Positions 1-27,395 of a stretch of DNA of 27,395 bases are shown in pieces. Below the pieces are notes generated by a model. It saw only the letters and a list, made by a program, of their open reading frames with translations. It did not search any database and was not told the origin of the DNA. Source of the DNA: Macrostomum lignano (Eukaryota); contig NIVC01005064.1 in the NCBI GenBank assembly GCA_002269645.1, forward strand, positions 1 through 27,395, given 5' to 3'. The position numbers and the translations under genes are program-made. The first letter of the stretch is position 1, and every line of letters starts with the position of its first letter.

Positions 1-2292
1 GGTTTGAAAATTGTTAGTGTGAGCTAATTAACGCTGTCAGCGCTTTTGTTTCGGTTTGGCTGATTTATTGTCATCATTTTCTCCGTGTGTTTTCTTTTTA
101 TAAATATAACTTTGATGCTAAACAAAACCCGTTTGGTGACTGCTTGTCTCTGATTTTGTCTCGTTCGGCTATTAAATTGCTGAAAAATATTAAACCGAGA
201 AACAATGGTTTGCTTTGGTTTATTTTACACCTGTAGGCGAGATGGATTTACATGAAGCGACTTCAATGATTGCTAATCCGACTGGGTCGCTTATTTTTCG
301 TATATCGATTGTGCATTTAGTAAGCTCTAGCCACGGATACTATAGTTAGCTCAGGGCCAGCACATTTGCGTGTAAGCTACTTTCAGTTCAGTAGTAAGTT
401 AAACCGAAGCATTTTAATGTATTTTAAAGCCAAAGCTCATTTATTGGCTCTTAACCCCCCTTAAACCCCCCTCCAACCGGCCGCCCCGCCCCAATTTTTT
501 TGCCTTTCTCGGAATTCCAGCCCAAAGCTGCCATTTACATTTCAGTGGACTGGCTAATGTACATTATTGCTGAACCAATTAGCAAGTTATTCACGCCAAA
601 GATCATATAAGATCTATGGTTTACGCCTGAAAGCTTGGCTTTTAAACCTGGGCTTTTAGGCCTTTTTTTATCAAATAGCTTATATATTCTTTGCTACTGA
701 ACCGAAAGTAGAAAACTGTTTTACTAAGTATATGTGCCTGTCTGTGTGGCCTATCTGGTCATTTTAGTATCTGTGGCACTAGCTAGACCGAACGCATAGC
801 TCTCTCAATGGGGTCTCGCCCTAGACACATTGTTGTGACCTTAGGATACACACCGGTCCCGCCAACAGCCAGGAAACTCAATCTTTTGTTGCCAAGGCTG
901 CATGCAGTGAGGCGCAGTGCTGATTGGCCGCACAGTGTTGTACTGAATATACTAGCGCTTGTGGGAAAAGTCCGACCTTGTGGCAAAATCGTTGAATATC
1001 TCTCGACAGTCCGGAGGGCTGGCCACTTGATTCTTGTTTGAGAAGGTGCGCAACAAAAAGTTACTCTGTGTTCTGGAATTCCGTGCGCCTGCGTTGCTCC
1101 GTTCCGGCGCAGCAAAAATTTCCAGCAGGGGTGATTCGATTCCCCCTTTGGTAGTTCCACGGGCGGAAAATGGCTTAACATTCCTACTGTTAATTAGCCC
1201 GACCTTTATTATTTCTTCCCTCATCGTCAAACTATTAATCATGAAAATAGCTTTTACATAGAGACACTTCTGATCTTGATGAAGACCGTCAGTCCGCTAC
1301 GCACAGCGTGCAATTAAAGATTGTGCATGCTAATGGCAGTCTATCACTAAACGAATTCACTACGGACTTCGCGACGCATTATCAGCTATATAGTATAGCT
1401 TTACTATGCAAATCAATCCTGATGGATTTCGGTCCAGTATTGGTTTTACGCCGGGAGCCAATTAATCCCCCCCCCCCCGAATCTGATCTGTGCGACCGAA
1501 TCTCTGTACGTGTATCTATAATACTCTCATAGCCCTCCCCCCCCCCAGTATGGGTAAGTGATAGCAAAGTCTGGCTGATAGACAATTTGCATTGCAAAGT
1601 GCTTGCTCTCTCTCAACTCTTATAGTCTTAGCGATGGAGAATCAAGGAGACTGAGAGGACTCGCATAGCTCTGCACTGGTTCCGTGCTCAGCATTGGTGG
1701 CGGTGGCTCTGCAGCCTCCCCCGAGCACACCCAATATCCCCCCGCTAGCTGACTGGCAGAGATTGCTCGTACAATGAGTCGGGGATCAGTACTGTGGCTG
1801 TCAGTTAGCAGAAGTGCCAGTGTCCAAATCGGATAAAGAGCCCCATGAGGTTTGGCTTGCAAATTCCCCTATTTGGGAATTTTCCGAGGGAAAGTCCAGC
1901 CCGAAGTGATCATCTCTCGGAGTAAACTGCTCTCGTGTCGGAAGTAGAGCTTGAGCTGCAACTGATCGACTCGCTAGCAGCTTGTACGCTGCTGTAGAAC
2001 TGCACTTTATATTCGGAATTTTTGGTGCGCTAGGGCGTGAGAGACAGCTAGACTGCCGTAGCTTTGCAGCTCTGCGGGATTCCGTGTCTGCTGTCTAACC
2101 GCCCTCCCTTCCCCTCACATCCCCCTCAGAGTGGCAGAGAAAAATTGCCGATTAACGCCAAAAGATTTGCATCTGTCAGATTTTCTGCCCCAGCCCCTCC
2201 AGTCCAACCCTACCTCCCTCGCCATTCCACACCCGACCAAGGAGGCCGAGAACCAGAAATTGGAGTAAGCAGCTCTTCCACAAACACCTCCC

Positions 2293-2418
2293 CCAGTTTT
2301 CAGACAACTTAACTGTCAAGTCTGACTGGAGTTTTCCAATTTTTAGAGCTTCAGTAAAATGACTTTAGAGTGTAAACTGAGAAACTGCAGCCAGCCCAGA
2401 CACTTGTCTGAAAACTGG
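2293..2418. repeat. 126-bp imperfect palindrome upstream of the receptor gene
   Basis: Perfect 15-bp inverted repeat CCAGTTTTCAGACAA / TTGTCTGAAAACTGG, plus an imperfect inner stem (2322-2342 vs 2374-2394). Confidence 0.75.
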
Positions 2419-2934
2419 TTGGGTAGCTGTTTTGGGGAAAAGCTGCCACTCCGTTCCGGGACCTGTGTCTTTAATACTCCTTGACCCAACCTGCGCCGCT
2501 ACGGGTTCACTCTGAAGTTCTCCCAGCACCGCCAGGGAGGGGAATGCATGGGGAATGAAGGGGAATGGACGAAAAAGGCCAACCACCCCATGCATATAGG
2601 GGTGATGAGGAAATGGAAGACCGCCCTGCCGCCGGATTAAGCAGTAGATATATATAGAGATAGCTAGATATATACTCTGACTATATTCTACACGGCTTCA
2701 TAGGATTCGGTGGGAGACGCAGCGCCTCGGGATTGGTTGGGGCTGGGGGGAGGAGAGAGGGGGAGAGAGGATAAAACGGATCCAAGAGGAGAAGAGGCGG
2801 CAGGCATGGCTGGCATCCCAAACTATAAAATAGTCCTCCCAGCCACCGCAGCGGCAACAGATCATTGCCAATTTCTCCTGTATAGCAACTTTGCCGTCTC
2901 CGATCGATAGCTAAAACTTTTCTAATCCCCTGCG

Positions 2935-2941
2935 TATAAAA
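2935..2941 (+). promoter_or_regulatory. Candidate TATA box (TATAAAA)
   Basis: TATAAAA lies 110 nt upstream of the ATG. Motif match only. Confidence 0.3.
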
Positions 2942-3044
2942 AGTTTTTTCTCTGTGTCCGAGAGAAGCTCAGAAAAGTTTTGCCGCAGGTTGGCCGCCCA
3001 GCAGCACCCGGACGCGCTAGTCTTGCTGAACCACAGCCGGTGGC

Positions 3045-3246
3045 ATGCCTTCGGGCTTGGCCGCCGCTTCACCGCTGCTGCTGCCGCTGCTGCTGCCACT
3101 GCTGCTGCTGCTGCCGCTGCTGCCGCTGCTGAGTCCTGTCCGCGCCCAGACTCAGGCCGACGACAATTCCAATTCAGCCCGTTTGTCAAGCGCTATTCGT
3201 CGGCTAACGCAAAACTATGACAACAGGCTTAGGCCTAACTTTGGCA
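3045..3246 (+). CDS. Lcch3: GABA-A receptor beta-like (LCCH3-type) subunit, exon 1: signal peptide and N-terminal helix
   Basis: The ATG at 3045 is the first in-frame ATG after an in-frame TAG (3018-3020). It encodes a Leu-rich signal peptide followed by ...ISAIRRLTQNYDNRLRPNFG-type sequence (LSSAIRRLTQNYDNRLRPNFG), matching the Cys-loop YDxRLRP motif. Donor A|GTGAGA at 3247, phase 1. Confidence 0.9.
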
Positions 3247-3399
3247 GTGAGAACTCCGTTACTATGATGCTATTGTTACCTGCTCCCGTTCTTTATTGAC
3301 TGACAACCTGCCGAATTCGTCACTTTTGCACATAGCTCTGCTACTCCCTTAATTTTCAAAATGTGCTGCATCACACCCTATTTTATTCCATGTCTACTC

Positions 3400-6300
3400 T
3401 CCATCTCACCCTGTCTATTCCACATCTCACCCTGTCTATTCCACATCTCACCCTGTCTATTCCACATCTCCCCCTGTCTATTCCACATCTCACCCTGTCT
3501 ATTCCACATCTCACCCTGTCTATTCCCCATCTCACCCTATCTATTTCCCATCTCACTCTATCTATTCCCCATCTCCCTCTGTCTCTCCCATCTCCTTCTG
3601 TCTATTCCCCATCTCCCTCTGTCTCTCCCATCTCCCTCTGTCTCTCCCCATCTCCTTCTGTCTATTCCCCATCTCCCTCTGTCTCTCCCATCTCCCTCTG
3701 TCTCTCCCCATCTCCTTCTGTCTATTCCCCATCTCCCTCTGTCTCTCCCATCTCCCTCTGTCTATTCCCCATCTCCCTCTGTCTCTCCCATCTCCCTCTG
3801 TCTATTCCCCATCTCCCTCTGTCTCTCCCATCTCCCTCTGTCTCTCCCCATCTCCCTCTGTCTATTCCCCATCTCCCTCTGTCTCTCCCATCTCCCTCTG
3901 TCTCTCCCATCTCCTTCTGTCTCTCCCATCTCCTTCTGTCTATTCCCCATCTCCCTCTGTCTATTCCCCATCTCCCTCTGTCTATTCCCCATCTCCCTCT
4001 GTCTCTCCCCATCTCCCTCTGTCTATTCCCCATCTCCCTCTGTCTCTCCCATCTCCCTCTGTCTATTCCCCATCTCCCTCTGTCTCTCCCATCTCCCTCT
4101 GTCTCTCCCATCTCCCTCTGTCTATTCCCCATCTCCCTCTGTCTCTCCCATCTCCCTCTGTCTCTCCCATCTCCTTCTGTCTCTCCCATCTCCTTCTGTC
4201 TATTCCCCATCTCCCTCTGTCTCTCCCATCTCCCTCTGTCTCTCCCATCTCCCTCTGTCTATTCCCCATCTCCCTCTGTCTCTCCCATCTCCTTCTGTCT
4301 ATTCCCCATCTCCCTCTGTCTCTCCCATCTCCCTCTGTCTCTCCCCATCTCCTTCTGTCTCTCCCATCTCCCTCTGTCTATTCCCCATCTCCCTCTGTCT
4401 CTCCCATCTTCCTCTGTCTATTCCCCATCTCCCTCTGTCTCTCCCATCTCCCTCTGTCTATTCCCCATCTCCCTCTGTCTCTCCCATCTCCTTCTGTCTA
4501 TTCCCCATCTCCCTCTGTCTATTCCCCATCTCCCTCTGTCTCTCCCATCTCCCTCTGTCTCTCCCATCTCCTTCTGTCTCTCCCATCTCCCTCTGTCTCT
4601 CCCATCTCCCTCTGTCTCTCCCATCTCCCTCTGTCTCTCCCATCTCCCTCTGTCTATTCCCCATCTCCCTCTGTCTCTCCCATCTCCTTCTGTCTATTCC
4701 CCATCTCCCTCTGTCTCTCCCATCTCCCTCTGTCTCTCCCATCTCCCTCTGTCTCTCCCATCTTCCTCTGTCTATTCCCCATCTCCCTCTGTCTCTCCCA
4801 TCTCCTTCTGTCTATTCCCCATCTCCCTCTGTCTCTCCCATCTCCCTCTGTCTCTCCCCATCTCCTTCTGTCTCTCCCATCTCCCTCTGTCTCTCCCATC
4901 TCCCTCTGTCTCTCCCATCTCCCTCTGTCTCTCCCATCTTCCTCTGTCTATTCCCATCTCCCTCTGTCTCTCCCATCTCCCTCTGTCTATTCCCCATCTC
5001 CCTCTGTCTCTCCCCATCTCCTTCTGTCTATTCCCCATCTCCCTCTGTCTCTCCCATCTTCCTCTGTCTATTCCCCATCTCCCTCTGTCTCTCCCATCTC
5101 CCTCTGTCTCTCCCATCTCCCTCTGTCTATTCCCCATCTCCTTCTGTCTCTCCCATCTCCCTCTGTCTATTCCCCATCTCCCTCTGTCTATTCCCCATCT
5201 CCCTCTGTCTCTCCCCATCTCCCTCTGTCTCTCCCATCTCCCTCTGTCTATTCCCCATCTCCCTCTGTCTCTCCCATCTCCCTCTGTCTCTCCTCATCTC
5301 CCTCTGTCTATTCCCCATCTCCCTCTGTCTCTCCCATCTCCCTCTGTCTATTCCCCATCTCCCTCTGTCTCTCCCATCTCCCTCTGTCTCTCCCATCTCC
5401 TTCTGTCTCTCCCATCTCCCTCTGTCTATTCCCCATCTCCCTCTGTCTATTCCCCATCTCCCTCTGTCTCTCCCCATCTCCCTCTGTCTCTCCCATCTCC
5501 CTCTGTCTATTCCCCATCTCCCTCTGTCTCTCCCATCTCCCTCTGTCTCTCCTCATCTCCCTCTGTCTATTCCCCATCTCCCTCTGTCTCTCCCATCTTC
5601 CTCTGTCTATTCCCCATCTCCCTCTGTCTCTCCCATCTCCCTCTGTCTATTCCCCATCTCCCTCTGTCTCTCCCATCTCCCTCTGTCTCTCCCATCTCCT
5701 TCTGTCTCTCCCATCTCCCTCTGTCTCTCCCATCTCCCTCTGTCTATTCCCCATCTCCCTCTGTCTATTCCCCATCTCCTTCTGTCTCTCCCATCTCCTT
5801 CTGTCTCTCCCATCTCCTTCTGTCTATTCCCCATCTCCCTCTGTCTCTCCCATCTCCCTCTGTCTATTCCCCATCTCCCTCTGTCTCTCCCATCTCCCTC
5901 TGTCTCTCCCATCTCCTTCTGTCTCTCCCATCTCCCTCTGTCTCTCCCATCTCCCTCTGTCTCTCCCATCTCCTTCTGTCTATTCCCCATCTCCCTCTGT
6001 CTATTCCCCATCTCCCTCTGTCTCTCCCATCTCCCTCTGTCTCTCCCCATCTCCTTCTGTCTCTCCCATCTCCTTCTGTCTCTCCCATCTCCCTCTGTCT
6101 ATTCCCCATCTCCCTCTGTCTCTCCTCATCTCCTTCTGTCTCTCCCATCTCCCTCTGTCTCTCCCATCTCCTTCTGTCTCTCCCATCTCCCTCTGTCTCT
6201 CCCATCTCCCTCTGTCTATTCCCCATCTCCCTCTGTCTCTCCCATCTCCCTCTGTCTCTCCCATCTCCCTCTGTCTCTCCCATCTCCCTCTGTCTATTCC

Positions 6301-8582
6301 CCATCTCCCTCTGTCTATTCCCCATCTCCCTCTGTCTCTCCCCATCTCCCTCTGTCTATTCCCCATCTCCCTCTGTCTCTCCCATCTCCCTCTGTCTATT
6401 CCCCATCTCCCTCTGTCTCTCCCATCTCCCTCTGTCTATTCCCCATCTCCCTCTGTCTCTCCCATCTCCCTCTGTCTCTCCCATCTCCTTCTGTCTCTCC
6501 CATCTCCCTCTGTCTCTCCCATCTCCCTCTGTCTATTCCCCATCTCCCTCTGTCTCTCCCATCTCCCTCTGTCTCTCCCATCTCCCTCTGTCTCTCCCAT
6601 CTCCCTCTGTCTATTCCCCATCTCCCTCTGTCTCTCCCATCTCCCTCTGTCTCTCCCATCTCCTTCTGTCTATTCCCCATCTCCCTCTGTCTCTCCCATC
6701 TCCTTCTGTCTATTCCCCATCTCCCTCTGTCTCTCCCATCTCCCTCTGTCTCTCCCATCTTCCTCTGTCTATTCCCCATCTCCCTCTGTCTCTCCCATCT
6801 CCCTCTGTCTCTCCCATCTCCTTCTGTCTATTCCCCATCTCCCTCTGTCTCTCCCATCTTCCTCTGTCTATTCCCCATCTCCCTCTGTCTCTCCCATCTC
6901 CCTCTGTCTATTCCCCATCTCCCTCTGTCTCTCCCATCTCCCTCTGTCTATTCCCCATCTCCCTCTGTCTCTCCCATCTTCCTCTGTCTATTCCCCATCT
7001 CCCTCTGTCTCTCCCATCTCCCTCTGTCTATTCCCCATCTCCCTCTGTCTCTCCCATCTCCCTCTGTCTATTCCCCATCTCCCTCTGTCTATTCCCCATC
7101 TCCCTCTGTCTCTCCCATCTCCTTCTGTCTCTCCCATCTCCCTCTGTCTATTCCCCATCTCCCTCTGTCTCTCCCATCTCCTTCTGTCTCTCCCATCTCC
7201 TTCTGTCTCTCCCATCTCCCTCTGTCTATTCCCCATCTCCTTCTGTCTCTCCCATCTCCCTCTGTCTCTCCCATCTCCCTCTGTCTATTCCCCATCTCCC
7301 TCTGTCTATTCCCCATCTCCTTCTGTCTCTCCCATCTCCTTCTGTCTCTCCCATCTCCTTCTGTCTATTCCCCATCTCCCTCTGTCTCTCCCATCTCCCT
7401 CTGTCTATTCCCCATCTCCCTCTGTCTATTCCCCATCTCCCTCTGTCTATTCCCCATCTCCCTCTGTCTCTCCCATCTCCCTCTGTCTATTCCCCATCTC
7501 CCTCTGTCTATTCCCCATCTCCTTCTGTCTATTCCCCATCTCCCTCTGTCTCTCCCATCTCCCTCTGTCTATTCCCCATCTCCTTCTGTCTCTCCCATCT
7601 CCTTCTGTCTATTCCCCATCTCCCTCTGTCTCTCCCATCTCCCTCTGTCTATTCCCCATCTCCCTCTGTCTATTCCCCATCTCCCTCTGTCTATTCCCCA
7701 TCTCCTTCTGTCTATTCCCCATCTCCCTCTGTCTCTCCCATCTCCCTCTGTCTCTCCCATCTCCTTCTGTCTCTCCCATCTCCCTCTGTCTCTCCCATCT
7801 CCCTCTGTCTATTCCCCATCTCCCTCTGTCTCTCCCATCTCCCTCTGTCTCTCCCATCTCCCTCTGTCTCTCCCATCTCCCTCTGTCTATTCCCCATCTC
7901 CCTCTGTCTATTCCCTATCTCCCTCTGTCTCTCCCCATCTCCCTCTGTCTCTCCCATCTCCCTCTGTCTATTCCCCATCTCCCTCTGTCTCTCCCCATCT
8001 CCCTCTGTCTCTCCCCATCTCCCTCTGTCTATTCCCCATCTCCCTCTGTCTCTCCCATCTCCCTCTGTCTCTCCTCATCTCCTTCTGTCTCTCCCATCTC
8101 CCTCTGTCTATTCCCCATCTCCCTCTGTCTCTCCCCATCTCCCTCTGTCTCTCCCCATCTCCCTCTGTCTATTCCCCATCTCCCTCTGTCTCTCCCATCT
8201 CCCTCTGTCTCTCCTCATCTCCTTCTGTCTATTCCCCATCTCACCCTATATATTCCCCATCTCACCCTATATATTCCCCATCTCACCCTATATATTCCCC
8301 ATCTCACCCTATATATTCCCCATCTAACCCTATATATTCCCCATCTCACCCTATCCATTCCCTATCTCATCCTATCTAATCCCCATCTCACCCTATATAT
8401 TCCCCATCTAACCCTATATATTCCCCATCTCACCCTATCCATTCCCTATCTCATCCTATCTAATCCCCATCTCACCCCGTCTATCCCCAATCTCGCCCTG
8501 TCTTTTCCCGTTCTCACCCTGTCTATTCCTCATCTCATCCTGTCTAATCCCCATTTCCCCTGTCTATCCGCTATCTCACCCT
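3400..8582 (+). repeat. ~5.2-kb pyrimidine-rich minisatellite in intron 1 (19/20/21-nt variants, roughly 260 units)
   Basis: Units are TCTATTCCCCATCTCCCTCTG (21), TCTCTCCCCATCTCCCTCTG (20) and TCTCTCCCATCTCCCTCTG (19). Diverged CTCACCCT-type units sit at both edges. Unit count is estimated from length. Confidence 0.98.
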
Positions 8583-9075
8583 GGCTAGACACCTCTAGAT
8601 CGCCAAGCTTAACCTATCTATCCATAGACGTGCTGCAAACAGGAACATATTAAAGCGATCAAGTACGTCTTGGTAACACGAATTTAAAGTTCCTTAAAAG
8701 TACACACTGACCCATAGCCGTCCCTGGGCTGTCCCAGCAGCTAAGGCAGGTTGAACAGCGAGTATCAAAACTAATAGGAAACCGGTCTCTTGGCGGACTT
8801 ACTTCAAGCTGGGAAAGGAAGGAAAGAGAAGAGAGCGGAGTGGACGGGAAGAGATTCTGCTCCACCTTGGCAGCGTCAGTCACAGCCTCGAGCATAATTT
8901 AAAACTGTTGTATGAAGAGAGCCGGAGCTAAAGAGTGGCCACTTCAATCGGCTTGGCTCAAGCTAAAATGCTTGGCTATATTTTTTCCTAGAGGTTTATC
9001 AATGCATCAAATTTATTTCAATCTAATTCTGAGATGTTAGGCTTAAATTTACTAGACTTTAATGGATGAGAAAGA

Positions 9076-9424
9076 GGGAGGAGGGTGAGAATGAGGGAGA
9101 GTGGAAGGGTGAGAAGAAGGGAGAGTGGAAAGGTGAGAATGAGGGAGAGTGGAAGGGTGAGAAGAAGGGAGAGTGGAAGCGTGAGAATGAGGGAGAGTGG
9201 AAGGGTGCGAATGAGGGAGAGTGGAAGGGTGCGAATGAGGGAGAGTGGAAGGGTGAGAAGAGGGGAGAGTGGAAGGGTGCGAATGATGGAGAGTGGAAGG
9301 GTGAGAATGAGGGAGAGTGGAAGGGTGAGAAGGGAGAGTGGAAGGGTGAGAAGAAGGGAGAGTGGAAGGGTGAGAATGAGGGAGAGTGGAAGGGTGCGAA
9401 TGAGGGAGAGTGGAAGGGTGAGAA
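9076..9424 (+). repeat. 24-nt purine-rich tandem repeat (GAGGGAGAGTGGAAGGGTGAGAAT), ~14 copies
   Basis: Directly visible. It gives the EGEWKGEN-type periodic ORFs. Confidence 0.95.
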
Positions 9425-9739
9425 GGCGGGCCGCGGTGACCCTGGACACCGACTGATCCGGTAGGTTATTCGAACCGGTCGAATAGTTAATTGGGCGGTC
9501 AAAGGTAAAAATTAAATAAGTACTTTATAATTACTTTGCACAGTGAGGGCGTCTCCACACGGTCAGTGAAGCAATTATTTAATGGGGTTATTTCGCTCAA
9601 GAACTCTAATTACTGTCTTCGTTTATTGAATTGAGTCTTCAGTCACACTTTCCGAAGTGATTATACCCCAAATCTGTGAGCAGGATTCAATCAATTTCGT
9701 ATTGTATAACATCTAACCTGCCCTGTCTCAGCGACCTAT

Positions 9740-9874
9740 TCTCCTCTCCTTTCTAACCCCCTCTCTTCTCCAGTTTTCCCTCTCTTTTCTGCCCTTTCTC
9801 CTAGTCTCCTTCCTCTATTCTCTCTCTCCTAGTCTCCTTCCCCTCTTCTCTCTCTCTCCTAATCTCCTTCCTCT

Positions 9875-9926
<52 letters not shown>

Positions 9927-10065
9927 TCTATTCTCCTTCCTCTCATCTCTCTCCTAGTCTCCTTCCTCTCTTCTCTCGCCTAGTCTCCTTCCTCTCTTCT
10001 CTCTCCTAGTCTCCTTCCTCCATTTTCTCTTTCCTCCCTCACATTTCCCTCTCCTCCCCTCTTTT
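9740..10065 (+). repeat. CT-rich low-complexity tract with CTCCTAGTCTCCTTCCTCTCTT units and (CT)n
   Basis: Directly visible, immediately upstream of the exon 2 acceptor. Confidence 0.9.
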
Positions 10066-10112
10066 CGGCCCTCTCAAGCAATTAACTTGTTCGCTGCTTC
10101 TCAAATTTTCAG

Positions 10113-10180
10113 CCAAGGTGCTGGACATTGGCATGGAAGTGGTCATAGCAAGTTTCGACAGCATATCGGAGGTTAACATG
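10113..10180 (+). CDS. Lcch3: LCCH3-type subunit, exon 2 (68 nt)
   Basis: Acceptor ttttcAG|cc, donor ATG|GTGAGA. Reads (T)KVLDIGMEVVIASFDSISEVNM, in frame with exon 1. This exon is too short to appear in the ORF track. Confidence 0.93.
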
Positions 10181-10734
10181 GTGAGAAAATGTTGCCGGAA
10201 CTCTTCCGCCAAATCACATTCAGTCCCCGGCGTGCCTCTAGTCGATTTTCTATGGATTTTTTAGGAGAAAAATAGCATTGCACAGATTTAGTCTTTTTCT
10301 CAAAGTCCGCACAAGCGCATGACCCCGTCTTCGCTTGAGGTCATGCCGACAATAAATTGGTGCATAAGAAACCTTCTCAAGGAAAATCGGTTATAAATAA
10401 AATGCAACAGAAAAGTTCAACTGGGTGTTACAGTCAGTTTCTAGCAGAAAAAGGCTGATTGGAATCAGTGCCGGATCTGTAAACTCTAGCAGATTTTTCT
10501 TCCTGCATCGGCACGAAATGTAAATAAGACTACAGGACCGCAATGCACTGCTGGTTAACTGGAAATTATATTGCATTCTGCATATTGTTTTCATTCAGCC
10601 CCTGTCTGTCTTACTGACTGACTTTCAGTCTAGCATTGTCTTCTATCTCCTCTCCTGATCTCCGCTCTTCGTCTTTTGTCTCCATCTGCTTACATTCTTC
10701 TTTCCCATGGTTTCATGTCTTTCTGTCCGGCAGT

Positions 10735-10738
10735 GTCA

Positions 10739-10800
<62 letters not shown>

Positions 10801-10837
10801 GTGTCTGTCTGTGTGTCTGTCTGTCTGTCTGTCTGTG

Positions 10838-10880
<43 letters not shown>

Positions 10881-10881
10881 G

Positions 10882-10932
<51 letters not shown>

Positions 10933-10933
10933 G

Positions 10934-11012
<79 letters not shown>

Positions 11013-11047
11013 GTGTCTGTCTGTGTGTCTGTCTGTCTGTCTGTCTG
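10735..11047 (+). repeat. (CTGT)n tetranucleotide microsatellite with GTGT interruptions
   Basis: About 310 nt of TCTG repeats. Confidence 0.98.
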
Positions 11048-11584
11048 TGACTTTCTATCCCTCCCAATGCCTGTCTGTCAGTGCCTGTCTTTACCACTGT
11101 CTCTCTCAGAGTCTGTCTGTCATGCGGTGCAGTTCGGTAGTCCGGAACCATTTTCCACACCTCATTGCACCGATGTCTCTGTCGGAGTCTGAGTAGGAAT
11201 ATCAGCCCTGGCCGGCGCTACATTGAGCTCAATTTCGAATCTAATGAGTCTCATCTGCGGCCCGCTGCACTTAGCAATTCCGAACTCTGTCTAGAAAAGC
11301 TACAACTCTGTCTGCTGGGTATAGAGATATAGATGCATGTACTTTTTAACTGCTCGGATTTCTTCCAAGTGGAGAGAAAGGAAAGAAGATGCTCATAGCT
11401 AGGCACTGTAGTGCAGAATCCGTTGTTAAAGATGTGTATCGTAAATAATTTTCAAACAATTATGGAACGTAATTATTGTAGAAAATGAATTTCTTATTTA
11501 ATCTATACAATATGTTAGCTCCTAGCTTATCTGACTAAATTTTTTTTAATTTAGTACGTTGGTACTAGTATTGTGAGCATACAC

Positions 11585-11652
11585 AGAATTGAGCCTAGGA
11601 CTCTTGGAACAAGAGTGCGATGTACTCAACCGCTCTGTGGCATCGAGACGGC
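11585..11652 (-). mobile_element. Degenerate tRNA-like (SINE) head
   Basis: The minus strand reads GCCGTCTCGATGCCACAGAGCGGTTGAG...CTCTTGTTCCAAGAG..GGCTCAATTCT. This has an A-box-like segment, an anticodon-like stem and a degenerate B box. Confidence 0.35.
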
Positions 11653-12020
11653 GTGATGAAGCTGCACCGCTATCGCTAGTTATTTGATCGTCTATAGTCT
11701 AAGAGCTTAAGTGAAGGTCCGTCCAAGTCGAGAGACATCAAAGGAGCAGCAACCTTTCTCTCATCTGAAAATTTGATTACATATAAGAGCCTGATTTTCT
11801 ATTAAACCATCCTAACAGACATTGTGACTCACTGTGATTGACGGATTGCCCAAAAAGCTACCGGGGGGGGATGTGTCAAAGCGCTCAATGAATGGGCTGC
11901 TTATGTACCTCTCAAATATTTTAAGCTTTAATAATAAAATCCTGTGATTAATGGTTTAGCGAGAATAATGATTTATGAGTCTGAGTTATTAAGTTGATTG
12001 CCTTTTTTTCAATTTCTCAG

Positions 12021-12247
12021 GACTATACTATCACAATGTACTTGAACCAGTACTGGACAGACAACAGGCTAGCATTTGACATTCGTAATGCAAATAAATC
12101 AATGACTTTAACCGGAGAATTTGCCAGCAAGATCTGGGTGCCAGATACTTTCATTGCGAACGACAAGCATTCATTTTTGCACGACGTCACCGAGCAGAAC
12201 AAGATGGTGCGGCTGTATGGCGACGGGAGAATCATCTACGGAATGCG
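12021..12247 (+). CDS. Lcch3: LCCH3-type subunit, exon 3 (loops D, A, E)
   Basis: Acceptor tttctcAG|GAC, donor CG|GTCAGC (phase 2). Reads DYTITMYLNQYWTD...KIWVPDTFIANDKHSFLHDVTEQNKMVRLYGDGRIIYGMR. Confidence 0.96.
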
Positions 12248-12315
12248 GTCAGCACGGTTTTGGGACTGGGGTGTGGGATTGGGCATAGCGGAGCAGTGAT
12301 TGAGGTGGATGCAGT

Positions 12316-12497
12316 GGGGCAAGGAGTGAGGTGGGTGCACTGGGGCAGGGAGTGAGGTGGGTGTAGCGGGGCAGGGAGTGAGGTGGGTGTAGCGGGGCAG
12401 GGAGTGAGGTGGGTGTAGCGGGGCAGGGAGTGAGGTGGGTGTAGCGGGGCAGGGAGTGAGGTGGGTGTAGCGGGGCAGGGAGTGAGGTGGGCGCAGC
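12316..12497 (+). repeat. 26-nt G-rich minisatellite (GGGGCAGGGAGTGAGGTGGGTGTAGC) x7 in intron 3
   Basis: Units start at 12316, 12342, 12368, 12394, 12420, 12446 and 12472. Confidence 0.96.
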
Positions 12498-12593
12498 TGA
12501 AAAGGAAGTGAGCTATAGATGGTATAGTATAGCAATAAAAAATCAAGCAGACTAGCACCTAATCATTTCCAGTTTATACGTACCCAATTGCAG

Positions 12594-12676
12594 GTTCACC
12601 ACCACCTTGGCTTGCATGATGGACTTGCACTATTACCCACTGGATGTACAGAACTGCACCGTTGAGATTGAAAGCT
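12594..12676 (+). CDS. Lcch3: LCCH3-type subunit, exon 4 (83 nt, Cys-loop)
   Basis: Acceptor ttgcAG|G, donor T|GTAAGC. Reads [27 protein letters not shown], containing the C-x13-C Cys-loop. Confidence 0.97.
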
Positions 12677-12783
12677 GTAAGCTGCGACAGACGTGCTTGT
12701 TTAATCTATAAGGATGTCTGTTCAATCGTTACCTCACTTCAGCACCCGACATCCACCTCACTCCACCACCTATCTCACCCTAG

Positions 12784-12921
12784 ATGGCTACCCAACGGAA
12801 GACGTGACAATGCAATGGAAAAACGGTCAATCGGCAGTCGACGGTGCTGATCGCGTGAAAATGCCTCAGTTCACGCTGGAACATTTTGAAGTTAGCACAA
12901 CCACCATATCATTGTCGACAG
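12784..12921 (+). CDS. Lcch3: LCCH3-type subunit, exon 5 (138 nt, loops B/F/C)
   Basis: Acceptor ccctAG|AT, donor G|GTGCGT. Reads (Y)GYPTEDVTMQWKNG...MPQFTLEHFEVSTTTISLST(G). Confidence 0.95.
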
Positions 12922-12970
12922 GTGCGTCGAATTTTAATCCACAATGCACTGGTTGAACTGGCTCGTATAG

Positions 12971-13046
12971 GACAGGGATCTAGAACAGGAATCTAGAACA
13001 GGGATCTAGACCAGGGATCTACACCCACCTAGAACAGGGATCTAGA
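12971..13046 (+). repeat. 13-nt tandem repeat (TAGAACAGGGATC), ~5 copies
   Basis: Directly visible just after exon 5. Confidence 0.85.
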
Positions 13047-13424
13047 AAAAGGAATGGGCAAACTTTTTACCTCAAAGGCCAGGTAGAGAACCTAGCGCGT
13101 GACTTCGGACCAGAGAAGGGGAGAGGAGAGGTCAAGGCGCATTGAGTTCTAATTTGAGCTCTAAAATCTTAGGCTTACCGGTTTCAAGCCTCTGGGTCAA
13201 GCGTAAAAATTAACGTTTAATGCAATGCAAGTTTGCCTTTTAAGTAGGATTTTTGTCGGTCTGATGAAATACATATGAGTACATCTAATAATCTGTGCTA
13301 TTTGCTCAACCTTGTCACAAAGTTTACAATCGAGTGGTTGGGAGTGAGAGAGTGCTCTGATCCTGACGTAACAGTTCTCCTGTTAATGTTTGACCTGTGC
13401 TGGTTCATTCACTCTCTCATCTAT

Positions 13425-13590
13425 CTCTCTCTCTCAGGAGAGGGAATAGAGAAGAGAGAAGAGAGATGAGAAAAAAATGAAGGAGACGAGAAGAGAGATA
13501 ATGAAATAGAATAGGAGAGAGGAGAGAAGAAGAGAAGAGAAGGGACAGGAGAGGAGGGGAGAAAAGAGAGGAGAGAGGATAAAAAAGAGG
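13425..13590 (+). repeat. GA-rich low-complexity tract
   Basis: Almost purely purine sequence. Confidence 0.8.
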
Positions 13591-13604
13591 AAACCTGTGA
13601 AGAG

Positions 13605-13701
13605 ACACAAACCATGAGCGGGCCGGATTGGTATTGTGAAGTTTCAAAGGACCCGAGGGCCGGATAGAGAGGCTTCGCGGGCCGGATTTTGCCGACCCCT
13701 G
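13605..13701 (-). mobile_element. Orphan terminus of a hAT (Charlie-like) element
   Basis: The minus strand starts CAGGGGTCGGCAAAATCCGGCCCGCG, a typical hAT-MITE terminus with GGCCCG/GGCCGG subterminal motifs. No partner TIR was found in the window. Confidence 0.5.
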
Positions 13702-14912
13702 ATGTAGGAGACTAAGTATATGATAATTTGAAACCGAAGTTCAATTCTTGAGGGAGCGATGGAAACCAAGTTACAAGTTAACTTAATTAGCATTTGATCA
13801 GAGAGACAGACGGACAGACAAGACCGACCCGCTTTGGCCGTGTTTCACGAAGCTCAATCCGGATCAGGGCCCAAAAAAATAAATGAGCTTTTTTAGATAC
13901 TATAAAATGTAGGCTGTTGGACTCAAAAAAGGGAGAAGGGGAGAAAAAACAGACAGCTTCATTGGCTACCCTGACAGTTTGGGAAGAGCGCCACGAGAGA
14001 GAGAGGGGGGAGGAGAGAGGGCAGTGGGGCTTTAGCTTGGATACCCGGCAGTGAGTCCGGCTAGGAAGTGAGAGAGAGAGAAGAGGAAAACTCGTATAAG
14101 AGATGCAGCTTCCAGCATCCAAGCCCAGGCTCTCTTCACCCCCCCCCATCCAAAGTCCCTAGTCCGGTGTTCCGGCCGGTTCCTATATCATACTACTTCT
14201 CTCCTACCGCACCCATGGGATGCGGCTGCGGGGGATAAGCTAGGGAAGAGCTGGAGAGGCTTTAGAGAAAGAGAAGAAGAAGATTATGCGAGTTTAGTTG
14301 AGCTCGGGCGAGCTGGCCGAATCTAAGGAGGATTTATTGCTGTTCAAACCGAGCGCTCCAAAATCCCGGAGTTGGGGAGCGGGGGAGGGGGGTGGTGCCA
14401 AAGGCGTGCCACCGAACTTGGGCGGCTCAATTTCCATGCCATGTGCTCAACAGGCCCGGTCGATGAGCTAATATGATGGGGCCCGGGGACGCGGGATCTG
14501 TATGAAGAGAAGTCAACATGGCTGACTGTGGGTGAGACTGGGAATCTTGATAGCTTTATATCCATCTGTTAGCTTCATGCATATCAACACTGAGTAACTG
14601 AGAATGTGTCCCGGGCAAGTGGACTCGCTGTGCAACTGCAGCACATCGATCCATTAGGGTGTGCTCAGGGACAGAAATGTGCCAATGAAAGATGCAGCAT
14701 ATTTTATTGCCAGTCTCCGGAGAACTGAGAGACCCAATACTCAAACTTTTTTTTTTCTCTCTTGCTCGAATGAGATTTGGGAATTTTCTAAGAAATCGCT
14801 GACACCGAAAAACATTGCCCGTAGGACAACGTGTAAACTCTGTCACAAGTTCTTAAGAGGCGAATTGAAGACGATGATCATAAATTGACTCAGCGAAAAT
14901 ATAAATGGAGTA

Positions 14913-15410
14913 ACTCAAGGATAGAATCAGGGATAGACTCAGGGATAGAATCAGGGATAGAATCAAGGATAGAATCGGGGATAGAATCAAGGATAGAATC
15001 GGGGATAGAATCAAGGATAGAATCAGGGATAGAATCAACGATAGAATCGGGGATAGAATCAAGGATAGAATCGGGGATAGAATCAAGCATAGAATCGGGG
15101 ATAGACTCAAGGATAGAATCGGGGATAGAATCAAGCATAGAATCGGGGATAGAATCAACGATAGAATCAGGGATAGACTCAAGGATAGAATCAGGGATAG
15201 AATCAAGGATAGAATCGGGGATATAATCAAGGATAGAATCAGGGATAGAATCAACGATAGAATCAGGGATAGACTCAAGGATAGACTCAGGGATAGAATC
15301 AAGAATAAACTCAATGATAGACTCGTGGATAGAATCAAGGATAGAATCGGGGATAGACTCAGGGATAGACTCGTGGATAGAATCAAGAATAGAATCTGGG
15401 ATACACTCGT
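14913..15410 (+). repeat. 12-nt tandem repeat (GGATAGAATCAR), ~40 copies with partial 24-nt alternation
   Basis: GATAGAATCAGG, GATAGAATCAAG and GATAGAATCGGG variants. It yields the IESG/IESR periodic ORF. Confidence 0.96.
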
Positions 15411-16372
15411 ATAGGCAAGAATAGAATTAGGTTTAGAGTCAGACGTAAATTCTGGGATTAAATCAATAGGATAAATGAAAACAAAGATGAAAGGGTGGAT
15501 TCTCATAGTTCAGTTAATATCTGCGCTATACAGAATCAGCTACGGAGCACGTGATGGAATTTCGGAACAAGATGAGGCTAGCTAGGGCACAATGTCTCAG
15601 CACCACCGCCTCAGGGATATATCTGTGTAAACACTCGGCACTTCAAAGTACAAAGCTTGAGCGGGCTTGAAGGAAAAGAATATCTGGGGAGGGAGTGAAA
15701 ATCCCGCTGCGCCGAAAAGTTTCTGAAGCTGCCGAGACTTCTAGCACCTCCGGGCAACTAAAGCATATTAATCTGCCCGGCCCTGGCCTACCCGCTCTTA
15801 CAAGCTGCGCCCTTGCCCCCCCCCTCTCTCTCTACACGGCAATTCAATAATGTTATAGCCGGCCCCTGTGTCCTCGCCGCTCTGTAATCCGATAATGCGA
15901 CGCATTTTAGCTGTTCTCTCACCCCGCCACCGCCGCCGCAGTCCTTGCGGTGCCGATTCCCTCCGTCACTGAGAGAAACAGCGCGGTGGCCGCGACTGGC
16001 GGCGGAGTGGGATAGAAGCTAAAAAATACTATTATCATTAAGGCCGCACACATGCATCTCTCGCTTTCACTGATATGATGCTACTACAGGTCGGAGAGTC
16101 AGTAGATAATTGCTCAGATAAGCGAGTGACCTGTGGTCTGAGGGGTGAGGGGCCGACTTGAGACGCTCCAATTAGAGTATGTGGTCACTTGCTAATTATT
16201 TACCCTATGTCTGTACATAAGCAAGTTCCATTGTGTTCATTTGTCTGAGGACCAACCGACAGAATTTTGATTAATAATAATTTGCCGGTCGATAATCTCC
16301 CACTATAAGAATCTGACCTCAATAATTTTAACCCGCGTTAATTTAAGATAATTATCCCACTCGGACAAACTC

Positions 16373-16606
16373 ATCCCCATAACCTCACCCCAATAATGCC
16401 ACTCCGATAATCTCACCCCGACAATCTCACTCCGATAATCTCAACCCAATAATCTCACCCGATAATCTCACCCCAATAATCTCTCCCCAATAATCTCACC
16501 CCAATAATCTCATCCTAACAATCTCACCCCGATAATACCACCCAATAATCTCTCCCCAATAATCTCACCCCAATAATCTCATCCTAACAATCTCACCCCG
16601 ATAATC
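16373..16606 (+). repeat. ~14-nt tandem repeat (CCCAATAATCTCAC) with an internal duplicated block
   Basis: Directly visible. The block ...CTCTCCCCAATAATCTCACCCCAATAATCTCATCCTAACAATCTCACCCCGATAAT occurs twice. Confidence 0.88.
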
Positions 16607-16683
16607 GCAGCACGATAAACTCATATCAAAAGTTACCCAGATTCTGCAGCAATAATCCCAACTGCCATGAAAACCACCCCAGT

Positions 16684-16830
16684 GAGGCAGAGCAGCTCAG
16701 CGCCAAACGCGTCTGACTCGACCCCTGGTTCGACTCCGTGAGTATAGCCCCATTAATTTGAGGCTCGGCACGAAAAATTGAGGCCGGGGTTGTTGTGACA
16801 TTCACACCCATGAGTGCCAACCTCTTCGAT
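16684..16830 (+). mobile_element. Possible tRNA-derived SINE fragment
   Basis: Perfect Pol III B box GGTTCGACTCC (16727-16737), preceded by A-box-like CAGCTCAGCG. The A-B spacing is ~10 nt shorter than in a tRNA. The 3' boundary is uncertain. Confidence 0.4.
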
Positions 16831-17929
16831 GGCACGCCTTACGTGCGTGATTGGTTTAGATTGATTTGCACCCACTGTCCCAGCCGCGCTCGGAGATTTT
16901 GGACAATAAAAAACAGAACAGAAAAATTATCAATCAACTGCATGCCCTTCAAGACTTCTCCAAGAAGCTCCCCTCATCCAATTGACTTTCAAAGAAGAAG
17001 CTTTGCAATGCAATCGAATCCAAGAACAGATTGCAGCTATGGGGCTTCTGGAAATCTTGTTTTCTTTTCTTGGAAATCCCTAAGTCTCGCTTTCTACCCT
17101 CATTTCTCTCTTTCCCTTCTGACGCTTCATCAAGTTCACGGGGGCCTGGCATGAGGATCTAAGATTCCTTTGGGCTTCGAGCTTCTGGTCGCTAATTGCT
17201 TGTTGCTGGCCTCCGATGCGCGGAGGGTTTCCAAGTCCATTCTGGCAGGCCGGCCGAAATCCCCCTCCACCTCTTCCTGTGTCCATCCCGGCTTGCAATT
17301 CCCTCTGTTGAGTGACGCGTGAGCGACCTCCCCCCCACCCCCAGGATTTTGGCACTTTCAGTCAGTCTACTGAAAGAGAGAATTGTTGAATCGGGCGGCC
17401 CAACGCGAACACGTAGACCTGACAGAATCACACGCTTCCTTTCCAAGGGGAGCTTCTTTTTTCTCTCCGATGTTTCGCCTCAGCTCCCGTTTCCATATCT
17501 GTTTAGTGCATTAAAGTTTCCCGCGGTGTTGATGCGTCTGGCAAACAAGGGCGATAAACAGTGCTTCAGAAATGAAGATAGAGAGGAAATAATGGGGCCT
17601 ACAGATGAAGAAACAGGTTGCAGAAATATAATAGCTGTACTTTGCTCATTTGTCAGAGCCGTGATAACGTTTCTTGTCTGCCAGATAACTATAAAAGAAA
17701 GTTTTAGAAAATCTTTGGCTACTGTTATCAGCAAAAAACAACTTTCCAAGAGTAAATGTTTGAACTTTTTTTCGAATGGCATCCGCAGAGAGTCGAGTTA
17801 ATGAAAAAGTCGAAGTAAGGCATCGCTTTTTAACTTTGTACGTAGAGCTAATTTAAATTGGATTGAAATGCACTTAGTGTACTCAATATCCGCCTTAAAT
17901 TTTTATTGGTTCGAGGGTAGGAGAATTCA

Positions 17930-18214
17930 GGGGTGAGGGGCTACGACTCCGCATTCTCGACCTTAATTCTGATTGGCTGAAGCCACTCACGGAGGGGTTG
18001 AAAATTTGGGGGTGAGGGGCTGCGACTCCGCATTTCCGACCTTAATTCTGATTGGCTGAAGCCACTCACGGAGGGGTAGAAAATTTGGGGGTGAGGGGCT
18101 ACGACTCCACATTCCCGACCTTAATTCTGATTGGCTGAAGCCACTCACGGAGAGGTAGAGAAAATGGGAGTAAGGGGCTGCGACTCCGCATTGCTTATTT
18201 TATTGGCTGAAGCC
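17930..18214 (+). repeat. 79-nt tandem repeat x~3.6, each unit containing CTGATTGGCTGA
   Basis: CGACTCC recurs at 17944, 18023, 18102 and 18181 (period 79). Confidence 0.93.
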
Positions 18215-18298
18215 TGAAGGCTCTACATATATTTTTTTAGGTCTGTTATTACACTAGTTTTCCGAAATTTCACTTAATTTATTTTCAATTTTCCACAG

Positions 18299-18451
18299 GC
18301 TCCTATCAGCGACTGTCGCTCATCTTTAGACTCCGCAGAAATGTTGGCTTCTTTGTATTCCAAACGTACCTGCCGTCCATTCTAATCGTTATGCTGTCCT
18401 GGGTGTCATTCTGGATTAATCACGAGGCAACTTCGGCTCGCGTAGCACTCG
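18299..18451 (+). CDS. Lcch3: LCCH3-type subunit, exon 6 (153 nt, loop C end, M1, start of M2)
   Basis: Acceptor ttccacAG|GC, donor G|GTATGT. Reads [50 protein letters not shown](G). Confidence 0.97.
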
Positions 18452-18798
18452 GTATGTACGCGTGCATCGCTACTCATGGCAGTAGTAGTATAGCAGTATA
18501 GCACTATTGGAGACGGTAGTTCTGGGCGTTTTCTGCTTGGATTTCTTGTAGAATGCATCGAATAGGAAGCATACGTAAATTGTATCCGTCGAAAACTGCA
18601 TTCGAATCGAGCACATAGCCCTGGAAATTAGGCAGAAATAAGTAAGAGAAAAAAACCGCGGATAAAATCTTTATTATATCAGGAAATGTTTTATTTAGCT
18701 GCTCTCATATCAAGGTAAACTACTCGTAGTTCGGGTTCCCAGCCGTTACATTTTATAATTTACCGATAAACGGCTTCTCCGTTACTATATTACTACAG

Positions 18799-19055
18799 GC
18801 ATCACCACCGTTCTCACCATGACTACAATCAGCACAGGCGTTCGTTCCTCCCTGCCTCGTATCAGCTACGTAAAAGCCATAGACATTTACCTGGTGATGT
18901 GTTTTGTGTTTGTGTTCGCCGCTCTGCTGGAGTACGCCATGGTGAATTACACTTATTGGGGCGCCAGGGCCAAGCGGAAGGCCAAACGGTTGAGAGACGC
19001 CAGCAGCGGAAATAACACACGAGGCAACTGCTCTGGAGACTTCATTGACAACTCG
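18799..19055 (+). CDS. Lcch3: LCCH3-type subunit, exon 7 (M2, M3, start of intracellular loop)
   Basis: Acceptor ctacAG|GC, donor TCG|GTGAGG (phase 0). Reads [54 protein letters not shown], the diagnostic LCCH3/beta-type M2-M3 sequence. Confidence 0.97.
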
Positions 19056-19593
19056 GTGAGGCCTCCTGCTAGGGATAAAAAATTCTCTGTTTAACCGGCT
19101 TAGTTTTAGTAGTATTTTACGAGCTAGAAGTATTTGAGAGCTTAACTAGTTGGATTATAATTGGCTTGCGTACTTTTCTGGGTAGAGTAGAATTTTCGAA
19201 ACCAAAGCTTTGGGCTCTGATTGGCTGACAGGGAGTAGAAAAGAAGGTCTGAGTCAACGAGATGGGTTCTGATTGGCTGACATGGGGTATAGAGAACTTT
19301 TTTTAGCCAATAAAGTCGGACTCGGATTGGCTGACCCTAAAGCAGCATTTTAGATCCTAGAAACGGTGTTTCTTATTGGTATAGCCAGATCGGCGTTCAT
19401 ATGGCTTTATCTGTCTGGTTTCAGAACACAGAGCTTTTTTAGTGCGTAGCCAAAACACCATGAGTGTCAAAATTAGGGCTCTAAAACCTTTTAAAGAAGG
19501 ATTTAACTTAACGTAACCTCATCCGCATGCCTTAGTACTTTTCCTGTCAGCTAAGTTGTTCTCTGATTGTCTCCATCAAACTCCTCTCTGCAG

Positions 19594-20175
19594 CACTCGG
19601 GCGTTGATCTGAACAATCAGCGCATGTCGCCGATAATTGGCCTACGAATTCGACGCTTGAATCAGCAGCTGCACCAGCAGCAGCAGCAGCAGCAAAGCGA
19701 AGACGAAAGCCGAGAAGAGGAGACCAGCATTCAGTCGTGCCCTCAGCAGCAGCAGCAGCAGCCGGAGCCGCCGCCTCCATCATCCGTGCCCGTCTACCCG
19801 ATGAGTCCCCATGTGCCCTACATCAGCCGGCCGGGCTGCTACCTGGGCGCCAGTGGATCTGGTCTCGGCGGCAGCAGCGGCGGCAGCGGAGGCGTCGGCG
19901 GCGGCATTGCAGGCGTTGGTCGCAGCTACCTTCGCCAACGTCGCGTAACCGCTGGCAGCCTTGGTGGGGGCGGCTTCGACAGGCGGCATCAGCACCAGCG
20001 AGCGGCTGCCGCGGTCATCGGGCAGCAGCTACGACAGCGGGCGTTGCAGATCCGGGCGCGAATGCCGCGCATCAAGGATGTGAACAAGATTGACAAGTAC
20101 TCCAGGCTGGCCTTCCCGTCGCTGTTCGTCCTGTTCAACCTGTGCTACTGGTGCTTCTACCTGCTCACCGGCTGA
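19594..20175 (+). CDS. Lcch3: LCCH3-type subunit, exon 8 (intracellular loop, M4, stop)
   Basis: Phase-0 acceptor ctcctctctgcAG|CAC is in frame with exon 7. Ends IKDVNKIDKYSRLAFPSLFVLFNLCYWCFYLLTG-TGA. The 5' boundary is the least certain part. Confidence 0.9.
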   Translation, partial: HSGVDLNNQRMSPIIGLRIRRLNQQLHQQQQQQQSEDESREEETSIQSCPQQQQQQPEPPPPSSVPVYPMSPHVPYISRPGCYLGASGSGLGGSSGGSGGVGGGIAGVGRSYLRQRRVTAGSLGGGGFDRRHQHQRAAAAVIGQQLRQRALQIRARMPRIKDVNKIDKYSRLAFPSLFVLFNLCYWCFYLLTG

Positions 20176-20375
20176 GCCAAACGGCCTTGTCTCTTCCCTT
20201 TGCTTCAGCGATTTTATGTTGTTGTCCCGCTGGTCAGCTGCTGTTTTGCTAACGATTTGGCTGCAAATCCTGTCGATTCTTTAGATAATATTTTATTAGA
20301 ATCTTAATCGCGAGCAGTTCACTGGCCCCTTGTTTGCAGCATACATTCTTAACCAAAACAGACAACATTGAGGGC

Positions 20376-20381
20376 AATAAA
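20376..20381 (+). promoter_or_regulatory. Candidate polyadenylation signal
   Basis: First AATAAA after the stop codon (~200 nt downstream). Others occur at 20959 and 21163. Confidence 0.35.
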
Positions 20382-21770
20382 GCCTTCAGTCCTAAGCAGT
20401 TGAATTCGGCCATTTTACGGAATATTTTAGTCCACAGTGCTTTTATACACTATACCAATACAGCATAGATTTCTGGCTATTGTGGACTGCTCGTGGCTTT
20501 TCAGTCGTGTTACTTTTTCTCAAACAGAACAGATTGGCATTGCAATGTTAACTCAAGAGCCATTCGAGCGTAAAGTAACATGTAATTAGTTAACAAATTT
20601 TTTATTTAGTATATTTTCTTACAATCGCTTGAGCCTTCAAAATAGTACGTGGCAATTACGTTATAACAAATTAAGCTACAATTAACTATATTACGGCTTA
20701 ATCGCTACCGTGCTGACAAGTCATAAGTTCATACTCATGACAAAGATTCAGTTCCATTATTTATGTCTACGTCAGACACAAGACTCATAAAATTTGTAAG
20801 TGGATGATTAAACAGAATGAACGCAAAACTGCTGTAAATTCTCTCTGATGACATGTTTTAGTAGATTAATGTTTCTATTTAACTGCAAAATTTGACAAAA
20901 TTTATTTCATTTACGAAGCAACCTTCACACACATTGACAGATGAAGTTTGAGTTTCCCAATAAAATGGCTTTACATGAATAGTATATTTATATGCATGAT
21001 TATCACTTTTTAATTTACGAAACCGTGACAGAATATACGACTAATTATAGCTGCACTTTCTAATCCACTATGATCCTTAGTTAGGTATTGAAAATATATA
21101 AAACAGAAACTCATATTACACAGGAAACTAATTGAGTTAGGAGTATTATAACAAAATAATTAAATAAACATATTATTAGGTACGGAGAATTTCAAGGTTT
21201 TTTCTGTTTTTTGTAAAAAAATCTGCGCAATATGCCTCTACGCTAGATTATTGTTCTAACAAAAATTTGAAGACATATTTTACTGATGATAGTGACGCTC
21301 GTACTACACAAAAAGCAATAATGTAGCTTACACAAACGTATACACAATAATAGAGTAAAATAAGCAGTAATTGATTAAGAATTGGATAATAATGAACCCT
21401 TTTCACAAGTTTTACACCATTCGACCCTACGCATATAGATATGAATATAGCATCAGCGACAGACATCGATATAGCCTCGATGATAGGCTTCATAGAACTT
21501 GATACACATGTACTCGTAAATTTATTCAGAGCTAATTATGGCATGGATGTCAAGCCAAGATACAAGGCCAAGTGCAACTGCCAACTTCCGCGACGAACTG
21601 ACCAAGCCGATAGTATAGTTAAGACTGCTGCTGTCGGAGAGCTTTGAGTTGCCTCTACCTGCTTCTCAATGTGACTCTCTCGATGGAAGCAACGCGACAC
21701 TCCGGTCTCTAATTGAACGCGTATCAGTGCTTTACCAGAGAGCTGAAGTGTTTTTAACGCCAACTTTGAT

Positions 21771-22855
21771 TCATATGAACTGCGATTTACTCGTGCATTT
21801 CAGAAATGACGAACGAGACTTGGCTTGGTTCGGCCACATTCCATAAGATGACGTCACGGAGTCAGCGCGTCGCTTGCACAGTCGCTTCGCGGAGCACGAG
21901 TCGGACTTGGAGCTGTTGCCGCCATCGACATCCAGACGCGCTTTCACGGACGCCTTCATGTTTCGATGAATTGCTTCTTCAGTTTCAGCCGCTGTGAGGT
22001 TCAGGCACAGAGGGAGATGTCTAAACTCCCAGGTTGTAGGCTCAGGTGTCGGGCTGCAGTTGTACCTCTGCTGTCTGTCCCTCGCCATCTCCGAATAGTA
22101 GCAGTGAGCCTCGCTGTAGCTGAACGCATCTGCGGCGCCGTTGTACGGGTTCAAGAACAGAACTGGGTCGTCGTGTTTCTCAACGCACTGGCCGGGAAAG
22201 TCCGCCGGTGTCATCTGGGCATCTTGCATTGCGATGGAGACGTCGTAGGCTCGACCGGGACCCAGGCTGATCACATTAGAGGTGAATCGAGACGGGTAGT
22301 GACCTCTGGGCGTCAGGTAGAGATACATTCCGCTGCCTTTATCGAACCCGATCGGATTCTCCAGGTTCCAGTCGAATGGATATAATGTTATCTGATGACC
22401 AGATACGACAACAGACATTGTTGGAAGCCGGTCTGTATGGTTTGAAAACAGGCCAAGCTTATCGAAGTCAAAGAAGTAAGGATCGAGAAGCAGGTCGAGC
22501 TGCAATCTGTTGTTCGTATTCTGCATCCGAGATAACTCAGCATCGGTGAGGGCAAGCTTGAAGCACTTCAGATGGTTCGGGTGGAACAGCGTCTCTACCG
22601 CGATCGGGGAATTCAGACTGCGATCTGAGCCTGCACTGAAGATTCCGTAGTTTCCGTAGAATGTCTGCAGCTTTCTCTGACCCACAATGTCCGCCAGAGT
22701 TCTGTAGGGCAGAGACTGGATCAAGCTTGTTGGCCGAAGTTCGCGCAGTGTTGTGTTTTCACTCTCCGACGCATTCAGAGATCCGAGAGCGGCATCGAAT
22801 GCAGTCTGAGCAGCATCGACCGGTATGTTCACCTGGTCCGCCTCTGACCTGTTCA
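21771..22855 (-). CDS. Uninterrupted ectodomain reading frame of the DEG/ENaC gene
   Basis: The ORF track shows 353 aa open (21771..22832), and the frame extends back to the MITE target site (RLNRSEADQVNIP...). It contains the finger/palm/knuckle/thumb region but no TM segments. Confidence 0.7.
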
Positions 22856-22863
22856 GTCGGTAG

Positions 22864-23368
22864 CAGGGGCGTCGCCATGGATTTTATGGTGGGGGGGACA
22901 AAGCCAATAATTATACTAGTACGTGTACATGACAAAATTCTTACATGTACATTATTTTCAGAATCGGTGTTGTCAGCACTCATTTTGGCGCCGCAGGCAT
23001 TCATTTTAGCGCCGCAGGCACTCATTTTAGCGCCGCAGGTTACTCATTTTGGCGCCGCAGCCACTCATTTTAGCGCCGCAGGCACTCATTTTAGCGCCGC
23101 AGGCACTCATTTTAGCGCCGCAGGCACTCATTTTAGCGCCGCAGGTTACTCATTTTGGCGCCGCAGCCACTCATTTTAGCGCCGCAGGCACTCATTTTAG
23201 CGCCGCAGGCACTCATTTTAGCGCCGCAGGCACTCATTTTAGCGCCGCAAGCACTATGTATTGTCGCCCTGCAGAAAAATTATTGATTTCCATAACGGTT
23301 CACAGGGTGGAGTGGGGGGACAAAGAATTGGCCCCCCTGTCCCCCCCCCCCCGTTGGCGACGCCGCTG
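22864..23368. mobile_element. Non-autonomous hAT-type DNA transposon (MITE), 505 bp
   Basis: TIRs CAGGGGCGTCGCCA (22864-22877) and TGGCGACGCCGCTG (23355-23368), one mismatch. Perfect 8-bp TSD GTCGGTAG at 22856-22863 and 23369-23376. An 8-bp TSD with CAG termini is characteristic of hAT elements. Confidence 0.92.
22977..23251 (+). repeat. 21-nt tandem repeat (CACTCATTTTAGCGCCGCAGG) x13 inside the MITE
   Basis: I counted 13 units. Two 22-nt variants (TTACTCATTTTGGCGCCGCAGC) start at 23040 and 23146. Confidence 0.95.
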
Positions 23369-23659
23369 GTCGGTAGATAAACGAGCCAGCGGCTTGGAGA
23401 CTGTTGCAAAAGTAGACATCGGGAACTCGAATGGAACCTTTTCCGCTTGGAACTCTGACCTTACGCTCGGACTGTTCAGGCGTCGAATGTAGACGGTACA
23501 GGTGTTTAGCAGAAGGCCCAGGAAGCTCAAGAATGCCAGAAGCCAGAAGATCCTCTGCACAACGGTCCTCTGCTTGCAGGGTCAATATGTTGTATTTTCT
23601 TCACAATGAAGAACTCGCGTGCGGTCAGATCAGTAACCGGAGAGTTTTCCCGCGTCAAA

Positions 23660-23893
23660 TTAGTACCTCAGCTGTTTCCAGACTTGGCGTATGCGGATAC
23701 AGCTTTGCATCGAAGCTGAGGGAAGTATTTTGAGGGCACAGAAGCTCAGAATCCCAAAAGCCATGGATACAGATGATCCTCTGCACAACGGTGCGACTTG
23801 CAGGGGCCTCACGGCCGATGGTGTGAGCTGTGTGCAGTGGTGTTCGCCACGGATTTTTTCACTATCCCGGACAGAGAGGCGCTGGGCGTCCAT
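23660..23893 (-). pseudogene. Degenerate second copy of the DEG/ENaC N-terminal/TM1 module
   Basis: ACCGTTGTGCAGAGGATC and the following GCTTYTGG..TTC.TGAGCTTC recur 223 nt apart (near 23775 and 23550). This copy keeps ANTTAH but carries several indels. Confidence 0.7.
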
Positions 23894-24712
23894 TCCCCGG
23901 CAATTTCTGGGGGAGGCTTGATGACAGAGTACAATCTTGCTGTGCAGCAGCTGGTAGGAAATTGGAGCTTGGCATTTGCTTGTCGATCAGCTCACCATTC
24001 AAAAATAAAAAAGAATTTCTATTTGCATACATGTACATGTACTTAGGGTACTTGGCAAGGTTGTCTCGGAAACGAGTGAAGCAGATGGCTGGTGCAGGTC
24101 TATTTTCTGGGCTGTTGAGCTTCTGCTCGATGACGAAATTCAAAGCAAATCGAACATGTCGCACTTTGCAGAAATTTAGAGTTTGCTTTCTTCTTAATTC
24201 ATACGCAGCAGCAGCAGCTTCACTGTATAATGCAATCTTTTTCTAGGATTATCACGGCATCCAGAGCATAGTTCAGCGCTTTCCAGAATCTTCTCGAGCT
24301 CTATATGAGACGCCGCATCCCGTGACCGCTGGTGATCCTCCTGCGAAATTTCGGTTGAATATGCTCAAGCTGGATTTATCTAGTTGGTATAATAGCTCGA
24401 TCGTATTCAGTTTAATTTTTGTTTTTCTTTGATCCTTGTTTAAGATTTCGACACTGACAGACACAAATATAATCTGGAAATACGAGTACATGCATGTAAA
24501 GCACGATGGACCCTTACGATCGGGCAGTTGTGCCATTTGCCAGGAAATTTTTATTGTCTGGAAGCCTGTAGAATATGCATTTATTAACTATTATATATTT
24601 TCGTAAAGCCTGTGTACTCAAAGACCACTGTATACAGTGGTCCTTGCTAGTACTATAGTGGTCCGTGATAACAATGTGATGCGATATGACGTGTGAAGTG
24701 GTAAATTGGTAA

Positions 24713-25470
24713 ATATGCATGCACGTTGCAAGGACGACTGGAGTAGAAGGACAGGAAACCTCGTTTCTTAGAAAATTTTAGAAGGCAGGTTTTCCTGAAA
24801 AAATACACTATGGAGATAGGAAGTTTTCATTTTTTTACAACAAAAATTGTTAATTGCTTTTGATAGGAGACAGTTCATCTTTTGATATGTTGTGCCTTTC
24901 TTATTGCTCGATTGATATTCTGATATTCATACAGCTTTTCGTTCAAAAATTAGGATTCTAAGCATACAAACCTTAGAGATTTAGTATATTTAGATGTTAA
25001 TTTTTTATTCTACGTACATTTGCACGTGTCTTGTGCCTAAAACCATTAAAATTGCACGGCCGGCTCGTCTCTTTGGCCTTATGATTCTATTTTATCATTC
25101 TTAGCTGACTGTGTAACAAATGTGTAACAGAGATGATAAAATAGGTTCATAAAACCATAGATTGGAGCTGTGCTATGCATTTTTATGAGTTTTAGGTACA
25201 GCAAAAAACGTTGAATAAAAATTTACATAGAATACTAATTTTTTGAACGAAAAGCTTTACGATGGATAGAGCAATAAGAAAGGCACAACATATCAAAAGA
25301 TGAACACTGGATCTGCCTCCTATCAAAAGCAATAACAATTTTTGTGCTGAAAAAATGAAAACTTCCTATCTCCGTAGCGTATTTTTTTCGGGAAAACCTG
25401 CTTTCTAAAATTTTCTAAAAAACGTGGTTTTCCGTCCTTCTACTTAAGTCGTCCTTGGCACGTTGCATAT
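24713..25470. mobile_element. ~760-bp imperfect palindrome (foldback/MITE-like element)
   Basis: The arms match in inverted orientation nearly to the centre. 24873-24909 is the exact reverse complement of 25269-25305 (37 bp). Further matches: 24932-24960 vs 25228-25256 and 25079-25101 vs 25131-25152. Confidence 0.8.
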
Positions 25471-26399
25471 CCTCAATATAAGACAATATTTTAATTTTTA
25501 ATTATTAAAACTTGTCTCTTAGACATCGATATGTAAAAAGTCCTAGTTTTTAATATATTTTTTTAAAAGCCTGCTATCTTTAATATCAATACAATTTGAG
25601 TTTTGTTTTACTTTGATCTTTGTTTAATATTTTGAGACTGAGAGGCCACCCGAGTGGCATCGATCTTATCGGGAGTAGATGTACCATTTTTTACCGATGT
25701 TATCGGGTTGAAAACATGGCGGGAATGTCGGCAACATGTCATCATCCCGATATAATCGGGGCATAATGCTTTTAAATTGAGCATGTTTTGCGTTTATTTG
25801 AATTTCACGTTGCTAAATGTATAGAACTGGCCTAGCGTATTCATTTGCATAAAATATATATTATGCTTGTGCTTCATGTGTTTGAAACTTTACTCGAGGT
25901 CAAGGCTCCCCTCAGTGTGGAGAGTTTTTGTATACAGGCTACAGGTTTTTATAACTATGACAAATATTAATTAATGCTTTTACTTGGGTGCTTTTACAAA
26001 TTCATCACCATTTACTCTAACCAATAAAATATTAATATTATTAATGTTACCTAAGAGTGACAAACTGCAAAACTTCTTCAAGTTAGGCCTACCTAAAAAT
26101 TGTTTGAAACCTTTAGACCAAAATAGGAAGAATTGATTTTAATTTATTGTCTATATATTTGATTATTTCTGCAAAGCCAAAATTATTAAATTCTTAAATT
26201 CTTCTAGACCTTATAGAAGACTTCTTTCCTTAATTTATATTAGGAAAACTTTTGAAATATTAATATGGTCATGGATTAACTTAACTATAGCTAAAAACTT
26301 TGAAAAGGAAGACAGAATAGGAGTCTAGACTATAGTCCTAGAAGGGGACAGATAGGGTATATCTATATTATATTGTCCTTTTATTGTCTATACTACCAA

Positions 26400-27395
26400 T
26401 ATATTCCTTATCCTTATGCTAGGCTCCTACTCTCTATATCCCTATATCCTCCTTGCCTTCCTACTAGCCCCCTAACCTCTCCTAACCTCCTAAGGATTCC
26501 CATATCCTTATTGCTCTCCTACTAGGCTTTTATCCTCTATACCTTCTATATATTTTTCCTTACCCTATTGCTAGTTCTAATCCACCAAACACTATGCCCT
26601 CATTATCCTCTATATCCTCCTTTCCCATCTACTGGTCTTACCTTCTATAATATATATCCTCTTGACCTCTTATCCTCTTGCTGGCTCCTATCCTCCATAT
26701 CCTCAATATCCTTCTCTTTTTACTAGGCTCCTACCCTCATAGTCTATACCCTCCTTACCTCCTTCCCCACCTGCTGGCTCCTACCTTCCATATCTTCTTA
26801 TTCTCTTGCTAGGCTCCTACCCTCCATGCCTTCCATACCCTCTATGTCTCCTCCTGGCTCCTTTCCTCTATGCCTTCCATGTCCTCCATGTCTCTACTCT
26901 CCTAGGCTCCTACCCTCCATGTCCTTCTTACCCTCCATACCCTCCATGCCCTCCATACCCTCCATGCCTCATAGGTTCTTACCCTCCATGCCCTCCATAC
27001 CCTCTATGCCCTAGGCTCCTACCCTCCATGCCCTCTATACCTCCATACCCTCCTTGTCCTCCTACCCTCTATACCCTCTTATCCTCCTGCTAGGCTCTTA
27101 CCCTCCATGCCCTCCATACCCTCCATGCCTCCTCCTAGGCTCCTACCCTCCATGCCGTCTCTTAACCCTCCATACCCTCCATGCCTCCTAGGTCTTACCC
27201 TCCATGCCCTCTATACCCTCATCCCTCCATACCCTCCATGCCCTTCTTACCTCCATACTCCTTACCCCCTCCTAGCTCCTACCCTCCATGCCCTCCATAC
27301 CCTCCATGCCTCCTCCTTGCTCCTACCCTCCTACCCTCCATGCATCCTCCTAGGCTCCTACCCTCCATGCCCTCATACCTCCATACCCTCTTACC
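26400..27395 (+). repeat. Degenerate C-rich tandem repeat (CCCTCCATG/CCCTCCATA, CTAGGCTCCTA) running off the window end
   Basis: A 9-nt core is interspersed with GGCTCCTACCCTCC. Regularity increases toward 27395. Confidence 0.85.

What the first reader, a model, noticed from the sequence alone, without database searches (positions are those of the whole stretch)
22856..23376. Recent hAT MITE inserted in a channel exon; precise removal restores the reading frame
Deleting 22864-23368 plus one GTCGGTAG copy joins ...TTT ATC TAC CGA C to TG AAC AGG TCA GAG..., giving FCNSLQAAGSFIYRLNRSEADQVNIPVDAAQ in frame with the 353-aa ORF. The TSD is perfect and the TIRs differ at 1 of 14 positions, so the insertion is young and the family may still be active. 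This is the clearest single event in the window, and the family may be uncatalogued.
Basis: partly seen in the sequence, partly recalled or inferred. Interest (0 to 1): 0.7.

Follow-up and report, generated by a model that had tools for sequence, protein, structure and literature searches.

The report
Small transposon inside flatworm channel gene
A 505-base non-coding "cut-and-paste" transposon sits inside the coding sequence of a sodium-channel-family gene of a Macrostomum-like flatworm; this is a real but ordinary insertion, and the gene has other defects, so removing the insert would not give back a working channel gene.

Summary
A 505-bp element (22864-23368) has 14-nt inverted ends matching at 13 of 14 positions. 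It is flanked by a perfect 8-bp duplication (GTCGGTAG) and carries a 21-bp x13 tandem array. It interrupts a DEG/ENaC (Pfam ASC) exon on the minus strand. Flatworm homologues align without a gap across the junction, and two M. lignano paralogues have no intron there, so it is an insertion and not an intron.

The family is real. A homologous element with the same end, the same 21-bp array and the same right subterminal region lies in Macrostomum lignano. Five metagenome contigs carry the same two-part terminus, and two of these are complete ~200-bp copies with 8-bp duplications.

hAT is the best superfamily guess, from the 8-bp duplication and CAGGG ends. No transposase-bearing partner was found, so a P-like origin is not excluded.

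Frame restoration is only local. The first transmembrane segment lies in another frame (1-nt shift at about 23420-23424). No intact second transmembrane segment was found, only a remnant with stop codons. The gene is probably a pseudogene, unless these are assembly errors. Youth and current activity are not shown. This is an ordinary finding of low interest.

The parts
22856..22863 (.). Target-site duplication, left copy (GTCGGTAG)
   Evidence: Identical to 23369-23376 (family D7).
22864..23368 (.). The inserted element, 505 bp. It is non-coding and MITE-like, probably of the hAT superfamily.
   Evidence: Bounded by inverted ends and the 8-bp duplication. Its only long ORFs read through the tandem array. 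A homologous element lies in M. lignano at L009 about 5100-5891.
22864..22877 (+). Left terminal inverted repeat, CAGGGGCGTCGCCA
   Evidence: pair I1. It equals the consensus terminus seen in five metagenome contigs.
22888..22903 (+). Left subterminal G-run motif, GGTGGGGGGGACAAAG
   Evidence: pairs I2 and D3. The motif GGGGGGGACA lies 7-13 nt inside the terminus in the aligned ends, and is degenerate at three left ends.
22976..23255 (.). Internal 21-bp tandem array, about 13 copies, with a 106-bp higher-order period
   Evidence: period 21, 13.2 copies, 92% matches; period 106 at 98%. The same unit occurs 28.6 times in the M. lignano copy.
23338..23352 (-). Right subterminal C-run, the inverted copy of the G-run motif
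   Evidence: pairs I2 and I3.
23355..23368 (-). Right terminal inverted repeat (TGGCGACGCCGCTG). It has one mismatch to the left end and to the family consensus.
   Evidence: pair I1.
23369..23376 (.). Target-site duplication, right copy (GTCGGTAG)
   Evidence: family D7.
21771..22863 (-). Host DEG/ENaC exon downstream of the insert. It encodes the extracellular domain and is open to the stop at 21771-21773.
   Evidence: Pfam ASC. A profile of flatworm homologues gives E = 1.6e-72 over profile positions 93-429. tblastn matches.
23377..23423 (-). Host coding sequence just upstream of the insert (DVYFCNSLQAAGSFIYR), in the same frame as the downstream exon
   Evidence: tblastn places P0003 residues 85-99 here. 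Profile positions 74-93 match here. Alignment.
23420..23569 (-). Host TM1-coding stretch (QRIFWLLAFLSFLGLL...VPFEFP), read in a different frame
   Evidence: Pfam ASC positions 16-67. tblastn frame -2 here against frame -1 for the rest. Profile positions 28-77, E = 1.4e-8.
23420..23424 (-). Site of the 1-nt frame change between FEFP and DVYFCN, at a GGG run
   Evidence: The two frames overlap here. Homologues read ...FEFPDLY... without a gap. It is either a real frameshift or a homopolymer assembly error.
21540..21690 (-). Weak remnant of the pre-TM2 and TM2 region (RVTLRSR*...LYYRLGQFVAEVGS, then LALYLGLTSMP*), with stops and a frame change
   Evidence: tblastn with the C-terminus of P0001, E = 0.17, collinear and on the right strand. 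Three-frame view. Not significant on its own (E = 11).

Best explanation
A non-autonomous class II (cut-and-paste) DNA transposon of 505 bp inserted into the coding sequence of a lineage-specific DEG/ENaC (ASC family) gene. The genome belongs to a flatworm closely related to Macrostomum lignano. Integration duplicated the 8-bp target GTCGGTAG.

The element has no coding capacity. It would have to be moved in trans by a transposase that recognises its two-part terminus: CAGGGGCGTCGCCA, a 7-13 nt spacer, then GGGGGGGACA. The 8-bp duplication and the CAGGG termini point to the hAT superfamily. The internal 21-bp tandem array is an inherited feature of the family.

The insert truncates the host frame at a stop 30 codons into the element. 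Removing it rejoins a conserved, homologue-supported peptide, but the gene is also out of frame upstream and lacks an intact TM2. The locus is therefore most likely a pseudogene.

Shown: the anatomy, the exon location, the existence of the family, and the other gene defects. Inferred: the hAT assignment, mobilisation in trans, and the order of events.
For: Anatomy. The configuration is absent from 200 shuffles.

Host identity: Pfam ASC. Only 8 hits among 1.84 billion representatives; the six looked up are Macrostomum lignano proteins or a Logan contig.

The insert lies in continuous coding sequence:
- tblastn places P0003 residues 85-99 at 23423-23379 and residues 103-427 at 22856-21816.
- Profile position 93 is reached on both sides of the insert.
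- The alignment is gap-free across the junction.
- The M. lignano paralogue P0004 is intronless, and exon 1 of P0003 covers residues 1-368.

Family:
- In M. lignano L009, the left end is 79% identical, including CAGGGGTATCGCCA, and the right subterminal region is 75% identical. The same 21-bp unit occurs 28.6 times. The same insertion is present in the duplicated locus L013.
- Five metagenome contigs carry the identical terminus.
- L002 (70-279) and L004 (257-459) are complete elements of about 200 bp. Each has an inverted terminus, and their 8-bp flanking repeats match at 6 of 8 and 7 of 8 positions.
- The terminus pattern has no match in 596 Gb of prokaryotic genomes or in viral contigs.

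Source organism: the neighbouring Cys-loop receptor gene is syntenic with M. lignano NIVC01000350.1, at 82-88% nucleotide identity in the exon matches.
Against: - No autonomous copy and no transposase with these ends was found, so the superfamily is inferred from the duplication length and terminal bases only.
- The target sites fit neither hAT sub-pattern consistently. Only the window's GTCGGTAG fits nTnnnnAn, and none fits the Buster pattern nnnTAnnn (pattern from PMC3517528; nTnnnnAn from my own knowledge).
- No second copy lies in the window, and the source genome could not be searched.
- The metagenome hits were selected with the terminus pattern itself. Only their opposite ends and flanking repeats count as independent evidence.
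- The pseudogene reading depends on a single-base frame change at a GGG run, which could be an assembly error, and on a weak TM2 remnant (E = 0.17).
Confidence: 0.78

Rival explanations
1. The element is a MITE of another superfamily that also makes 7-9-bp duplications, such as P, Merlin, MULE or Zisupton, and not hAT.
For: The family consensus terminus CAGGG also fits the P-type pattern CANRG (pattern from my own knowledge). Target sites do not consistently fit hAT sub-patterns. No hAT transposase was linked to these ends.
Against: An 8-bp duplication together with short inverted ends starting CAGGGG is the classic hAT signature. The hAT MITE Mar has CAG(G/A)GGTAGGC and 8-bp duplications (PMC3517528). 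By my own knowledge, Merlin and MULE termini usually start with G.
Confidence: 0.13
2. The 513-nt segment works as an intron, either old or transposon-derived ('introner'), so the gene is not interrupted at the RNA level.
For: 513 is a multiple of 3. One in-frame cryptic pair exists, with donor GGC|GTCGCC inside the end repeat and acceptor AACAG|GTC in the host. It would swap LNR for PAA.
Against: No offset within the duplication gives GT..AG for exact removal (sequence). The cryptic donor matches the consensus only at GT. Two paralogues have no intron at this position. The boundaries are those of a transposon, with inverted ends and a duplication.
Confidence: 0.04
3. The insertion itself inactivated a working gene recently. 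On this reading the upstream frame change is an assembly error and the true TM2 exon lies elsewhere.
For: 1,090 nt of coding sequence downstream of the insert remain open and score E = 1.6e-72. The frame change sits in a homopolymer. The M. lignano paralogue P0003 has a 616-nt intron before its last exon, so a separate TM2 exon is conceivable.
Against: No TM2-like exon was found anywhere in the window on the correct strand, by tblastn, by profile or by motif search. The only collinear candidate carries two stops and a frame change, and it ends four codons after the position that aligns with the homologues' G-x-S motif.
Confidence: 0.25
4. The structure is a chance arrangement of repeats or an assembly artefact.
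For: None beyond the abundance of repeats in the window.
Against: There were 0 such structures in 200 shuffles. Homologous elements exist in independent assemblies.
Confidence: 0.01

Closest known systems
hAT-superfamily MITEs, for example Mar of Drosophila willistoni (PMC3517528)
   Same: Short and non-coding, with 8-bp target-site duplications. The short inverted ends begin CAGGGG (Mar: CAG(G/A)GGTAGGC). Insertions occur in or near genes.
   Different: It has an internal 21-bp tandem array and a G-run subterminal motif. The target site does not match the Buster pattern nnnTAnnn reported for Mar. No relic or autonomous full-length copy has been identified.
The homologous element in Macrostomum lignano (GCA_002269645.1, NIVC01000110.1; locus L009 about 5100-5891) and its duplicate in NIVC01003469.1 (L013)
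   Same: The left terminus and subterminal region are 79% identical, the 21-bp repeat unit is the same, and the right subterminal region is 75% identical.
   Different: The array is longer (28.6 units). The last ~37 bp, meaning the C-run and the right end repeat, are missing or deleted. The flanking 8-mers match at only 5-6 of 8 positions. It lies between genes, and it is older, being shared by two duplicated loci.
MITEs of about 200 bp in metagenome contigs Ga0049107_10207311 and Ga0049107_10279637 (L002, L004)
   Same: The same 14-nt terminus, a G-run motif at similar spacing (degenerate at their left ends) and 8-bp flanking repeats.
   Different: The internal sequence is unrelated and there is no tandem array. 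The host organisms are unknown.
P-superfamily non-autonomous elements
   Same: 7-8-bp duplications and CANRG-type termini (from my own knowledge).
   Different: Nothing here links the element to a THAP-domain P transposase. This was not tested.
Introners (transposon-derived introns)
   Same: A MITE-like element inside coding sequence whose length plus duplication is a multiple of 3.
   Different: There are no canonical splice sites at or within the duplication, so exact splicing is impossible.

Membership tests
hAT superfamily (non-autonomous member) | 8-bp target-site duplication | tested here: met
   Perfect GTCGGTAG on both sides. Relatives L002 and L004 match at 6/8 and 7/8 at the exact flanks.
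hAT superfamily (non-autonomous member) | Short terminal inverted repeats beginning YARNG | tested here: met
   The ends are CAGGG... and CAGCG..., 14 nt, matching at 13/14. The YARNG pattern is from my own knowledge.
hAT superfamily (non-autonomous member) | An autonomous relative with the same ends that encodes a hAT transposase (BED finger, DDE core, hAT C-terminal dimerisation domain) | not testable with these tools
   The source genome is not searchable. None was seen in 131 kb of M. lignano loci or in the metagenome loci.
hAT superfamily (non-autonomous member) | Target-site pattern nTnnnnAn (Ac type) or nnnTAnnn (Buster type) | tested here: inconclusive
   GTCGGTAG fits the Ac type. The L002 and L004 sites fit neither (Buster pattern from PMC3517528).
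MITE | Small (under about 800 bp), no coding capacity, inverted ends plus duplication | tested here: met
   505 bp. The only ORFs are translations of the tandem array, and they have no homologues.
MITE | Many copies within one genome | tested here: inconclusive
   There is no second copy in the 27-kb window. One homologous insertion, present in two duplicated loci, was found in 131 kb of M. lignano sampled. The source genome was not available.
DEG/ENaC (Pfam ASC, PF00858) channel gene (the host) | Significant match to the family profile | tested here: met
   38.6 bits against a cut-off of 23.6. The profile of flatworm homologues gives E = 1.6e-72.
DEG/ENaC (Pfam ASC, PF00858) channel gene (the host) | An intact ORF with TM1, the extracellular domain and TM2 with its G-x-S filter | tested here: not met
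   TM1 is in another frame. The TM2 region is present only as a remnant with stops. The N-terminal HG-motif exon was not found.
Spliceosomal intron (rival reading) | GT..AG boundaries, and the position shared with paralogues | tested here: not met
   No GT at any offset within the duplication. P0003 and P0004 have no intron there.

The most novel reading that the evidence does not exclude
The element belongs to an uncatalogued hAT-like MITE group. The group is defined by a two-part terminus, CAGGGGCGTCGCCA, then 7-13 nt, then GGGGGGGACA. It occurs in Macrostomum flatworms and in unidentified organisms sampled by metagenomes. On this reading the group is still mobile in the source species, so this copy would be a segregating, possibly reversible null allele of a lineage-specific DEG/ENaC gene.
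Probability: 0.2. Interest if true: 0.35.

Novelty: new member of a known kind. Interest (0 to 1): 0.2.

Why it matters
- It gives a clean, homologue-verified example of a DNA-transposon insertion in a coding exon of a macrostomid flatworm.
- It defines the termini of a MITE family shared with the model species M. lignano. That is useful for repeat annotation and for avoiding false gene models. The M. lignano copy overlaps a called 99-residue 'gene' in L009.
- If an active transposase for these ends exists, it could be of interest as a genetic tool in Macrostomum, but nothing here shows activity.
- Biologically, this is one more decayed paralogue in an expanded channel family.

Tried and rejected
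- Word-indexed protein searches found nothing for the composite channel protein or for the element's longest ORF.
- Exact-product look-ups of window ORFs found no matching contigs, so neither an empty-site allele nor the source species could be retrieved.
- A full-text search for the terminus sequence returned only unrelated primers.
- A literature search on Macrostomum, hAT and MITE gave no description of this family.
- The terminus pattern gave no match in prokaryotic genomes or viral contigs. This serves as a negative control.
- Rfam and tRNA scans of the window were empty.
- A second 'duplication plus inverted ends' hit at 24772/25407 was rejected. It lies inside the arms of a long palindrome.
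- Tiny introns of 10-39 nt that might bridge the TM1 frame change were rejected as too short or as frame-neutral (sequence).
- The M. lignano locus syntenic for the neighbouring Cys-loop gene has no ASC gene within 10 kb, so no orthologous empty site could be compared.

Full report
**Observation.**
- GTCGGTAG lies at 22856-22863 and again at 23369-23376.
- Directly inside these copies are CAGGGGCGTCGCCA (22864-22877) and its inverted copy TGGCGACGCCGCTG (23355-23368), matching at 13 of 14 positions.
- The 505-bp interior holds a 21-bp tandem array (22976-23255). It has 13.2 copies at 92% matches and a 106-bp higher-order period at 98%.
- The interior also holds a G-run motif, GGGGGGGACA. It occurs near the left end, and near the right end in both orientations, where the two copies can pair as a hairpin.
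- A scan for a perfect 8-bp duplication abutting 14-nt inverted ends with at most one mismatch found this site. It found nothing in 200 block shuffles.
- The only other hit, at 24772/25407, lies inside the arms of a long palindrome and is an artefact.

**Empty site.** I joined the flanks by removing 22864-23376. Insert plus duplication is 513 nt, a multiple of 3. Even so, the host frame meets a stop 30 codons into the element, at 23280-23282.

**The host gene.**
- The ORF matches Pfam ASC (amiloride-sensitive sodium channel, DEG/ENaC) at 38.6 bits against a cut-off of 23.6.
- An exhaustive HMMER search of 1.84 billion representatives gave only 8 hits.
- Of the six looked up, five are Macrostomum lignano proteins (28% identity or less for those covering the insertion site, P0003 and P0004). 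The sixth is a 52%-identical product on a Logan contig from run SRR31628394.
- The neighbouring gene, whose last exon is at 19567-20175 on the plus strand, is a Cys-loop ligand-gated channel.
- That gene's exons are syntenic with M. lignano contig NIVC01000350.1. Nucleotide identity is 82-88% in the exon matches, and amino-acid identity is 91% across the M2-M3 region.
- The window therefore comes from a close relative of M. lignano, not from M. lignano itself.

**Insertion, not intron.**
- tblastn places P0003 residues 85-99 at 23423-23379 and residues 103-427 at 22856-21816.
- A profile built from nine flatworm homologues reaches position 93 on both sides of the insert.
- A multiple alignment is gap-free across the junction: GSFIYR|LNRSEADQVN aligns with GSYPHDLSQADAELIN, GSIPYTLQENEAKIVN and others.
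- The M. lignano paralogue P0004 is intronless, and exon 1 of P0003 covers residues 1-368, so neither has an intron at this position.
- No offset within the duplication offers GT..AG, so exact splicing is impossible.
- One in-frame cryptic donor and acceptor pair exists, but its donor matches the consensus only at GT.

**The element belongs to a family.**
- No second copy lies in the window.
- A scan of metagenome contigs for the right-end pattern (C-run, 0-20 nt, then terminus) returned five loci.
- In two of them the element is complete. L002 70-279 has flanks CGTTTAAT and CGTTTGTT. L004 257-459 has flanks AAAAGCAC and AAATGCAC.
- Both carry an inverted copy of the terminus about 200 bp away and near-identical 8-bp flanks. 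Neither feature was required by the search.
- The aligned ends share CAGGGGCGTCGCCA, a 7-13 nt spacer and GGGGGGGACA. Three left ends (L002, L004 and a second L005 element) are degenerate in both parts.
- The pattern is absent from 596 Gb of prokaryotic genomes and from viral contigs.
- I scanned 131 kb of M. lignano DNA that had been fetched around channel paralogues. It contains a true homologue in L009 at about 5100-5891, in the reverse orientation.
  - Its left end is 79% identical, including CAGGGGTATCGCCA.
  - It carries the same 21-bp unit, here 28.6 times.
  - Its right subterminal region is homologous.
  - The last ~37 bp, meaning the C-run and the right end repeat, are missing.
- The same insertion is present in the duplicated locus L013, so that copy is old.
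- The tandem array is therefore a family trait and not a local expansion.

**Superfamily.**
- An 8-bp duplication with short ends beginning CAGGG is the hAT signature.
- The hAT MITE Mar has 8-bp duplications and CAG(G/A)GGTAGGC ends (PMC3517528).
- The window's target fits the Ac-type pattern nTnnnnAn (my own knowledge), but the two metagenome targets fit neither that pattern nor the Buster pattern.
- No transposase-encoding copy was found, so hAT is likely but unproven. A P-like origin, with 7-8-bp duplications and CANRG ends, remains possible.

**The gene is otherwise damaged.**
- The TM1-coding stretch (QRIFWLLAFLSFLGLL...EKVPFEFP, 23569-23420) is in a different frame from DVYFCN... (23423 onward). 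Homologues read FEFPDLY without a gap.
- The shift is one nucleotide, at a GGG run at 23421-23423. It is either a real frameshift or a homopolymer assembly error.
- Downstream of WPNQ (about 21822) the frame stops at 21771.
- The only TM2-like sequence is a collinear remnant at 21690-21540. It has two stops and a frame change, and it ends four codons after the position that aligns with the homologues' G-x-S motif.
- That remnant is not significant on its own.
- No N-terminal HG-motif exon was found.
- Removing the element would therefore not give a full-length channel ORF from this sequence.
- The 1,090-nt open stretch suggests that any decay is recent or uneven. The order of events cannot be decided here.

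**Age and activity.**
- A perfect 8-bp duplication only bounds divergence loosely.
- The single mismatch between the ends is a departure of the right end from the family consensus.
- Without other copies from the source genome, neither youth nor activity can be assessed.

**Verdict.** This is a genuine MITE-like insertion, probably hAT, in a DEG/ENaC coding exon of a Macrostomum-like flatworm, and it has relatives in M. lignano. It is an ordinary event in a repeat-rich genome and probably lies in a pseudogene.

Noticed in passing
window 23640-23830 (minus strand): A diverged second copy of the start of the TM1 exon. The motif CCCTGCAAG, then a few bases, then ACCGTTGTGCAGAGGATC occurs at about 23805-23765 and again at about 23585-23545. 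The upstream copy ends at a donor-like GCTGAG|GTACTA. It may be a duplicated or alternative first coding exon, or a relic.
   Followed up: partly
window 24723-25463: A long inverted repeat, like a foldback element. Its arms extend to about 240 nt at 74-98% complementarity and surround an AT-rich core. It mimics a duplication plus inverted ends in automated scans.
   Followed up: partly
window 3391-8242: A 4.85-kb satellite with a 19-20-bp unit, TGTCTCTCCCCATCTCCCTC, about 244 copies. It produces spurious ORFs of about 1,650 aa.
   Followed up: no
window 18798-19007 and 19567-20175 (plus strand): Exons of a Cys-loop ligand-gated channel gene, covering the M2-M3 region and the loop plus M4. They are syntenic with M. 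lignano BOX15_Mlig005480g1 on NIVC01000350.1 and convergent with the DEG/ENaC gene.
   Followed up: yes
window 362-776: This stretch matches part of the M. lignano Cys-loop gene (L007 10348-10756) in the reverse orientation at 72% identity. A second Cys-loop paralogue or fragment probably lies on the minus strand at the window's start.
   Followed up: no
window 10734-11048; L007 19280-19784: A (TGTC)n microsatellite. The same repeat motif occurs in the M. lignano locus.
   Followed up: no
window 17915-18192: A 79-bp tandem repeat, 3.5 copies at 89% matches, of unknown nature.
   Followed up: no
L009 4943-6195: A called 99-residue 'gene' in the M. lignano assembly overlaps the MITE copy and its tandem array. 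It is probably a spurious gene model.
   Followed up: no
L005 705-951 and 984-1446: This metagenome contig carries several adjacent elements with related termini (CAGGGGCGTCGCTG..., CAGGGGCGGATCCA...). This hints at a cluster or nesting of related MITEs.
   Followed up: partly
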